Shown here: one piece after another, positions 1 to 64,000 of the stretch
How the letters are laid out: each line of letters begins with the position of its first letter
Numbering within the stretch: the first letter of the stretch is position 1
NCBI RefSeq assembly: GCF_003018235.1
Contig: NZ_CP027437.1
Origin: Escherichia coli
GTDB taxonomy: Bacteria > Pseudomonadota > Gammaproteobacteria > Enterobacterales > Enterobacteriaceae
Length of the DNA: 64,000 nt
Direction: 5' to 3' (one strand)
The notes under the pieces: generated by a model
Told to the model about the DNA's origin: nothing
Seen by the model: the letters and a program-made list of their open reading frames with translations, nothing else
The model's database searches: none
Translations under genes and position numbers: made by a program

Positions 1-199
1 AACTGACAACAAGGGGAAAACGCACGACGTGCTGACCGGAAGTGATGACGGTCGCCACAGCAACACGTCTCTGGCGTGGGGAGCTGGCGTGCAGTTTAAC
101 CCGACCGAATCCGTGGCCATTGATATTGCTTATGAAGGCTCCGGCAGTGGCGACTGGCGCACTGACGGTTTCATCGTGGGTGTCGGTTATAAATTCTGA
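1..199 (+). CDS. lom: Outer membrane protein Lom (Ail/Lom family), 3' end only
   Basis: Frame ending ...VGVGYKF then TGA at 197-199, a typical Ail/Lom C-terminal beta strand; located immediately upstream of stf as in lambda. Confidence 0.7.
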   Translation, partial: TDNKGKTHDVLTGSDDGRHSNTSLAWGAGVQFNPTESVAIDIAYEGSGSGDWRTDGFIVGVGYKF

Positions 200-225
200 T
201 TAGCCAGGTAACACAGTGTTATGAC

Positions 226-252
226 AGCCCGCCGGTTCAGGCGGGCTTTTTT
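226..252 (+). terminator. Rho-independent terminator after lom
   Basis: Stem AGCCCGCC / GGCGGGCT with a 6-nt loop, followed by a T-tract (247-252). Confidence 0.7.
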
Positions 253-263
253 GTGGGGTGAAT

Positions 264-3200
264 ATGGCAGTAAAGATTTCAGGTGTACTGAAAGACGGCA
301 CAGGAAAACCGGTACAGAACTGCACAATCCAGCTGAAAGCAAAACGTAACAGCACCACGGTGGTGGTGAACACGCTGGCCTCAGAAAATCCGGATGAAGC
401 CGGGCGTTACAGTATGGACGTTGAGTATGGTCAGTACAGCGTTATTCTGTTGGTGGAGGGATTCCCGCCGTCACATGCCGGGACTATCACCGTGTATGAA
501 GATTCTCAACCCGGTACGCTGAATGATTTTCTCGGTGCCATGACGGAGGATGATGCCCGTCCGGAGGCACTGCGCCGTTTTGAAGTGATGGTGGAAGAGG
601 TGGCGCGTAACGCGTCCGCAGTGGCACAGAACACGGCAGCCGCGAAGAAGTCAGCCGGCGATGCCAGCACATCAGCCCGTGAGGCGGCAACCCATGCGAC
701 TGATGCTGCAGACTCAGCACGCGCAGCCAGCACGTCAGCCGGACAGGCCGTGTCGTCGGCTCAGTCAGCGTCTTCCAGCGCAGGAACTGCATCAGCAAAG
801 GCCACTGAAGCATCAAAAAGTGCTGCCGCTGCAGAGTCCTCAAAAAGCGCGGCGGCCACCAGTGCCGGTGCGGCAAAAACGTCAGAAACGAATGCTTCAG
901 CGTCACAACAATCAGCAGCCACTTCTGCATCCACCGCGACCACGAAAGCGTCAGAAGCTGCCACCTCAGCCCGGGATGCGGCGGCCTCAAAAGAGGCAGC
1001 GAAATCATCAGAAACGAACGCATCCTCGAGCGCCAGTAGTTCCGCTTCCTCGGCAACGGCGGCAGGAAATTCCGCGAAGGCGGCAAAAACGTCCGAGACG
1101 AACGCCAGGTCTTCTGAGACGGCAGCGGGACAGAGCGCCTCAGCTGCGGCAGGCTCAAAAACAGCGGCTGCATCATCTGCCAGTGCCGCGTCAACAAGTG
1201 CCGGGCAGGCCTCAGCCAGTGCCACTGCCGCCGGAAAATTGGCAGAAAGCGCTGCATTGTCCGCTTCAACAGCCACAACGAAGGCTGGCGAAGCCGCTGA
1301 ACAGGCCAGCGCAGCAGCGAGGTCTGCATCCGCAGCGAAGACATCCGAAACGAACGCGAAAGCGTCGGAAACCAGTGCAGAATCCTCAAAAACGGCAGCT
1401 GCATCGTCCGCCAGTTCGGCGGCGTCATCGGCATCATCTGCGTCTGCTTCAAAAGATGAGGCGACCAGACAGGCATCAGCAGCGAAAGGCAGCGCCACGA
1501 CGGCATCCACGAAGGCGACAGAGGCTGCTGGCAGTGCGACGGCGGCAGCACAGAGCAAGAATACGGCAGAATCCGCAGCAACGCGCGCCGAGACAGCAGC
1601 TAAACGGGCAGAGGATATTGCATCCGCCGTGGCGCTTGAGGATGCAAGTACGACGAAAAAGGGGATAGTACAGCTCAGCAGTGCGACCAACAGTTCGTCT
1701 GAAACGCTGGCGGCAACGCCAAAGGCAGTAAAATCAGCCTATGACAATGCAGAGAAACGTCTGCAGAAAGACCAGAACGGCGCTGATATACCCGATAAGG
1801 GACGCTTCCTGAACAACATTAACGCGGTCAGTAAAACAGACTTTGCTGATAAGCGTGGTATGCGTTATGTGCGGGTTAACGCTCCTGCAGGTGCAATATC
1901 TGGAAAATATTACCCTGTTGTTGTTATGCGTTCTGCTGGCTCAGTAAGCGAACTGGCATCAAGGGTCATTATCACCACGGCAACGCGAACCGCAGGCGAT
2001 CCGATGAATAACTGCGAGTTTAACGGATTTGTTATGCCTGGTGGCTGGACTGACAGGGGGCGTTATGCTTATGGAATGTTCTGGCAATATCAAAACAATG
2101 AACGAGCCATCCACTCAATAATGATGAGTAATAAGGGCGATGATTTGCGCTCTGTGTTCTATGTTGATGGCGCTGCTTTCCCTGTTTTTGCGTTTATCGA
2201 AGATGGCCTGTCAATATCCGCACCTGGTGCTGATCTCGTTGTTAATGATACGACCTATAAGTTTGGGGCAACAAATCCGGCGACTGAATGTATCGCGGCG
2301 GACGTTATCCTTGATTTTAAGAGTGGGCGTGGTTTTTATGAGTCTCATTCGTTAATTGTTAACGATAACTTGTCGTGCAAAAAACTTTTTGCCACAGACG
2401 AAATTGTAGCGCGTGGTGGTAATCAGATTCGAATGATAGGTGGGGAGTATGGTGCATTATGGCGTAATGATGGCGCTAAAACTTACCTGCTGCTTACCAA
2501 TCGAGGTGATGTTTATGGTGGCTGGAATACATTAAGACCGTTTGCTATTGATAACGCAACCGGCGAACTGGTTATTGGAACCAAACTGTCCGCAAGTCTG
2601 AACGGTAATGCATTAACAGCAACAAAGCTGCAAACGCCAAGACTGGTTTCTGGTGTTGAGTTTGATGGTTCCAAAGATATTACTTTAACCGCCGCGCATG
2701 TGGCTGCTTTTGCCAGAAGGGCAACGGATACATATGCCGATGCGGATGGTGGCGTTCCCTGGAATGCCGAATCAGGCGCTTACAATGTCACCCGCTCTGG
2801 CGACAGCTATATTCTGGTTAACTTCTATACCGGAGTCGGAAGTTGCCGGACCCTGCAGATGAAGGCGCATTACAGAAATGGTGGTCTGTTCTACCGTTCT
2901 TCAAGAGATGGCTATGGTTTTGAGGAAGACTGGGCAGAAGTTTATACCTCGAAAAATCTTCCACCAGAAAGCTACCCAGTCGGCGCACCAATCCCGTGGC
3001 CATCAGATACCGTTCCGTCTGGTTATGCCCTGATGCAGGGGCAGACTTTTGACAAATCTGCCTACCCGAAACTTGCAGCCGCTTATCCGTCAGGCGTGAT
3101 CCCTGATATGCGTGGCTGGACGATTAAGGGCAAGCCCGCCAGTGGTCGTGCCGTATTGTCTCAGGAACAGGATGGCATTAAATCGCATACCCACAGCGCC

Positions 3201-3677
3201 AGCGCATCCAGTACGGATTTGGGGACGAAAACCACATCGTCGTTTGATTACGGCACTAAATCCACGAATAACACCGGGGCGCATACGCACAGTCTGAGTG
3301 GCTCTACGGGGTCTGCCGGTGCTCATACTCATGGTAATGGTATTCGTTGGCCAGGAGGCGGCGGTTCTGCGTTAGCATTTTATGATGGCGGTGGGTTCAC
3401 TTATGTCCAGGATTCACAGTATCAAGTAAGCCCGGGGACTTCTTCCAGTAGATCGTATTATCAACGTATTCAGACACAGTCAGCAGGTGCTCATACCCAC
3501 TCGCTGTCTGGTACTGCAGCAAATGCTGGCGCACATGCACATACTGTAGGTATTGGTGCGCATACGCACTCGGTTGCGATTGGGTCACATGGACACACCA
3601 TCACCGTTAACGCTGCTGGTAACGCGGAAAACACCGTCAAAAACATCGCATTTAACTATATTGTGAGGCTCGCATAA
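264..3677 (+). CDS. stf: Side tail fibre protein, lambda Stf-like mosaic (about 1137 aa from the ATG at 264)
   Basis: N-terminus [26 protein letters not shown]... and C-terminus ...[31 protein letters not shown] match my recollection of lambda Stf; a long Ala/Ser/Thr-rich low-complexity segment and a central block resembling Rac StfR. The ORF track starts at GTG 258; ATG 264 is preferred. Confidence 0.9.
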
Positions 3678-4252
3678 TGGCATTCAGAATGAGTGAACAA
3701 GCACGGACCATAAAAATTTATAACCTGCTGGCCGGAACTAATGAATTTATTGGTGAAGGTGACGCATATATTCCTCCTCATACAGGTCTGCCTGCAAACA
3801 GTACCGATATTGCACCGCCAGATATTCCGGCTGGCTTTGTGGCTGTTTTCAACAGTGATGAGGCATCGTGGCATCTCGTTGAAGACCATCGGGGAAAAAC
3901 GGTCTATGACGTGGCTTCCGGCGACGCGTTATTTATTTCTGAACTCGGCTCATTACCGGAAAATGTCACCTGGTTATCCCCGGAAGGGGAGTTTCAGAAG
4001 TGGAACGGTACAGCCTGGGTGAAGGATACGGAAGCAGAAAAACTGTTCCGGATCCGGGAGGCGGAAGAAACAAAAAACAGCCTGATGCAGGTAGCCAGTG
4101 AGCATATAGCGCCGCTTCAGGATGCTGTGGATCTGGAGATCGCAACGGAGGAAGAAACCTTGTTGCTGGAAGCCTGGAAAAAGTATCGGGTGTTGCTGAA
4201 CCGTGTTGATACATCAACTGCACCGGATATTGAATGGCCAGCCCTACCGTAG
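3677..4252 (+). CDS. tfa: Tail fibre assembly protein Tfa
   Basis: 191 aa, [24 protein letters not shown]..., lambda Tfa-like; the start overlaps the stf stop (TAATG). Confidence 0.9.
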
Positions 4253-4349
4253 GGTAAGATATATAAATTCTATAATTAGAAGTATCTTTCCATTTAAGGC
4301 TAGGAAGGGGGGCTTGGAAAACGTAAGGAATCTCACACCGAGATTATTT

Positions 4350-4940
4350 TTATATATCAGGTGTCTGATTTTTTGCTTTAGCTCTTAAAATGGTTTGCCG
4401 CGAGGTTTTGAATTCTTGGGCAATGTCACTTATATTTATACCTGACTTAATTTGCTCTAGTACCCTCTGTATTTGTTCATCATTTAACACAGGTGGGCGA
4501 CCAAATCGCTTTCCTGCGCCCCGTGCTCTTAATATCCCTGAATGAGTACGCTCAAGTAAAAGGTCTCGCTCAAATTCAGCGACTGCTGAAATTACTTGCA
4601 TCATCATTTTTCCAGGTGGACTGGTCAGGTCAACGCCCCCCAATGCTAAGCAATGCACTTTGATACCTGCTTTGGTCAGTTGTTCCACCGTTTTACTGAT
4701 ATCCATTGGATTACAACCGAGGCGATCCAGTTTTGTGACAATCAATGCATCACCTCTTTTCAGTCGATCAAGCAACTGGTTAAAACCAGGACGCTCACTG
4801 GTTGCTGCTGAGCCGCTAATTTGTTCTTCAATTATTTGCTGAGATTTGATGTTAAAACCTGCACTTTCGATTTCCCGACGTTGATTTTTGGTTGTCTGTT
4901 CCAGAGTTGATACCCGACAGTAAGCATAAATTCGAGACAT
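4350..4940 (-). CDS. pin: Serine recombinase, Pin-type DNA invertase
   Basis: 196 aa, [15 protein letters not shown]... with a resolvase/invertase N-terminal catalytic domain and C-terminal HTH; same size and context as K-12 pinQ/pinR. Confidence 0.9.
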
Positions 4941-5258
4941 AGTGAGATCTTCTATACGAAATTGGTGTACATATCATAATGCATCTCAGAAAATAATTTT
5001 GATTATTTTTGTACATATTTGTATGTACACGTTCGAAAATAAACGAATGCGTATGCAACCCCGTAATTTTGGTGAGACCCAAAATCGATTTTGTGAAAAA
5101 TGGCCTTAACTCGGTTTGTTTTTCGAGTTCCGGGGGGACTCAAGGAAGAAGAATAGTGTTGCGTGTTATTTTAACCAGATTTCAAGTTGTTTGGTCGTGA
5201 AAAAGTGGAGCAAAATGTTGTTAAAGTGGAAAAATGATAAAAAAGTAAGTTTATTATA

Positions 5259-5492
5259 TTACATTTTACCATTTAAATTTTTGTTGTCTTTAAGAACTGA
5301 TATCGCTGTTTGTAATAATTCTTTGTTATCCAGCCATGACTTTTTCTTTATGTTTCCTTCAATGTAATCAAGCAATGTTCTGGTATTGATAGGTCTTCCC
5401 TGTTTTGCTACTTCCACTACAGCATCCCCTAGGATAATTCTTACTTCAGGAAGCTGCGCAGGGAACCACTTTAGGGTGTCTTTTGATTTCAT
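5259..5492 (-). CDS. ydfK: Small prophage protein YdfK/YnaE family (cold-shock-induced in K-12)
   Basis: 77-aa product MKSKDTLKWFPAQLPEVRIILGD... from the internal ATG, which has an AAGGA RBS 9 nt upstream; the 88-aa ORF from 5525 is the less likely start. Confidence 0.8.
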   Translation of the reverse strand: MKSKDTLKWFPAQLPEVRIILGDAVVEVAKQGRPINTRTLLDYIEGNIKKKSWLDNKELLQTAISVLKDNKNLNGKM

Positions 5493-6277
5493 GAAGATAT
5501 TCCTTAAAATATTATTGATTTTCATTGCGATATTGTATGTCTGATTCAGGATATGTTGACTTATACATCGGTTTTGTCTGGGTTATTGGATATGCCAATC
5601 CCTAATTTTATTAGAGCATGACTAAAAATGCTGAATATGATAAGGAGCGAAGTGATTATCAGTATGCTGTTCATATAGCCTCGAATTAGTAATGTGTTAT
5701 ATATGATATAGTTGACAATTTTTATCCTGGGTGTTCTTAAAGTTCGTAGATAAACATTGTCGTTTCAGGTATACAGGAATGCTAACAGGTGGCGGCAAAA
5801 ATCAGGCGGTTTATGGCGCAAGCTGAAGTGGCAACTGCAAACTATCTTATGCAGAGACTCTACACGGATTGGGTTTAAAAGTATACATAGATAACAGTTT
5901 TTATCTGAAGAAGAAAAATATCAAGGTGATATAGCCTATATGCCTTTGATGCGGAGGAATGAATGTGATGGGAGTGATGTATCTGAATAGTTGAAAAACC
6001 GCAGACACGCCTTATGCAAGAACGTGCTGCGGTTGGCTGGTAAATTTTTCGATAGTGCGAGTATTGAATGATTTCCAGCCGTTATTGATTTTACGCGTAA
6101 ATCCATGAAAAAACTACTTATCTGTTGGGGAGTTTTTTTGGGGCATATATGGGACAGAAATAGGCCCCAGATAGACACTGAGATCGAACTTAGGATGCTT
6201 TTTAAAAAATGCAACTATCTGAAAAAACCTAGAAAACGCCAAGGAAACCACAGGATGGGAAAAAACACCTGTGAATT

Positions 6278-7561
6278 ATGGATTTCCAGTTATATTCGCT
6301 CGGCGCAGCGTTAGTGTTTCATGAAATATTTTTTCCTGAATCATCAACGGCAATGGCGTTAATTCTGGCAATGGGAACCTACAGTGCAGGTTATGTGGCG
6401 CGTATTGTCGGAGCATTTATTTTCGGCAAAATGGGCGACAGAATCGGGCGTAAAAAAGTGCTCTTTATTACCATCACTATGATGGGGATCTGTACCACCT
6501 TAATTGGTGTGCTGCCGACCTATGCACAAATTGGTGTGTTTGCGCCAATTTTGCTGGTGACGCTGCGTATTATTCAGGGGCTGGGGGCAGGCGCGGAAAT
6601 TTCCGGTGCCGGCACGATGCTGGCGGAATATGCACCAAAAGGTAAGCGCGGAATTATCTCCTCATTTGTGGCTATGGGAACTAACTGCGGAACCTTGAGC
6701 GCAACGGCAATCTGGGCCTTTATGTTCTTCATTCTCAGTAAAGAGGAACTGCTGGCGTGGGGATGGCGTATACCGTTCCTGGCGAGCGTTGTCGTGATGG
6801 TCTTTGCTATCTGGTTGCGTATGAATCTGAAAGAAAGCCCGGTCTTTGAGAAGGTTAACGACAGCAACCAACCGACAGCAAAACCTGCACCTGCTGGTAG
6901 CATGTTCCAGAGCAAATCCTTCTGGCTGGCAACAGGGCTGCGTTTTGGTCAGGCTGGTAACTCCGGTTTAATTCAGACTTTCCTTGCAGGCTATTTAGTA
7001 CAGACGTTATTGTTTAACAAAGCAATTCCAACAGATGCATTGATGATCAGTTCGATTCTCGGCTTTATGACCATTCCGTTCCTTGGTTGGTTATCCGATA
7101 AAATTGGTCGCCGGATCCCGTATATTATTATGAATACCTCCGCGATTGTGCTGGCATGGCCAATGCTTTCTATCATCGTAGATAAAAGCTATGCCCCGAG
7201 CACCATTATGGTGGCACTGATTGTGATTCATAACTGTGCGGTGCTGGGATTATTTGCTCTGGAAAACATTACCATGGCAGAAATGTTCGGCTGTAAAAAC
7301 CGCTTTACCCGGATGGCCATTTCTAAAGAAATTGGTGGTCTTATCGCTTCCGGTTTTGGTCCTATCCTGGCGGGTATTTTCTGCACCATGACGGAGTCCT
7401 GGTATCCGATCGCCATTATGATCATGGCATATTCAGTGATTGGTTTAATCTCTGCGCTGAAAATGCCAGAAGTGAAAGACCGTGATTTAAGTGCGCTGGA
7501 AGACGCTGCGGAAGATCAACCGCGTGTTGTCAGAGCTGCGCAACCTTCCAGAAGTCTTTAA
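6278..7561 (+). pseudogene. ydfJ: MFS metabolite:H+ symporter YdfJ, 5'-truncated at the prophage junction (may still be expressed from the internal ATG)
   Basis: 427-aa ORF beginning MDFQLYSLGAALVFHEIFFP..., which by comparison with KgtP/ProP-type transporters is missing roughly 25-30 N-terminal residues; an in-frame stop lies at 6272-6274. Confidence 0.75.
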
Positions 7562-7649
7562 ATCCTCAATCCCTTCTCTTACCGGAGAGGGGATTTTTAT
7601 TCATATAACAAAACATGTAGCTTGCCATATTTAAATTTAAGGAATTGTT

Positions 7650-9110
7650 ATGGGAAATAATTTGTTATCAGCAAAAGCGACGCTCCCTGTTTATGATCGT
7701 AATAACCTGGCCCCAAGAATTGTTCATTTAGGCTTTGGCGCATTTCACCGTGCGCATCAGGGCGTGTATGCCGATATTCTTGCTACAAAACATTTCAGTG
7801 ATTGGGGATATTATGAGGTCAACTTAATCGGCGGCGAACAGCAAATTGCCGATTTACAACAGCAAGATAATCTTTATACCGTTGCGGAAATGTCGGCCGA
7901 TGCGTGGACGGCTCGCGTCGTTGGCGTCGTTAAAAAAGCCTTGCACGTACAGATTGATGGCTTAGAAACCGTGTTGGCTGCGATGTGTGAACCGCAAATC
8001 GCGATTGTCTCTCTGACAATCACCGAAAAAGGGTATTTCCACTCTCCGGCGACCGGACAGTTAATGCTCGATCACCCGATGGTCGTTGCCGACGTACAAA
8101 ATCCCCACCAGCCGAAAACTGCAACAGGGGTGATTGTCGAGGCGCTGGCTCGCCGTAAAGCGGCAGGACTTCCCGCATTTACCGTCATGTCATGTGACAA
8201 CATGCCAGAAAACGGTCATGTTATGCGTGACGTTGTCACTTCCTACGCGCAAGCTGTTGATGTAAAACTGGCACAATGGATCGAAGAAAACGTGACTTTC
8301 CCATCAACAATGGTGGACCGTATTGTGCCCGCAGTGACAGAGGATACGCTGGCGAAAATCGAACAACTTACCGCTGTGCGCGATCCTGCTGGCGTTGCAT
8401 GTGAACCTTTCCGCCAGTGGGTAATAGAAGATAACTTTGTTGCCGGACGTCCGGAATGGGAAAAAGCGGGAGCCGAACTGGTTAGTGATGTGCTGCCTTA
8501 TGAAGAGATGAAGTTGCGCATGCTCAACGGCAGTCATTCATTCCTGGCGTATCTGGGTTATCTTGCCGGATATCAGCACATTAATGACTGCATGGAAGAT
8601 GAACATTATCGTCATGCAGCGTATGCCTTGATGTTGCAGGAACAAGCGCCGACGTTGAAAGTGCAGGGCGTTGATTTGCAAGATTACGCTAATCGATTAA
8701 TTGAACGCTATAGCAACCCGGCGCTACGTCATCGAACCTGGCAGATTGCGATGGATGGCAGCCAGAAATTGCCACAGCGGATGTTGGATTCTGTTCGCTG
8801 GCATCTGGCGCATGACAGCAAGTTCGATCTGCTGGCGCTGGGCGTCGCAGGTTGGATGCGTTATGTCGGTGGTGTTGATGAACAGGGAAATCCGATAGAA
8901 ATCAGTGACCCACTGTTACCTGTTATTCAGAAGGCTGTACAAAGTAGTGCCGAAGGGAAAGCGCGCGTCCAGTCATTGCTGGCGATTAAGGCGATCTTTG
9001 GTGATGATTTGCCAGACAATAGCTTGTTTACTGCAAAAGTGACGGAAGCGTACTTGTCTTTATTAGCGCATGGTGCGAAAGCGACCGTGGCGAAATATTC
9101 CGTGAAGTAA
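7650..9110 (+). CDS. ydfI: Mannitol-dehydrogenase-family oxidoreductase (D-mannonate oxidoreductase-like)
   Basis: 486 aa with an N-terminal Rossmann motif ([13 protein letters not shown]); synteny with ydfJ. Confidence 0.9.
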
Positions 9111-9138
9111 AAAAAGCAATGCCGCCATCGGCGGCATT
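9111..9138. terminator. Terminator hairpin between convergent ydfI and ydfZ
   Basis: AATGCCGCC / GGCGGCATT stem, preceded on the plus strand by AAAAA (a U-tract for the minus-strand ydfZ transcript). Confidence 0.6.
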
Positions 9139-9145
9139 CACACGC

Positions 9146-9349
9146 TTAGTTCATGCCGAGACGAATCAGGTCCAGAGGTGCCAGTTTCTCTTCACAACCT
9201 TCAACAACTACGGTTTTTCCGCGGCGGATTTGCTCAGCGGTCAGACCTTCAGTATCAATCGACAGGATCTTGCCAGTGTGACCGGTGCCGCTAACCATAA
9301 CACGGCTGCCAGTGGTGATTGCGTTACGGTTACGATCGTAGGTCGTCAT
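9146..9349 (-). CDS. ydfZ: YdfZ small protein (selenium-binding in K-12)
   Basis: 67 aa, [30 protein letters not shown]... Confidence 0.9.
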
Positions 9350-9430
9350 AGGTGTTTTCTCCTTTCTGATTTACAGTCGAAGCCCACGTAACGGGCGCAA
9401 TATAAATACTCCTGTCGAGTGAAATATTTT

Positions 9431-9444
9431 TTGTTTTTGATCAA
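9431..9444. promoter_or_regulatory. FNR-like site (TTGTT-N4-ATCAA) upstream of ydfZ
   Basis: Near-consensus FNR half-sites about 85 bp upstream of the ydfZ start; ydfZ is anaerobically induced in K-12. Confidence 0.4.
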
Positions 9445-9525
9445 GCTCACATCTTTTTTGATGCATGCATGAGCCATAAGGCGGGGGGAAAGACTCTCAC
9501 CCCGGATGGGATGAGAGGAAATGAA

Positions 9526-10212
9526 TTACTCTTCGCTAAACCAGTCGCTGTTTTCCTGACGGATCTGGCGCACGGATTCGCTGATTTCCTGCAAATGTTG
9601 CGTCATTGCACGTTCTACCGCATCGCCATCACGTTTTTGCAGGGCAGAGAAAATCTCAAGATGCTGGCGTAACAGCATTTCTGGTGGAGAAACGTGGTCG
9701 AAACTCATATAGCGCACGCGATCAACGGTCGCTTTCAGGTTCTCAATGGTATCCCACGCCAGTTGACAGTCGGCAATCTGGGTCAGGAGTTGATGGAAGT
9801 TGTCATCAAGTTCAAAAAAATCATCCAGTTGCTTGCGCTCAATGGCAATGCGTTGCTGGTGAAGATTTTGTTCCAGTTGGTAGCACTGGCTTTCGGTAAT
9901 CATGCTCGCCGCCCGACGCGCCACCGCGCACTCAATGGCCTGACGGATAAAACTGCCGTTGCGCACCTGGGCCATGGAAATTTTGTTGACGTAGCTGCCA
10001 CGCTGCGGACGAATTTGAATCAGGCCGTTTTCCGCCAGTTTAATAAAGGCTTCACGAACCGGCTGGCGTGACACATTGAAACGAACAGAAACTTCTTTTT
10101 CCGACAACGGTGTGCCTGGTGCAATCAGGCAATGGACAATGTCGCGACGAAGAATACGATAAATCTGCTGATTGACAGGCTGTGTGGGATTAAGTTGCGT
10201 TTCGACGGTCAT
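9526..10212 (-). CDS. rspR: GntR/FadR-family transcriptional regulator RspR (YdfH)
   Basis: 228 aa with an N-terminal winged HTH ([21 protein letters not shown]) and a FadR-type C-terminal domain. Confidence 0.9.
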
Positions 10213-10300
10213 TCGTTCTTGCTTGTGAGTGAGTTAACTGCATGAGTCTACCACTTTTTTGTGACAAGCAATAACCCGGCAGTTACGCCGGGTATAAAAA

Positions 10301-11047
10301 TTACTGACGGTGGACATTCAGTCCGGCATAGCTTTGGGTAACCGGCATCATTTCCAGGGTATTGATATTAACGTGAGCAGGCAGCGTTGACACCCACCAG
10401 ACGGCTTCGCTGACATCTTCTGGCGTCAATGCAACGGTATTTTGATAGGTTTTTTCCGCTTTACCGTCATCGCCTTTAAAGCGGACATTGGAAAACTCGG
10501 TACCACCCACCAGACCCGGTTCGATGTCGGTGACGCGCACCGCCGTACCATGCAGGTCCGTACGCAGATTCAGGCTAAACTGACGAACAAACGCTTTCGT
10601 CGCACCGTAAACGTTACCACCGGCATACGGCCAGCTACCAGCCGTTGAGCCAATGTTAATAATATGACCATGATTACGTTCAACCATACCCGGTAAGACG
10701 GCGCGCGTCATATATACCAGGCCTTTGTTGTTGGTATCAATCATCGTTTCCCAGTCTTCAACGCTGGCTTTATGCGCAGGCTCCATGCCCAACGCCAGAC
10801 CGGCATTATTTACCAGGATATCAATATTGCACCACTCGGCAGGAAGCGATGCCAGCATCTCTTCAATAGCGGCGCGGTTGCGAACGTCCAGTTGGGCGAT
10901 ATACAGATTATCTCCCAGTTCGTCTTTTAACTCCTGCAACCGCTCCTGGCGACGGCCAGTGGCGATAACTTTATGCCCTTGTTGAATAAAACGACGAGTA
11001 ATGCATTCACCAAAACCTGCCGTTGCTCCAGTTACTAAAACGATCAT
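10301..11047 (-). CDS. ydfG: NADP-dependent 3-hydroxy acid (malonic semialdehyde) dehydrogenase, SDR family
   Basis: 248 aa from MIVLVTGATAGFGE...; SDR motifs TGATAGFG and YGATK. Confidence 0.9.
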   Translation of the reverse strand: MIVLVTGATAGFGECITRRFIQQGHKVIATGRRQERLQELKDELGDNLYIAQLDVRNRAAIEEMLASLPAEWCNIDILVNNAGLALGMEPAHKASVEDWETMIDTNNKGLVYMTRAVLPGMVERNHGHIINIGSTAGSWPYAGGNVYGATKAFVRQFSLNLRTDLHGTAVRVTDIEPGLVGGTEFSNVRFKGDDGKAEKTYQNTVALTPEDVSEAVWWVSTLPAHVNINTLEMMPVTQSYAGLNVHRQ

Positions 11048-11183
11048 CTCACTGTTCCTCAACGCTTTTGTGTGTCAATAACATAGCACGTGATGCTTAA
11101 GAGCGGGTAATACTGGTTTGCAAGATTGCACTCCGTTATCAGTAAGCCTACGCTATGGAACACCTCGCGTTCAGGAGAAGAAA

Positions 11184-13229
11184 ATGACAACAATGAATCC
11201 TTTCCTTGTGCAAAGCACACTGCCGTATCTGGCTCCCCATTTTGATCAAATTGCCAATCATCACTATCGCCCGGCATTCGATGAGGGAATGCAGCAAAAG
11301 CGGGCAGAAATTGCTGCCATCGCGCTTAACCCGCAAGCGCCTGATTTCAACAATACTATTCTGGCACTGGAACAAAGCGGAGAATTACTTACCCGCGTTA
11401 CCAGCGTCTTTTTTGCGATGACTGCGGCGCATACCAATGATGAATTACAGCGTCTTGATGAACAGTTTTCCGCTGAACTGGCGGAACTGGCTAATGATAT
11501 CTATCTGAACGGTGAATTATTCGCGCGGGTAGATGCTGTCTGGCAGCGCCGTGAATCTCTTGGGCTTGATAGTGAATCCATCCGCCTGGTGGAGGTGATT
11601 CATCAGCGTTTTGTCCTTGCCGGAGCCAAACTTGCGCAAGCTGATAAAGCAAAATTAAAAGTACTGAATACAGAAGCTGCGACCCTAACCAGCCAGTTTA
11701 ACCAGCGGTTACTGGCAGCAAATAAATCCGGCGGTCTGGTTGTGAACGATTTCGCGCAGCTGGCAGGAATGAGTGAGCAAGAGATTGCGCTGGCGGCAGG
11801 GGCGGCTCGCGAGAAAGGTCTGGATAACAAATGGCTGATTCCGTTGCTGAATACCACCCAGCAACCAGCGCTTGCTGAACTGCGCGATCGCGCGACGCGT
11901 GAAAAACTGTTCACTGCGGGCTGGACGCGAGCGGAAAAAAATGATGCCAATGATACCCGCGCTATCATTCAACGTCTGGTGGAGATCCGCGCGCAGCAGG
12001 CGAAACTGCTTGGTTTCCCTCATTATGCCGCATGGAAAATCGCCGATCAGATGGCAAAAACGCCAGAAGCAGCACTCAACTTTATGCGGGAAATTGTTCC
12101 AGCGGCGCGTCAACGTGCGAGCGATGAATTAGCCTCCATACAGGCGGTTATCGATAAGCAGCAGGGCGGGTTTAGCGCGCAGCCGTGGGACTGGGCATTT
12201 TATGCCGAGCAGGTAAGACGTGAGAAATTCGATCTCGATGAATCGCAGCTCAAGCTATATTTTGAATTAAACACGGTGTTGAATGAAGGTGTATTCTGGA
12301 CCGCGAATCAGCTCTTCGGTATTAAGTTTGTCGAACGTTTTGATATTCCTGTCTACCATCCTGACGTTCGTGTGTGGGAAATTTTTGATCATAATGGCGT
12401 GGGGCTGGCGTTATTTTACGGTGATTTCTTCGCCCGTGATTCAAAAAGCGGCGGTGCATGGATGGGCAATTTTGTTGAGCAATCATCGCTTAATGAAACG
12501 CATCCGGTAATTTATAACGTCTGCAATTATCAGAAACCCGCTGCCGGTGAGCCTGCGTTGTTACTCTGGGATGATGTCATAACCTTATTCCATGAATTTG
12601 GTCATACGTTGCACGGCCTCTTTGCCCGCCAGCGTTATGCCACACTTTCCGGCACCAACACGCCGCGTGATTTTGTCGAATTTCCGTCGCAAATCAACGA
12701 ACACTGGGCAACGCATCCGCAGGTATTCGCTCGCTACGCCCGGCATTATCAGAGCGGGGCAGCAATGCCTGACGAACTGCAACAGAAAATGCGTAATGCC
12801 AGCTTGTTCAACAAAGGGTATGAGATGAGCGAACTGCTTAGCGCCGCACTTCTCGATATGCGCTGGCATTGCCTGGAAGAAAACGAAGCAATGCAGGATG
12901 TCGATGATTTCGAATTGCGGGCGCTGGTGGCGGAAAATATGGATCTTCCCGCTATACCGCCACGCTATCGCAGCAGTTATTTCGCCCATATTTTTGGTGG
13001 CGGATATGCCGCAGGTTATTACGCTTATCTGTGGACACAAATGTTGGCCGATGATGGTTACCAGTGGTTTGTTGAGCAGGGCAGATTAACGCGTGAAAAT
13101 GGGCTGCGTTTTCGCGAGGCGATCCTTTCCAGAGGTAACAGCGAGGATCTGGAACGCCTGTATCGACAATGGCGCGGTAAGGCACCTCAGATTATGCCGA
13201 TGCTGCAACATCGTGGCTTGAACGTATAA
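11184..13229 (+). CDS. dcp: Dipeptidyl carboxypeptidase II (M3 family zinc peptidase)
   Basis: 681 aa from MTTMNPFLVQSTLPYLAPHFDQI..., HEFGH zinc motif, AGGAG RBS at 11173-11177. Confidence 0.95.
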   Translation: MTTMNPFLVQSTLPYLAPHFDQIANHHYRPAFDEGMQQKRAEIAAIALNPQAPDFNNTILALEQSGELLTRVTSVFFAMTAAHTNDELQRLDEQFSAELAELANDIYLNGELFARVDAVWQRRESLGLDSESIRLVEVIHQRFVLAGAKLAQADKAKLKVLNTEAATLTSQFNQRLLAANKSGGLVVNDFAQLAGMSEQEIALAAGAAREKGLDNKWLIPLLNTTQQPALAELRDRATREKLFTAGWTRAEKNDANDTRAIIQRLVEIRAQQAKLLGFPHYAAWKIADQMAKTPEAALNFMREIVPAARQRASDELASIQAVIDKQQGGFSAQPWDWAFYAEQVRREKFDLDESQLKLYFELNTVLNEGVFWTANQLFGIKFVERFDIPVYHPDVRVWEIFDHNGVGLALFYGDFFARDSKSGGAWMGNFVEQSSLNETHPVIYNVCNYQKPAAGEPALLLWDDVITLFHEFGHTLHGLFARQRYATLSGTNTPRDFVEFPSQINEHWATHPQVFARYARHYQSGAAMPDELQQKMRNASLFNKGYEMSELLSAALLDMRWHCLEENEAMQDVDDFELRALVAENMDLPAIPPRYRSSYFAHIFGGGYAAGYYAYLWTQMLADDGYQWFVEQGRLTRENGLRFREAILSRGNSEDLERLYRQWRGKAPQIMPMLQHRGLNV

Positions 13230-13593
13230 ACACCACCAATGGCTGGCCTGGATTTATCGCCAGACCAGCCTCGTTATAGCAGTAATTGCAGCAGCTGGGT
13301 GAGGGCAAACTTCACCGCTAATGCGAATGCCGTTTCGCAGTCGCCAGCAAAATTACTTTTTTTGTATACCCTTCCGTTATAATAATTTTCAAATTTATAA
13401 ATCTGATTGTTCTGAAATATGTTTAAGACTCTTTAATCTTCTTCTTACTTTAGTGAGTAAAATTCTCTGAATATTTGACAGCTAGTTGCCTGATTTTAAA
13501 TGCCTTATAACAATTGGCAGTATTCTTATTTGTCAATTATAAAAATAGCAACCAGACTTAATAAGTCAAACCAAACGCAATTAAGGAGTCAGT

Positions 13594-13986
13594 ATGAAAT
13601 TTCAGGCCATTGTATTAGCAAGTTTTCTTGTCATGCCTTATGCGTTGGCAGATGACCAGGGCGGATTAAAACAGGATGCAGCGCCACCGCCGCCTCATGC
13701 AATAGAAGATGGCTATCGCGGAACCGATGATGCAAAAAAAATGACCGTTGATTTCGCAAAAACCATGCACGATGGCGCTTCGGTTTCACTGCGCGGTAAT
13801 TTGATTTCTCACAAAGGAGAAGACCGTTACGTTTTTCGCGATAAGAGCGGTGAAATTAATGTTGTTATTCCTGCGGCAGTCTTTGATGGACGAGAAGTTC
13901 AGCCGGACCAGATGATCAACATTAGCGGAAGTCTGGATAAGAAAAGCGCTCCGGCCGTCGTTCGGGTCACTCATTTGCAGAAATAA
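13594..13986 (+). CDS. ydeI: Periplasmic OB-fold (BOF/YgiW family) stress protein YdeI
   Basis: 130 aa with signal peptide [19 protein letters not shown]. Confidence 0.85.
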
Positions 13987-14240
13987 AAATAAATTAGCCT
14001 GATGGCCTGAACTACTGGGCCATTAGGGTATTGGGTTATGCTATTTGTCATCCTTTTAATTGCGATAATGCAGGCTTAATTTACAGAATTAAACACTTTT
14101 TTATCTGCTGATTTTGTTTCAAATCACAATGTTATCTCAGAGATGACTCATAACTTAGGATTTCTATGAAAATATTGACGTAATTTTGCTTTTCTCTCGT
14201 TAGAATAGCGCGCACAAGGAACTGTGAAAAAGGAGTGGCA

Positions 14241-15131
14241 ATGATCAAGAAGACAACGGAAATTGATGCCATCTTGTTAAATCTCAATAAGGCTATCGAT
14301 GCCCACTACCAGTGGCTGGTAAGTATGTTTCGCAGCGTAGTCGCGAGAGATGCCAGTAAGCCAGAAATAACGGATAACCATTCTTATGGACTGTGCCAGT
14401 TTGGTCGGTGGATTGATCATCTGGGACCACTCGATAATGATGAATTACCTTATGTTCGGCTAATGGATTCTGCCCATCAACATATGCATAACTGTGGTCG
14501 GGAATTAATGCTGGCTATTGTTGAAAATCACTGGCAGGACGCGCATTTCGACGCCTTTCAGGAGGGGTTGCTTTCTTTTACTGCGGCATTAACCGATTAC
14601 AAAATTTATTTGCTGACGATCCGTAGCAATATGGATGTTTTGACGGGATTGCCGGGTCGTCGGGTTCTTGATGAATCCTTTGATCATCAGTTACGCAACG
14701 CTGAGCCTCTGAATCTTTATTTAATGTTGTTGGATATTGACCGATTTAAATTGGTTAATGATACCTACGGGCATTTAATCGGCGATGTAGTATTACGCAC
14801 CCTGGCAACTTACTTAGCCAGTTGGACGCGCGATTACGAAACGGTTTATCGCTACGGTGGCGAAGAATTTATCATTATTGTCAAAGCGGCTAATGATGAA
14901 GAAGCATGTCGTGCAGGTATCAGAATTTGCCAGTTAGTCGATAACCATGCCATCACACATTCTGAAGGGCATATCAACATTACCGTGACAGCAGGTGTGA
15001 GTCGCGCATTTCCTGAAGAGCCTCTGGATGTGGTCATTGGAAGAGCGGACCGGGCAATGTATGAGGGTAAGCAAACCGGAAGAAATCGCTGTATGTTTAT
15101 TGACGAACAAAACGTGATTAACCGAGTTTAA
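14241..15131 (+). CDS. dgcZ: Diguanylate cyclase DgcZ (zinc-sensing CZB domain plus GGDEF)
   Basis: 296 aa from MIKKTTEIDAILLNLNKAIDAHYQW...; GGEEF motif; AAGGAG RBS at 14229-14234. Confidence 0.95.
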   Translation: MIKKTTEIDAILLNLNKAIDAHYQWLVSMFRSVVARDASKPEITDNHSYGLCQFGRWIDHLGPLDNDELPYVRLMDSAHQHMHNCGRELMLAIVENHWQDAHFDAFQEGLLSFTAALTDYKIYLLTIRSNMDVLTGLPGRRVLDESFDHQLRNAEPLNLYLMLLDIDRFKLVNDTYGHLIGDVVLRTLATYLASWTRDYETVYRYGGEEFIIIVKAANDEEACRAGIRICQLVDNHAITHSEGHINITVTAGVSRAFPEEPLDVVIGRADRAMYEGKQTGRNRCMFIDEQNVINRV

Positions 15132-15141
15132 GCTCCGTTTA
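15125..15141 (+). promoter_or_regulatory. PhoP box (aGTTTA-N5-cGTTTA) overlapping the dgcZ stop, candidate promoter for mgrR
   Basis: Direct hexamer repeat with 11-bp periodicity; a candidate -10 (AAAACT) lies 11 nt downstream. Confidence 0.5.
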
Positions 15142-15165
15142 ACATTCATTGAGAAAACTGATGCT

Positions 15166-15274
15166 ACTGTGTCAACGATCCGTTATCAGTGCAGGAAAAT
15201 GCCTGTTAGCGTAAAAGCAAAACACAAATCTATCCATGCAAGCATTCACCGCCGGTTTACTGGCGGTTTTTTTT
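15166..15274 (+). ncRNA. mgrR: Candidate PhoP-dependent sRNA MgrR (about 100 nt)
   Basis: Non-coding stretch between the PhoP box/-10 and an intrinsic terminator (ACCGCC stem 15248-15267 plus T-tract), convergent with mgtS; matches the known genomic context of MgrR. The 5' end is approximate. Confidence 0.5.
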
Positions 15275-15282
15275 CGCCGTCA

Positions 15283-15322
15283 TAAAAATCAGGCCCCTTG
15301 TACACAGTTGTAACAAGGGGCC
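15283..15322 (-). terminator. Intrinsic terminator of mgtS
   Basis: GGCCCCTTGT / ACAAGGGGCC stem, with a plus-strand A-tract at 15284-15289 that is a U-tract on the minus transcript. Confidence 0.65.
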
Positions 15323-15349
15323 GGTTAGGTGAGGGATTATCTCCGTTCA

Positions 15350-15445
15350 TTAGTCATCCCATTTGTGGCTGAAATACGCGGCCAGAAAACCAGAAAATAA
15401 AATTATTCCCAGTACGGCCATAAAAACATTCATATTACCCAGCAT
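15350..15445 (-). CDS. mgtS: 31-aa inner-membrane small protein MgtS (YneM)
   Basis: Reverse-strand translation gives MLGNMNVFMAVLGIILFSGFLAAYFSHKWDD; GGAGG RBS. Found by manual reading and absent from the ORF track because it is under 60 aa. Confidence 0.85.
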   Translation of the reverse strand: MLGNMNVFMAVLGIILFSGFLAAYFSHKWDD

Positions 15446-15511
15446 TATTTGCCTCCGTTTATGGTGTGGTGTGTTTCCTCGCTTACCTTAATTTTCATCT
15501 CAATGAGAAAG

Positions 15512-15545
15512 ATATTAGCAGAGGTAACCTAAACGAAGGCTGAAT
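15512..15545 (-). promoter_or_regulatory. Candidate PhoP-type promoter of mgtS (degenerate box ATTCAG-N5-GTTTAG plus -10 TAATAT)
   Basis: Same box-to-(-10) spacing (11 nt) as the mgrR promoter; a shared cattgaga motif lies downstream of both. Confidence 0.4.
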
Positions 15546-15571
15546 TAAATTTTTATTGTGTTCGACTTAAA

Positions 15572-16759
15572 TCAACAAAGCGCGGGCTGCCCCCACGGTC
15601 TTGCACGAATTCCTTTTAACATCAGCACCCACGCAGCAACGATCACCAACGCTAAGATGATAAACAGCGAGAAAGGCGGCAGACTGGTAAGTACTATGCC
15701 ACTCACTAATGGGTTAATCGCCGCACCAAGCCAGCCTAAAGACTGGGCGGAAAAATAGCTGGCTTTCATTCCTGGCGGTGCAATATGGTCAATCAACATA
15801 TACTCGCCCGGCGCATAAATGATTTCACCGACAGTAAATACCGCAGCTGACATACCCCACAATAGCAGGCTGTTGCCGGAAAAAATAAAACCAACCAGAC
15901 CGATGACGAAACAGAGGGTGCCTGCTGTCATCAGCGCGCGGATGTTAGCCGGGTTAAGGCGGCGGCCCACGGAATATTGCAACGTAACCACCATGGCAGC
16001 ATTCACCGGAAGAACAACCGCGACCACCTTTTCGGCAAAATCCCCATCAGCAATCACCATCACATATTGTGAAATGCACGAGGCAAATGCGCCGCTAACA
16101 AAGGAAGCCAGAAAACCAGAGCAGGTAAACCACAACAGTGCTTTATCTTGTAATAAAACTTTCGGCGACCAGGCACTGCCTGTTTCCGTGGCGATGATTT
16201 TCTCGCTGCGCTTTACCCAAATTTGAATGAAAAGCATGGGAAACGCGGAACAGATAGCTGCCAGCCAGAAGGGCAGATTGATGCTCTGCATCACCAACAA
16301 CGTGCCGAGCGGCGGACCGATGGTCCAGCCAATGTTTAGCATGGTGTAGTTGATTGAGAAGATTTTCGTTTTGCTGGTGGACGAAAGATTGTCGGCAAAC
16401 CAGGCTTTCAACACGGTAGCAAAAACGGAATAGGCGCAGTTAATGAGGGCAAAAAAGAGCACCACCAGCGTCACGTTATTCACTAAAGGAATGGCAATAA
16501 AACCGCTGGCGAAGGCGGTAATTGCCAGTAACATATAGCGTTTCTTGTCGAACTTATCCGCCAGGATACCAAAACCGAGGCTAAAAACGACGCCAATAGT
16601 GAGCGCAATTGTCATCGCATAACCGATTAGATCGACACTCAGGTTGTACTGGCGACTCAAGTAAATGGTCATAAACGGCAGCGTAGCGCCGCGTCCGATG
16701 GTTAATAACAACGACGAGGCAAGAAGGGCGCTGGTAGAGCGTCGGAGGGATAAGTTCAT
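15572..16759 (-). CDS. ydeE: MFS transporter YdeE (dipeptide/drug exporter)
   Basis: 395 aa, 12-TM MFS architecture, synteny. Confidence 0.9.
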   Translation of the reverse strand: MNLSLRRSTSALLASSLLLTIGRGATLPFMTIYLSRQYNLSVDLIGYAMTIALTIGVVFSLGFGILADKFDKKRYMLLAITAFASGFIAIPLVNNVTLVVLFFALINCAYSVFATVLKAWFADNLSSTSKTKIFSINYTMLNIGWTIGPPLGTLLVMQSINLPFWLAAICSAFPMLFIQIWVKRSEKIIATETGSAWSPKVLLQDKALLWFTCSGFLASFVSGAFASCISQYVMVIADGDFAEKVVAVVLPVNAAMVVTLQYSVGRRLNPANIRALMTAGTLCFVIGLVGFIFSGNSLLLWGMSAAVFTVGEIIYAPGEYMLIDHIAPPGMKASYFSAQSLGWLGAAINPLVSGIVLTSLPPFSLFIILALVIVAAWVLMLKGIRARPWGQPALC

Positions 16760-16953
16760 TTGTCTGTCCGGCAGTGCGTTTCGTTATGTTTTGTTTTAGA
16801 GATGTAAAGAAATAGCATGGCAAAAATCCGAAGTATAGCGACTTATTTGCGCATTAATGCCGTCGTAATCGGCGACTAACGAATCAACTGTTAAAGAAAA
16901 GTAAATTCAGCTAAGTTGATTGCTTACAAAAGATGAAATTCAGAGGCGGTAGA

Positions 16954-17853
16954 ATGTCGCGAAAAGATGGGGTGTTGGCGCTACTGGTAGTGGTCGTATG
17001 GGGGCTGAATTTTGTGGTCATCAAAGTGGGGCTTCATAACATGCCACCGCTGATGCTGGCCGGTTTGCGCTTTATGCTGGTCGCTTTTCCGGCCATCTTT
17101 TTTGTCGCACGACCGAAAGTACCACTGAATTTGTTGCTGGGGTATGGATTAACCATCAGTTTTGCGCAGTTTGCTTTTCTTTTTTGTGCCATTAACTTCG
17201 GTATGCCTGCTGGACTGGCTTCGCTGGTGTTACAGGCACAGGCGTTTTTTACTATCGTACTTGGCGCATTTACTTTCGGTGAGCGGCTGCATGGCAAACA
17301 ATTGGCGGGGATTGCCTTAGCGATTTTTGGCGTACTGGTGTTAATCGAAGATAGTCTGAACGGTCAGCATGTGGCGATGCTCGGCTTTATGTTGACCCTG
17401 GCGGCAGCATTTAGTTGGGCGTGTGGCAACATCTTCAATAAAAAGATCATGTCGCACTCAACGCGCCCGGCGGTGATGTCGCTGGTAATCTGGAGCGCAT
17501 TAATCCCAATCATTCCCTTCTTTGTTGCCTCGCTGATTCTCGATGGTTCCGCAACCATGATTCACAGTCTGGTCACTATCGATATGACCACCATCTTGTC
17601 TCTGATGTATCTGGCGTTTGTGGCGACAATTGTTGGTTATGGGATCTGGGGGACGTTACTGGGACGCTATGAAACCTGGCGGGTTGCACCGTTATCGTTA
17701 CTGGTGCCCGTAGTAGGACTGGCAAGTGCGGCACTATTGTTGGATGAACGCTTAACGGGTCTACAATTTTTCGGTGCGGTGCTCATTATGACCGGGCTGT
17801 ATATCAATGTATTTGGCTTGCGGTGGCGTAAAGCGGTAAAGGTTAGAGGCTAA
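16954..17853 (+). CDS. eamA: O-acetylserine/cysteine exporter EamA (DMT superfamily)
   Basis: 299 aa from MSRKDGVLALLVVVVWGLNFVVIKVGL... Confidence 0.9.
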   Translation: MSRKDGVLALLVVVVWGLNFVVIKVGLHNMPPLMLAGLRFMLVAFPAIFFVARPKVPLNLLLGYGLTISFAQFAFLFCAINFGMPAGLASLVLQAQAFFTIVLGAFTFGERLHGKQLAGIALAIFGVLVLIEDSLNGQHVAMLGFMLTLAAAFSWACGNIFNKKIMSHSTRPAVMSLVIWSALIPIIPFFVASLILDGSATMIHSLVTIDMTTILSLMYLAFVATIVGYGIWGTLLGRYETWRVAPLSLLVPVVGLASAALLLDERLTGLQFFGAVLIMTGLYINVFGLRWRKAVKVRG

Positions 17854-17855
17854 AC

Positions 17856-17900
17856 CATACGCACAGAATGTGATGCCAGCACTCTGTGCGTATGCTTTTA
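17856..17900. terminator. Terminator hairpin after eamA (12-bp stem plus T-tract)
   Basis: CATACGCACAGA / TCTGTGCGTATG followed by CTTTTA; overlaps the stop codon of the convergent regulator gene. Confidence 0.65.
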
Positions 17901-18596
17901 TCGCGGGAAAAAGTACTTTACCTGGAACTCGAAAATATTGCTGTAAAGTAACGAATAATCCAGCGGAATAGAGTTACTGTCCACAGCCTGGGTCTGAATT
18001 TTAAGTATGGGATCCCGTGGGCTGATCCGTAAAATACTGGCGATTTCTGGGGTAGGAAAAGTAGGGGAGAAAGTTTCAAAGGTGCCAATGATTTTGATCC
18101 CGCATTCGTTCTCAATATACGAAAATTTGGATTTTTGCATATGTGCTACGGTTAAATCAGGAAAACGTGCCACTGACATCCACGTTTCTTCTAATTGTGC
18201 TGCATTATCCTCAATGAATCGCAGTCTCTTTATGTAATAAACCTGCTCACCAGTCACTAAATTCAGCTCAGTCGCAATAGGGGGAGAAGCATCCTGCACT
18301 TCAAATTTCATAATCTGACTTCCTGCCTCCTTGCCGCTTTTATGCGCAATTTCACTGAAGCTGTTCATGTGATCAATGTGTGCAACAAAATTCTTTTTTT
18401 GAATATATGTTCCTGAACCATGCTTTCTATGAATAATTCCTTCGCCTTCCAGCAAGGATAATGCCTTACGCAGGGTATTACGCGAAACATTATAACGAAC
18501 AGCGAGTTCAGCTTCTGACGGCAACAAATCACCAACATGCCATGAATAGCCATTGATCTCGGATTTAAGTAAGCGGGCAATCTTTTGAAAAATCAC
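17898..18596 (-). CDS. GntR/HutC-family transcriptional regulator (HTH plus UTRA effector domain)
   Basis: 232 aa; HTH segment AELAVRYNVSRNTLRKAL; divergent from the PTS operon. Confidence 0.85.
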   Translation of the reverse strand: MIFQKIARLLKSEINGYSWHVGDLLPSEAELAVRYNVSRNTLRKALSLLEGEGIIHRKHGSGTYIQKKNFVAHIDHMNSFSEIAHKSGKEAGSQIMKFEVQDASPPIATELNLVTGEQVYYIKRLRFIEDNAAQLEETWMSVARFPDLTVAHMQKSKFSYIENECGIKIIGTFETFSPTFPTPEIASILRISPRDPILKIQTQAVDSNSIPLDYSLLYSNIFEFQVKYFFPR

Positions 18597-18755
18597 TTTT
18601 GCACCTTTTAAGAGCCATTGAAAACAAGGAGTTGAGTCCTGATTGGTTTATCGTATGGCCGAGTCGTTTAATTATTACCCTGATGTTGAACAACTTTATT
18701 GCTGTATTACTGTGATCAATGTACCAGGACGTATAGCTACTGCGGGATATGATAT

Positions 18756-18768
18756 TTACACAATGTAA
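18756..18768. promoter_or_regulatory. Candidate operator palindrome TTACA-caa-TGTAA in the regulator/PTS divergent region
   Basis: Perfect 5-bp inverted repeat about 30 bp upstream of the IIB start codon. Confidence 0.3.
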
Positions 18769-18794
18769 TCTGTTATATACCAGTAAGGGAAAAT

Positions 18795-19106
18795 ATGAAA
18801 AAGATATTGTTAGTTTGCGCTGCGGGCATGTCAACCAGTATGCTGGTTAAACGTATGATTGATCATGCTAACGCTATTTCACTTGAAGTTAATATTTCCG
18901 CATTGGCGATTGCAGAGGCTAAAGGGAAAATTAAAAATAACGAAGTTGACGTTGTTTTACTTGGCCCGCAAGTTCGCTTTCAGAAACCAGAGATTGAAGC
19001 TGTTGCACAGGGGAAAATGCCTGTAGCTGTTATCGAGATGAAAGACTATGGCACCATGAACGGACAGGCAGTTCTTGAATTTGCGATGAAACTACTGCAA
19101 GAGTAA
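18795..19106 (+). CDS. PTS lactose/cellobiose-family EIIB component
   Basis: 103 aa, MKKILLVCAAGMSTSMLV... with the catalytic Cys in the CAAGMSTS motif. Confidence 0.9.
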   Translation: MKKILLVCAAGMSTSMLVKRMIDHANAISLEVNISALAIAEAKGKIKNNEVDVVLLGPQVRFQKPEIEAVAQGKMPVAVIEMKDYGTMNGQAVLEFAMKLLQE

Positions 19107-19229
19107 GAATCTAATATTATTAAACTATTACCTGAACTAACTTTTCACACATCATAAAATGGATATGGCATACATGCTTTATTGGGATGTATAAATATCC
19201 AGAACAACACGTATAAAAAAATGAGATTA

Positions 19230-20543
19230 ATGACCTCATTCGAACGTGGAATGGAACGTTTTCTTGTTCCAGTTGCTATCAAGTTAAACTCACAAAAACA
19301 TGTTGCAGCGGTGAGAGATGGATTCGTTTTTACGTTTCCAATTATCATGGCAAGCTCATTAATTATATTAATAAACTTTGCCATATTATCGCCAGACGGC
19401 TTTATTGCCGGACTGCTGCATCTGAACAGCGTTTTTCCCAACCTTGAAAAAGCACAAGCTATTTTTACTCCGGTAATGAATGGCTCTGTAAATATCATGT
19501 CAATTATGATTGCTTTCCTGGTCGCCAGAAATATGGCGATTAGCTATGAGCAAGATGATCTTTTATGCGGATTAACGGCAATAGGCGCATTTTTTATTGT
19601 TTATACGCCATATCAGATGATAGATGGACAAGCATTCCTGACGACCAAATATCTCGGCGCACAGGGGTTGTTTGTTGCTGTTATCGTTGCATTAATCACC
19701 AGTGAAATATTTTGTCGCTTAGCTCGAAACCCAAAAATCACCATAACGATGCCGGCATCTGTACCTCCTGCGGTAGCGCGTTCATTTAAAGTTTTATTGC
19801 CAATATTTTTTGTCATGGTGTTCTTTTCCGCACTTAATTATTGCCTGACACTGATATCCCCGGCAGGATTAAACGATCTCATTTACACATTAATCCAGAC
19901 GCCGCTCAAACATATGGGAACGAATATCTTTGCGGTAATTATCCTGGGGGCTGTGGGTAATTTCCTGTGGGTGCTGGGGATCCACGGACCTAATACCACC
20001 TCGGCAATTCGAGAAACTGTTTTTTCTGAGGCTAATCTGGAGAATCTCTCCTGGGCCGCTCAACACGGCACTACCTGGGGCGCGCCATATCCGATTACCT
20101 GGACTTCTATTAATGATGCATTCGCCAACTGCGGCGGTTCAGGCATGACGTTGGGATTATTGTTGGCTATTTTCATCGCTTCTAAGCGTGCGGAATACCG
20201 TGATCTGGCAAAAATGTCATTTATCCCCGGTATTTTCAATATCAATGAACCGATAATGTTCGGCCTTCCTATTGTACTTAACCCCATCATGATGGTGCCG
20301 TTTATTCTGGTTCCCATTGTTAACTGTGCCATTGGTTACTGCTTTGTTTCGATGGAAATTATTCCACCGGTTGCTTATGCCGTGCCCTGGACTACGCCCG
20401 GACCTTTAATTGCTTTCCTCGGAACCGGGGGAAACTGGCTGGCGTTACTGGTGGGTTTTTTATGTTTAGGTGTGGCGACAATGATCTATTTACCTTTTGT
20501 TATTGCAGCCAACAAGGTCAATAACATGACAACTAACGGATAA
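19230..20543 (+). CDS. PTS lactose/cellobiose-family EIIC permease
   Basis: Polytopic membrane protein; the N-terminus aligns to ChbC ([15 protein letters not shown]). Start is uncertain: ATGs at 19182, 19221, 19230 and 19251. Confidence 0.85.
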   Translation: MTSFERGMERFLVPVAIKLNSQKHVAAVRDGFVFTFPIIMASSLIILINFAILSPDGFIAGLLHLNSVFPNLEKAQAIFTPVMNGSVNIMSIMIAFLVARNMAISYEQDDLLCGLTAIGAFFIVYTPYQMIDGQAFLTTKYLGAQGLFVAVIVALITSEIFCRLARNPKITITMPASVPPAVARSFKVLLPIFFVMVFFSALNYCLTLISPAGLNDLIYTLIQTPLKHMGTNIFAVIILGAVGNFLWVLGIHGPNTTSAIRETVFSEANLENLSWAAQHGTTWGAPYPITWTSINDAFANCGGSGMTLGLLLAIFIASKRAEYRDLAKMSFIPGIFNINEPIMFGLPIVLNPIMMVPFILVPIVNCAIGYCFVSMEIIPPVAYAVPWTTPGPLIAFLGTGGNWLALLVGFLCLGVATMIYLPFVIAANKVNNMTTNG

Positions 20544-20564
20544 TCCCATTTACACAGGAAGGAG

Positions 20565-20882
20565 ATGTTGATGTTTGCAGATGAAGAACTTGTTATGGAG
20601 TTACTGATCAACGCGGGACAGGCACGTTCTGATGCGATGGAAGCCATACGTTGTGCCGGGCAAAAAGACTGGCAGGGCGCAACTCAGCTAATGGCCAGTT
20701 CGGAATTAGCCTGTCTTCAGGCACATAAGATTCAGACCGCGTTAATTAGTCAGGATGAAGGTTGTGGCAAAATAGTAGTTAATTTAATTCTGGTTCATGC
20801 ACAGGATCATTTGATGAATGCAATATTATGCCAGGATTTAGCCAGGGAAATTATTTCATTAAGAAAAGAGCTCCATGCCTGA
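20565..20882 (+). CDS. PTS lactose/cellobiose-family EIIA component
   Basis: About 105 aa, ChbA-like (LVHAQDHLM motif); alternative start at 20571 with a GGAG RBS. Confidence 0.85.
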   Translation: MLMFADEELVMELLINAGQARSDAMEAIRCAGQKDWQGATQLMASSELACLQAHKIQTALISQDEGCGKIVVNLILVHAQDHLMNAILCQDLAREIISLRKELHA

Positions 20883-20934
20883 TTTTTTCCTCCAGTGCGA
20901 TAGCTGGAGGAAATTATTACACTCTTAAGGATAA

Positions 20935-23985
<3,051 letters not shown>

Positions 23986-24012
23986 GACTTCAGGAAGATA
24001 TTACGGAGATAT

Positions 24013-24036
24013 CAGGCTCTGTGATCAGAGCCTGAC
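24013..24036. terminator. Hairpin between the convergent glucosidase gene and marB
   Basis: TCAGGCTCTG / CAGAGCCTGA stem with a 4-nt loop. Confidence 0.55.
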
Positions 24037-24041
24037 AATAA

Positions 24042-24260
24042 CTACATAGCGTGTTGATTATAATAGGGCACGCCGAGCGCATCCGACTTATCACTGCCAG
24101 TACCCATGTGATTTAAATCAAACGGTGGTTGTTCCTGCGATGGGGGAACAACCACGACATTGGCACAGGAAGTAACAACCTGCTGCGTGGTTTGTTCCGC
24201 AATGCCCTGCGTGGAAAAGAGAATAAACGCAGCTGCTATTGCGGATAAAAGTGGTTTCAT
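24042..24260 (-). CDS. marB: Periplasmic protein MarB
   Basis: 72 aa, MKPLLSAIAAAFILFSTQGIA... Confidence 0.9.
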   Translation of the reverse strand: MKPLLSAIAAAFILFSTQGIAEQTTQQVVTSCANVVVVPPSQEQPPFDLNHMGTGSDKSDALGVPYYNQHAM

Positions 24261-24291
24261 GATTGCCTCAGTGACGTTGTCACGTTATCAA

Positions 24292-24675
24292 CTAGCTGTT
24301 GTAATGATTTAATGGATGTAAAAAGCGCGATTCGCCCTGCATATTGGTCATCCGGTATTTATGTGGCGGAACATCAAAGTAATTTTTGAAGGTTCGGGTC
24401 AGAGTTTGTTGCGACTCGAAGCCATATCGTTCTGCCAGATAGAGTATCGGCTCGTTACTTTCCTTCAGCTTTTGCGCGATTTCCGTCATCTTACGGCTGC
24501 GGATGTATTGGCCTAATGAATGACCGGTTTCTTTTTTAAACATCCGTTGCAGGTGCCATTTAGAGTAACCCGAACGCTCTGACACTTTCTCCAGTGACAG
24601 TGGCGATTCCAGGTTGTCCTCGATCCAGTCCAAAATGCTATGAATGGTAATAGCGTCAGTATTGCGTCTGGACAT
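24292..24675 (-). CDS. marA: AraC-family multiple antibiotic resistance activator MarA
   Basis: 127 aa from [31 protein letters not shown]... Confidence 0.95.
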
Positions 24676-24695
24676 CGTCATACCTCTTTTATTGT

Positions 24696-25130
24696 TTACG
24701 GCAGGACTTTCTTAAGCAAATGCTCAAGTGTTGCCACTTCGTCCGCCGTCAGGTTTTTTGTTAATTCTTGATGCAGGTCCTGGCCAACTAATTGATGGCA
24801 TTGTTCACATATTGCCGCGCCGCTGGTGGTAAGTTTTACCAGTACGCCGCGCTTGTCATTCGGGTTCGGCAACCTTTCCACCCAGCCTTTACAGACCAGG
24901 CGATCCAGCATACGGGTCAGCGCCCCCAGGTCGACCGATAACACTTTTTTCAGTTCAACCGGAGTAATACACGCCGCGCAGCGGATAGAGCAGAGCACCT
25001 TAAACTGTGCCGCGGTAATATCCAGCGGAGACAGATACTCGTTAAGCAGGCGATCTTTCTTCTGATTAACCATATGGATTAAGCGACCCAATGGAATAAT
25101 TTCATTGAACAGATCGCTGGTACTTTTCAC
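24696..25130 (-). CDS. marR: Repressor MarR
   Basis: 144 aa, [33 protein letters not shown]... Confidence 0.95.
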
Positions 25131-25341
25131 ATTAGTTGCCCTGGCAAGTAATTAGTTGCAGGGGATAATATTGCCCAGGCAAGTATAAGTCAAATGAATG
25201 AATTGACCGATGCCACGTTTTGCTAAATCGGTTCAAGTTTTGGTCAGTGCGATGCAAGGTTAGCTAAAGAGTGACACTTTATCCTTGTTTACCCCTTATA
25301 CTTTTCGCTGATAACCCAGATACACAGGATAACAACCACCA
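25131..25341. promoter_or_regulatory. marO: divergent marRAB / marC promoter-operator region
   Basis: Intergenic region between divergent marR and marC; function assigned from established knowledge, individual sites not mapped here. Confidence 0.7.
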
Positions 25342-26007
25342 ATGTTAGATTTATTTAAAGCAATTGGCCTGGGGCTGGTGGTGTTACTACCGTTAGCTAA
25401 CCCATTAACAACTGTCGCGTTATTTCTTGGCCTGGCAGGCAACATGAACAGTGCCGAACGTAATCGTCAGTCGTTGATGGCCTCGGTGTACGTCTTTGCC
25501 ATCATGATGGTGGCGTATTACGCCGGGCAATTGGTGATGGATACATTTGGCATTTCGATTCCCGGTCTGCGAATTGCAGGCGGCTTAATCGTCGCGTTTA
25601 TCGGTTTTCGGATGCTCTTTCCGCAACAGAAAGCGATTGATTCACCGGAGGCGAAAAGCAAGTCGGAAGAGCTGGAAGATGAACCCAGTGCCAATATTGC
25701 CTTTGTACCACTGGCAATGCCAAGTACCGCCGGTCCGGGAACCATTGCAATGATTATTAGCTCGGCGTCCACAGTGCGTCAGAGTTCAACCTTCGCTGAT
25801 TGGGTACTGATGGTTGCGCCGCCGCTGATCTTTTTCCTGGTGGCGGTTATTTTGTGGGGAAGTCTACGCAGCTCTGGCGCAATTATGCGGCTGGTGGGTA
25901 AGGGGGGCATTGAAGCGATCTCCCGTCTGATGGGATTCCTGCTGGTATGTATGGGTGTGCAGTTTATTATTAACGGCATCCTGGAAATCATTAAAACGTA
26001 CCATTAA
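25342..26007 (+). CDS. marC: Inner-membrane protein MarC (MarC/UPF0056 family)
   Basis: 221 aa, [30 protein letters not shown]... Confidence 0.9.
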
Positions 26008-26029
26008 AAAAGGCCCGAATGGGCCTTTC
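26006..26029. terminator. Bidirectional terminator between marC and sotB
   Basis: AAAAA-AGGCCC-gaat-GGGCCT-TT hairpin. Confidence 0.65.
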
Positions 26030-26031
26030 AA

Positions 26032-27222
26032 CTATTGCGTCTGTTCTTCGAGTGTCACTGGCCAGCGGCGAAATATAATGATTGACCATATTAACGCGGC
26101 AAAAGCAGGCACCGCGCCCACATAACCAATCATCGACATTGACCAGTGCAGACTCACCTGATTACCTACCAACGCACCCGCCCCGATTCCAATATTAAAT
26201 ATCCCGGAGAATAGCGCCATCGCGACGTCGGTGGCATCTGGTGCCAGCGCCAGCACTTTAACCTGCATACCAAGCCCGATGATCATCATCGCGATCCCCC
26301 AGAAAATACTTAGCACCCCGAGGTGTATTTCACTGTTCGCCGCAGGTAGCAGCAGTGCGAGGCACACCAGCAACAACGCAATCGCCGTACTCACCAACGC
26401 AGACGCATACTGATTACCCAGTTTACCGAAAATCACGCTGCCAATAATGCCCGCACCACCGAGTAATAATAGTAATGCCGTGGCAAAGTTGGCGCTGAAT
26501 CCCGCAATGTTTTGCACAAAAGGCTCGATATAGCTGTATGCCGTGTAATGGGCGGTGACAACCACCACAGTTAACAAATAAATGCTCATTAATGCCGGGC
26601 GGCGGAACAATAGCGGGAGGCTTTTCAATGAACCGGAATGCTCACTGGGCAGCAAGGGAAGTAACTTAATCAGGCACAAAAGGGTAATAAACGCCCCGAT
26701 ACCAATCGCGAAGAAGGTCATTCGCCAGCCAAAATACTGCCCCACAATGCGCCCGAGAGGTAAACCTAATACCATCGCCAGTGCAGTACCGGTGGCAATT
26801 AAACTCAATGCCTGTGCTCGCTTCCCGGCCGGAGCCATACGGATCGCCAGAGACGCCGTAATCGACCAGAAAATCGCATGTGCAAAAGCCACACCAATGC
26901 GACTGATCACCAGAACGGTAAAACTCCACGATAAAAACGACAGTACGTGGCTGGCAATAAACACCACAAACAGGCAGATCAGTAATTTGCGCCGTTCAAC
27001 CTGGCTGGTCATTAACATAAAAGGCAATGACATTAGCGCTACTACCCATGCGTAAATGGTCAACATAATGCCGACCTGAGCGGTTTGCATGTGAAAACTT
27101 TGCGCAATGTCAGAGAGCAGGCCAACTGGGACAAATTCGGTGGTGTTGAAGATGAAGGCGGCGACTGCCAGCGTAACGACCCGTAGCCACGCCACTTTGC
27201 GGGAAACAGTGTTTGTTGTCAT
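26032..27222 (-). CDS. sotB: MFS sugar efflux transporter SotB (YdeA)
   Basis: 396 aa, 12-TM MFS protein; synteny next to marC. Confidence 0.9.
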
Positions 27223-27371
27223 AACAGATTATCGGGTGAGTTGCGAAAAAGTGATGAAATGATCTTAAAACGGTTAATGATGTGAATACAATGCATTTGT
27301 GATCTGGATCGCGTTTTCCGTTTCTCTGACGCTGATTCTTTCACGCGTCAGAGAGTCGGTCACATCACTGT

Positions 27372-28487
27372 TTAATGACGTTCAGGGAGGTCTGGCGTTT
27401 TGGCGGTTGCGGGTATAGGTGGTCTGACAGGGGAGCGAGGCCTGTTTTTCACCAGGTCTTCATGAGTAACTTTTGGCGGCGTTTCATTTTTTATAAAAAG
27501 TTTGAGGGTCTTGCGCGCCATATGTTTGATAATTTTATCATCACTTAATGATGCTGGCATCAACACGTCAATCAAATCACTTTCATTGGGATTCATAAAT
27601 TGGTGATAGTGCAATAACATATTGGCGAAAAATAAAAACAAGTCCTGAAAATGTGGAAAATCTTGTTCTGCTAAAATGGATAAAAAGCAGATGCAGACTT
27701 CGGGTAGTACATGTTTGTTAGAACCTAGTGAATCCATCAGACTTTGCAATAAATCCTCTTTTAATTCGCTGTCCGTTATATCGAGAATAGCGGTAAGCAA
27801 GTTAGGTTCTTTATTCCCGAACCATCTGTGAACCTCAGAGTTATTCCATAATCGGGGGAGTATGACAAAATTACCGCGAGAGATAAAATTCAGGACAAGC
27901 AAATCAAACTGGCGTAAGTAATCTGCAGCGGTATGGTGATCCGGATGCAGGGGTTCAATATGTGGCGTATGCGCTCTTTTGATAGGAACGCCAGGGTTGA
28001 TTATTGGGAATTGTTCAATAAAGTCATTCAGAAACAGAAAGAGTACACGCTCGACGCCGGTCTGAAATACGCGCCCCATAGTGACAGGCTTTGGGTTGGG
28101 AGCGCAAAAAATATTAATTTCTCCATCATGGCGGAAATTATCTAAATAAATAGGGCTTAAATTTATTACTACCTGAAATTCAATATTTTCTTTGTGTCTT
28201 CCATTCTTGACGGGATAAGTGAGTTTAAACTGAACCTTTTCATTGTATAGCGTGTCGTTACCCCGAAAAGAAGTCCTCTGAATATATGATAAGTTGTCAA
28301 GGTTATTAAATATCTTTTTTGTGGCTGAGTTGATGTTTAAAGACGTGCGCCACTCTTCATCACATATTATTGTACTTAGCGCATCAATAAAATCCTTTAA
28401 AACTTCTTTTACCTGAGGTGCAATATTACGAACGGGAAAATCATAAGGAAGAGATATGTAATTGCTGATGCTTACTGGCGTAACCAT
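27372..28487 (-). CDS. yneK: Uncharacterised protein YneK
   Basis: 371-aa ORF, visibly AT-rich relative to its neighbours, no recognisable domain motifs. Confidence 0.75.
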   Translation of the reverse strand: MVTPVSISNYISLPYDFPVRNIAPQVKEVLKDFIDALSTIICDEEWRTSLNINSATKKIFNNLDNLSYIQRTSFRGNDTLYNEKVQFKLTYPVKNGRHKENIEFQVVINLSPIYLDNFRHDGEINIFCAPNPKPVTMGRVFQTGVERVLFLFLNDFIEQFPIINPGVPIKRAHTPHIEPLHPDHHTAADYLRQFDLLVLNFISRGNFVILPRLWNNSEVHRWFGNKEPNLLTAILDITDSELKEDLLQSLMDSLGSNKHVLPEVCICFLSILAEQDFPHFQDLFLFFANMLLHYHQFMNPNESDLIDVLMPASLSDDKIIKHMARKTLKLFIKNETPPKVTHEDLVKNRPRSPVRPPIPATAKTPDLPERH

Positions 28488-28570
28488 ATTTGCCCCATAT
28501 AGTCATAAGTCATCGGAGCATCACTATATAGAGCATATTAGCCGCAAGAACTATCAAAAATAGCTCATTG

Positions 28571-29446
28571 CTAACTCTGTTTTGCCGAGTCAGACACATC
28601 CAGTAGTTGAATAAATGCCTCAAGCGGACGCGTTTTCGCACCGCGACGCCAGACCAGCCAGGTTGTTAACCAACGCCATTGCTCAGCTAACGGCCACGCT
28701 TCAACCTGGTGATGCCCCGGCATACTTTCCAGCATAGAGCGTGGAATAAGCGCAATGCCTGCTCCTGCGACCACACAGGCCAACATCCCGTGATACGACT
28801 CCATCTCGTGAATAGTTCCCGGAGCGGCACCGTCAGCATGAAACCAGCTCTCGAAGTGGCGACGATACGAACAATTGGCGCGGAAGGCATAAATGTTACT
28901 GCCATTAACCTGACTGGCACGGGTTACTGGCGCATGTCCTTGTGGCGTGACAATCATCAGCTCCTCGCGGTACACCGGTATCCCGTCAATGGCAGTATGG
29001 TTAATGGGCCCATCAATAAACGCCGCATTCAGTTTTCCCTCCAGCACCCCTTCCAGCATAGTGCCGGAAGGGCCGGTGGAAAGTGAAAACTGAATTTTGG
29101 GATAACGACGGTTAAATTCCGCCAGCGTGGCCGGAATGCGCACTGCTGCGGTGCTTTCCAGCGAACCAAGAGAAAATAAACCTTGCGGCTCATCGCCAGC
29201 GACAATGCTCCGCGCTTCATCCACTAATGCGAGAATTTGTTGGCTATAGCGTAAAAAGTTATGCCCGGCAGGCGAGAGACGTAAACGCTGATTCTCGCGA
29301 ATAAACAGATCAACCCCCAGTTCTGTTTCCAGCTGGCGTAGACGGGTAGTGAGATTCGACGGCACGCGATGCACTTTTGCTGCAGCCTGGGTTATGCTGC
29401 CAGCTTCGGCAACCGCGTTGAACATCTCCAGTTGGGTCAGATCCAT
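28571..29446 (-). CDS. yneJ: LysR-family transcriptional regulator YneJ
   Basis: N-terminal HTH ([40 protein letters not shown]) and LysR substrate-binding domain. Confidence 0.9.
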
Positions 29447-29546
29447 AATATTCTCGATTCGTGAATAAGTGGCTTAATATTATTCATTTTAAAGCAAGAG
29501 TAAATCTGCGTATCTTCATACAATGACTCATAAAGGAGATACCCCG

Positions 29547-30935
29547 ATGACCATTACTCCGGAAACTCATGCAATTTCGATAAATCCTGCCACCGGTGAA
29601 CAACTTTCTGTGCTGCCGTGGGCTGGCGCTGACGATATCGAAAACGCACTACAGCTGGCGGCAGCTGGCTTTCGCGACTGGCGCGAGACAAATATAGATT
29701 ATCGTGCTGAAAAACTGCGTGATATCGGTAAGGCTCTGCGTGTCCGTAGCGAAGAAATGGCGCAAATGATCACCCGTGAAATGGGCAAACCAATCAACCA
29801 GGCGCGCGCTGAAGTGGCGAAATCGGCGAATTTGTGTGACTGGTATGCAGAACATGGTCCGGCAATGCTGAAGGCGGAACCTACGCTGGTGGAAAATCAG
29901 CAGGCAGTTATTGAGTATCGACCGTTGGGGACAATTCTGGCGATTATGCCGTGGAATTTTCCGTTATGGCAGGTGATGCGTGGCGCGGTTCCCATCATTC
30001 TTGCAGGTAACGGCTACTTACTTAAACATGCGCCGAATGTGATGGGCTGTGCACAGCTCATTGCCCAGGTGTTTAAAGATGCGGGTATCCCACAAGGCGT
30101 ATATGGCTGGCTGAATGCCGACAACGACGGCGTCAGTCAGATGATTAAAGACTCGCGCATTGCTGCTGTCACGGTGACCGGAAGTGTTCGTGCGGGAGCG
30201 GCTATTGGCGCACAGGCTGGAGCGGCACTGAAAAAATGCGTACTGGAACTGGGCGGTTCGGATCCATTTATTGTGCTTAACGATGCCGATCTGGAACTGG
30301 CGGTTAAAGCGGCGGTAGCCGGACGTTATCAGAATACCGGACAGGTTTGTGCAGCGGCAAAACGCTTTATCATCGAAGAGGGAATTGCTTCGGCATTTAC
30401 CGAACGTTTTGTGGCAGCTGCGGCAGCCTTGAAAATGGGCGATCCCCGTGACGAAGAGAACACTCTCGGACCAATGGCTCGTTTTGATTTACGTGATGAG
30501 CTGCATCATCAGGTGGAGAAAACCCTGGCGCAGGGTGCACGTTTGTTACTGGGCGGGGAAAAGATGGCTGGGGCAGGTAACTACTATCCGCCAACGGTTC
30601 TGGCGAATGTTACCCCAGAAATGACCGCGTTTCGGGAAGAAATGTTTGGCCCCGTTGCGGCAATCACGATTGCGAAAGATGCAGAACATGCACTGGAACT
30701 GGCTAATGATAGCGAGTTCGGCCTTTCAGCGACCATTTTTACCACTGACGAAACACAGGCCGGACAGATGGCGGCACGTCTGGAATGCGGTGGGGTGTTT
30801 ATCAATGGTTATTGTGCCAGCGACGCGCGAGTGGCCTTTGGTGGCGTGAAAAAGAGTGGCTTTGGTCGTGAGCTTTCCCATTTCGGCTTACACGAATTCT
30901 GTAATATCCAGACGGTGTGGAAAGACCGGATCTGA
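29547..30935 (+). CDS. sad: NAD(P)-dependent succinate-semialdehyde dehydrogenase Sad (YneI)
   Basis: 462 aa from [19 protein letters not shown]...; aldehyde dehydrogenase catalytic motifs (ELGGSDP; catalytic Cys in GQVCAAAKR); AAAGGAG RBS. Confidence 0.9.
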
Positions 30936-30998
30936 CGCTACATATTCAGCTCTGATATACTCGCAGGTCTTTTCAGACCTGCGGTCCAGGAGTAGAAA

Positions 30999-31925
30999 GT
31001 GGCAGTCGCCATGGATAATGCAATTTTAGAAAACATCTTGCGGCAAGTGCGGCCGCTCATTGGTCAGGGTAAAGTCGCGGATTATATTCCGGCGCTGGCT
31101 ACGGTAGACGGTTCCCGATTGGGCATTGCTATCTGTACCGTTGACGGACAGCTTTTTCAGGCCGGAGACGCGCAAGAACGTTTTTCCATTCAGTCTATTT
31201 CCAAAGTGCTGAGTCTCGTTGTCGCCATGCGTCATTACTCCGAAGAGGAAATCTGGCAACGCGTCGGCAAAGATCCGTCTGGATCACCGTTCAATTCTTT
31301 AGTGCAACTGGAAATGGAGCAGGGTATTCCGCGTAATCCGTTTATTAATGCCGGTGCGCTGGTGGTCTGCGATATGTTGCAAGGGCGATTAAGCGCTCCT
31401 CGGCAACGTATGCTGGAAGTCGTGCGCGGCTTAAGCGGTGTGTCTGATATTTCCTACGATACGGTGGTAGCGCGTTCCGAATTTGAACACTCCGCGCGAA
31501 ATGCGGCTATCGCCTGGCTGATGAAGTCGTTTGGCAATTTCCATCATGACGTGACAACCGTTCTGCAAAACTACTTTCATTACTGCGCTCTGAAAATGAG
31601 CTGTGTAGAGCTGGCCCGGACGTTTGTCTTTCTGGCTAATCAGGGGAAAGCTATTCATATTGATGAACCTGTGGTGACGCCAATGCAGGCGCGGCAAATT
31701 AACGCACTGATGGCGACCAGTGGTATGTACCAGAACGCGGGGGAGTTTGCCTGGCGGGTGGGACTACCGGCGAAATCTGGCGTTGGTGGCGGTATTGTGG
31801 CGATTGTTCCGCATGAAATGGCCATCGCAGTCTGGAGCCCGGAACTGGATGATGCCGGTAACTCGCTTGCGGGCATTGCTGTCCTTGAACAATTGACGAA
31901 ACAACTAGGGCGTTCGGTTTATTAA
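30999..31925 (+). CDS. glsB: Glutaminase 2 GlsB (YneH)
   Basis: 308 aa, serine-dependent glutaminase family; GTG start with an AGGAG RBS. Confidence 0.9.
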
Positions 31926-32284
31926 TGCAGTCTCTCGATCCACTCTTCGCGCGTTTATCCCGTTCAAAATTTCGCTCTCGGTTTCGTTTGGGCATGAAAG
32001 AGCGTCAGTATTGTCTGGAGAAAGGCGCGCCAGTCATCGAACAACATGCGGCGGATTTTGTCGCTAAACGTCTTGCTCCGGCATTACCGACTAATGACGG
32101 TAAGCAAACCCCCATGCGCGGGCATCCGGTGTTTATCGCTCAGCACGCCACTGCAACCTGTTGTCGCGGTTGTCTGGCTAAGTGGCATAACATTCCGCAG
32201 GGTGTTTCGTTAAGCGAGGAACAACAACGTTATATCGTGGCGGTAATCTATCACTGGTTGGTTATACAGATGAATCAGCCATGA
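31925..32284 (+). CDS. yneG: Uncharacterised protein YneG (DUF4186-like)
   Basis: 119 aa; start overlaps the glsB stop (TAATG). Confidence 0.8.
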   Translation: MQSLDPLFARLSRSKFRSRFRLGMKERQYCLEKGAPVIEQHAADFVAKRLAPALPTNDGKQTPMRGHPVFIAQHATATCCRGCLAKWHNIPQGVSLSEEQQRYIVAVIYHWLVIQMNQP

Positions 32285-32422
32285 TAATTGCGGAAAACGA
32301 TAAAATAGCATTCCCAGGATATCTTTATTTGCCGCCGCTGTCAGCGAACATGCTATCCTTTATAAGAATTTACTTATTACGTTGAGATAATTGCCACCCG
32401 CAATTGTATGGACAGATAATTA

Positions 32423-33841
32423 ATGCATGTACAGCCCATTTCAACTTTCCGTTTGTTCCAGGAAGGTCATCTGCTACGTAATAGCATCGCTATTTTTGCG
32501 CTAACCACGCTGTTCTATTTTATTGGTGCAGAGTTACGGCTGGTTCACGAACTTTCTCTTTTCTGGCCGCTGAATGGCGTAATGGCGGGGGTGTTTGCCC
32601 GCTATGTCTGGCTTAATCGACTGCATTACTATGCGATCAGTTATGTGGCAATGCTGGTTTATGATGCCATAACCACCGAATGGGGGCTGGTTTCACTGGC
32701 TATCAATTTCTCCAATATGATGTTTATTGTTACCGTCGCCTTACTGGTCGCGCGGGATAAGCGTCTGGGGAAAAATAAGTACGAGCCAGTAAGTGCCTTA
32801 CGGCTATTTAATTACTGTCTGATTGCCGCATTATTATGCGCTATTGTCGGGGCGATTGGTTCGGTCAGTATTGATAGTCTGGATTTCTGGCCTTTGCTTG
32901 CCGACTGGTTCAGTGAGCAATTCTCAACGGGCGTGTTGATAGTGCCTTGTATGCTGACGTTGGCAATTCCTGGAGTGCTGCCGCGCTTTAAAGCAGAACA
33001 GATGATGCCCGCTATCGCGCTTATTGTGTCGGTTATTGCCTCGGTAGTCATTGGCGGAGCGGGGAGTCTGGCGTTCCCGCTGCCTGCATTAATCTGGTGT
33101 GCAGTGCGCTATACGCCGCAGGTAACATGTCTGTTGACCTTTGTCACCGGTGCGGTGGAAATCGTACTGGTGGCAAATTCGGTGATTGATATCTCGGTCG
33201 GTTCGCCATTCTCCATTCCAGAAATGTTCTCCGCACGTCTCGGTATTGCCACGATGGCGATATGCCCAATTATGGTTTCTTTTAGCGTGGCAGCGATCAA
33301 TTCGCTAATGAAGCAAGTTGCGCTGCGAGCCGACTTTGATTTTCTGACTCAGGTTTACTCACGGTCCGGTCTTTATGAGGCGCTGAAAAGTCCATCGCTG
33401 AAACAGACACAACATCTGACTGTCATGCTGCTTGATATCGACTATTTCAAAAGTATTAACGATAACTATGGACATGAATGTGGCGATAAAGTGTTAAGCG
33501 TGTTTGCAAGGCATATTCAGAAGATTGTCGGTGATAAGGGGCTGGTGGCACGAATGGGCGGCGAAGAATTTGCTGTTGCAGTGCCATCGGTGAATCCTGT
33601 CGATGGTCTGCTAATGGCGGAAAAAATCCGTAAAGGCGTTGAACTGCAACCGTTCACCTGGCAACAAAAAACGCTTTATCTCACGGTAAGTATTGGCGTC
33701 GGTAGTGGTCGCGCATCGTACCGAACGCTGACCGATGACTTTAATAAATTGATGGTCGAAGCCGATACGTGTCTGTATCGCTCGAAGAAAGATGGGCGCA
33801 ACCGTACCAGCACTATGTGTTACGGTGAGGAAGTTGTCTGA
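32423..33841 (+). CDS. dgcF: Membrane-anchored diguanylate cyclase DgcF (YneF): N-terminal multi-TM sensor domain plus GGDEF
   Basis: 472 aa; hydrophobic N-terminal half; GGEEF motif. Confidence 0.85.
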   Translation: MHVQPISTFRLFQEGHLLRNSIAIFALTTLFYFIGAELRLVHELSLFWPLNGVMAGVFARYVWLNRLHYYAISYVAMLVYDAITTEWGLVSLAINFSNMMFIVTVALLVARDKRLGKNKYEPVSALRLFNYCLIAALLCAIVGAIGSVSIDSLDFWPLLADWFSEQFSTGVLIVPCMLTLAIPGVLPRFKAEQMMPAIALIVSVIASVVIGGAGSLAFPLPALIWCAVRYTPQVTCLLTFVTGAVEIVLVANSVIDISVGSPFSIPEMFSARLGIATMAICPIMVSFSVAAINSLMKQVALRADFDFLTQVYSRSGLYEALKSPSLKQTQHLTVMLLDIDYFKSINDNYGHECGDKVLSVFARHIQKIVGDKGLVARMGGEEFAVAVPSVNPVDGLLMAEKIRKGVELQPFTWQQKTLYLTVSIGVGSGRASYRTLTDDFNKLMVEADTCLYRSKKDGRNRTSTMCYGEEVV

Positions 33842-34067
33842 CATCTTTATTCATTCAGAGCGATTTAAATGCAATGTGTTCTACCACTTTATGATCCAAG
33901 AAAAGGCGTTTTTCCTCGATTAAACCATGATCCGCGCCACACTTTTCTCATAAAACTGCTCATTAATCATCAGGAGTTGATCAAAACAGGGGTTCGGCGT
34001 ATTAAAGTTTGCTAACCTGTCGTACCAATTCAAACAGGTTGTATGACTAATCAGAAGGGAACCCATT

Positions 34068-35519
34068 GTGAAAACACTAAATCGTCGCGATTTTCCCGGT
34101 GCACAGTATCCAGAACGTATCATTCAGTTTGGTGAAGGTAACTTCCTGCGCGCCTTTGTTGACTGGCAAATCGATCTCCTGAATGAGCACACCGATCTGA
34201 ATTCTGGCGTGGTCGTTGTTCGTCCGATTGAAACTTCATTCCCGCCGTCACTGAGCACGCAGGATGGTCTGTATACCACCATTATCCGTGGCCTGAATGA
34301 GAAGGGTGAAGCGGTCAGCGACGCGCGTCTGATTCGCTCGGTTAATCGTGAAATCAGCGTCTACAGTGAATACGATGAATTCCTGAAACTGGCGCATAAC
34401 CCGGAAATGCGCTTTGTTTTCTCTAACACCACCGAAGCGGGTATCAGCTACCATGCGGGCGATAAATTCGATGACGCGCCAGCGGTAAGTTATCCGGCAA
34501 AACTGACCCGTCTGCTGTTCGAACGTTTTAGCCATTTCAACGGTGCGCTGGATAAAGGTTGGATCATCATCCCGTGTGAGTTGATCGACTACAATGGCGA
34601 CGCGTTGCGTGAACTTGTGCTGCGCTATGCGCAAGAGTGGGCACTACCAGAAGCATTTATTCAATGGCTGGATCAGGCTAACAGCTTCTGTTCTACGCTG
34701 GTGGACCGTATCGTTACCGGCTATCCGCGTGATGAAGTGGCTAAACTGGAAGAAGAACTGGGTTATCACGATGGTTTCCTCGACACCGCTGAACACTTTT
34801 ACCTGTTTGTGATTCAGGGGCCGAAATCCTTAGCGACTGAGCTGTGCCTGGACAAATATCCACTCAACGTGCTGATTGTTGACGATATTAAACCGTACAA
34901 AGAACGCAAAGTGGCAATCCTCAACGGTGCGCACACCGCGCTGGTGCCGGTGGCGTTCCAGGCAGGGCTGGATACCGTAGGTGAAGCGATGAACGATGCT
35001 GAAATTTGCGCATTCGTTGAAAAAGCCATCTACGAAGAAATTATTCCGGTACTGGATTTGCCTCGTGATGAACTGGAATCTTTCGCCAGTGCAGTCACCG
35101 GACGTTTCCGTAACCCGTACATCAAACATCAGTTGCTATCTATCGCCCTCAACGGTATGACCAAGTTCCGCACCCGCATCCTGCCGCAACTGCTGGCAGG
35201 GCAGAAGGCAAACGGCACACTTCCGGCGCGCCTGACTTTCGCATTAGCGGCATTGATTGCGTTTTATCGCGGTGAGCGTAATGGAGAAACATATCCGGTA
35301 CAGGACGATGCACACTGGCTGGAACGTTATCAGCAACTCTGGAGCCAGCATCGTGACCGTGTTATCGGTACCCAGGAACTGGTAGCGATTGTGTTGGCAG
35401 AAAAAGACCACTGGGAGCAGGACCTGACGCAAGTGCCTGGTCTGGTCGAGCAGGTGGCTAATGACCTGGATGTGATTCTCGAAAAAGGAATGCGCGAAGC
35501 TGTACGTCCGTTGTGCTAA
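34068..35519 (+). CDS. uxaB: Altronate oxidoreductase (tagaturonate reductase) UxaB
   Basis: 483 aa, [30 protein letters not shown]...; GTG start with RBS. Confidence 0.95.
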
Positions 35520-35526
35520 TACCCTG

Positions 35527-35554
35527 AACCCGGTTTCGACCGGGTTTCTTATTT
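35527..35554 (+). terminator. Intrinsic terminator after uxaB
   Basis: AACCCGG / CCGGGTT stem followed by TCTTATTT. Confidence 0.7.
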
Positions 35555-35715
35555 CACTATATTAGTTACAACATCCTATGTGCCTTAACCATTAACGGGT
35601 GCCATATGCCACACCTGTATATGTTGTAAGCTTGTAGGTAATTTGTAAGTAGTGTCTTGAGAATGTGATCGTAATCACGTTTAATAGGGCGACTTTTCCA
35701 AGCCTGAAGATAACC

Positions 35716-36630
35716 ATGATTGTTCGTCCACAACAACACTGGCTGCGCCGTATTTTTGTCTGGCACGGTTCAGTATTATCCAAGATATCCTCGCGCTTAC
35801 TACTCAATTTTCTCTTTTCTATCGCTGTTATTTTCATGCTGCCCTGGTACACGCATCTGGGCATCAAATTCACCCTCGCACCGTTCAGCATTCTCGGTGT
35901 CGCCATCGCCATTTTTCTTGGTTTTCGTAATAATGCCGGGTACGCCCGTTACGTTGAAGCGCGAAAACTTTGGGGGCAGTTGATGATTGCCTCACGGTCG
36001 TTACTGCGGGAGGTAAAAACGACATTGCCAGATTCGGCAAGTGTAAGGGAGTTTGCCCGGCTGCAAATCGCCTTCGCTCACTGTTTACGCATGACATTAC
36101 GCAAACAACCACAGGCGGAAGTGCTGGCTCAATATCTCAAGACGGAAGATCTTCAGCGTGTACTGGCTTCGAACTCTCCAGCTAACCGTATCTTGTTAAT
36201 AATGGGGGAGTGGTTGGCGGTTCAGCGCCGCAATGGACAGCTTTCAGATATCCTGTTTATTAGCCTCAACGATCGGCTTAATGATATTTCAGCGGTTCTG
36301 GCAGGCTGCGAGCGCATTGCCTATACGCCAATTCCCTTTGCCTACACCCTGATTTTGCATCGTACCGTTTATCTGTTTTGTATCATGCTGCCGTTCGCGC
36401 TGGTCGTGGACCTGCATTACATGACGCCTTTTATCTCTGTGCTGATTTCCTACACTTTTATTTCGCTGGATTGTCTGGCGGAAGAACTGGAAGATCCGTT
36501 CGGTACTGAAAACAATGATTTACCGCTGGATGCCATCTGCAACGCTATTGAAATTGACCTGTTACAGATGAACGATGAAACAGAAATTCCAGCAAAAATT
36601 CTTCCCGATCGTCATTACCAGCTGACGTAA
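35716..36630 (+). CDS. yneE: Bestrophin-family membrane protein YneE
   Basis: 304 aa from MIVRPQQHWLRRIFVWHGSVL... Confidence 0.85.
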   Translation: MIVRPQQHWLRRIFVWHGSVLSKISSRLLLNFLFSIAVIFMLPWYTHLGIKFTLAPFSILGVAIAIFLGFRNNAGYARYVEARKLWGQLMIASRSLLREVKTTLPDSASVREFARLQIAFAHCLRMTLRKQPQAEVLAQYLKTEDLQRVLASNSPANRILLIMGEWLAVQRRNGQLSDILFISLNDRLNDISAVLAGCERIAYTPIPFAYTLILHRTVYLFCIMLPFALVVDLHYMTPFISVLISYTFISLDCLAEELEDPFGTENNDLPLDAICNAIEIDLLQMNDETEIPAKILPDRHYQLT

Positions 36631-36633
36631 TAT

Positions 36634-64000: not shown

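Follow-up and report, generated by a model that had tools for sequence, protein, structure and literature searches.

An intact StfR-type side tail fibre gene with a putatively exchangeable tip cassette in a lambda-like prophage at the Qin locus of Escherichia coli

Results and Discussion

In the 64-kb window, i.e., the whole stretch of E. coli DNA that was analyzed, stf is an intact, ordinary side tail fibre gene of the type of StfR from the Rac prophage, and it is already known. The prophage that carries it is lambda-like and integrated at the Qin/ydfJ locus. With high confidence, the gene was interpreted as encoding a complete StfR-type fibre of this prophage, the receptor specificity of which would reside in an exchangeable cassette of the C-terminal tip. 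The features of the gene and of its neighbours are listed in Table 1.

Table 1. Features of stf and of the adjoining genes (positions refer to the window).
Feature	Position	Strand	Residues	Remarks
stf, StfR-type side tail fibre gene	264..3677	+	1137 aa	from ATG at 264
N-terminal tail-attachment (collar) domain	264..545	+	1-94	phage_tail_N; PDB 9E7M/9MGH
Ala/Ser/Thr-rich proximal shaft	561..1652	+	100-463	52 unbroken heptads; consensus xxSAxxA
Conserved junction motif	1653..1733	+	464-490	lambda Stf counterpart aa 359-385
StfR-type distal shaft	1734..2966	+	491-901	absent from lambda Stf; three sub-modules
Sub-module A, all-beta "knob"	1818..2357	+	about 519-698	no solved homologue
T4 gp34-like trimerisation domain	2250..2549	+	663-762	Pfam PF21446 (Gp34_trimer), E 4.8e-27
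gp37_C / Mu S'-like domain	2742..2921	+	827-886	Pfam PF12604, 24.9 bits (cut-off 22.5 bits)
T4 gp37-type tip (collar, HxH needle, tip)	2967..3674	+	902-1137	PDB 2XGF, E 1.4e-81
Hypervariable tip cassette	3308..3479	+	1024-1072	172 nt, 49 aa
Direct repeat, left copy	3311..3331	+		21 nt, codes SAGAHTH; family D17
Direct repeat, right copy	3479..3499	+		21 nt; family D17
tfa, tail fibre assembly chaperone	3677..4252	+	191 aa	Pfam Caudo_TAP, E 1.6e-44
pin-family serine invertase	4350..4940	-		Pfam Resolvase + HTH_7

Reading Frame and Composition

The whole stf ORF extends from 258 to 3677 on the plus strand and begins with GTG. The Shine-Dalgarno-like sequence GGGGTGA lies directly 5' of the ATG, from which the size given in the preliminary description of this DNA was reproduced. 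The GC-rich Ala/Ser/Thr segment, which had been placed at about codons 115-440, was recovered at aa 113-464 (Ala+Ser+Thr of at least 60% in 30-aa windows), with a G+C content of 0.58-0.63 at nt 450-1650 as compared to 0.44-0.54 elsewhere in the gene.

In other frames, long ORFs run across this tract (487..1581, minus strand, 364 aa; 661..1668, plus strand, 335 aa; 761..1690, minus strand, 309 aa). Relative to StfR, the tract carries 6, 5 and 38 substitutions at the first, second and third positions of the stf codons, respectively. Relative to lambda, synonymous and non-synonymous codon changes stand at 36:30 in the stf frame and at 6:58 and 12:54 in the other forward frames. On these substitution patterns, the other-frame ORFs were dismissed as real genes and are considered by-products of the GC-rich tract; they had been described as spurious before. 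Of 80 substitutions relative to StfR, 61 were found at the third codon position, and this strong bias in the stf frame indicates purifying selection.

Prophage Locus and Occurrence of the Fibre

According to the annotation of a 99.7%-identical genome, the gene order is J-lom-stf-tfa-pin, with ydfK, ynfT and ydfJ as neighbours. The window covers the prophage only in its last 5 kb; there, a lom-type gene ends upstream of stf and tfa is located downstream, as is typical of a lambdoid late operon. The same ydfJ-side locus and the same tfa-pin-ydfK-ynfT neighbourhood are found for StfQ of the K-12 prophage Qin (b1547, 320 aa). StfQ shares the tip frame of Stf (74.5% amino acid identity over aa 876-1137), but it is an N-terminally truncated remnant with a different cassette, which is the commonest type in the sample.

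The exact 1137-aa protein is already present in NCBI, and it is identical to WP_072149386.1 at 1135 of 1137 residues. The 90%-identity cluster to which it belongs comprises 15,543 members, including proteins of 1120 aa, and none of the NCBIfam models matched it. In public records, the protein is misannotated as "short-chain fatty acid transporter" or "tape measure protein". Since the protein is in NCBI and the architecture is that of the published Ur-lambda Stf and T4 gp37 work, its value as a discovery is small.

Rac and Qin, the K-12 counterparts, are cryptic prophages, and StfQ is truncated. In many relatives in the databases, a deletion has fused the tip to an unrelated prophage gene, and the tip cassette of Stf recurs in prophage remnants, as truncated copies, at other chromosomal loci. 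Moreover, defective prophages donate stf/tfa DNA to lambda (PMC3945230). It could be argued from these observations that stf is a relic of a decaying cryptic prophage, intact by chance and unassembled, and possibly a reservoir of cassettes for incoming phages. This explanation is considered unlikely, because the 3.4-kb frame is open and shows the third-position bias described above, the annotation of the closest genome shows intact tail genes L, K, I and J upstream, and near-identical full-length fibres occur in isolated phages such as ev099, PhiR34_1 and Kati (identity of about 97% across 94-95% of the gene).

Comparison with StfR and Lambda Stf

The intact fibre gene was compared with its known relatives. 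StfR of K-12 Rac (b1372, NP_415890.2, 1120 aa) aligned in one BLASTP block (1-1137 versus 1-1120) with 94.3% amino acid identity. Both fibres have the N-terminal domain, 52 heptads, the distal shaft and seven HxH motifs, and both genes are followed by tfa and pin. DNA identity to Rac was 97.5% over window positions 10-3307, and it decreased to 90.4% in the 198 nt at the 3' end of the gene. Among the 65 alignment columns that differ from StfR, 47 fall into the bins of aa 1001-1100. In this region, the cassette of 49 aa, as compared to 32 aa in StfR, showed no DNA similarity to Rac (window 3308-3479); no DNA similarity of the cassette to Qin or lambda was found either. Judged from these alignments, the 172-nt cassette at 3308-3479 is the only real recombination joint relative to StfR. 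The two prophages differ in location, with StfR at the Rac locus and the prophage analyzed here at the Qin locus.

Ur-lambda Stf is an OmpC-binding side tail fibre for which a cryo-EM/cryo-ET model was published in 2025 (PMC12617516). It shares the collar domain, the Ala/Ser heptad repeat, the junction motif and the gp37-like HxH tip with Stf, but has 37 instead of 52 heptads, eight instead of seven HxH motifs and another tip cassette. With 774 aa, it is 363 aa shorter. This difference was resolved into 105 additional residues (15 heptads) in the proximal shaft, a shaft of 411 aa in place of a hinge and distal segment of 143 aa, and a loss of 10 aa in the tip.

The fibre had been described as a lambda-type protein with about 350 extra StfR-like residues inserted centrally. 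The resemblance of both ends to lambda Stf was measurable (87.6% nucleotide identity over nt 1-908 of the gene; 69% amino acid identity over aa 903-1137). However, the N-terminus is of StfR type, since DNA identity to lambda was 87.5% over window positions 72-1171 as compared to 97.5% for Rac. The protein is indeed longer than lambda Stf by StfR-like material, but this material is not one insert. The lambda-type scheme was not supported: the protein comes very close to being identical and collinear with one known Stf, StfR, over its whole length.

A hybrid that arose recently from lambda and Rac, in which a central insert of about 350 StfR residues is flanked by joints in a lambda-Stf-type fibre, would account for ends that resemble lambda Stf around a middle that does not, and lambda x Rac stf recombinants form readily in the laboratory (PMC3945230). 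It is nevertheless highly improbable, as the 5' end is closer to StfR, the residues of the C-terminal needle are identical to those of StfR, and the protein departs from lambda in two separate places, the 15 extra heptads and the replaced distal shaft. In the alignments, no segment closer to lambda than to StfR was found.

N-Terminal Domain and Shaft

The N-terminal region matched Pfam phage_tail_N (PF08400) with an E-value of 8.4e-72 over its full length (1-134). Over aa 1-94, 94 of 94 residues aligned with the lambda Stf N-domain (PDB 9E7M; E 6.9e-52). In lambda, this domain forms a dodecameric collar on the tail (PMC12617516).

The Ala/Ser/Thr tract had been taken as a low-complexity segment. 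Its composition was as described; however, the tract is a strict heptad repeat and probably a coiled-coil shaft of the kind that is also present in lambda Stf. The lag-7 residue autocorrelation was 0.41, as compared to 0.216 ± 0.020 in 2000 shuffles (maximum 0.29), i.e., a deviation of about 10 SD. In 46 of 50 heptads the seventh position is alanine, and the register never shifts. A scan for DNA tandem repeats over stf returned only a trivial 9-nt match of 2.1 copies. Thus, the heptads reflect a periodicity at the protein level and not a recent DNA duplication. The corresponding segment of lambda Stf was described as a coiled coil (PMC12617516), and by analogy the tract probably forms a coiled-coil shaft, with a trimeric state predicted from lambda (PMC12617516). 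The tract is to be read as a probable coiled coil of 52 heptads and not as junk, and the length difference from lambda amounts to whole heptads, exactly 15.

Similarity to lambda Stf stops directly after the junction motif, and none was found between the distal shaft and aa 386-528 of lambda Stf. This part, which lambda lacks, comprises the predicted knob, the gp34-like and the gp37_C-like domains. Match boundaries in 2973 relatives divided the shaft into three units, approximately aa 519-698, 707-815 and 776-905. The knob was predicted to be a beta-sandwich, modelled as a monomer of what probably is a trimeric assembly. T4 gp34 (PDB 4UXE/5NXF) matched aa 706-777. Shaft portions were also matched by Mu fibre protein S, at aa 440-521, which include the junction motif (PDB 5YVQ/8JU3), and at aa 813-908 (PDB 8JU3).

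Receptor-Binding Tip

The tip contains the Pfam Collar domain (PF07484) over aa 907-954 and seven HxH motifs, three before the cassette and four after it. The His-rich motifs GAHTHS, GAHAHT and GSHGHT, reported earlier as retained, are all among the repeats found. T4 gp37 (PDB 2XGF; domains D10/D11) has the collar and the seven HxH motifs in common with this tip, and its C-terminal strand is identical. Lying between conserved HxH repeats, the cassette corresponds in the alignment to the tip subdomain of gp37 (residues 932 to about 960); the insert has 49 aa here and 28 aa in gp37, and the two sequences are unrelated. Outside the tip, the fibre and gp37 are unrelated, and the chaperone is Tfa here as opposed to gp38/gp57A in T4. 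From the conservation of the HxH motifs, iron coordination and an intertwined trimer are predicted.

On the interpretation of Stf as a functional StfR-type fibre, the protein would, like its homologues Ur-lambda Stf and T4 gp37, form a trimer. Its first 94 residues would dock on the tail within the collar, and the 52 heptads of aa 100-463, with their Ala/Ser core, would extend as a coiled coil of about 54 nm. This would be followed by a beta-structured distal shaft (aa 491-901) composed of the knob, the gp34-like and the gp37_C-like domains, and by a collar-needle-tip module (aa 902-1137) that would bind the receptor and be held by seven HxH metal sites. The tip would be folded by Tfa, the putative chaperone from the adjoining gene. 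The fibre may provide a fast and reversible first contact with the cell surface, after which the central fibre gpJ would commit the phage.

Variation of the Tip Cassette

Variability among relatives was confined to aa 1012-1073 approximately, with a column entropy of about 2 bits in the cassette and less than 0.1 across the larger part of the flanking tip. In the same frame, at least 14 cassette types were observed. The type found here is carried by 719 of 5426 complete E. coli genomes; its sequence is rich in glycine and aromatic residues. The cassette is bracketed by the two D17 repeats, the copies of which are 86% identical.

The 49 residues of the cassette, the only part of the fibre that differs from StfR, most likely set receptor specificity. 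In T4, the tip subdomain of gp37 (932-959) contacts LPS and OmpC, and mutations there alter the binding of both (PMC6957217). The tip-subdomain cassette is the natural target for host-range prediction or engineering.

A pin-family serine recombinase, which shares 85% of its amino acids with PinR and PinQ and has retained the YCRVST motif intact, is encoded 98 bp downstream of tfa, and in Mu (G/Gin), P1 (C/Cin) and e14 (P/Pin) a Pin-family invertase likewise lies beside fibre and chaperone genes. Inversion of the fibre tip by the adjacent Pin, as in these systems, with the cassette as one of two alternatives, was dismissed as practically negligible, because the interval between tfa and pin lacks a second tfa' or stf' copy in inverted orientation, no core of the gix/hix type lies nearby, and neither the tip nor tfa is bracketed by an inverted repeat. 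The 97 bp from the tfa stop to the 3' end of pin contain no alternative fibre or chaperone ORFs. The gix/hix core AAACCNNGGTTT was not found in window positions 1-6300 with up to one mismatch; in the entire window, the AAACCNNGGTTT-type core had three matches, all far away, as compared to 2.5 expected by chance. Unlike in Mu G, P1 C and e14 P, crossover sites, an inverted alternative exon and a second tfa are thus absent, which argues for variation by allelic replacement of cassettes and not by inversion.

Experimentally, lambda recombines with the stf/tfa genes of Rac and Qin at about 2e-6 (PMC3945230). The sequences suggest that homologous recombination in the conserved flanks, which code for HxH motifs, exchanges the cassettes of the StfR-type fibre, and the earlier notion that fibre genes of this kind swap specificity modules was supported. 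Tfa shares about 95% identity with TfaR, TfaQ and lambda Tfa, yet each of the four fibres has a tip cassette of its own, and no co-variation of Tfa was seen across these four types. Cassettes may therefore be swappable without a change of chaperone. A plausible, though tentative, extension is that the cassette targets a receptor other than the K-12 OmpC bound by lambda (e.g., a particular allele of OmpC, a different porin or a type of LPS core), and that the cassette types, set in one invariant HxH frame, may constitute a natural plug-in library of specificities served by one near-invariant Tfa and swapped between E. coli prophages at the HxH-coding repeats. If this holds, a single slot of 150 nt could retarget lambda-based delivery particles with the chaperone unchanged.

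Downstream of the cassette, no clear boundary indicating further joints with Rac or Qin was found through tfa and pin, both prophages being about 95% identical and equally distant. Within pin, a patch at positions 4400-4550 was more diverged than its surroundings.

Relation to StfR and Lambda Stf

Previously, the side tail fibre gene stf had been described as a lambda-type fibre with a central insert resembling Rac StfR. The Stf protein (residues 1–1137) aligned with K-12 Rac StfR (residues 1–1120) in a single block with 94.3% identity, and 47 of the 65 differing columns were located in the bins spanning residues 1001–1100. DNA identity to Rac was 97.5% over positions 10–3307 and, from position 3480 on, about 95% to Rac and Qin alike; no similarity to Rac, Qin or lambda was detectable at positions 3308–3479 in the DNA comparison. 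Ur-lambda Stf (774 aa) aligned only at nucleotides 1–908 of the gene (87.6%), in a heptad stretch carrying a 315-nt offset, and at the tip (69% amino acid identity). Since StfR aligned in one block and the lambda matches were partial, stf is an StfR-type fibre from end to end and not a lambda fibre bearing an StfR insert. Thus, the hybrid proposal was not upheld, as the protein was collinear with a single known Stf except for one small cassette. The roughly 350 residues reported in excess of lambda do exist (363 aa in the alignment with Ur-lambda Stf), but they do not form one insert. They are split in three: +105 aa in the heptad shaft (exactly 15 heptads, 52 versus 37 in lambda), a 411-aa distal shaft replacing 143 aa of lambda, and −10 aa in the tip. 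Divergence of the distal shaft from lambda begins directly after a shared 26-letter motif and stops at an 11-letter segment.

Features of the stf region and of the Stf protein (aa, residues of Stf; other positions, nucleotides of the window)
Feature	Position	Strand	Remark
Lom-family gene, 3' end			upstream of stf; ORF and domain search
stf ORF	258..3677	+	1137 aa counted from ATG at 264
tfa	3677..4252		downstream of stf; Caudo_TAP, E 1.6e-44
Pin-type serine invertase	4350..4940	-	downstream of tfa
Other-frame ORF	487..1581	-	overlaps Ala/Ser/Thr tract
Other-frame ORF	661..1668	+	overlaps Ala/Ser/Thr tract
Other-frame ORF	761..1690	-	overlaps Ala/Ser/Thr tract
Gp34_trimer	aa 663–762		Pfam
gp37_C	aa 827–886		Pfam
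Mu fibre protein S match (5YVQ, 8JU3)	aa 440–521, 813–908		PDB sequence search
T4 gp34 match	aa 706–777		PDB sequence search

Gene Call and Heptad Shaft

The fibre ORF of the preliminary description proved real, with the ribosome-binding sequence GGGGTGA 5' of its ATG. Its GC-rich, Ala/Ser/Thr-rich tract was likewise confirmed (G+C of 0.58–0.63; Ala+Ser+Thr of at least 60% across residues 113–464). Substitutions in the tract relative to StfR numbered 6, 5 and 38 at codon positions 1, 2 and 3 of the stf frame, and the synonymous:non-synonymous ratio relative to lambda was 36:30 in the stf frame versus 6:58 and 12:54 in the other two forward frames. These patterns bear out the view that the three other-frame ORFs are by-products.

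The label "low-complexity" did not hold for the tract. Residue autocorrelation showed sharp peaks at lag 7 and its multiples, with 0.41 at lag 7 versus 0.216 ± 0.020 for shuffles (n = 2000; shuffle maximum 0.29). Residues 100–463 form 52 heptads of the consensus xxSAxxA in an unshifted register, with Ala at position 7 in 46, Ala at position 4 in 35 and Ser at position 3 in 36 of the 50 heptads scored. A tandem-repeat scan of the gene found no DNA tandem repeat under this periodicity. At the textbook coiled-coil rise of about 0.1485 nm per residue, the shaft would measure about 54 nm, as compared to about 38 nm in lambda. Positions 561–1652 differ from lambda stf by those 15 heptads with the register kept, which suggests that fibre length changes by whole-heptad steps. 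The paper on the 2025 Ur-lambda structure assigns the matching lambda segment (residues 102–393) to a proximal coiled coil within a fibre that is a trimer; in its model, the N-terminal 91 residues of Stf build a collar of 12 subunits around the tail (PMC12617516).

The stretch from the lom stop codon (about 198) to the start of stf contains a strong terminator-like hairpin (positions 226–247; 8-bp stem with seven G-C pairs, followed by TTTTTGTGGG). Late-operon expression of stf would therefore need read-through or antitermination.

Distal Shaft

The central module spans residues 491–901. An exhaustive search recovered 2973 relatives, whose match boundaries delimited three independently occurring units at about residues 519–698, 707–815 and 776–905. 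The first (positions 1818–2357) was confidently predicted as an all-beta domain (pLDDT 81.7), for which no solved structural homologue was found; it also occurs in fibres of phage JenK1, Vibrio phage phi 3, Aeromonas phage phiAS4 and Escherichia phage navn.

The Tip Cassette

Residues 902–1137 matched the receptor-binding tip of T4 gp37 (2XGF; E 1.4e-81). Seven HxH motifs are present in Stf, T4, StfR and StfQ, and eight in lambda; the His-rich repeats GAHTHS, GAHAHT and GSHGHT noted before are among the seven. The 120 database representatives yielded 74 distinct tips; in their alignment, column entropy was below 0.1 bit over most of the flanking tip and reached about 2 bits only at residues ~1012–1073. 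Clustering of the tips revealed at least 14 unrelated cassette types of 28–49 aa in this slot, and StfR, StfQ, lambda and the window carry four different types. In the HMMER alignment, the slot faces gp37 Y932 to about N960, and the numbering fits the published gp37 mutants Y932, I933, N937, G938, K945, I951 and Y953. Residues of gp37 932–959, the "tip subdomain", touch LPS and OmpC (PMC6957217). Due to this position, the cassette is most likely the specificity determinant, by homology to gp37.

Many database homologues of positions 2886–3674 consist of the conserved tip fused to unrelated prophage proteins, i.e., Lom, terminase, portal, S49 peptidase or capsid (homologues P0009, P0042, P0076, P0103-P0110, P0118 and others). 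These fusions resemble remnants left by deletion, as in K-12 StfQ, and prophage decay would thus repeatedly leave tip plus tfa.

Cassette Spread and Proposed Exchange

The 172-nt divergent DNA is bordered by a 21-nt direct repeat coding for SAGAHTH (3311–3331 and 3479–3499; 86% identical), and both copies lie in near-invariant flanks. Recombination of lambda with Rac and Qin within stf/tfa has been shown to occur at about 2e-6, with Red-beta and RecA making use of imperfect homology (PMC3945230). The simplest reading is that homologous recombination within its conserved flanks may have exchanged the cassette. Tfa shares about 95% identity with TfaR, TfaQ and lambda Tfa though the cassettes differ in all four; thus, the chaperone does not follow the cassette.

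The cassette was carried by 719 of the 5426 complete E. coli genomes but by only two phage records. Truncated fibre remnants at other loci, beside prfC and beside yciE/trpA, contain it as well. In E. coli ETEC1716 (locus L005 from NZ_CP122880.1; positions 6067–7966 of L005), genes for a reverse transcriptase and a SLATT-domain protein lie just 3' of a truncated fibre with the same cassette and tfa; the pair looks like retron-type anti-phage cargo at a prophage end.

Genomic Neighbourhood and Pin

The complete genome most similar to the window (99.7% over 5 kb) is annotated in the order L-K-I-J-lom-stf-tfa-pin, followed by ydfK, ynfT and ydfJ, which is the Qin attachment side of K-12. The intact Pin shares 85% identity with K-12 PinR and PinQ; DNA identity drops to 81–85% around 4400–4550, where pin is more diverged than the flanking DNA. 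An inversion switch like Mu G or e14 P was rejected, since no gix/hix-type core, bracketing inverted repeat or inverted alternative fibre exon was found near Pin. With neither a crossover site nor an invertible segment detectable nearby, Pin is an orphan invertase.

Occurrence and Database Records

The window's first 5 kb had a full or partial match in 5338 of the 5426 complete E. coli genomes, and coverage was 80% or more in 1200 genomes. The gene is ordinary and already catalogued: NCBI lists the identical 1137-aa protein (e.g., EED1924013.1) on 24 contigs, the 90%-identity cluster to which it belongs comprises 15,543 members, and it differs from RefSeq WP_072149386.1 in 2 of 1137 residues. 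Fibres of isolated phages, including ev099, PhiR34_1 and Kati, are about 97% identical across 94–95% of the gene. New are the position of the single putative specificity cassette and a corrected anatomy, in which the tract is a coiled coil instead of low complexity, the fibre is StfR-type and not a hybrid with lambda, and the distal shaft has three parts. Some NCBI records of the exact protein are labelled "short-chain fatty acid transporter", and fragments of the heptad tract are labelled "phage tail tape measure protein"; the Ala/Ser-rich repeat has probably misled the annotation in both cases.

Follow-up and report, generated by a model that had tools for sequence, protein, structure and literature searches.

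The small serine recombinase gene that adjoins the tail-fibre genes in this E. coli prophage belongs, with good probability, to a Tn3-family transposon of which the right arm is left as a fossil. The arm would extend from position 4307 to about position 5055 of the window (the whole stretch of DNA that was analysed, 64 kb in length) and bring together a terminal inverted repeat (IR), a tnpR-type gene and a three-subsite res. The module is lodged between tfa and ydfK in lambdoid prophages of the Qin/Rac type and its transposase side is gone. It is a transposon fragment and not a transposon, an ordinary res-tnpR-IR segment of the Tn3 family whose location is unexpected and whose name misleads. 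Its closest actual relatives are minimal 3.8-kb elements of Shewanella baltica and Escherichia.

Bases 3000–6300 match E. coli STEC2018-607 (NZ_CP075697.1) at 100% identity, and the stretch there carries annotations for lom, a prophage side tail fibre gene, tfaQ, a “recombinase family protein”, ydfK, ynfT and a truncated ydfJ. This annotation places the locus at the right-hand end of a lambdoid prophage of the Qin type that is inserted in ydfJ, and the recombinase gene is pinQ. The tail-fibre assembly gene, annotated tfaQ in NZ_CP075697.1, lies at 3677–4252 on the plus strand (Pfam Caudo_TAP, 1.6e-44) and is separated by 97 bp (4253–4349) from the pinQ-type gene, which occupies 4350–4940 on the minus strand and codes for a small serine recombinase of 196 aa (Pfam Resolvase, 1e-37, and HTH_7, 1.8e-11) whose catalytic serine is residue 11. 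The first part of the gap, from the tfa stop codon to the outer end of the transposon relic (4253–4306), is prophage spacer: it is kept in K-12, O55 and phage HannyBb and is unrelated to the flanks of the transposons. A tblastn search over the whole 64 kb found a single tfa and a single pin. The preliminary description of the region had reported the gene, its 97-bp spacing, the single tfa and three copies of the motif TGTACATA upstream, and all four were confirmed at their positions. The same layout is found twice in K-12, as stfQ-tfaQ-pinQ-ydfK in Qin and as stfR-tfaR-pinR-ynaE in Rac, with a 97-bp tfa/pin gap in each, and with the same cysteine substitution and the same res and IR relics that are described below for the window. 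Differently from K-12, stf is full length in the window (1139 aa). An “empty site” in which tfa is joined to ydfK without pin, sought to set the boundaries of the insertion, was found in none of at least 5000 E. coli records, and Rfam and tRNA scans of positions 3600–6400 gave nothing relevant to pin.

The protein relatives of PinQ provide the first line of evidence. The window protein is 85% identical to K-12 PinQ and PinR. Its identity to invertases is 37% (PinE), 35.0% (Cin of P1) and 32.5% (Gin of D108), as opposed to 73–80% to TnpR of intact Tn3-family transposons from Shewanella, Vibrio, E. albertii and enterobacterial plasmids (76% for the Shewanella transposon and ~80% for TnpR on Escherichia plasmids). 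Among solved structures the sequence matches to Gin (E=1.8e-27, the best in the PDB) and to gamma-delta resolvase (E=5e-23) are about equally good. A large protein database holds thousands of closer relatives (72–85% identity), many of them on plasmids and some named resolvase, and a homologue is present in 1894 records of a plasmid collection.

Three identical copies of a 3.8-kb element carrying such a gene are found in one genome of S. baltica. Each has a 994-aa TnpA (DUF4158 and DDE_Tnp_Tn3 domains) divergent from TnpR, with 160 bp between the two genes, and comparison of the copies sets the element bounds at 38-bp inverted repeats (GGGGTCCGCTTGGAAAACGGAAAATATCCCACGCTAAG). A clear 5-bp target duplication, TTTAA, is seen at one copy (L010); at the other two the flanking sequence could not be read as cleanly. 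Elements of this type that share the IR are found in E. albertii, both on the chromosome and on a plasmid, and on an E. coli plasmid where tnpA has a single stop codon. The 994-aa transposase with these two domains adjoins the resolvase homologue in Shewanella, Vibrio and E. albertii; tnpA and tnpR run in the same direction in the Vibrio version. The Vibrio and the Klebsiella/Yersinia plasmid homologues adjoin Tn3-type tnpA genes or fragments, the N-terminus of the plasmid tnpA product matching DUF4158 at 1.8e-44. We take the 3.8-kb S. baltica and Escherichia elements to be possibly ISSba14-like; ISSba14 and ISSod9 are candidate names from the literature. Because the closest relatives of PinQ sit in Tn3-family elements, its clade is, as judged from sequence relationships, a clade of Tn3-family TnpR resolvases. 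No paper linking pinR to Tn3 resolvases was found in the literature.

Exchange between the two kinds of locus is recorded in a mosaic chromosomal allele (L021). Here the middle of the prophage pin has been overwritten by transposon tnpR: between about position -60 and codon 185 the allele shows 100% identity with tnpR of the Escherichia transposon and encodes the arginine, while its flanks are of the prophage type, the relic IR included. Transposon tnpR and prophage pin are thus homologous enough to recombine. Prophage alleles that encode arginine in place of the cysteine discussed below and have an intact res (P0004) were seen on ~1-kb Logan contigs only; alleles of this type were not found at full length in complete genomes and those on the contigs could be assembly chimeras.

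A relic of the right terminal IR lies immediately downstream of the gene, at 4307–4342 on the minus strand. Its sequence (CTCGGTGTGAGATTCCTTACGTTTTCCAAGCCCCCC) aligns with the 38-bp right IR (CTTAGCGTGGGATATTTTCCGTTTTCCAAGCGGACCCC) of the Shewanella and Escherichia elements, place and orientation being equal, and keeps ~27 of the 38 positions. The outer GGGG is found at 4307–4312 and the inner end 7 nt past the pin stop codon, an arrangement shared with Tn3-family elements, in which a 38-bp GGGG...TAAG terminal repeat is found just past the gene. A 12-mer identical in the relic and in the transposon IR (GCTTGGAAAACG) is unique in the window. The relic falls within the 97-bp tfa/pin spacer, and only the right end is present: unlike Tn3-family transposons, the window module is without a transposase and a left end. 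A tblastn search of the first 12 kb with the N-terminal 400 aa of TnpA returned nothing below E=0.6. A possible tnpA remnant beyond res subsite I, noticed by eye as an ILTR match, was rejected, the best tblastn hit (E=0.62) being elsewhere in the sequence.

The segment upstream of pinQ has the features of a degenerate res-like site with three subsites, of which subsite III is proximal to the gene, and with the promoter lying within. The site was delineated by aligning the 200 bp that precede the start codon in the window, in HannyBb, in three plasmids, in an Erwinia phage and in Sinorhizobium, and by scanning nine independent homologues for half-sites against the 9-bp consensus TGT[C/A]CGAAA. 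Eight of the nine upstream regions have half-sites at most offsets; for the S. meliloti homologue the fit is no more than loose. In the pattern common to the homologues (offsets are relative to the start codon and arrowheads give half-site direction) subsite I is a dyad of 9+8+9 = 26 bp with half-sites at about -115 (>) and at -98 (<), subsite II is a dyad of 9+14+9 = 32 bp with half-sites at -75 (>) and -52 (<) whose geometry is conserved, and two more half-sites at -34 (<) and -21 (<) form subsite III. The Erwinia phage homologue (60% identity) has TGTACTAAA as its half-site, in six good copies at equal offsets, and keeps the catalytic arginine. The window aligns ungapped with the region upstream of the E. 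coli transposon gene from -82 to -1, and with the Klebsiella copy ungapped from -98.

All six half-sites can be placed in the window, read on the minus strand. The proximal half-site of subsite III (TTTCGTATA, -21 to -13; 4953–4961) matches the consensus at eight of nine positions and has an equal offset in all nine homologues. The distal one (ATATGTACA, -34 to -26; 4966–4974), which scores 6/9, coincides with the first of the three TGTACATA copies; it is identical to the E. coli plasmid transposon at that position, where others have ATTCGGACA and ATTAGTACA, and it overlaps the predicted transcription start. The right half-site of subsite II (TTTCTGAGA, -52 to -44; 4984–4992) matches at 7/9 and aligns with TTTCGGATA and TTTCGTACA, and the left one (TGTACAAAA, -75 to -67; 5007–5015) matches at 8/9, aligns with TGTCCGAAA and TGTACGAAA, and overlaps the second TGTACATA copy (5010–5017). 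In subsite I the right half-site (TTTCGAACG, -98 to -90; 5030–5038) matches at 7/9 and aligns with TTTCGGACA and TTTCGTACG while the left one (CATACGCAT, 5047–5055) is badly eroded, with 5/9, although in the right register for a 9+8+9 site. Scores from the left of subsite I to the proximal half-site of subsite III are thus 5, 7, 8, 7, 6 and 8 out of 9. Homology at first appeared to end midway through subsite I, which suggested a junction at the crossover point; this idea was dropped and the whole of subsite I taken as homologous because the O55:H7 allele has a better left half-site in register (CATCCGAAT, 6/9). There is no second res cluster in the window.

A predicted -10 hexamer of the pin promoter, TATGAT (-38 to -33; 4973–4978, minus strand), is proposed from its conservation: TATAAT is found at exactly this offset in the E. 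coli, Klebsiella, Yersinia, Shewanella and Vibrio homologues. The hexamer was not listed by a promoter consensus scan because its -35 region is weak. In a comparison of five prophage alleles, variation at the half-sites is about as high as in the spacers, which speaks against all subsites being under strong selection for binding; invariance is confined to the -10 box and the proximal half-site of subsite III.

The whole compares well with Tn3 and gamma-delta. As there, a serine resolvase with a C-terminal helix-turn-helix (HTH) is encoded next to a res located directly upstream of its gene, with subsite III nearest to the gene and an embedded promoter. The half-site consensus of Tn3 and gamma-delta is TGTCYNNTA, and a TGT start is common to their half-sites and to those of the window. 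The differences concern the dyads (26 and 32 bp in the window, 28 and 34 bp in Tn3), subsite III, which in the window looks like two half-sites of the same direction 13 bp apart, the erosion of the half-sites, the position of the module in a phage late region and, in the protein, the cysteine that occupies the position equivalent to Arg71.

This cysteine is encoded by codon 76 (TGT; 4713–4715, minus strand), at the position of the catalytic Arg71 of Tn3/gamma-delta resolvase. HMMER alignments to Gin (4m6f) and gamma-delta resolvase (2gm4) put kldrlgC opposite kldrlgR. Among the 120 closest homologues, 113 have DRLGR and four have DRLGC; the latter are all E. coli prophage clusters, which together hold ~3600 member sequences. 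Cysteine is found in K-12 PinQ, K-12 PinR, HannyBb and the O55:H7 allele, and arginine in the Shewanella, Vibrio, Erwinia-phage and Sinorhizobium homologues. The catalytic set defined in Tn3 resolvase (Y6, R8, S10, D36, R68, R71) is consequently incomplete: Y7, R9, S11 and R73 are present, R71 is replaced by Cys76, and the D36 position is occupied by glutamate in PinQ, as in the whole clade. In Tn3 resolvase the substitutions R71A and R71K abolish recombination and reduce cleavage ~1000-fold while binding to site I is kept (Olorunniji and Stark 2009; PMC2794168). By analogy, Cys76 should cut cleavage by orders of magnitude and spare DNA binding. The likeness is in the loss of arginine at this position; the Tn3 changes are laboratory mutations with a measured effect, whereas the PinQ cysteine is natural, is fixed in a clade of thousands of genomes, and has a predicted effect.

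Across thousands of genomes, as well as in the viable phage HannyBb, the ORF of the gene is intact, and for this reason the gene probably does something useful. Values of dN/dS, which rest on small counts, are 0.34–0.38 within the Cys clade (between two Cys lineages) and 0.15–0.19 relative to transposon tnpR; on this comparison selection on pin looks relaxed but still present.

How PinQ acts can be suggested from the known behaviour of its relatives. In Tn3 the res site has three subsites, with subsite III nearest to tnpR, the crossover takes place in subsite I, and the embedded promoters are repressed by TnpR (PMC7157771). We infer that PinQ dimers would bind subsites II and III through their C-terminal HTH. 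Since these subsites straddle the conserved -10 box (4973–4978) and the predicted transcription start, binding would repress transcription of pin itself. The most likely function would then be autoregulation by binding, with recombination in cis weak or absent, in an enzyme of probably reduced catalysis. Inversion in cis is not to be expected, for three reasons: enzymes of this class resolve directly repeated res sites, the window has a single worn res whose left half of subsite I is nearly lost, and Cys76 replaces the catalytic arginine. It is conceivable, and proposed here only as a tentative reading, that PinQ and PinR are crippled Tn3-type resolvases kept after capture by lambdoid phages as sequence-specific DNA-binding autorepressors or modulators, in which case the stimulation of e14 P-segment inversion described in the next paragraph would be indirect (e.g., through PinE or through selection) and PinQ itself would not catalyse it.

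A direct role was put forward by Kirigo et al. (NAR 2025; PMC12529663), who reported that PinQ of K-12 acts in trans to invert the P segment of e14 and in this way prevents adsorption of T2, and who presented pinQ/pinR as the first recombinase-activated anti-phage system. PinQ would, according to this explanation, be an active invertase with no substrate in Qin that inverts the 1.8-kb P segment at pix so that StfE2 is made. Overproduction of K-12 PinQ raises P inversion from ~30% to ~88%, both inversion and T2 survival fall when pinQ is deleted, stfP and stfE, i.e., the pix sites, are required for the effect, and BLAST searches revealed inversions in e14 only, with none in Qin or Rac (PMC12529663). 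The reported absence of Qin and Rac inversions agrees with the lack of a local substrate in the window. If direct, the effect of PinQ on P inversion contradicts the predicted loss of catalysis, as K-12 PinQ also has the cysteine at the position where mutants of Tn3 resolvase do not recombine (PMC2794168). The direct-catalysis model sits uneasily with this residue and with three further observations: the recognition helix of PinQ is unlike that of PinE (VGVSTLYK), the half-site of the family (TGTCCGAAA) is unlike the pix sequence (TTCTCCCAAACC), and a pinE mutant stays fixed in a single orientation despite the presence of pinQ and pinR (PMC12529663). Moreover, the main text of that study describes neither a catalytic-serine mutant nor an assay with purified protein, and there is no pix site in the window. 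Taking both sides together, action of PinQ as an invertase in trans is possible but doubtful. This explanation concerns the activity of the protein and is compatible with a transposon origin of the gene.

It is unlikely that PinQ remains a functional resolvase, resolving phage-genome dimers or recombining the pin-res copies of different prophages at subsite I. The three subsites do have the right geometry, the gene is intact, under purifying selection and carried by a viable phage, and the Erwinia phage homologue combines six pristine half-sites with the arginine. The PinQ enzyme, however, has cysteine at the R71 position, the left half of subsite I retains only 5/9, the window offers no second res cluster as a partner, and the published BLAST survey registered no rearrangements between the Qin and Rac copies (PMC12529663).

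The TGTACATA motifs, which the preliminary description regarded as a candidate operator or recombination-related site, can be accommodated in part by the fossil transposon arm. The 64-kb window contains exactly three copies, at 4966–4973 (+), 5010–5017 (+) and 5022–5029 (-), and the last two form a perfect palindrome at 5010–5029, TGTACATA-tttg-TATGTACA. Two copies appear from the alignments to be degenerate resolvase half-sites (III distal and II left), in agreement with a recombination-related and operator-like character, while the third (5022–5029, minus strand) would be drifted spacer between subsites I and II, adjacent to subsite I. It is specific to this lineage: the spacer differs in every relative, with TTGTTAAAC, CCTCGCAAAC, CCTTCTAAT and others, and TATACATA in the O55:H7 allele. 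K-12 pinQ, K-12 pinR and phage HannyBb have one exact TGTACATA, with variants TGCACA and TGAACA at the other two positions where the window allele has GTAC in all three; the exact triple is thus allele-specific. Its frequency was assessed in two ways. The count of three in the whole window is not significant (1.62 expected; reached in 22 of 100 shuffles), so that over 64 kb the motif does occur at an unremarkable frequency. When the AT-rich intergenic region of 318 bp was shuffled 3000 times with dinucleotides preserved, three copies of this 8-mer never arose, but when the post-hoc choice of the motif is allowed for, some 8-mer is present at least three times in 13% of the shuffles. As the chance statistics are modest and the triple is allele-specific, the case for relevance of the motif rests on homology to res sites and not on counts.

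The palindrome could still be a newly evolved operator for another dimeric regulator, of phage or host, superimposed on the old res; the prospect is slim. It is a perfect 8+4+8 dyad ~70–90 bp upstream of the start codon, one of its arms arose by lineage-specific changes in the spacer, and a weak sigma-70-like match takes its TGTACA as a -35 sequence. Against this, the dyad is broken in K-12 pinQ/pinR (TGCACA), in HannyBb (CATGCACA) and in O55:H7 (TATACATA), a perfect 8-N(0-6)-8 palindrome occurs in 6% of the shuffles of the 318-bp region, and no candidate regulator was identified. With one arm in the left half-site of subsite II and the other in variable spacer, the palindrome appears to be neither a conserved unit nor a purpose-built operator. 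The third copy and the perfection of the palindrome are not explained by homology.

The preliminary description noted the lack of a recognisable invertible segment, and this observation holds: there is neither a second tfa nor a pair of crossover sites in the window. Its further step, that a Pin/Gin/Cin switch was here reduced to an orphan invertase, is not borne out. The degenerate 26-bp gix/hix consensus gave two matches at three mismatches in the window as compared to 2.82 expected, both more than 40 kb away, and the pix arm gave one match, at 48.6 kb, as compared to 0.56 expected; crossover-like sites are therefore no more frequent than by chance. Degraded alternative stf or tfa fragments were searched for with Stf and Tfa in tblastn against 4253–6277, where nothing was found below E=0.4. 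Two inverted repeats drew attention and were rejected. That of 3263–3289 with 5048–5074 (74%), for which a decayed crossover pair or a piece of stf' in inverted orientation was considered, gave a tblastn E=0.8 and is a GAHTHS codon repeat (GCGCATACGCA) meeting the eroded left half-site of subsite I. That of 4830–4845 with 4983–4998 (15/16) is not conserved in K-12 or relatives.

A decayed tail-fibre switch from which the invertible segment was lost and the invertase alone kept is a highly improbable origin for the module: the position next to stf and tfa recalls Mu, P1 and e14 and the protein is a small serine recombinase, but its identity is 33–37% to Gin, Cin and PinE as against 73–80% to transposon TnpR, IR and res relics flank the gene, crossover sites and stf' or tfa' debris are missing, and the same compact arrangement is found in a viable phage. 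With the switches of this group (G of Mu, C of P1, P of e14, H of Salmonella, served by Gin, Cin, Pin and Hin) PinQ shares the type of enzyme, the neighbourhood of tail-fibre genes and the overall fold, as reflected in the Gin sequence match. It differs from them in its recognition helix and its transposon-derived flanks, and in having no inverted 26-bp crossover sites and no alternative Sv or tfa genes. From the closer relationship to TnpR than to PinE, Gin and Cin, and from the transposon relics that bracket the gene, it appears that the module never was a tail-fibre switch. As the gene is a leftover transposon resolvase module, no invertible segment is to be expected here.

The pinQ and pinR genes are present in most E. 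coli genomes and have long been labelled “DNA invertase”. Their origin as resolvase relics explains why an invertible segment was never found beside them. For annotation, an invertase gene beside tail fibres is not to be equated with a host-range switch unless its clade and its flanking sites have been checked. The upstream motifs gain a concrete and testable candidate role in autoregulation. The origin from a resolvase with its own worn res, together with the loss of the catalytic arginine throughout the clade, changes the experiments that are needed for the published anti-phage model, and the natural active-site substitution of PinQ is worth a test at the bench.

The pin gene of E. coli locus L021 (CAJVAH010000001.1, 603025-609615; gene at 2940-3560 of the locus), found at the prfC prophage, is a mosaic. 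Its centre and its proximal promoter have 100% identity to an Escherichia Tn3-family tnpR carrying Arg at the position of Tn3 resolvase Arg71 (Cys76 in the pin of the window). Prophage-type sequence is found in the flanks, in the final codons and in the relic of a terminal inverted repeat (IR). The distribution of the two sequence types points to a gene-conversion event involving a transposon and the prophage relic. Arg-bearing pin was also found in three Logan contigs of ~1 kb (L016-L018), in which it adjoins a tfa fragment and is associated with a near-perfect res site (subsite I-L is TGTCCGAAA). The start of tnpA is absent upstream of pin within these ~1 kb, and a search of 5426 complete E. 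coli genomes yielded no full-length copy of this type of allele. Either the allele is rare or it is a chimera created during assembly.

A minimal Tn3-family element of 3.8 kb, composed of tnpA, res, tnpR and 38-bp IRs, is found in three identical copies in one Shewanella baltica genome (L010-L012; CP002811/CP002813). The presence of identical copies at three sites suggests recent transposition. A 5-bp target duplication (TTTAA) is clear at L010.

Two further repeats were identified around pin and res in the window. The palindrome ATTTTGG-tgagac-CCAAAAT (5066-5085) lies just past res subsite I-L, approximately where transposon homology stops; a hairpin with a different loop is kept at the equivalent position of the O55:H7 prophage allele (TTTTGGT-tac-ACCAAAA). 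An inverted repeat matching at 15 of 16 positions pairs pin codons 32-37 (4830-4845) with the region of subsite II-R (4983-4998). In K-12 this repeat is weaker, and the transposon relatives lack it; it thus probably arose by chance.

A strong Rfam IS009 match (RF02111; 4020-4218, +; 221.7 bits versus a gathering score of 117) is positioned wholly within the coding sequence of the tail-fibre assembly gene tfaQ, at its 3′ end. The Ala/Ser-rich repeat region of stf (487-1690) is overlapped by long ORFs of 309-364 aa, antisense and out of frame, which are almost certainly artefacts of the repetitive GC-rich codons. On the other side of pin, ydfJ (6278-7561) lacks its N-terminus, a truncation by which we place the prophage/chromosome junction here. 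No confident gene was identified between ydfK/ynfT and ydfJ (5526-6277); a weak, sub-threshold Rfam match to the Shigella sRNA CssrB is found at 5894-6031 (28.7 bits versus a gathering score of 76).

The record of Erwinia phage LS-2018a (CP013974.1) gave two matches. At L003 5880-6000, a homologue with 60% identity, positioned directly after a putative terminase gene as judged by eye, has half-sites of the form TGTACTAAA in six clean copies, spaced at the offsets seen across the family. Homologue and half-sites may together make up a functional system by which a phage-plasmid resolves its dimers.

Follow-up and report, generated by a model that had tools for sequence, protein, structure and literature searches.

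Why does ydfJ begin so abruptly in this Escherichia coli chromosome? In the stretch of 64,000 nucleotides analysed here (the window, with positions counted from its first letter), an open reading frame at 6278..7561 (+) encodes 427 amino acids beginning MDFQLYSLGA, and an in-frame TGA at 6272-6274 stands upstream of its ATG at 6278-6280. An earlier note, made from the sequence alone, had pointed to the abrupt start and to the stop, both of which are indeed present, and had attributed them to a prophage that integrated into ydfJ and cost the gene its first 25-30 residues. Alignment to an uninterrupted ydfJ, the check that the note had proposed, yields the att core and a missing 5' segment of 84 nt, with phage genes on the left of the junction and chromosomal genes on the right. 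The favored reading, to which we assign a probability of about 97% from sequence comparison, is that 6272-6289 is the attR of a Qin-type (= Kim, PPydfJ) lambdoid prophage inserted in ydfJ. The junction and its att site have already been published (PMC6379469, PMC8112680), and the analysis has found a known feature again.

A prophage junction that removes 28 codons of ydfJ

Three features define the junction:

6272..6289 (+): attR att sequence, TGAATTATGGATTTCCAG, 18 bp, from a three-way alignment of attB, attL and attR
6272..6274 (+): in-frame TGA from the phage arm, from the att alignment
6278..7561 (+): 'ydfJ, the 3' 1,284 nt of the gene (codons 29-455 plus stop), MHS transporter, from TIGR00883 and alignment to the intact gene

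Where ydfJ is intact, as in the NA3664 and ECO12 genomes, it is a gene of 1,368 nt encoding 455 aa, 57 bp after rspB. The N-terminus of the intact protein reads MTIEKHERSTKDLVKAAVSGWLGTALEF|MDFQLY, which makes the ATG at 6278 the native Met29. Exactly 28 codons (84 nt) are therefore missing from the window copy, within the range that the earlier note had estimated, and the upstream rspAB genes are missing with them. The residue encoded at 6278 is not where full-length homologues start; intact YdfJ begins 28 residues earlier. The published account of Qin describes the same event, in which the prophage inserted at the 5' end of ydfJ and the promoter and 28 codons were lost (PMC6379469).

The att core was located by aligning attB (from NA3664), attL (from KGu016, which has the same right end) and attR (from the window). 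The three read ...GCGCTTGAATTTATGGATTTCCAGTTAT..., ...GCGCTTGAATTTATGGATTTCAAGAGTCAT... and ...ACACCTGTGAATTATGGATTTCCAGTTAT..., respectively, and have in common an exact core of 11 bp, TTATGGATTTC, at 6276-6286. Similarity extends more widely, as TGAAT(T)TATGGATTTC(C/A)AG over 6272-6289, with one difference in the length of the T-run and one C/A difference. Because these two polymorphisms bound the region, strand exchange must, on this alignment, have occurred between the T-run (6276-6277) and 6287, at about 6278-6286. An 18- or 19-bp att sequence was defined for ydfJ prophages by Nakamura et al. 2021 (PMC8112680, S7 Fig legend), and the sequence at 6272-6289 agrees with it. Consistent with this position, similarity to uninterrupted genomes starts at 6272 when window positions 5200-7700 are searched by megablast against 5,426 complete E. 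coli genomes. The TGA stands in the ydfJ frame because the phage att is one T shorter than attB, and the phage therefore gives ydfJ a stop and no replacement N-terminus. In this respect the junction is unlike those of Rac (in ttcA) and e14 (in icd), which in K-12 are likewise lambdoid or cryptic prophages within a gene; those two bring a replacement for the gene end, and the host gene stays functional (PMC6379469).

To which known element does the junction belong? Around the core, the window attR matches the Qin attR of K-12 MG1655 without a difference for at least 45 bp in either direction, and the K-12 attL is likewise identical to that of KGu016 in the 45 bp displayed to its left and right. 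K-12 has the same truncated 1,284-nt ydfJ (b1543) and the same order of ydfK (b1544), ynfT (b4748), P arm and core; its annotated "cryptic prophage Qin" (1632277..1652745) overlaps the start of ydfJ and has intQ, ynfP and rspB at its far end. The left end of the prophage (attL and int) lies outside the 64-kb window and was read only in close relatives. In K-12, KGu016 and S19-651, the core is duplicated at attL, where a 5' fragment of ydfJ sits beside int and xis; in S19-651 and KGu016, attL is next to rspB, and beyond it come genes for a tyrosine integrase and an excisionase together with a lambdoid gene set. Over window positions 1-6300, the closest genome is S19-651 (99.8% identity, colinear annotation), with a lambdoid prophage of ~45 kb that has intact int and xis beside rspB and an IS3 in a tail gene. 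K-12 Qin differs in being only ~20 kb long, with intQ a pseudogene. The right end in the window is also much less decayed than that of Qin: it has lom and a side tail fibre ORF of full length (1,137-1,139 aa, according to which start is taken). The prophages PPydfJ of STEC and EPEC (Nakamura et al. 2021, PMC8112680) have the same site, core and conserved P arm as the window.

The junction cannot have arisen by chance, because 2,009 genomes are uninterrupted and the core is duplicated at attL in relatives; there is no evidence against the junction itself. Could ydfJ nevertheless have its natural start at 6278, as the gene for a 427-aa protein preceded by ordinary intergenic DNA? In favor of this, RefSeq lists K-12 b1543 as a plain 1,284-nt CDS with no pseudogene label, and the 427-aa product scores above the TIGR00883 cut-off. 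However, a continuous 455-aa gene directly follows rspB in those 2,009 genomes, the DNA upstream of 6278 is phage sequence common to other prophages, and the ATG is 18 nt away from the best Shine-Dalgarno-like pairing, too distant for that pairing to make a well-spaced ribosome-binding site. The uninterrupted alleles rule out a natural start, and next to no probability attaches to this reading. It is just as improbable that ydfJ was truncated beside a prophage by a deletion, an insertion sequence or illegitimate recombination, with no site-specific integration. Such events are frequent in these elements, as illustrated by the IS3 in S19-651, an IS2 in K-12 intQ and a deletion in a dinI-like gene of the window, but the missing 84 nt are intact at attL, where they end in the same core beside int and xis, and the break falls at precisely the same base in four other junctions whose right ends differ in content. 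Site-specific integration of a Qin-type prophage is thus the reading followed below.

Integration, excision and the phage side of the junction

How would the prophage have entered ydfJ? A phage tyrosine integrase would have recombined attP with the identical 11-bp core at codons 28-31 of the gene. DNA to the left of the core (P arm, dinI remnant, ynfT, ydfK, pin, tfa, stf and lom) is of phage origin and DNA from the core rightward is chromosomal, the ATG at 6278 happening to fall within the core. The insertion has parted codons 29-455 and ydfI from the first 28 codons and rspAB, which would now lie ~45 kb away at attL by int/xis. At the other prophage end, one would expect rspB, 57 bp, and then the initial 84 nt of ydfJ, with ...GAATTTATGGATTTC as their last letters and AAGAGTCAT... 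and int after them. Excision would be expected to yield an attB with GAATTTATGGATTTCCAG and an attP with GAATTATGGATTTCAAG, and recombination at the core would probably restore ydfJ exactly, as an in-frame attB. An attP amplicon has been described for a related PPydfJ (PMC8112680). The KGu016 integrase, whose gene is outside the window, matches PF12167 (Arm-DNA-bind_2, 84.4 bits) and PF00589 (Phage_integrase, 66.3 bits); because it has an arm-binding domain as well as a tyrosine recombinase catalytic domain, it is, by domain content, a lambda-Int-like heterobivalent enzyme.

Where would such an enzyme bind? The sequence adjoining the core on its phage side suggests candidates:

6139..6271 (+): phage P arm of attR, ~135 bp, conserved in four other junctions, from GGGGCATATATGGGAC
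6139-6145, 6150-6156 and 6256-6262 (+): candidate arm-type sites TGGGGCA, TGGGACA and TGGGAAA, from a motif scan

The interpretation of 6139-6271 as a P arm draws on its conservation in all four of the other junctions that were aligned (K-12 MG1655, O157:H7 17B6-2, 504237 and KOr024). In an attP reconstructed from the window P arm, the core and the P' arm of S19-651, TGGGGCA occurs three times in one orientation compared with 0.03 expected from shuffles, an enrichment that is overstated because the same sequences served both to discover the motif and to score it. If one or two mismatches are allowed, the P-arm repeats lie at -137 (6139) and -126 (6150), with 11-bp phasing, and at -20 (6256); those of the P' arm, which is outside the window, lie at +70 and +81 from the core, again with 11-bp phasing, and an IHF consensus, TATCAAATAGTTA, is found at +26, between the core and the P' repeats. 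The TGGGGCA-type repeats are candidate Int arm-binding sites. Their arrangement, with the repeats at about -137/-126 and +70/+81 and the IHF consensus, may correspond to P1/P2, H' and P'1-3 of lambda, and the map as a whole is lambda-like (attL-int-xis ... J-lom-stf-attR, with a heterobivalent integrase). Lambda itself integrates at an intergenic site between gal and bio, whereas the ydfJ core lies inside a coding sequence and differs from that of lambda.

The remainder of the phage side, from the left edge of the window to the P arm, carries the following features:

1..199 (+): 3' end of an Ail/Lom-family outer-membrane protein gene that runs off the left edge, from S19-651 annotation
264..3677 (+): side tail fibre gene, from S19-651 annotation; the longest ORF starts at 258
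3677..4252 (+): tail fibre assembly gene, tfaQ-like, from the ORF and S19-651 annotation
4350..4940 (-): Pin-type serine recombinase gene, pinQ/pinR-like invertase, from the ORF and annotation
5259..5492 (-): ydfK, cold shock protein of 77 aa, from RefSeq annotation
5561..5674 (-): ynfT, small protein of 37 aa, from PF23676 and RefSeq relatives
5675..6036 (no strand): non-coding, common to the right end of Rac, ending in a hairpin at 5997-6034, from BLAST against K-12 Rac
6111..6146 (-): dinI-like remnant, with the ORF MPQKNSPTDK* at 6114-6146, from the junction alignment and translation

The phage-side genes left of the junction are thus lom, the side tail fibre gene, tfa, pin, ydfK and ynfT. 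Inverted repeats of at least 20 bp are absent from positions 1-6400 even though the Pin-type invertase gene is intact, which suggests that the invertible tail-fibre segment for Pin is missing or has degenerated. A strong match to Rfam IS009 (RF02111) at 4020-4218 (+), with 221.7 bits against a gathering score of 117, falls within the tail fibre assembly gene, in its 3' part.

Is the spacer between ydfK and ydfJ empty of genes? The earlier note had found no convincing gene in 5526-6277, which is wrong, since the interval contains ynfT. Its product scores 91.9 bits against Pfam PF23676 (YnaM-like; cut-off 27), and RefSeq annotates the gene at 5561-5674 (-) in the 99.8%-identical S19-651 and as b4748 in K-12. 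The annotated start of ydfK is 5492; position 5525 is only the start of the longest ORF. Beyond ynfT, the hairpin at 5997-6034 (-18.7 kcal/mol, z -2.3) is followed by a T-rich run and could be a terminator or the 3' end of an sRNA at the edge of a module shared by Rac and Qin. A sub-threshold match to Rfam CssrB, a Shigella sRNA, covers 5894-6031 (+) and so ends in this hairpin, with 28.7 bits (gathering score 76, E 0.0045). Searched in E-value mode, positions 4000-8000 contain no credible Rfam RNA at the junction; a sub-threshold Rfam match to mir-263 at 6246-6277 was rejected as chance. On the minus strand, a promoter-like site at 5909-5880 would provide ynfT-ydfK with a leader of ~200 nt, recalling the long 5' UTRs of cold-shock genes; the scanned region had no excess of such sites over shuffled sequence. 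The stretch between the hairpin and the core, 6037-6271, is specific to ydfJ-integrating phages and belongs to the integration module. Both ends of a dinI-like gene lie within it, one in the remnant listed above and the other at about 6095-6113, with ~190 bp deleted relative to an O157-type ydfJ prophage; an intact DinI-like CDS of 80 aa occupies the same position in the ydfJ prophage of O157:H7 (L007 2589-2831). The dinI-like start codon overlaps a conserved GGGGCAT motif of the P arm.

The cargo to the left of this module resembles Rac, which has the module stf-tfa-pin-ynaE/ydfK-ynaM/ynfT in common with the window prophage. Positions 10-3307 are 97.5% identical to the K-12 Rac stfR region, and 3480-6036 are 94.7% identical by BLAST to the right end of Rac (tfaR-pinR-ynaE-ynaM). 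The similarity stops at 6036, which leaves ~235 bp to the ydfJ core and clearly marks where the mosaic passes from cargo to integration module. One explanation, at about even odds, is that the stf-tfa-pin-ydfK-ynfT cargo came from a Rac-like prophage through homologous exchange, which would leave only the ~235 bp by the core from the original phage. The level of identity over 10-6036 and its abrupt end would fit such an exchange, as would the finding that other ydfJ prophages have the same P arm with different cargo (nleG/DUF1076 effectors, dinI). The mosaicism may equally predate both phage lineages, however, and exchange with Rac would complement integration at ydfJ rather than compete with it.

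The truncated ydfJ gene

What remains of ydfJ after the insertion? The 427-aa product is still recognizable as an MHS transporter, with 130 bits against Pfam MFS_1 and 452.9 bits against TIGR00883 ("metabolite/H+ symporter"; cut-off 443.45), a match that begins at profile position 7. For intact YdfJ the score is 462.9 bits and the match runs from profile position 1, so the truncation costs only six positions. Nonetheless, the MHS N-terminus and the first transmembrane segment are incomplete: the 28 lost residues include roughly half of the first hydrophobic segment, which Kyte-Doolittle hydropathy draws as one broad segment at residues ~13-47. No sequence relative of YdfJ on which TM1 could be placed was found in the PDB at E <= 1e-5. 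Annotation of the gene varies, in that the RefSeq/PGAP record for S19-651 labels 6278-7561 a pseudogene with "missing N-terminus", as opposed to the plain CDS of K-12. The upstream DNA argues against independent expression of the gene. From 5511 to the ATG at 6278, a promoter scan of the + strand detected nothing sigma-70-like, and across 5200-6500 the counts of promoters and terminators were not above shuffled expectation. The truncated gene is probably silent or non-functional, a loss of function that is likely rather than proven.

The junction could be as described and the gene nonetheless be expressed from Met29 and functional, in which case the insertion would have rewired the gene rather than inactivated it. 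This is unlikely, although several observations favor it. The truncated ORF is unbroken in six of six interrupted genomes sampled; dN/dS is 0.01-0.07 in nearly all pairs of the eight alleles compared, a set in which selection and recent prophage turnover are not separable; and the small loss from the MHS profile and the K-12 annotation as a CDS point the same way. Against these stand the lack of a sigma-70-like promoter and of a well-spaced ribosome-binding site, and the removal of about half of the first hydrophobic segment. Moreover, the prophage may have been gained and lost repeatedly and recently, which by itself would account for the conservation in interrupted genomes. Indeed, over all 1,284 nt the truncated allele of K-12 is 100% identical to that of ECO12, which is intact. 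The few nonsynonymous changes among the eight alleles are found only in interrupted copies, a weak hint, in view of the small numbers, of relaxed constraint. The window copy has one private change, Gly to Ser (TYGAGYV to TYSAGYV).

Frequency of the insertion and consequences for the host

How common is insertion at this site? A 300-bp attB probe finds an uninterrupted site in 2,009/5,426 complete E. coli genomes; in 3,364 others its match is broken in two or incomplete. In ~62% of complete genomes, attB is thus not intact. The specific arrangement ydfK-ynfT-attR-'ydfJ is found by megablast in 1,986 of the 5,426. Other prophages use the same core with different cargo at the right end. For example, the O157-type PPydfJ carries nleG-like DUF1076 effectors and an intact dinI-like gene by attR, in place of the pin-ydfK-ynfT and dinI remnant of the window, and 504237 and KOr024 have other content again.

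On the chromosomal side, the junction is followed by 'ydfJ, ydfI, ydfZ, rspR, ydfG and dcp, two of which bear on the effect of the insertion:

7650..9110 (+): ydfI, fructuronate-reductase-like, downstream of ydfJ, from NCBIfam NF011611 (650 bits)
9526..10212 (-): rspR (ydfH), the rspAB repressor, from the ORF, S19-651 annotation and PMC8249747

In uninterrupted strains (NA3664, ECO12), the gene order is rspA-rspB-ydfJ-ydfI, with rspR nearby. The prophage lies within this cluster and has therefore removed 'ydfJ and ydfI from rspAB and its promoter. RspR represses the rspA promoter, and in K-12 Qin parts rspR from rspAB (PMC8249747). Without the insertion, ydfJ and ydfI are probably transcribed together from the rspA promoter, under the control of RspR. 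No open-access literature linking ydfJ to gulonate catabolism was found, and no such link is claimed.

Farther along the chromosome, S19-651 annotation places a gene cluster for a GntR regulator, cellobiose-type PTS IIB/IIC/IIA components, a carbohydrate porin and a 6-phospho-beta-glucosidase at ~18372-24549, between eamA and marB, and a large ECSE_1600-family autotransporter from 47225, after lsrK. We take both to be accessory regions absent from K-12.

Might the insertion do more than disrupt a gene? It is very doubtful that the prophage acts as a reversible switch of the rspAB-ydfJ-ydfI sugar-acid cluster or, as the other possibility, that the 427-aa remainder is expressed and selected. A reversible switch is conceivable because the nearest relative keeps intact int and xis, and recombination at the core would rebuild an in-frame attB. 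If the remainder were kept by selection, this would explain why its ORF is intact and its dN/dS low even though so many genomes are without an intact attB.

What, then, does the junction mean for E. coli and its prophages? Its significance is little beyond correct annotation: the ORF at 6278 should be annotated as a 5'-truncated ydfJ with no genuine start, and the spacer should carry ynfT and the attR and P-arm features. The prophage at ydfJ splits rspAB-ydfJ-ydfI and parts rspR from its target, as is already in print. More broadly, the ydfJ site is a hotspot at which lambdoid phages with varied cargo, from STEC effectors to the cold-shock genes of Qin, use one integration module.

Follow-up and report, generated by a model that had tools for sequence, protein, structure and literature searches.

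The interval between dcp and ydeI in the Escherichia coli DNA analysed here, a stretch of 64 kb referred to below as the window, raises the question of what has become of ydeJ. A preliminary description of the sequence placed this gene between ydeI and dcp in K-12, considered the space separating the two genes in the window too short to hold it, and proposed that ydeJ is absent from the strain. The question is then whether the gene has gone, whether it has gone completely, and whether the short interval reflects a loss on the part of its carriers or a gain on the part of K-12. Comparison with K-12 and with other complete genomes makes it very probable that the interval is the scar of one old 475-bp deletion in ydeJ, carried as an inherited allele in which YdeJ would be lost and ydeI intact; that a single event lies behind it is suggested by the junction sequence that its carriers share.

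The dcp-ydeI interval compared with K-12

The spacing given in the preliminary description, 364 bp, is exact: the dcp stop codon occupies positions 13227-13229, and the ATG of ydeI is at 13594 (Table 1). The mechanical open reading frame that contains dcp begins at 11118, and the gene itself comprises 11184-13229. The interval had also been called AT-rich, a label that suits it as a whole (36.3% G+C against 47.4% for the 64-kb window) and suits positions 13353-13593 (27.4% G+C), but not its left third (13230-13352), which is 53.7% G+C and holds a hairpin and a remnant of ydeJ. Nor was it right to regard the interval as non-coding, since an 81-bp fragment of the 3′-end of ydeJ lies inside it and it is thus not entirely non-coding in origin. 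The proper label would be a ydeJ pseudogene remnant followed by the ydeI upstream region, rather than plain intergenic DNA.

Table 1. Features of the dcp-ydeI region, in window coordinates
Feature	Position	Strand	Basis
dcp (peptidyl-dipeptidase Dcp), intact, 681 codons, left border	11184..13229	+	ORF; 99% identity to, and collinear with, the annotated 2046-bp dcp of SC418
G+C-rich hairpin	13241..13270		RNA fold -18.2 kcal/mol, z = -3.84
ydeJ pseudogene remnant, last 26 codons and stop, no start codon	13274..13354	-	Translation; tblastn; RefSeq annotation of the same 81 bp elsewhere
Deletion junction, 475 bp of K-12 (L002 2053-2527) missing	13352..13353		Alignment and coordinate computation
241 bp kept from the former divergent region between ydeJ and ydeI	13353..13593		Aligns with K-12 (L002 2528-2767), 92% identity
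ydeI, intact, 130 codons, right border	13594..13986	+	Translation; Pfam BOF PF04076; NCBIfam NF007471

The gene order stated for K-12 agrees with the annotation of the K-12 derivative EPI300, in which dcp (+), ydeJ (-, 519 bp) and ydeI (+) are followed by dgcZ, mgtT, mgtS and ydeE. The ydeJ gene of EPI300 (positions 1974-2492 of the locus, L002) is identical in sequence to that of MG1655, and the possibility that K-12 also lacks a gene at this site can be set aside. The alignment with K-12 (EPI300) to which the preliminary description had pointed, extended to VCSW7 and ST131, places a single gap of 475 columns in the window relative to K-12, with collinear flanks that are 92.5% and 92.0% identical. 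The missing segment takes in codons 1-146 of the 172 codons of ydeJ, including the GTG start, and extends 35 bp upstream of it; a full ydeJ neither fits nor occurs in the window, so that the proposed absence of the gene is borne out to this extent. The K-12 dcp-ydeJ-ydeI-dgcZ locus (b1538-b1535) and the window are alike in their flanking genes, in orientation, in the dcp/ydeJ hairpin and in the ydeI-proximal intergenic DNA, with a flank identity of 92-96%; they differ in that the 475 bp with the translation start and the bulk of ydeJ are present only in K-12; of the gene, the window keeps 81 bp at the 3′-end.

In K-12 the breakpoints fall between CAGCAAAA and TGCATAAC, and between AGGTGAT and TTGCTTTT. 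The microhomology between them is at most 1 nt, the alignment contains no foreign DNA at the junction between 13352 and 13353, and the breakpoints carry none of the direct repeats, IS ends or REP elements expected of an IS- or repeat-mediated deletion. Because the breakpoints share no more than one base, the deletion would have occurred by illegitimate (homology-independent) recombination or by slippage, rather than by repeat- or IS-mediated excision.

To the left of the junction, where dcp and the former ydeJ converge, the hairpin separates their 3′-ends and has no T run. None of 200 shuffled sequences folded equally well, and the structure is kept in all four aligned alleles (window, K-12, VCSW7 and ST131). 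A consensus terminator scan of the interval did not call it; it is probably a transcript-end structure shared by dcp and the former ydeJ. To the right, the product of ydeI is a YdeI family OB-fold stress tolerance protein, matching the NCBIfam equivalog NF007471 over positions 1-130 of 130 (258.9 bits against a cutoff of 179) and the Pfam BOF family (E 4.9e-41). The sequence between the junction and ydeI is presumed to be the promoter and leader of this gene, and a Shine-Dalgarno-like AAGGAG is found at 13583-13588. A promoter consensus scan of the interval called no plus-strand promoter for ydeI; its two promoter-like matches, against a shuffle expectation of 1.2 ± 1.0, are both on the minus strand (13569-13542 and 13520-13493). 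The promoter and terminator scans of the interval and of the K-12 intergenic region stayed near the shuffle expectation throughout and are uninformative on regulation. As the hairpin on the dcp side and the 241 bp upstream of ydeI, with the AAGGAG motif, have been kept, the deletion probably does not alter the expression of either dcp or ydeI.

The ydeJ remnant and the direction of change

Read on the minus strand, the remnant translates as NFAGDCETAFALAVKFALTQLLQLLL followed by a stop codon, as compared with HFAGDCETVLALAVRFALAQLLQLLL and a stop at the C-terminus of K-12 YdeJ. A tblastn search with K-12 YdeJ, which the preliminary description had named as a check, was run on the whole 64-kb window; the sole match is to residues 147-172 and lies at 13354..13277 (81% identity, E 2e-8). 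The statement that ydeJ is absent thus stands for the full gene, but a remnant of 26 codons had been overlooked. The window contains nothing that would qualify as a functional ydeJ, that is, a full open reading frame of ~172 codons with a start codon and positions 3-155 of the CinA profile. The fragment has the properties of a remnant or scar, as it combines significant similarity with a syntenic position between dcp and ydeI and with the minus-strand orientation of K-12 ydeJ. Moreover, in VCSW7, SC418 and ST131 MB1159, RefSeq/PGAP lists the same 81 bp as a pseudogene that is incomplete, "missing N-terminus".

Two lines of evidence bear on the polarity of the change, the remnant itself and the occurrence of ydeJ in Salmonella known from the literature. 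Since the 3′-end of ydeJ is found in frame, with its stop codon, and in the expected place and orientation, the short allele would derive by deletion from an ancestor that carried the gene. Salmonella Typhimurium has the gene too, under the locus tag STM14_1830 (PMC7387798), and ydeJ would thus predate E. coli. Judged from these sequences, the short interval very probably arose by deletion from a ydeJ-bearing ancestor and does not represent the state before an insertion in K-12. The opposite polarity, in which the short interval would be an ancestral empty site and ydeJ would have been inserted in the K-12, B1 and O157 lineages, draws on the divergence of ~8% between the flanks of ydeJ-bearing and ydeJ-lacking haplotypes, which marks both as old alleles. 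Yet in the supposedly empty allele the 26 terminal codons of ydeJ and its stop stand in frame and correctly placed, and an insertion cannot leave a piece of itself at a site that it never occupied. Together with the Salmonella gene (PMC7387798), and with breakpoints that lack target-site duplications and mobile-element ends, this makes an insertion in K-12 highly improbable.

A full copy of ydeJ could also have been relocated to another part of this strain's genome, of which the visible sequence is 64 kb. This is very unlikely, given that tblastn found no second YdeJ-like sequence within the window and that, in complete genomes with only the remnant, a megablast search with K-12 ydeJ gives one place per record, namely the remnant; the possibility of a gene elsewhere, which the preliminary description had raised against its own proposal, is not borne out by these results. 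The interval is thus best read as a deletion scar. One old event, by illegitimate recombination or slippage, would have removed codons 1-146 of the minus-strand gene along with its start codon and 35 promoter-proximal bp. It would have spared the dcp/ydeJ hairpin, 26 codons of the ydeJ 3′-end that are now dead, and 241 bp before an intact ydeI. The allele would then have been inherited, perhaps with some spread by recombination between lineages, and become the standard state for a large part of the species, including the B2 strains 536 and ST131, and in many carriers a second deletion would afterwards have taken out ydeI too. The outcome for the strain of the window would be the loss of YdeJ, a protein of the CinA/PncC-domain family.

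Alleles among E. coli genomes and other variable segments of the window

The alleles were counted in 5426 complete E. coli genomes. The window is E. coli chromosomal sequence: all but a few of these genomes (5418) match a probe of 1301 bp taken around the interval, and many strains align collinearly with 25 kb of the window at ~98-99% identity. K-12 ydeJ is covered to at least 80% in 3607 genomes. The junction was followed with an 80-bp probe centred on 13352 and 13353, a match being counted at 80% or more of its length; it matches 1760 genomes, about a third, with 735 of the matches at 99% identity or better. Genomes with an intact ydeJ and genomes with the junction together make up 5367 of the 5426. 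Among the junction carriers are strain 536 and ST131, which belong to phylogroup B2. The ydeJ-deleted alleles of VCSW7, SC418 and 536 have the same junction, the same 81-bp remnant and an intact ydeI, with no difference of substance from that of the window, to which VCSW7 is 99.3% identical over the 1301 bp. The deletion of ydeJ is a shared, inherited E. coli allele and is not private to one strain. An assembly or sequencing artefact, in which a longer region had been collapsed, has a negligible probability when the junction is matched in 1760 independently finished genomes and lies between unique flanks with no repeats able to collapse. The gene-loss polymorphism is real and lineage-typical, and it is not novel, in that the remnant is already annotated in RefSeq; a literature search found no paper on a ydeJ deletion polymorphism, only functional data on YdeJ.

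The junction carriers fall into two classes. In ~680 genomes ydeJ is deleted and ydeI is intact, as in the window, this number being the 4285 genomes in which dcp and ydeI are contiguous minus the 3607 with ydeJ. In ~1080 genomes the ydeJ deletion is accompanied by a second deletion of 504 bp; an alternative count of 1123 for this class is a slight overestimate, as some single-deletion genomes are joined from two pieces. The second deletion, seen in ST131 MB1159 (L003 2055-2183), is equivalent to window positions ~13398-13901. It takes the ydeI upstream region and ~102 codons of the gene and leaves a 90-bp pseudogene fragment of the ydeI 3′-end. Like the window, ST131 and other B2-type strains with both deletions have the first junction and the remnant; they differ in the additional loss of 504 bp that breaks ydeI, which is whole in the window. 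The three alleles form a nested series of which the window is the intermediate form.

The second deletion also bears on whether the interval might have gained a new function, in the form of a small open reading frame that spans the junction or of a small RNA. Two mechanical open reading frames on the plus strand, of 47 codons (13239-13382) and 49 codons (13321-13470), do cross the junction, and the two minus-strand promoter-like sites persist. Nothing backs these reading frames, whose sizes are expected by chance, the number of promoter-like sites is close to the shuffle expectation, and an Rfam scan of positions 12900-14400, at E values up to 1, returned no matches. Since the 504-bp deletion removes ~195 of the 241 retained upstream bp (window 13398-13593) in the ~1080 genomes, this part of the interval is dispensable. 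A new function of the interval has no backing and is most improbable.

With regard to the rest of the window, several other segments vary between strains. Positions 1-7560 contain genes for a prophage tail fibre, tail fibre assembly and a recombinase, according to the annotation of the collinear SC418 genome, and these adjoin ydfK, ynfT and an N-terminally truncated ydfJ. Because positions 1-3298 are only 97% identical to SC418 and 3299-3523 are unaligned, the tail-fibre end appears to be variable. Between eamA and marB, at ~17900-24080, lies a cluster of ~6.2 kb, present also in SC418, that encodes a GntR-family regulator, PTS IIB, IIC and IIA components, a carbohydrate porin and a 6-phospho-beta-glucosidase. 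As eamA and marB are just 30 bp apart in EPI300, the cluster is a predicted accessory island for sugar utilisation. An autotransporter open reading frame of the ECSE_1600 family, at 46651-50202, has 1183 codons as against 1806 in SC418, with ~1.8 kb missing at ~50180 relative to that genome; the gene is probably truncated and without its C-terminal part. Downstream of hipBA, at 52129-52486, the window has 357 bp where SC418 has ~6.7 kb with genes for a SIR2-family deacylase and a LysR regulator, an ISNCY transposase remnant and a number of small metabolic genes, and the segment is, from this comparison, a putative presence/absence polymorphism.

The lost protein YdeJ

K-12 YdeJ is a single-domain CinA/PncC protein that matches Pfam PF02464 over the full profile (E 9e-48) and NCBIfam NF002972 at 327.7 bits. 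It shares this domain with PncC (YgaD) and YfaY; no part of the domain core is encoded in the window. YdeJ is reported not to act as an NMN deamidase; its catalytic YxNxxK block carries substitutions, with the catalytic Tyr and Asn missing (PMC3855486). Both PGAP and NCBIfam NF002972 label the protein "2-oxo-tetronate isomerase". As a function of YdeJ this was considered and rejected: the activity is assigned to OtnI (b2739), and the papers examined on that name make no link to YdeJ or CinA. The name looks like a labelling error.

In Salmonella, ydeJ has been renamed rdsA; its expression is inversely proportional to negative supercoiling, and its deletion raises negative supercoiling (PMC7387798). 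It is unlikely that the nested series of alleles records a stepwise adaptive loss, with the window as an intermediate stage, instead of neutral decay; if it did, the loss of YdeJ (RdsA) would shift the set-point of DNA supercoiling, and the loss of YdeI would alter the responses to envelope stress and to antimicrobial peptides. Whatever drove the losses, the locus offers a simple marker of lineages, with three states, in which ydeJ and ydeI are intact, ydeJ is deleted, or both are deleted. The strain of the window is, on the evidence of its sequence, a predicted natural YdeJ (RdsA) null, like a third of E. coli, and is best recorded as negative for this protein. Should YdeJ affect supercoiling in E. 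coli in the way reported for Salmonella, a third of strains would be natural null mutants that could be useful for its study.

Follow-up and report, generated by a model that had tools for sequence, protein, structure and literature searches.

The region at positions 15125-15545 of the window, by which we mean the whole 64,000-nucleotide stretch of Escherichia coli DNA analysed here, is the dgcZ / mgrR / mgtT-mgtS / ydeE intergenic region of this species, and it is almost certainly the known PhoQ/PhoP-controlled convergent pair of E. coli, formed by the small RNA gene mgrR and by mgtS(-mgtT). No evidence contradicts this identification. The E. coli magnesium-stress locus is well studied and has been characterised since 2008-2009; Moon and Gottesman 2009 is reportedly the primary paper on mgrR. 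The locus is thus already known, and everything essential about it is published. Of 5426 complete E. coli genomes, 5416 contain the intergenic region, and the gene order dgcZ, mgtT, mgtS, ydeE is annotated in the matching E. coli records listed. Strain MEW was tried as a co-linear map for window position 56.9 kb; the sequence was not found there, and direct BLAST was used instead. On the plus strand, dgcZ, encoding a diguanylate cyclase, occupies 14241..15131 (RefSeq annotation carried over from a strain identical at window positions 15000-15700), matches NCBIfam NF007380 with 521.6 bits, and ends in the stop codon TAA at 15129-15131.

Convergent transcription and PhoPQ dependence of mgrR and mgtS have been described (10.1101/2021.06.30.450655), and mgrR-lacZ and yneM-lacZ fusions act like reporters of the PhoP regulon in K-12 (PMC3536696). 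At low Mg2+, PhoQ phosphorylates PhoP and both mgrR and mgtS are induced, as has been shown in the literature. The first-pass annotation of this DNA had proposed a convergent PhoP-controlled mgrR/mgtS pair. This proposal is borne out: each element that it described lies at the given coordinates or a few bases away, with the identities of the genes established by alignment and profile matches, and convergence and PhoPQ dependence taken from these two reports. A reader working from sequence alone had in this way recovered an authentic sRNA and an authentic gene of 31 codons, which ordinary ORF calling hides. Our analysis adds precision on the 5' end of MgrR, on PhoP half-sites conserved across genera, and on the mgtS transcript, which carries two more small ORFs.

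The Hfq-dependent sRNA MgrR represses eptB and ygdQ. The 98-nt K-12 RefSeq ncRNA mgrR (b4698) aligns to 15177..15274 on the plus strand with 97 of 98 nt identical; the sole substitution lies at nt 4, which is C in the window, the majority base across genera, and T in K-12. The neighbours are those of the K-12 gene (dgcZ upstream, mgtT-mgtS convergent), and the seed, the A-rich Hfq site, the 5' stem-loop, and the U8 terminator are all the same. The Rfam model RF01407 (STnc560) matched over its full length with 280.2 bits (gathering score, 55; E = 4.9e-64). Thus, the noncoding unit of about 100 nt with an intrinsic terminator, put forward as a candidate mgrR in the first-pass annotation, is indeed this gene. 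That annotation had let the assignment depend on the published MgrR sequence mapping to 15166-15274, and it stands, because b4698 falls inside this interval. The Rfam model, at 214 nt, is wider than the MgrR RNA and also spans promoter DNA, the terminator of mgtS on the opposite strand, and the mgtS 3' end. A literature search found no papers naming both "MgrR" and "STnc560"; it is the coordinates that point to the equivalence of the two.

The RNA from 15177 to 15274 folds at -25.9 kcal/mol (z = -2.9); its 5' stem-loop (15181-15211) is followed by a single-stranded, A-rich center and by the terminator. In this predicted fold, nt 36-71 are largely unpaired and are followed at the end of the RNA by an 8-bp stem and U8. 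As modeled, MgrR would have the makeup of an Hfq module, namely an A-rich (ARN) stretch left single-stranded and, with its poly-U tail, a Rho-independent terminator, both of which have also been described for MgrR in the literature (10.1101/2021.06.30.450655; PMC6239178). The seed U55-A68 (UAUCCAUGCAAGCA; 15231..15244, plus strand) pairs with the eptB and ygdQ mRNAs (PMC6239178), and the 20-mer containing it is exactly conserved at 98 loci from 18 named enterobacterial genera. The published residue numbering (G41, U55, A68, U8 tail, 98 nt; PMC6239178) is compatible with a start at 15177 only. From the RefSeq annotation, this numbering, and the conservation of the -10 element, we place the 5' end of MgrR at 15177. 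Transcription would then proceed from 15177 to the U8 terminator ending at 15274 and yield the 98-nt Hfq-binding RNA, whose single-stranded seed would pair with eptB, ygdQ, and other mRNAs.

The protein-coding gene of the pair, mgtS (formerly yneM), specifies a 31-aa membrane protein, which stabilises MgtA. The ORF at 15350..15445 on the minus strand reads MLGNMNVFMAVLGIILFSGFLAAYFSHKWDD, matches the NCBIfam equivalog NF033842 (small_MgtS) over residues 1-31 of 31 with 80.6 bits against a cut-off of 35, and is annotated as mgtS among the matching E. coli records listed, so that its earlier reading as a 31-aa ORF with the MgtS sequence was correct. In 27 orthologues across genera, variability at codon positions 1 / 2 / 3 was 0.053 / 0.017 / 0.226; mgtS evolves as a protein-coding gene. 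It resembles known MgtS (YneM) in its full-length equivalog match, its position and orientation, and its conserved PhoP-type promoter, and no difference was detected between the two. The role of MgtS with respect to MgtA has been stated (10.1101/2021.06.30.450655); the mgtS mRNA codes for MgtS, and MgtS increases the levels of MgtA and of intracellular Mg2+.

Both units end in real intrinsic terminators, as indicated by folding and Term-seq and, for mgtS, by covariation. The mgrR terminator (15248..15274, plus strand) has an 8-bp GC-rich stem with a 4-nt loop at 15248-15267 and a U8 tail encoded by the T8 run at 15267-15274. It was the sole plus-strand terminator call in 14900-15800, and the published K-12 Term-seq 3' end 1622824(-) corresponds to window position 15267 (+). 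The mgtS terminator (15284..15322, minus strand) was missed by the simple terminator scan of 14900-15800, because its T run starts 3 nt past the stem. Its hairpin stem at 15292-15322 is followed on the minus strand by TGATTTTTA, with the T-tract at 15284-15288. The fold energies of the 38 distinct orthologous variants range from -20 to -28.5 kcal/mol, and a T run comes after the hairpin in every one of them. The hairpin covaries across genera: 9 of 12 pairs show compensatory changes, with 96.4% of cells paired and a match in 0 of 500 shuffles. The K-12 Term-seq 3' end 1622804(+) falls at window position 15287 (-). These data substantiate the earlier claim that the mgtS unit has its own terminator, at which most mgtS transcripts would stop, with a 3' end at 15287. 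The mgrR T8 run stops at 15274 and the mgtS T-tract begins at 15284, which leaves a gap of just 9 nt.

Downstream of mgtS lies mgtT (15246..15350, minus strand), a 34-aa ORF (MNGDNPSPNRPLVTTVYKGPDFYDGEKKPPVNRR) that is documented in the ORF list, the RefSeq annotation, and the literature. The mgtS stop codon and the mgtT ATG have one base in common (TAATG), and mgtT runs through the mgtS terminator to become antisense to the mgrR 3' end over 15246-15274 (29 nt). The first-pass annotation had described the two terminators as back to back. The hairpins are both real; the two units do not merely abut, however, since mgtT spans the mgtS terminator and the annotated units therefore share 29 nt. K-12 MgtT (b4775) has the same overlap of its start with the mgtS stop, the same length of 34 aa, and 33 of 34 residues identical to those of the window ORF; the difference, V15T in the window, results from two adjacent base differences in the terminator hairpin loop. 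The small protein MgtT (b4775) was discovered through retapamulin ribosome profiling. C-terminally tagged MgtT was seen by immunoblot (10.1101/511675), and the mgtS-mgtT operon was reported to be PhoQ-dependent (PMC11429745).

This raises the question of whether the product of mgtT is a functional, conserved protein that partners MgtS, or whether mgtT is a by-product or a regulatory ORF. The start of mgtT translation and a tagged product have both been observed, low Mg2+ induces its expression, and an ATG overlaps the mgtS stop at 40 of the 48 loci carrying a convergent mgtS, all of which would fit such a protein. Across genera, however, the ORF is anywhere between 7 and more than 45 codons long, with unrelated C-terminal parts, and codons 2-8 have no coding signature (variability, 0.148 / 0.201 / 0.259, versus the values given above for mgtS). 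Codons 9-21 are the terminator stem-loop itself and are thus constrained as RNA. Moreover, neither deletion nor overexpression of mgtT had a phenotype (PMC11429745). Outside Escherichia, lengths of 7 to more than 45 aa, no third-position bias, and unrelated C-termini do not describe a conserved protein. From the variable length and the absent coding signature, we judge a conserved MgtT protein to be unlikely.

The annotated mgtT ORF, crossing an experimentally supported terminator, poses a small testable question of non-stop translation and read-through. The main mgtS 3' end at 15287 falls in codon 22 of the 34 mgtT codons. Normally terminated mgtS transcripts therefore carry mgtT as a non-stop ORF, and ribosomes translating it on an mRNA that has no mgtT stop codon would need rescue. 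A fraction of the mgtS transcripts would have to pass the terminator; only read-through transcripts would hold the mgtT stop codon (15246), and these would be antisense to the 3'-terminal 29 nt of MgrR. At MG1655 position 1622816, corresponding to window position 15275, an RNase III-dependent site has been reported, as have antisense transcripts (PMC5371410), and together with the C-terminally tagged MgtT (10.1101/511675) they argue for some read-through. It is tempting to speculate that the mgtT frame is mainly a regulatory device and not a protein gene, such that ribosomes re-initiating at TAAUG close behind RNA polymerase might block the hairpin and provoke read-through into RNA antisense to the MgrR 3' end. 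We consider this quite improbable; if true, it would couple mgtS translation to processing that depends on RNase III, or else to transcriptional interference with MgrR.

Both promoters were compared to the PhoP box consensus, in which a repeat resembling (T/G)GTTTA-N5-(T/G)GTTTA occupies the -35 region. In the mgrR promoter, the box CGTTTA-ACATT-CATTGA (15136..15152, plus strand; -41 to -25 relative to +1) is conserved among 94 anchored promoters at 96-100% for GTTTA and 80-100% for TTGA. It is followed, at the 12-nt spacing also found in MG1655 mgtA and phoP, by the extended -10 element TGcTACTGT (15162..15170), in which the first T is conserved in 95% and the G, T, A, and final T in 100% of these promoters; the -10 hexamer ends at 15170, 6 nt upstream of the annotated 5' end at 15177. 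The mgtS promoter (15512..15546, minus strand) comprises the box AATTCA-GCCTT-CGTTTA (15546..15530) and, again 12 nt away as in mgtA and phoP, the -10 element TAATAT (15517..15512). GTTTA is conserved at 82-100% and the TA/T positions of the -10 element at 95-100% in 47 orthologous upstream regions, in support of the PhoP-type mgtS promoter suggested earlier. The predicted mgtS +1 lies near 15504-15505, and transcription would start near 15505. A simple sigma-70 scan of 14900-15800 found no promoter, as expected for activator-dependent promoters without a -35 element.

By motif, spacing, and conservation, both boxes belong to the PhoP box class and are predicted PhoP sites. Conservation of the motifs likewise suggests that PhoP occupies the specific half-sites at mgrR and mgtS. 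PhoP would bind the direct-repeat box in place of the -35 element, at 15136-15152 for mgrR and at 15546-15530 for mgtS, each 12 nt from the -10 element. Canonical PhoP-activated promoters (mgtA, phoP P1) share this arrangement, with a direct repeat of (T/G)GTTTA-like hexamers 5 nt apart taking the place of the -35 element and a 12-nt gap between the repeat and the -10 element. In contrast to these, the two promoters in the window each have one degenerate half-site: against the core GTTTA (positions 2-6, position 1 being variable), there are two mismatches in the second half-site of mgrR (CATTGA) and two in the first half-site of mgtS (AATTCA), both weak matches to (T/G)GTTTA.

E. coli mgrR further differs from mgtA and phoP P1 by having a third half-site in phase with the other two, AGTTTA at 15125..15130 (plus strand), which lies one turn of the helix upstream and over the last dgcZ codons. 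With it, a perfect repeat AGTTTA-AGCTC-CGTTTA is formed at 15125-15141, overlapping the dgcZ stop codon. The 64-kb window has three copies of GTTTA-N6-GTTTA where 0.11 would be expected, a count that none of 100 shuffles attained. The first-pass annotation had taken this repeat as the PhoP site. The repeat is present; as a box shared across genera it fails, its half-site over the dgcZ stop codon not being kept outside Escherichia, since the conserved box at 15136-15152 has only its own first half-site in common with it and no base of the upstream half-site exceeds 55% at any position in the 94 anchored promoters. The earlier geometry, in which PhoP uses the perfect repeat together with a -10 element AAAACT (15154-15159) to direct a start near 15166 and a 109-nt RNA, draws on the repeat being the best consensus match in the region and on this weak -10-like hexamer 12 nt past it, a spacing as in mgtA and phoP. 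However, annotated MgrR comprises 98 nt from 15177, the only start that the published positions G41, U55, and A68 fit, and neither the upstream half-site nor AAAACT is conserved, whereas CGTTTA-N5-yrTTGA and TGnTAnnnT are nearly invariant in the 94 orthologous promoters. We therefore hold this geometry to be very improbable, even if the three E. coli half-sites, in phase at 11-bp steps, may permit a minor second start. A unit start about 25 nt past the repeat, at 15166, was thus wrong; the annotated start at 15177 lies 35 nt past it.

Terminators that are bidirectional or overlap are a general phenomenon at convergent gene pairs. The mgrR/mgtS junction resembles such pairs in that the transcript ends lie a few nucleotides apart, read-through makes complementary RNA, and an RNase III-dependent site is reported at the junction, and it differs from them in that Escherichia has two separate unidirectional terminators and no single shared hairpin. 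In Kluyvera, where mgtS adjoins the mgrR terminator, a hairpin may be shared. It is scarcely credible that the hairpin at 15292-15322 belongs instead to the plus-strand RNA and forms a second stem there, in an extended MgrR/STnc560 transcript, a reading implied by the 214-nt Rfam model, which takes it in on the plus strand at model positions 148-183: on that strand it comes after the U8 terminator and is followed by GGTTAGG and no U run, on the minus strand a T-rich run follows it in 38 of 38 variants, the K-12 Term-seq 3' end lies in this T run on the mgtS strand, and MgrR has a length of 98 nt.

Apart from mgtT, a second small ORF of the mgtS transcript, a 17-aa leader ORF (MKIKVSEETHHTINGGK; 15445..15498, minus strand), was found by translation; the first-pass annotation had overlooked both. 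Of the loci aligned, only the window and two E. coli-type loci have its ATG. Its stop codon overlaps the mgtS ATG as TAATG, and the ORF is identical to the published CDS58 (PMC12350097, supplementary file 5).

The interval between dgcZ (+; end at 15131, stop codon 15129-15131; NCBIfam NF007380, 521.6 bits) and ydeE (15572-16759, -; NF007472, 799 bits) holds the convergent mgrR/mgtS locus, which is already known in detail; the remaining novelty lies only in the relationship between mgtT and the mgtS terminator. The first-pass annotation had described a direct repeat, a plus-strand terminator, a second hairpin, and a 31-codon ORF in this interval, and all of them are present as described. The region was carried by 5416 of 5426 complete E. 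coli genomes, and the features beneath the match, among the records listed, were dgcZ, mgtT, mgtS, and ydeE. In strain EC8 (genome match H51, NZ_CP060953.1), the match was in two pieces, with an IS200C-family transposase annotated beneath. In the window, ydeE is intact at 395 aa; it is annotated as frameshifted in strain MEW (comparison locus L001), whose sequence matches 15000-15700 of the window exactly.

The candidate MgrR was confirmed by the published K-12 RNA. MG1655 mgrR (b4698, 1622817-1622914) aligned to 15177-15274 (+), 98 nt with a single difference at nt 4 (alignment A1), and a whole-window scan returned a full-length match to Rfam RF01407 (STnc560, "Hfq binding RNA") at 15143-15356 (+), scoring 280 bits (gathering score 55). 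In an independent structure-probing study, MgrR is a 98-nt RNA that has G41, pairs through U55-A68, and ends in a U8 tail; its main targets are eptB and ygdQ (PMC6239178). Since these residue letters fit the window bases only if numbering begins at 15177, we place +1 at this position. A unit start at 15166, as initially proposed, was not upheld; the annotated start is 15177, supported by a conserved extended -10 element ending 6 nt before it. MgrR is predicted to fold into a 5' stem-loop and the terminator, with an open A-rich stretch between them (-25.9 kcal/mol, z = -2.9), in agreement with the published probing. At 214 nt, the STnc560 model is over twice as long as MgrR; it takes in promoter DNA, the mgtS stop, and a portion of mgtT, and treats the opposite-strand mgtS terminator as a plus-strand hairpin. 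Family matches make the RNA look longer than it is.

The 31-codon ORF (15350-15445, -) matched the NCBIfam equivalog small_MgtS along its entire length (80.6 bits, cut-off 35), which establishes it as MgtS. Published work describes mgrR and mgtS as convergently transcribed and PhoPQ-dependent, and MgtS as interacting with the importer MgtA and raising its level (10.1101/2021.06.30.450655); fusions of mgrR and mgtS (formerly yneM) to lacZ behaved as direct PhoP targets (PMC3536696).

The PhoP-type direct repeat reported on the dgcZ stop codon, AGTTTA-AGCTC-CGTTTA, is present at 15125-15141. A scan for the exact MgrR seed 20-mer gathered 98 loci from 18 named enterobacterial genera, and 94 promoters were anchored on the invariant GTTTA. 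Their consensus was yGTTTA (15136-41), N5, yrTTGA (15147-52), 12 nt, and TGnTAnnnT (15162-70), with key positions 95-100% conserved. The downstream half-site of the repeat is conserved across these promoters, but the half-site over the dgcZ stop (15125-30) is not, with no base above 55%. The same box-to-(-10) spacing is found in MG1655 at mgtA (GGTTTA-TCGTT-GGTTTA, 12 nt, TATTAT) and phoP (GGTTTA-TTTAA-TGTTTA, 12 nt, CATAAT). The PhoP-type promoter suggested for mgtS likewise has the mgrR layout, with AATTCA-GCCTT-CGTTTA (15546..15530, -), 12 nt, and the -10 TAATAT (15517..15512), and its GTTTA and -10 TA...T were conserved across 47 orthologues. The mgtS transcript is predicted to start near 15504-15505.

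The description of two back-to-back terminators proved correct. The mgrR terminator (15248-15274, +) is a GC-rich hairpin followed by T8, and the longer mgtS hairpin (15292-15322, -) is followed by TGATTTTTA on the minus strand. All 38 distinct orthologous versions of the latter folded (-20 to -28.5 kcal/mol) with a T-rich run after the hairpin. In the alignment of these hairpins (A2), two-sided changes occurred in 9/12 stem pairs and 96.4% of cells were paired; neither shuffles nor slid registers approached these values. K-12 Term-seq 3' ends at 1622824 (-) and 1622804 (+) (PMC7815308, supplementary file 1) correspond to 15267 (+), in the mgrR terminator, and 15287 (-), in the T run of the mgtS terminator. 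The sole mgtS-terminator differences from K-12 are two adjacent loop bases (15307-15308), giving on the plus strand AGTT in the window versus AACT in K-12. These are mutual reverse complements, as would be expected of a hairpin-loop inversion, and the change results in V15T in MgtT. In Kluyvera and a relative (loci L019, L039, L056, L090, and L097-L099), a diverged mgtS lacks its own hairpin and the overlapping ATG, and 5-6 nt separate its stop codon from the A8 run in the mgrR terminator; a single bidirectional terminator may be common to both genes.

Neither mgtT nor a 17-codon leader ORF appeared in the first-pass annotation. RefSeq annotates mgtT (b4775, 34 aa) at 15246-15350 (-), with its ATG and the mgtS stop having one base in common (TAATG). 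The terminator hairpin lies within mgtT, and the gene ends 29 nt inside the opposite-strand mgrR. MgtT was discovered by ribosome profiling and seen with a C-terminal tag (10.1101/511675); mgtT is induced with mgtS as an operon by low Mg2+ via PhoQ, and neither its deletion nor its overexpression gave a phenotype (PMC11429745). The main 3' end on the mgtS strand, 15287, falls within mgtT codon 22, so terminated transcripts are without the mgtT stop codon and full-length MgtT needs read-through. Detection of the C-terminally tagged protein implies that such read-through occurs. In MG1655, position 1622816 is an RNase III-dependent site in a locus for which antisense transcripts were reported (PMC5371410); it maps to 15275, one base beyond the MgrR 3' end, which fits overlapping RNAs. 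The ATG on the mgtS stop was retained in 40/48 loci with convergent mgtS. The mgtT ORF was not conserved across genera, ranging from 7 to >45 codons, and its first codons were without third-position bias (0.148/0.201/0.259, versus 0.053/0.017/0.226 for mgtS); codons 9-21 form the terminator stem-loop. Judged by these sequence features, MgtT does not resemble a conserved protein, and a regulatory role for mgtT translation is possible.

The leader ORF (15445-15498, -; 17 aa, MKIKVSEETHHTINGGK) is identical to CDS58 from a transposon-reporter screen, in which the tagged CDS58 product gave the faintest western-blot signal (PMC12350097). Its stop lies on the mgtS ATG, again as TAATG; CDS58, mgtS, and mgtT thereby form a chain of three small ORFs with identical 1-nt overlaps. 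Of the aligned loci, only two of E. coli type shared the CDS58 ATG with the window, and with a predicted start at ~15505 the ORF would be nearly leaderless. A segment of the mgtS 5' UTR, 15472-15492 (-), AATTAAGGTAAGcGAGGAAAC, showed ~50-85% per-position conservation, with most positions at ≥70%, in genera that do not retain the CDS58 reading frame, suggesting a candidate RNA-level element.

The MgrR core was present in Escherichia, Salmonella, Citrobacter, Enterobacter, Klebsiella, Raoultella, Kluyvera, Kosakonia, and others. A convergent mgtS lay ≤700 nt away in 48 of the 100 copies examined, in genera including Escherichia, Salmonella, most Citrobacter, Kosakonia, Phytobacter, Pluralibacter, Yokenella, and Kluyvera. 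Only a few loci labelled Enterobacter had it within this distance, and it was not found there in any examined Klebsiella, Lelliottia, or Leclercia locus or Raoultella isolate. Enterobacteriaceae bacterium RIT691 (L014) has the exact seed twice on the same strand, 1.6 kb apart (1436-1455 and 3030-3049), suggesting a duplicated mgrR, with convergent mgtS at one copy only. The exact seed also occurred under the non-enterobacterial or broad labels "Caldithrix sp." (MAG, L008), "Chryseobacterium sp. 18061" (L067), and "Proteobacteria bacterium" (MAG, L015), likely through contamination or mislabelling; MgtS, MgtT, and CDS58 of L008 are exact E. coli matches.

Elsewhere in the window, a full-length Rfam match to IS009 (RF02111; 221.7 bits, gathering score 117) lies at 4020-4218 (+). 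The core GTTTA-N6-GTTTA occurs 3 times in the window versus 0.11 expected. Two more perfect repeats, 56913-56928 (+) and 57918-57933 (-), face each other across a fimA-like fimbrial major-subunit gene (57155-57766, +), with ATAAT 12 nt 3' of the former; they may be PhoP sites or may have arisen by chance in the AT-rich fimbrial DNA.

Follow-up and report, generated by a model that had tools for sequence, protein, structure and literature searches.

What is yneK, an AT-rich gene of Escherichia coli that lies between two core genes: acquired DNA that carries a selected gene, the remains of a mobile element, or a reading frame that has stayed open by chance? We addressed this question in the window, a 64,000-nucleotide stretch of one E. 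coli genome, and in the corresponding loci of its relatives. The gene and its two immediate neighbours are arranged as follows.

27372..28487, minus strand: yneK coding sequence, 371 aa, ATG start, 42.9 kDa, pI 6.3
28571..29446, minus strand: ptrR (yneJ), a LysR regulator and the upstream flank, whose last 2-4 codons and stop come from inserted DNA
26032..27222, minus strand: ydeA (sotB), an MFS arabinose exporter and the downstream flank

The region runs in the order mar-ydeA-yneK-ptrR-sad-glsB, followed by yneG, a diguanylate cyclase gene, uxaB, yneE, tam and the lsr operon. The neighbours ptrR, sad, glsB, ydeA and marCRAB are core metabolic and regulatory genes. The first-pass annotation had named the 371-aa open reading frame yneK, and both its coordinates and its name proved exact: the product matches the NCBIfam equivalog NF033404, 'putative protein YneK', at 810.2 bits (E 1.9e-244; curated cut-off, 40 bits), with residues 1-371 on profile positions 1-371, and the orthologue carries the same name in the RefSeq annotation. 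The region is 99.4% identical to that of strain Ecol_316 and ~97% identical to those of K-12-like strains. yneK is therefore an already-annotated, uncharacterised E. coli gene, an ordinary xenogeneic orphan.

Its composition sets it apart from its surroundings, as the same annotation had proposed. The GC content of yneK is 0.393, against 0.474 for the whole window, 0.510 for sotB/ydeA and 0.539 for yneJ/ptrR, that is, 39.3% versus 51-54% in the flanks, and its GC3 is 0.387 versus 0.50-0.58 in the neighbours. Equally AT-rich windows of 1,116 bp make up 3.8% of all such windows in the 64-kb stretch, which contains roughly eight other low-GC stretches. On a CAI-like index scored against 19 window genes, yneK has the poorest codon adaptation of 20 genes (0.628; the others, 0.652-0.769). 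Low GC is shared by the E. albertii orthologue (0.362) and by a divergent E. coli allele (0.380).

We then compared 80 loci anchored on PtrR, one genome per species, across Enterobacteriaceae. Only E. coli and E. albertii carry the yneK insert; their ptrR-ydeA spacer, which contains yneK, measures 1,354-1,364 bp at a GC of 0.37-0.40. The same gap is 108-252 bp long and free of yneK in Salmonella (2 loci), Trabulsiella and 13 of 22 Citrobacter-labelled loci, and 115-169 bp long and likewise free of yneK in four Escherichia species, namely sp. MOD1-EC7003 (where the reading of the site is ambiguous), sp. E1V33, E. whittamii and the species represented by strain SCPM-O-B-8794. Most other genera have 1-5 kb of GC-rich genes between ptrR and ydeA, or ydeA is not nearby. 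Alignment of occupied with empty sites delimits the following segment.

27321..28578 (boundaries +/- ~10 nt), minus strand: AT-rich insert of ~1,258 bp, comprising yneK, a 91-bp upstream region and a 51-bp downstream region

Towards ydeA, homology between occupied and empty sites ends at ~27304-27332; towards ptrR it ends at ~28588-28599, within the last codons of that gene. The ancestral stretch of ~100 bp upstream of ydeA (27223 to ~27320) is conserved out to Salmonella and Citrobacter. The last 2-4 codons of ptrR differ among E. coli, K-12-like strains and E. albertii, and all of these differ from the ancestral tail. The E. albertii locus aligns to the window over the entire insert plus both junctions, which points to one insertion event, not two. 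These empty sites also bear on a birth of yneK de novo from ancestral non-coding DNA between ptrR and ydeA, a reading in keeping with an orphan without homologues that resembles intergenic DNA in composition and lies in a spacer. The spacers of the outgroups and of the four Escherichia species, however, span 108-250 bp, and the only parts of the locus with which they align are the end of ptrR and the ~100 bp preceding ydeA. There was thus no ancestral 1.26-kb non-coding template, and the lack of insert homology in outgroup spacers essentially refutes de novo birth, which we regard as next to impossible.

The junctions carry a short direct repeat.

28579..28587, minus strand: left-hand direct repeat at the junction (cggcaaaac), within the final ptrR codons (S-A-K)
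27312..27320, minus strand: right-hand direct repeat at the junction (cgg-aaaacg), which has lost 1 nt compared with the left-hand one

The left copy corresponds to a single CGGCAAAAT(GA), the end of ancestral ptrR, at empty sites. In E. albertii both copies read exactly CGACAAAACG, lie 1,276 bp apart and were found independently by a repeat finder, whereas the two E. coli copies read CGGCAAAAC and CGG-AAAACG. When the flanking repeat was assessed by local resampling, the exact 10/10 match of E. albertii gave P~7e-4; an ungapped test of the E. coli repeat was not significant, the copies differing by a 1-nt indel. From these sequences, the 9-10 bp flanking repeat is likely but not proven to be a target-site duplication.

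Such a repeat raises the question of whether the insert is a fossil insertion sequence, with YneK as its decayed or domesticated transposase. The anatomy fits: a unit of ~1.26 kb, a single ORF of ~370 aa that fills 89% of it and a flanking repeat of 9-10 bp recall single-ORF insertion sequences of the ISAs1/H-repeat or IS4 type, for which this unit size, ORF length and duplication size are typical. The contents of the insert do not. No terminal inverted repeats pair its ends, either in the window or in E. albertii, and even with a threshold of E<=10, Pfam, NCBIfam and PHROGs matched no DDE or other transposase family. The predicted four-strand meander followed by an all-helical region would likewise depart from the RNase H order beta3-alpha-beta-alpha-beta. 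Unlike any IS family, yneK occupies a single locus per genome and has no relatives among ~15 billion proteins, in phages or on plasmids, and a sustained dN/dS of ~0.17 in an immobile single copy would be unexpected for a dead transposase. We consider an insertion-sequence origin highly unlikely.

We next asked how old the insert is. Between E. coli and E. albertii, yneK has a dS of 1.15-1.23, and the flanking genes have values of 0.44-1.24 (NG86). Since the dS of yneK resembles that of its flanks, the insert is about as old as the split between the two species. Its acquisition is ancient, predating that split, and its GC content has not ameliorated since. In a tree built from four flanking genes (4,080 nt), E. 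coli groups with the four empty-site species to the exclusion of E. albertii, with 100% bootstrap. To account for this pattern of presence and absence, yneK must either have been lost without a scar two or more times or have been transferred long ago by homologous recombination in the conserved flanks. The simplest reading of these trees and alignments would be a single gain close to the base of Escherichia, with losses afterwards.

Loss is also visible within E. coli. Of 5,426 complete genomes, 5,417 match the region and 4,232 keep at least 80% of it; about 22% (~1,185) are without most of yneK. The deletion recurs in the same form.

27391..28402: recurrent internal deletion of ~1,012 bp, which leaves the first ~28 and last ~6 codons

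We mapped it in strain F11, where the 1,012-bp deletion is scarred and the remnant is annotated as a pseudogene, and all four low-coverage genomes sampled hold a remnant of the same size (343-344 bp). Many clusters of shortened YneK proteins also exist, such as a 258-aa form from Shigella sonnei, some of which may be partial sequences at contig ends. Loss of yneK is certainly ongoing, and the gene is dispensable.

Published K-12 data reveal how the gene is expressed. In an edgeR comparison of wild type with an hns-stpA mutant, b1527 (yneK) has a logFC of -5.65 (p 1.3e-67; PMC4288151 supplement); as negative values on that sheet denote lower expression in wild type than in the mutant, yneK is derepressed ~50-fold when both silencers are missing. 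The same RNA-seq experiment gives a logFC of -2.1 (about 4-fold) for ptrR and of +0.47, not significant, for ydeA (PMC4288151). In these K-12 expression data, a derepression of ~50-fold is the signature of xenogeneic silencing by H-NS/StpA. The supplements of PMC4720273, where we sought an H-NS ChIP table, make no mention of yneK. Because ydeA is unchanged, yneK transcription does not run on into it. The first-pass annotation had correctly noted that yneK and sotB/ydeA share a strand, the minus strand; the shared strand is functionally meaningless, since ydeA is not co-derepressed with yneK. A structure at the 3' end of the gene fits this boundary.

27323..27354, minus strand: hairpin TCTCTGACGC-12 nt loop-GCGTCAGAGA, 17 nt past the yneK stop codon

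The hairpin is stable (dG -25.5 kcal/mol, z -4.1), lacks a U-tract and matches no Rfam family; E. albertii and the B2/83% alleles retain the stem and have diverged in the loop. We infer that it forms a 3' end or insulates ydeA from yneK, a role consistent with the absence of ydeA co-derepression.

Relatives of YneK were sought among proteins, phages and plasmids. Among 5.8 billion proteins, 22 clusters were found, all from Escherichia or Shigella, and when 1.84 billion representatives were searched exhaustively with a HMMER profile, every match was a fragment of yneK itself; over ~15 billion proteins in total, there was no homologue outside Escherichia. No copy was present in 50,697 phage records, plasmid matches were mislabelled chromosomes rather than genuine plasmid copies, and the median number of yneK places per genome is one. 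The horizontal acquisition proposed in the first-pass annotation is thus supported, because syntenic sites in relatives are empty, the junctions are defined, yneK is derepressed in hns stpA and homologues are absent outside Escherichia. That the yneK segment is foreign DNA rests on outgroup absence, composition and silencing; a donor or mobile copy was not found.

An old foreign segment could still carry a spurious or decaying ORF, AT-rich junk that stays open by chance. Several observations would suit this idea: the ~50-fold silencing, the deletion or shortening of yneK in many lineages, a dN ~5 times that of its neighbours and the lack of any reported knockout phenotype. In K-12, a yneK knockout showed no validated phenotype in a CAST screen, with a host-factor match that was unvalidated (PMC12757027), and yneK has been included in multi-gene deletions. 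The protein was also not found in the portion of one large proteome study's supplements available to us, which is consistent with silencing, not conclusive. The substitution pattern nevertheless argues against junk. The dN/dS of yneK is 0.15-0.21 (NG86) or 0.17-0.30 (YN00) in each of six pairwise comparisons, some of them between sequences whose synonymous sites are saturated, and such values at dS>1 reflect long-term purifying selection. Neighbouring genes have a dN/dS of 0.005-0.10, so that the constraint on yneK is real but relaxed.

Conservation of the frame and of its upstream region points the same way. The 371-codon frame is intact and free of indels in 37 distinct full-length sequences (67-98% identity), staying open in AT-rich DNA down to 67% identity, and 196 of 371 columns are invariant across them, including a motif in the C-terminal tail. 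The 77 nt upstream of the start are 86% identical between E. coli and E. albertii, compared with 51% at four-fold sites and 58% at third positions, so that this region is conserved as much as second codon positions. Because its dN/dS is low, its frame is kept and its upstream spacer is conserved, yneK is, as far as comparative sequence data can tell, a genuine protein-coding gene under purifying selection, and a chance ORF is very improbable.

The upstream region contains two conserved blocks.

28548..28570, minus strand: upstream block 1, CAATGAGCTATTTTTGATAGTTC, with the dyad GAGCTAT-N5-ATAGTTC; invariant in six aligned sequences
28507..28535, minus strand: upstream block 2, TGCTCTATATAGTGATGyTCCGATGACTT; invariant in six sequences except y (C/T)

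The dyad of block 1 occurs once in the 64-kb window, and the block is a candidate operator or -35-region element. Block 2 lies within an imperfect inverted repeat (28488-28506 / 28520-28538) and is a candidate -10, transcription start or 5'UTR element. In the literature, in-vitro SELEX peaks of RNA polymerase and NtrC have been placed in the AT-rich spacer.

What the protein does was approached through its sequence and predicted structure. YneK is predicted to be soluble (maximum 19-residue hydropathy 1.22), with no transmembrane segment, signal peptide or catalytic motif in its sequence. The absence of recognisable motifs noted in the first-pass annotation was borne out across collections: Pfam yielded only a sub-threshold CotH match (E=0.14), PADLOC defence models gave 0 families at E<=10, PHROGs gave nothing below E=0.038, and neither a PDB sequence profile nor simple motif scans produced a match. 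Remote-homology searching of Pfam, PHROGs and the PDB sequence profile accordingly assigned no domain, and with GC well below that of the flanks the gene retained both traits on which its description as foreign and uncharacterised had been based. Structure prediction, which that annotation had recommended, delivered no confident fold: two AlphaFold runs had low confidence (pLDDT 47 and 50, pTM 0.35 and 0.47). The two runs did agree on secondary structure, placing helices at 24-62 and 135-333, a four-strand meander between them at 66-128 and a disordered tail at the end. A Foldseek search with this low-confidence model found no significant match.

The tail (336-371) is basic, 25% proline and predicted to be disordered, and its invariant RPRSPV...KTP...RH motif suggests a docking motif. 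Tentatively, YneK may be a non-enzymatic protein-binding or adaptor protein with an alpha/beta N-domain, a helical-repeat C-domain and a conserved Pro-rich linear motif, made only once silencing is lifted, a reading that we hold as possible but rather doubtful.

A tail of this kind also invites the idea that YneK is a secreted substrate or effector of a type III system (ETT2 or LEE) that targets host proteins by way of its Pro-rich end. Like many effector genes, yneK is AT-rich, H-NS-silenced and genus-restricted; the first 15 residues of the protein, in E. coli as in E. albertii, contain abundant Ser/Thr/Ile/Pro/Asn and no acidic residue, and the disordered tail has an invariant PxxPxR (PRSPVR) and S/T-P sites. 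E. coli and E. albertii have kept the gene, and genomes such as that of UPEC F11 have lost it by deletion; phylogroup B2 is likewise not known to carry ETT2. Yet chance alone often produces short proline motifs and Ser-rich N-termini, and searches by sequence and by fold related YneK to no known effector. Inspection of the neighbourhood revealed no T3SS island, prophage, effector locus or adjacent chaperone gene around yneK, which thus lies outside any pathogenicity island, and the gene is present and selected in K-12 and commensals. The single adherence association in the literature is non-significant after correction, hence statistically void (PMC11540155). An effector role is, in our judgement, decidedly improbable.

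In aggregate, yneK is very probably a genuine gene on a single foreign insert, mostly vertically inherited, silenced by H-NS/StpA in K-12 and conditionally useful but dispensable. Under this reading, ~1.26 kb of AT-rich foreign DNA would have inserted once into the last ptrR codons, between ptrR and ydeA, at the base of Escherichia or close to it, and would afterwards have passed mostly by vertical descent along the lineages of E. coli and E. albertii. H-NS/StpA hold transcription ~50-fold down, as the published K-12 data show, and expression may need a condition-specific factor that acts on the upstream dyad and promoter blocks, while the downstream hairpin would stop yneK transcription from entering ydeA. 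The gene has been deleted in about one-fifth of E. coli genomes and is missing from four other Escherichia species. A bolder version is improbable: YneK would be the sole survivor of an unsampled protein lineage, possibly with a new fold, that the Escherichia ancestor captured and selection preserved for a host-associated role, for instance as a cryptic secreted or host-interacting factor; its tail would dock onto a partner, and the upstream dyad would be the switch through which a regulator overrides H-NS silencing. Were a host-interaction role true, the absence of yneK from genomes such as UPEC F11 would become interesting.

yneK is a member of the E. coli 'y-ome', those genes of the best-studied bacterium that lack a known function. 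To its annotation we add a mapped insertion, its age, evidence of selection, conserved regulatory blocks and recurrent natural deletions. With the preferred reading of a silenced but selected insert, the locus offers a small, clean model of a foreign orphan that is kept, silenced and repeatedly discarded, and its dyad, tail motif and natural deletions provide handles for experiments.

How does yneK compare with known systems? At the level of the protein, the predicted helical region can be set against ARM/HEAT-type alpha-solenoid protein-binding domains: the YneK model has a low-confidence pLDDT of 47-50, Pfam finds no ARM/HEAT repeat and Foldseek finds nothing significant. Matches to ARM/HEAT-type folds are generic for any helical bundle. 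Set beside single-ORF insertion sequences, the insert shares size, ORF and repeat and differs in having no inverted repeats, no DDE domain, no RNase H-like order of predicted secondary structure, a single copy and no relatives.

ORFan genes of Enterobacteriaceae have genus-limited homologues, are AT-rich, evolve fast at the protein level and are patchily present. yneK is alike in its genus restriction, AT-richness, ~5-fold higher dN and patchy presence. Typical ORFans are much shorter than 371 aa, however, and yneK differs from them in its length and in having no phage link, with no phage or plasmid relative found.

yneK belongs to a well-known class, the xenogeneic K-12 genes silenced by H-NS/StpA (PMC4288151, PMC3923964, PMC4720273), which are likewise AT-rich and absent from the site in sister taxa. 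yneK shares their poor codon adaptation, ~50-fold derepression and dispensability in the laboratory. It differs from the class as a single-gene insert that is not part of an island or prophage, and it stands out by an ancient age without GC amelioration, clear purifying selection and a strongly conserved promoter region.

The sequence immediately upstream of yneK is more strongly conserved than its synonymous sites. Between E. coli and E. albertii, the upstream spacer (window 28488-28570) is 86% identical, versus 51% at four-fold sites. It holds two invariant blocks, listed here with the other flanking element of yneK, on the ydeA side:

28548-28570, invariant block in the yneK upstream spacer
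28507-28535, invariant block in the yneK upstream spacer
27323-27354, hairpin downstream of yneK, starting 17 nt past the yneK stop codon

One of the invariant blocks contains the dyad GAGCTAT-N5-ATAGTTC, which occurs only once in the window. The blocks are probably an operator and a core promoter, serving some regulator. The downstream hairpin is a strong fold (dG -25.5 kcal/mol, z -4.1) that lacks a U-tract and matches no Rfam family; in E. albertii and other alleles its loop has diverged and its stem is conserved. Downstream of the hairpin, ydeA is not derepressed alongside yneK in the K-12 hns stpA mutant, which lacks the silencers H-NS and StpA.

At the other junction, the inserted DNA encodes the final codons and the stop of ptrR (3′ end, window 28571-28587). 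In the window PtrR ends at a TAG stop after 291 aa, two residues short of the K-12-like and E. albertii forms (293 aa), and its C-terminal tail differs in each lineage examined. The nearest relative of E. coli with an empty site, where ptrR and ydeA adjoin without yneK, is Escherichia sp. MOD1-EC7003 (L009:6847-6960). Its site runs from an E. coli-type ptrR end through ~55 bp of filler into ancestral-type ptrR tail sequence, and the filler resembles neither yneK nor any of the loci fetched. Either this lineage lost yneK secondarily or its site was never occupied.

Low GC is not peculiar to yneK: other stretches of the window match or exceed its extreme, with a minimum GC of 0.345 near 4817.

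Low-GC stretches of the window
~1-6700
4056-6705
13051-14641
17681-20262
45414-47492
56003-58233
62052-64000

In the best-matching genome, Qin-like prophage remnants (tail-fibre fragments, pinQ and ydfK) lie left of ydfJ, and a frameshifted autotransporter gene lies right of lsrK. Further along the locus, marC may be disrupted in the E. albertii type strain: the match in NBRC 107761 (L013:9468-9755) covers residues 1-96 only, and another E. albertii locus (L004) carries a full-length gene of 221 aa.

Two public records are mislabelled or contaminated. SMXE01000224.1 (L008), filed as ‘MAG: Caldithrix sp.’, encodes sad-ptrR-yneK-ydeA-marC proteins 95-100% identical to those of E. coli, and CACSKA010000003.1 (L043) is a contig labelled ‘Chryseobacterium sp. 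18061’ whose ptrR/ydeA locus belongs to Enterobacteriaceae. Among plasmid collection matches, NZ_CP141089.1, NZ_CP134663.1 and NZ_OL790696.1 (H26-H28; 4.8-4.9 Mb) are E. coli chromosomes. The remnant of the recurrent internal yneK deletion also appears on three smaller ‘plasmids’ in the plasmid database, which means that those records include chromosomal segments.

Within yneK itself, L007:179-1294 is a deeply divergent allele, 83% identical in amino acids to window yneK (27372-28487, minus strand) and belonging to a cluster (P0004) whose 138 members carry the labels E. coli and ‘Escherichia sp.’. The ydeA beside it is 100% identical to window ydeA at the amino acid level. Against the window, dS is 0.59 for yneK versus 0.20 for the directly adjoining ydeA. 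This step implies that recombination has left a breakpoint at this gene or that yneK carries an old allelic dimorphism.

Follow-up and report, generated by a model that had tools for sequence, protein, structure and literature searches.

The 63-nt spacer that separates sad from glsB in Escherichia coli contains a sigma-70-type extended -10 promoter (CTGACG-18 nt-TGaTATACT), and as an RNA structure the stem-loop encoded in this spacer is confined to the read-through isoform. The palindrome forms part of the internal promoter and leader of glsB. In the long mRNA it would be a structural element that does not terminate transcription, most likely a barrier to decay or an insulator; this is the role we prefer, tentatively and at somewhat less than an even chance.

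The window, that is, the whole 64,000-nt stretch of E. coli DNA that was analysed, has the local gene order sad, glsB, yneG, dgcF. DNA of strain MCJCHV-1 is 100% identical to it over 181 nt round the hairpin, and a window position p converts to position 1644250 - p, minus strand, of K-12 MG1655. The features on which the analysis is based are given below, with their sources in brackets.

29523..30935, + strand: sad (yneI), succinate-semialdehyde dehydrogenase (ORF list; RefSeq annotation of identical DNA)
30932..30937, + strand: -35-like hexamer CTGACG, overlapping the sad stop codon (promoter scan: CTGACG-18-TATACT with TG)
30933-30935, + strand: sad stop codon TGA (ORF list)
30953..30961, + strand: extended -10 TGaTATACT (TG 30953-30954, hexamer 30956-30961), abutting the stem (promoter scan; alignment)
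30962..30970, + strand: hairpin 5' arm CGCAGGTCT, also the discriminator/start-site region of the glsB promoter (sequence, fold, start-site mapping)
30969..30970, + strand: glsB-yneG transcription start (Yan et al. 2018, PMC6131387; coordinate conversion)
30971..30974, + strand: loop TTTC (sequence, fold)
30975..30983, + strand: hairpin 3' arm AGACCTGCG, nt 6-14 of the promoter-derived glsB 5' UTR (sequence, fold)
30988..30992, + strand: glsB Shine-Dalgarno sequence AGGAG (sequence; alignment)
30999..31925, + strand: glsB (yneH), glutaminase 2, GTG start at 30999, 308 aa (ORF list; RefSeq annotation)
31925..32284, + strand: yneG (DUF4186), co-transcribed with glsB (ORF list; annotation; published transcripts)

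The first-pass annotation had placed a hairpin, GCAGGTCT-tttc-AGACCTGC, at 30963-30982, and it was found exactly there. The perfect stem is one pair longer than had been noted, comprising 9 bp (CGCAGGTCT/AGACCTGCG, 30962-30983) closed by a 4-nt loop; six of the nine pairs are G-C, and folding adds a wobble pair, U30961.G30984. In agreement with the same annotation, the stem begins 28 nt past the sad stop codon (which ends at 30935), it ends 5 nt upstream of the AGGAG of the glsB ribosome binding site (RBS; 30988-30992), and the bases that follow it, GGTCCAGGAG, do not form a U-tract. The folding energy, which had been proposed as a check, also bears the hairpin out: the 20-mer folds at -12.1 kcal/mol (z = -4.7; 0/200 shuffles as good), and the 28-nt segment that includes the extra pair and the wobble folds at -16.3 kcal/mol. 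Perfect hairpins with a stem of at least 8 bp number 25 in the window (nested ones counted) versus 7.0 +/- 3.0 in dinucleotide shuffles, and because they are thus about 3.5 times commoner in the window than in shuffles, a single hairpin of this kind is not remarkable in itself; in one given 63-nt spacer it is expected about 0.007 times. Other perfect hairpins are present in the window at 226-247, 9118-9138, 24012-24035, 26009-26028, 35527-35546 and elsewhere, several of which, being G+C-rich, look like terminators or other elements. Neither an annotation nor a description of the sad-glsB stem-loop was found, and no feature is annotated at this place under the matching E. coli records. The stem-loop itself belongs to an ordinary class of element; both the promoter and the start site had been published before and are listed in RegulonDB.

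The spacer had been treated as purely intercistronic. The hairpin does lie between the two cistrons, but the spacer also holds the conserved extended -10 promoter. By itself the promoter scan says little (8 sites versus 7.3 expected). Among 80 Enterobacteriaceae loci gathered by homology to GlsB, 80/80 have TATA[CA]T at a distance of 33-39 nt from the glsB start, 76/80 have TG at -15/-14, and 52/80 have CTGACG at 17-18 nt from the -10. The alignment named A2, made up of 58 distinct sequences, has invariant columns at four of the six positions of the -10 hexamer (T, A, T, A) and at the final T. The glsB Shine-Dalgarno sequence is, in the aligned loci of other genera, part of a conserved GCAAGGAG.

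Published mapping places the start of transcription where this promoter predicts it. SMRT-Cappable-seq captures 5'-triphosphate ends, and with this method the start of the glsB-yneG (b1524|b1523) operon was mapped at 1613280 on the reverse strand, flagged as the same as the RegulonDB operon (PMC6131387). This K-12 position is the last base of the 5' arm, at the junction of arm and loop, 8-9 nt after the -10. The reads in that study were aligned to NC_000913.3 after trimming of 5' poly-C, and starts at most 5 bp apart were clustered (Yan et al. 2018, PMC6131387); because of the trimming the start is window position 30970 or possibly C30969. Genomic SELEX with sigma-70 holoenzyme has also revealed a 'constitutive promoter' in the sad/yneH spacer, which was assigned to yneHG (PMC3946193). 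The hexamers given there, TTTTCA-17-TAGAAA, coincide with the loop of the hairpin and with the last 6 nt ahead of the GTG (window 30970-30998). As the yneHG promoter, this pair was rejected, for it predicts a start inside the ORF, which is incompatible with the mapped start at 30970.

Together, the TG and the near-TATAAT hexamer present in the window, and the start site and holoenzyme binding known from the literature, place this promoter among the internal sigma-70 extended -10 promoters that give nested transcripts. Like them it has the TGnTATACT motif, a weak -35 and a primary 5' end that has been mapped; holoenzyme binds it in vitro, and read-through arrives from an upstream promoter. Here the RegulonDB operon glsB-yneG is nested inside sad-glsB-yneG. 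Unlike the usual members of this class, it has a 9-11 bp palindrome that straddles the glsB start, and the resulting mRNA isoforms differ in an RBS-adjacent stem-loop.

The position of the start has a direct consequence for the hairpin. With the mapped start at 30969/30970 the 5' arm is discriminator DNA and is absent from the primary glsB mRNA, and since this mRNA starts inside the stem, the RNA hairpin can form only in read-through mRNA. The primary transcript has a 29-nt leader that is predicted to be unstructured, and the fold of the short isoform is no more stable than those of its shuffled versions (z about 0). The long isoform gives fold z values of -3.2 to -3.9 with the hairpin at the core. 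Long transcripts do exist. Read-through analysis had been put forward as another check on the hairpin, and full-length sad-glsB-yneG transcripts have been sequenced in published SMRT-Cappable-seq work (PMC6131387). A 'novel' read-through transcript sad-glsB-yneG (b1525|b1524|b1523) listed there starts at 1614727, and a sad-only transcript starts at 1614845 (PMC6131387). Other papers regard sad-glsB-yneG as a single operon regulated by PtrR/YneJ, a view that fits the read-through class of transcripts.

Over the 35-nt segment that comprises the -10 and the hairpin, identity is at least 99% in 5415/5419 of the E. coli records that match it, and the median copy number is one per genome. The flanking 181 nt are polymorphic (1637 E. 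coli records have less than 99% identity), and the differences between E. coli alleles all lie upstream of the hairpin, between the -35 and the -10. Beyond the species the hairpin is recognisable in most Enterobacteriaceae; a protein search for more distant glsB loci returned close relatives only. Pairing was analysed on the 58 distinct sequences of alignment A2 with an 11-pair structure. In-register pairing is present in 81.4% of cells, versus 27-42% when the register is slid by 1-3 columns. Shuffled partners still pair in 77.3 +/- 0.7% of cells, and 0/500 shuffles reach 81.4%; as the sequences are related, this shuffle control is not to be read as a probability. Cells in which both partners have changed number 26 versus 11.5 +/- 2.7 in shuffles (0/500), whereas the pairs with any double change are only 5 versus 4.7 in shuffles, and RNAalifold gave no consensus structure for the 58 sequences.

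Several lineages have an altered stem sequence in which pairing is kept, for example Escherichia (GGTCT/AGACC), Kosakonia and Enterobacter (GGCCG/TGGCC), Phytobacter (CAGCC/GGCTG) and Silvania confinis (CTGGCC/GGCCAG); in S. hatchlandensis, sister to S. confinis, the corresponding pair is an A.G mismatch. For 40/58 distinct sequences the predicted hairpin reaches -8 kcal/mol or better. The stem has decayed in the other 18/58, which include the whole Klebsiella oxytoca group, and there the -10 and the RBS are intact. Among the inner nine pairs, G.U and A.C mismatches are about equally frequent (48 versus 38), and therefore neither strand is marked as the selected RNA. Conservation of the arms is also not specific to pairing, because the discriminator and the 5' UTR may each constrain their own arm. 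Altogether these comparisons provide moderate evidence that pairing is maintained, and weak support from covariation.

The hairpin belongs with glsB rather than with the end of sad. About half of the loci (L009-L081), from many Citrobacter, Enterobacter, Kosakonia, Lelliottia and relatives, have a gene of about 1.7 kb between sad and glsB. For Citrobacter youngae the intervening gene (L009:1307-2938) is a 543-aa chemoreceptor-like ORF that ends in RFRLPA*, with its stop in the same CCTGACG that contains the stop of sad in E. coli. Where such a chemoreceptor gene is present, promoter, hairpin and RBS remain with glsB. Some Citrobacter loci, with spacers of 110-176 nt, retain only a 3' remnant (…TTCCGGCCTGACG) of the chemoreceptor-like gene. 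By comparison of these loci, the E. coli sad-glsB arrangement looks like the result of a deletion.

These data have to be weighed against other explanations of the palindrome. The strongest of them, if still an unlikely one, is that the stem has no separate function: inherited complementarity would persist, with the 5' arm constrained by its role as discriminator and start region and the 3' arm by its place at the beginning of the 5' UTR. Both arms are mostly highly conserved, so that shuffled pairings still leave 77% of cells paired, and the decayed stems beside an intact promoter and RBS and the lack of an RNAalifold consensus are equally in line with it. It is less easily reconciled with lineages, such as L032, L039/L050, L030 and Escherichia, in which both arms have been altered and the stem is still perfect over 9-11 bp, with the excess of in-register pairing and of double-change cells over all 500 shuffles, or with a segment that is invariant in about 5,400 E. 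coli genomes while neighbouring spacer positions vary. The nearly equal numbers of G.U and A.C mismatches would be expected for duplex DNA, and one might accordingly see in the dyad CGCAGG-N10-CCTGCG (about -8 to +14 of the glsB promoter) the site of a dimeric regulator, in the simplest case a repressor obstructing RNA polymerase. The symmetry (30962-30983) does overlap the core promoter, its centre is about 3 bp downstream of the start, a typical repressor position, the outer half-sites keep an almost constant spacing of 9-10 bp from genus to genus, and a sub-threshold YneJ/PtrR ChIP-seq signal has been reported 'upstream of glsB'. We nevertheless judge an operator improbable. The arms are continuous over 9-11 bp and their inner part changes yet stays complementary, a pattern more in keeping with a hairpin than with base-specific contacts by a protein; with 16 bp between their centres, the half-sites would face opposite sides of the helix; neither the rest of the 64-kb window nor the remainder of E. 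coli genomes contains a second copy; and a known cognate factor is lacking, the PtrR (YneJ) motif TTCACnAATnGAGAA being a mismatch on which the identification as a PtrR operator was rejected.

Other explanations concern the expression of glsB from the long message. The read-through hairpin could clamp a longer structure that masks the RBS, in which case glsB would be poorly translated, or translated only when coupled to sad, while the promoter-derived mRNA would be open. For E. coli the predictions are in favour of this: the minimum-energy fold of 30900-31040 (z = -3.9) pairs GCUCU (30949-30953) with GGAGU (30989-30993) and the sad stop region (30933-30941) with the glsB GUG region (30999-31008), and opening the RBS costs 4.8 kcal/mol in the long isoform versus 0.6 in the short one. 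Across genera the picture is different. The native upstream sequence exceeds shuffled-upstream controls in only 34/76 distinct sequences, a count on which we rejected masking as a conserved function; about ten species with strong hairpins mask the RBS less than 93-97% of controls do; no covariation was seen by eye in the helices beyond the hairpin; and the K-12 allele (T30939G) breaks one pair of the outer helix. Masking is therefore quite improbable as a general explanation, and by the folding model it may apply in Escherichia and Kluyvera. Position 30939 is T in the window and G in K-12 (GACGCTACAT versus GACGCGACAT), the pair lost in K-12 being a wobble pair of the helix between the sad stop and the glsB start. 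A broader proposal, to which we attach little probability, is that the palindrome acts as an isoform selector placed on the start site, giving the mRNA from the constitutive internal promoter an open leader and the sad-promoter mRNA (or, in other genera, the chemoreceptor-gene mRNA) a stem-loop that alters the stability or translation of the glutaminase B message. If this were true, glutaminase B output per transcript would depend on which promoter had fired. Finally, the stem might be a weak terminator or attenuator that ends sad transcripts before glsB, as the sad-only transcript class reported alongside the read-through class (PMC6131387) and the stable, G+C-rich stem could suggest. This we consider very improbable, in view of the missing U-tract, Rfam family, alternative pairing and terminator-scan call, of the existence of read-through transcripts, and of the absence of a mapped end at 1613xxx in SMRT-Cappable-seq and at 16132xx in the part of the Term-seq tables that was consulted.

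The first-pass annotation had already argued against a terminator, and its argument is strengthened here: besides lacking a U-tract, the hairpin is not called by the terminator scan, and transcripts that pass through it have been sequenced. It shares with Rho-independent terminators the G+C-rich stem, the short loop and the place downstream of a stop codon, and differs from them by having no U-tract right after the stem and no 3' end in the tables consulted, with documented read-through. The accompanying suggestion of attenuation was not supported, as neither an alternative structure nor a leader peptide nor an Rfam match was detected; a search of Rfam with window positions 29000-33000 at E <= 10 gave no match, and there is a single dominant fold, without a terminator. 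No termination site is present at 1613xxx in the SMRT-Cappable-seq table (PMC6131387), the Cappable-seq 2016 supplements contain no RNA end at the stem, and the portion of the Adams 2021 Term-seq tables that was consulted has no 3' end at 16132xx, expression being low in standard media. More generally, no RNA 5' or 3' end was found at the stem in those parts of the published end maps that were examined. The consulted part of the Adams et al. 2021 supplement does contain an antisense site inside yneH/glsB, at K-12 position 1612827 (+), which is about window position 31423 on the minus strand.

Several other classes of element were considered and rejected. An attenuator or riboswitch does not agree with the lack of an Rfam family and of mutually exclusive pairings, and a REP/BIME or other dispersed repeat does not agree with the single copy (one match in the window at <=3 mismatches and a median of one place per E. 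coli genome). As an RNase III site the hairpin is too short, with only 9-11 bp versus about 20 bp or more, and the longer irregular helix of E. coli is not conserved. A 5'-terminal stem-loop of the ompA type on the primary transcript is excluded by the start site, which is the last base of the 5' arm, so that the stem cannot form. By eye, the sequence fits neither sigma-54 spacing (GG-N10-GC) nor a LexA box (CTG-N10-CAG; the spacing here is N9), nor the NemR, MetJ and CsrA motifs.

We therefore return to the structural element in the read-through mRNA as our preferred explanation. Transcripts from the PtrR-controlled sad promoter read through the spacer, and both arms are present only in these long RNAs. 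There, a stem-loop of -12 to -16 kcal/mol is predicted to fold 5 nt upstream of the RBS, pairing the G+C-rich promoter sequence with itself. Such a stem-loop could block 3'-to-5' exonucleases heading back to the upstream cistron and, after a cleavage in the A/U-rich spacer, could also protect the glsB-yneG segment as a 5'-proximal stem. Separate lifetimes would then be possible for the two parts of the long message; transcription is not stopped by the stem-loop. A processing or stability element is a reasonable candidate role.

Elements of this general kind are known. REP sequences in malE-malF were reportedly described by Newbury and colleagues in 1987 as intercistronic stabilising stem-loops. 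The sad-glsB hairpin has in common with them a stable, G+C-rich hairpin between cistrons that lacks a U-tract and does not terminate; it differs from them in being single-copy and in travelling with the downstream gene, and a processed RNA end is not among the mapped ends. The ompA leader is a 5'-terminal stabilising stem-loop. The feature shared with it is a stable stem-loop close upstream of the RBS, whereas the glsB primary transcript starts inside the stem and the hairpin would be 5'-terminal only if the long mRNA were processed.

The results correct the local annotation, in that glsB-yneG is served by a conserved promoter of its own, with a start site that the hairpin straddles. Should the stem-loop affect the read-through mRNA, this would provide a small and clear-cut case of a DNA segment that works as promoter discriminator for one transcript and as structured RNA within another, and it would be relevant to attempts to engineer the expression of glutaminase B or Sad. 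The sad-glsB hairpin bears on no long-standing question.

The sad-glsB DNA or GlsB is present in records labelled Caldithrix sp. MAG, Bacillota MAG, Chryseobacterium sp. and Bacillus amyloliquefaciens (L002, L005, L034 and P0118). Their sequences are typical of E. coli or Enterobacteriaceae, L002 and L005 being up to 99-100% identical, and these records probably reflect contamination or mislabelling of public assemblies. E. coli OkiPb01707 (NZ_AP042644.1; L085:1590-1700) is without glsB and yneG: the match of this strain to the window breaks off within the hairpin 3' arm, after AGAC, and the next annotated gene is a diguanylate cyclase gene. The ORF at the dgcF (yneF) position of the window (32423-33841) encodes 472 aa, and dgcF is annotated with 1419 nt in OkiPb01707 versus only 948 nt (315 aa) in K-12 MG1655.

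Follow-up and report, generated by a model that had tools for sequence, protein, structure and literature searches.

A full-length dgcF gene for a membrane diguanylate cyclase in Escherichia coli and its 5'-deleted counterpart in K-12

The dgcF (yneF) gene of Escherichia coli raises a question of length. In the window analysed here, a stretch of 64,000 nucleotides from contig NZ_CP027437.1, the gene is an open reading frame of 472 codons, exactly where the initial annotation had placed it. In the K-12 reference NC_000913, the corresponding gene b1522 has 948 bp and encodes 315 residues, in agreement with the shorter K-12 form to which the initial annotation referred. Two readings of this difference were on the table. 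Either the present strain keeps a full sensor that K-12 has lost, or the K-12 start codon is annotated internally. The distinction between intact and K-12-truncated dgcF has been known in all essentials since 2014 (PMC4287979; also PMC5635695). The present analysis adds the exact coordinates of the deletion, the frequency of its junction (22%), a probable affinity of the sensor domain with MASE1 and a predicted fold that appears to resemble S-components.

The locus contains the following features.

32423..33841, plus strand: dgcF (yneF) coding sequence, full-length allele, 472 codons and stop (ORF list; PGAP coding sequences in KE55 and EC31; full-length orthologs in other genera)
31925..32284, plus strand: yneG (DUF4186), conserved upstream neighbour (annotation of the K-12, KE55 and EC31 loci)
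32285..32422, plus strand: yneG-dgcF intergenic region, 138 bp, where the promoter and the signals for translation presumably lie; K-12 has lost the 65 bp at its 3' end (ORF coordinates)
34068..35519, plus strand: uxaB (tagaturonate reductase), conserved downstream neighbour (annotation)

The dgcF reading frame is real and not a chance ORF. It begins with an ATG. Because an in-frame TAA is located two codons upstream, the frame has no further 5' extension. The next in-frame methionine is residue 54, past the first membrane helix. PGAP calls an identical 1419-bp coding sequence in two complete genomes, KE55 and EC31. The gene order sad-glsB-yneG-dgcF-uxaB is the same in the annotations of K-12, KE55 and EC31. 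The conserved yneG-dgcF-uxaB locus and near-identity of the protein assign it to the DgcF/YneF orthologous group of E. coli.

Signals upstream of the gene are faint. The sole promoter-like consensus match (32391-32420, TTGCCA-18-GATAAT) stops 3 nt upstream of the ATG; such matches are no more numerous in the dgcF upstream region than in shuffled sequence. The Shine-Dalgarno sequence is weak. A terminator scan of the dgcF region found none, and an Rfam scan of positions 31900-34200 returned no meaningful element, its one match (E = 0.73) being to a Brucella sRNA. A mini-ORF of three codons (ATG GAC AGA TAA), at 32409-32420, immediately precedes the dgcF ATG in the same frame. It overlaps the promoter-like -10 match GATAAT (32415-32420), is within the DNA missing from K-12 and is probably meaningless.

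Over positions 32100-34100, the window shows 100% identity to KE55, a strain isolated from human urine. Outside the dgcF region, identity is 98.4-99.4%, with indels, which rules out that the window is identical to KE55 throughout. The comparison also brought out features remote from dgcF. The autotransporter ORF at 46651-50202 (plus strand) encodes 1183 residues, and its KE55 counterpart, annotated as 'ECSE_1600 family autotransporter', has 1806. At window position ~50178, in this ORF, the window is without ~1.8 kb of KE55 sequence (38079-39896 of KE55 locus L009). A cluster at ~17.9-24.0 kb, between eamA and marB, contains ORFs 19182-20543, 20938-22611 and 22630-23985 (plus strand). In the KE55 annotation it comprises a GntR regulator, PTS IIB, IIC and IIA subunits, a carbohydrate porin and a 6-phospho-beta-glucosidase. 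This sugar-uptake island is not known to occur at that site in K-12. Finally, a second diguanylate cyclase gene, dgcZ (ydeH), is located 17 kb upstream of dgcF, at 14235-15131 (plus strand), according to the KE55 annotation.

Alignment of the window with the K-12 locus using blastn shows that K-12 lacks positions 32358-32855, that is 498 bp. Two features concern the K-12 allele.

32358..32855, plus strand: 498-bp block missing in K-12, made of 65 bp of upstream DNA, the ribosome-binding region, the ATG and the coding sequence up to the first base of codon 145, with codons 1-144 complete (blastn; junction inspection)
32894..32896, plus strand: TTG codon (Leu158), the NC_000913 start of the 315-aa K-12 'DgcF' (b1522 translation aligned to the window protein)

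The ends of the deletion show neither microhomology nor direct repeats, and the junction does not allow even a one-base shift. It falls inside codon 145 and, according to an AlphaFold2 (AF2) model, inside a membrane helix; in this model the deletion would remove roughly helices 1-4 and most of helix 5.

Could the K-12 DNA nevertheless be the same, with only the start codon placed too far downstream? The unusual internal TTG start in NC_000913, at residue 158, does resemble a mis-call. Against this, K-12 MG1655 aligns to a 2-kb dgcF query in two pieces that cover 75% of it, and the 498 bp are missing between them. The initial annotation had pointed out that K-12 upstream DNA encoding the same extension in frame would reduce the matter to annotation. 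The K-12 frame upstream of the junction instead runs into yneG-dgcF intergenic DNA that has stop codons and no ATG. In addition, PGAP marks dgcF of another MG1655 assembly as a pseudogene ('incomplete; missing N-terminus'), and the deletion was reported by Richter et al. (PMC4287979). A mere annotation difference thus has a negligible probability. The difference in length is a true deletion in K-12, and the present strain keeps the full sensor, as the first of the two earlier readings proposed. The second reading is right in that the TTG start is internal, but it holds only because of the deletion: the TTG start and its 315-aa product are an artefact that follows from the loss of the true start.

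These observations agree with published data. Richter et al. described K-12 yneF as 5'-truncated by a deletion and not expressed; the start codon was misannotated because of the deletion, which also accounts for the absence of expression in W3110 (PMC4287979). The same study found that full-size yneF is expressed very weakly and depends mainly on RpoS (PMC4287979). Because of the K-12 truncation, Sarenko et al. (2017) worked with DgcF of strain 55989, and the DgcF protein was undetectable in K-12 (PMC5635695). The 315-aa K-12 fragment is active in a biosensor assay when overexpressed from a plasmid, and the E224A mutation (E381 here) abolishes this activity (PMC11757272). These data show that the deletion destroys expression and the sensor but spares the catalytic domain.

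Which of the two forms is ancestral was examined with orthologs and family members. With residues 1-300 as the query, orthologs were recovered from Escherichia fergusonii (472 aa, 87% identity), Citrobacter (478 aa, 84%), and Enterobacter and Lelliottia (479-482 aa, ~73%), all of them with a GGDEF domain. An exhaustive search among 1.84 billion cluster representatives yielded 406 clusters (50% identity) at E <= 0.001, and most of the full-length ones have 460-490 residues. Alignment of 74 full-length members shows that the part missing in K-12 contains the invariant or near-invariant residues G35, R39, L44, W48, P49, N51, G56, R60, D81 and N98. Full-length outgroup orthologs and invariant residues in the lost part make the long form the ancestral state, from which the K-12 form is derived. 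The converse scenario, in which a short form was ancestral and the present strain gained its N-terminal extension by insertion, draws on nothing but the bare difference in length. The full-length orthologs, the prevalent size in the family and the invariant residues all argue against it, as does a K-12 junction placed in codon 145 and in a membrane helix. We consider it extremely improbable.

The distribution of the two alleles was then obtained from 5426 complete E. coli genomes. The 2-kb dgcF query matches 5415 of them at 96-100% nucleotide identity, 4191 at a coverage of at least 80%. The 498-bp block is present at a coverage of at least 80% in 4190 genomes (77%). The exact K-12 junction occurs in 1216 genomes (22%), 1212 of them at an identity of at least 99%, as detected with a 54-bp probe (27 bp on each side) that seeds only on the contiguous junction. 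A 100-bp junction probe did not tell the alleles apart, since the search joins its halves across the 498-bp block; it was replaced by the 54-bp probe. Of 40 K-12-junction genomes sampled at even spacing, at least half are listed with non-laboratory sources, among them human, chicken, swine, crow and donkey as well as river water, seawater, marine sediment and wastewater. With an identical junction in 1216 genomes, wild isolates included, the K-12 allele is therefore a common natural variant and not a laboratory peculiarity. A few genomes have other lesions, such as H100, which retains 19% of the 498-bp block.

Altogether, 32423-33841 is very probably the intact ancestral dgcF, encoding an inner-membrane diguanylate cyclase, from which the K-12 allele derives by a silencing 498-bp deletion. 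This single event would have taken away the DNA next to the promoter together with the start codon and codons 1-144, thereby silencing the gene in K-12-type genomes.

Chimeric proteins were also observed in public assemblies. In P0007, P0009 and P0124, DgcF breaks off at approximately residue 175, 303 or 339, and its N-terminus continues in frame into the C-terminal portion of HipA, a toxin kinase. In P0122, GlsB is fused to DgcF from residue ~85. The window counterparts of the genes involved are dgcF at 32423-33841, hipA at about 50731-52053 and glsB at 30999-31925. The chimeras therefore correspond to independent deletions of ~18-20 kb (dgcF to hipA) and ~0.9 kb (glsB to dgcF). Taken with the K-12 deletion, these sequences suggest that dgcF appears to have been hit repeatedly by rearrangements.

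The C-terminal part of the protein carries the catalytic features listed below.

33329..33805, plus strand: GGDEF catalytic domain, residues 303-461 (Pfam)
33557..33571, plus strand: active-site motif GGEEF (A-site), residues 379-383 (located in the translated sequence by motif search; in agreement with the motif table of PMC3484386)

The Pfam GGDEF domain (PF00990) matches residues 303-461 with E = 2.4e-40 and 138 bits against a gathering score of 23.8, well outside what chance would give. The gene had been correctly identified as DgcF in the initial annotation. Residues D338, D340, K343, N346, D347, H351, D355, R377, the GGEEF motif, K455 and R459 are present and near-invariant across the 74 full-length family members aligned, the catalytic residues falling in columns at least 90% conserved. 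DgcF thereby has an intact GG(D/E)EF A-site and the residues that bind GTP and Mg. A motif search in the translation showed that the RxxD allosteric I-site, expected five residues before the A-site, is absent; the sequence there reads KIVGDKGLVARMGGEEF, with GDKG at the expected place. The I-site is a feature of a subclass and is not required for membership of the GGDEF diguanylate cyclases. The same conclusion, A-site intact and I-site missing, was reached for yneF in PMC4287979 and agrees with the motif table of PMC3484386.

The GGDEF domain is preceded by a large membrane domain.

32423..33322, plus strand: N-terminal integral-membrane sensor domain, residues 1-300, ~10 predicted helices, probably MASE1-like (hydropathy; AF2 models; family conservation; MASE1 links)

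A hydropathy scan shows ~8 strong hydrophobic peaks within the first ~300 residues. The AF2 model of DgcF (mean pLDDT 91.4, pTM 0.85) contains ~10 membrane-length helices, at residues 17-37, 49-60, 67-84, 89-111, 122-151, 155-179, 191-210, 213-229, 232-251 and 265/267-304. A second AF2 model for the sensor domain has a pLDDT of 89. The last helix (~265-304) continues into the GGDEF domain. The hydrophobic, multi-helix character that the initial annotation attributed to the N-terminal half is thus borne out by hydropathy and by the models, but the domain extends over ~63% of the protein and not half of it. The positive-inside rule would place in the cytoplasm the stretch past residue 296 and three loops, R60-R66, R111-K119 and R188-K190. 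We infer from the model a topology of ten helices with both the N-terminus and the C-terminus in the cytoplasm. Near-invariant residues of the domain are G35, R39, L44, W48, P49, N51, G56, R60, D81, N98, W162, P175, P196, G212, G214, L223, W225, C226 and P282. D81 is invariant in a 38-sequence family alignment, and the window protein has an aspartate at this position. P0008, which represents the largest cluster of E. coli DgcF (9487 member sequences), has a tyrosine there. Judging from such sequences, some E. coli dgcF alleles may carry a substitution at this key sensor residue.

These features suggest how the protein most likely works. The membrane sensor of ~300 residues would be joined to the cytoplasmic GGDEF domain by one long continuous helix (~265-304), through which it would control the output of the cyclase. 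Within a DgcF dimer, the GGDEF domains would join two GTP molecules at the GGEEF site to form c-di-GMP. Lacking an RxxD I-site, DgcF should escape product feedback inhibition, so its output would depend on expression, described in the literature as weak and RpoS-dependent, and on the signal perceived by the membrane domain.

An intact sequence might also hide a gene that is silent or decaying in this strain too, weakly expressed, subject to neutral drift and of no physiological consequence. The very weak, RpoS-dependent expression of full-size yneF (PMC4287979) is consistent with such decay. The repeated independent rearrangements, with the K-12 deletion in 22% of the genomes and the DgcF-HipA and GlsB-DgcF chimeras, also suggest dispensability. 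On the other hand, the 498-bp block is retained in 77% of complete genomes, and several genera share the conserved protein, in which both sensor and catalytic residues are invariant. Deletion mutants in CFT073 (PMC3484386) and in Shigella (PMC11327459) moreover show phenotypes. In uropathogenic CFT073, deletion of yneF leads to less biofilm in glycerol medium and less adherence to bladder cells, and an exogenous cyclase complements both defects (PMC3484386). In Shigella flexneri, DgcF raises c-di-GMP in a GG-dependent manner, as measured by LC-MS/MS and with a riboswitch reporter, and affects acid resistance, invasion and plaque formation (PMC11327459). We therefore regard a silent gene as unlikely and retain a potentially active cyclase.

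K-12 must be used with caution as a reference, since its dgcF is a dead, 5'-deleted remnant; NC_000913 still carries it as a 315-aa 'putative diguanylate cyclase', and recent work still clones the fragment as 'DgcF' (PMC11757272). Compared with K-12, most E. coli, the present strain and many pathogens among them, possess an additional, potentially active membrane-sensor cyclase. The extra enzyme enlarges their ability to produce c-di-GMP, a signal that governs biofilm and adherence and, in Shigella, also acid resistance and invasion.

What the membrane domain is related to was approached with profiles and structure predictions. A Pfam scan of residues 1-300 at E <= 10 gave a single, spurious match, to SAYSvFN. 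MASE1 (PF05231) does not match E. coli DgcF at E <= 10, its gathering score of 29.8 bits not being reached, and it also leaves unmatched the nearest homologs of DgcF, at 39-71% identity. MASE4, the sensor of DgcT, DgcX and CdgI, matches neither DgcF at E <= 10 nor any of the 74 family members. The domain may have received a name, possibly 'MASE5', in a 2016 nomenclature paper; a literature search for this term returned only unrelated papers.

Across the family, the relationship to MASE1 becomes visible. MASE1 matches 56 of the 74 members at E <= 1, in collinear and nearly full-length alignments, with a best E value of 3.2e-11. Three of the 20 members scanned individually exceed the gathering score (P0209, 40.6 bits; P0243, 31.7; P0221, 31.6), and several others reach 12-27 bits. 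Comparison using hhalign of the DgcF-family domain profile with residues 4-231 of DgcE, a MASE1 protein, gave a probability of 89% (E = 2e-6), and all 11 unrelated E. coli membrane proteins used as decoys stayed below 1%. With the same profile, the MASE1 proteins PdeA, PdeF and UhpB were not detected as single sequences. These profile matches suggest that the DgcF sensor domain is probably a divergent branch of MASE1, although it fails the formal Pfam membership test. Richter et al. (2014, PMC4287979) described the domain as without counterpart in E. coli, a statement that this affinity probably modifies.

The predicted fold of the sensor domain in the AF2 model appears to resemble that of ECF-transporter S-components. 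A sequence search of the PDB with the domain profile revealed no relative, and no Pfam S-component or 5TMR-LYT match was found for DgcF or among the 74 family members. A search for an internal duplication, by hhalign of the N-terminal against the C-terminal half of the domain, was negative at three cut points. S-component-fold receptors of the 5TMR-LYT class were described in 2024, without MASE1-type domains among those listed (PMC11109136), and the transporter-receptor link recently proposed so far concerns 5TMR-LYT kinases and MreD. The idea that the DgcF membrane domain is a divergent MASE1 whose core has the six-helix S-component fold is tentative, and we hold it to be less probable than its converse. 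If true, it would extend the transporter-receptor link to MASE1-type sensors such as those of DgcE and UhpB. Such sensors would then bind a small ligand inside the membrane and not solely serve as platforms for protein docking. The MASE1-like and S-component-like character of the domain provides a starting hypothesis for the signal of DgcF.

Comparison with known systems places DgcF as follows. The ECF S-components RibU, ThiT, FolT, BioY, BtuM and CbiM have only 7-15% identity to the DgcF domain, and in this comparison by predicted structure the DgcF domain has about four helices more than the six-helix S-component fold. Unlike S-components, the DgcF domain is fused to GGDEF, and its gene has glsB, yneG and uxaB as neighbours, without ECF (EcfT/EcfA) genes. 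The MASE1 sensors of E. coli (DgcE, PdeA, PdeF and UhpB) share with DgcF a multi-helix N-terminal domain of ~300 residues placed directly before the signalling domains, but the DgcF sequence itself has no Pfam MASE1 match. K-12 dgcF (b1522, 315 aa) has identical flanking genes and only 4 differences from the window protein in the 328 residues downstream of the junction, but the 498 bp that span upstream DNA, the ATG and codons 1-144 are gone and it has no native expression. Common E. coli DgcF alleles are ~99% identical to the window protein, which differs from the cluster representatives by few substitutions (Q4, A110, C466) that touch no conserved residue. Full-size YneF/DgcF of EAEC O104:H4, EHEC O157:H7, 55989, UPEC CFT073 and Shigella flexneri is the same gene at the same locus with the same 472-aa architecture, a hydrophobic domain of ~300 residues followed by a GGDEF domain whose A-site is intact and whose I-site is absent.
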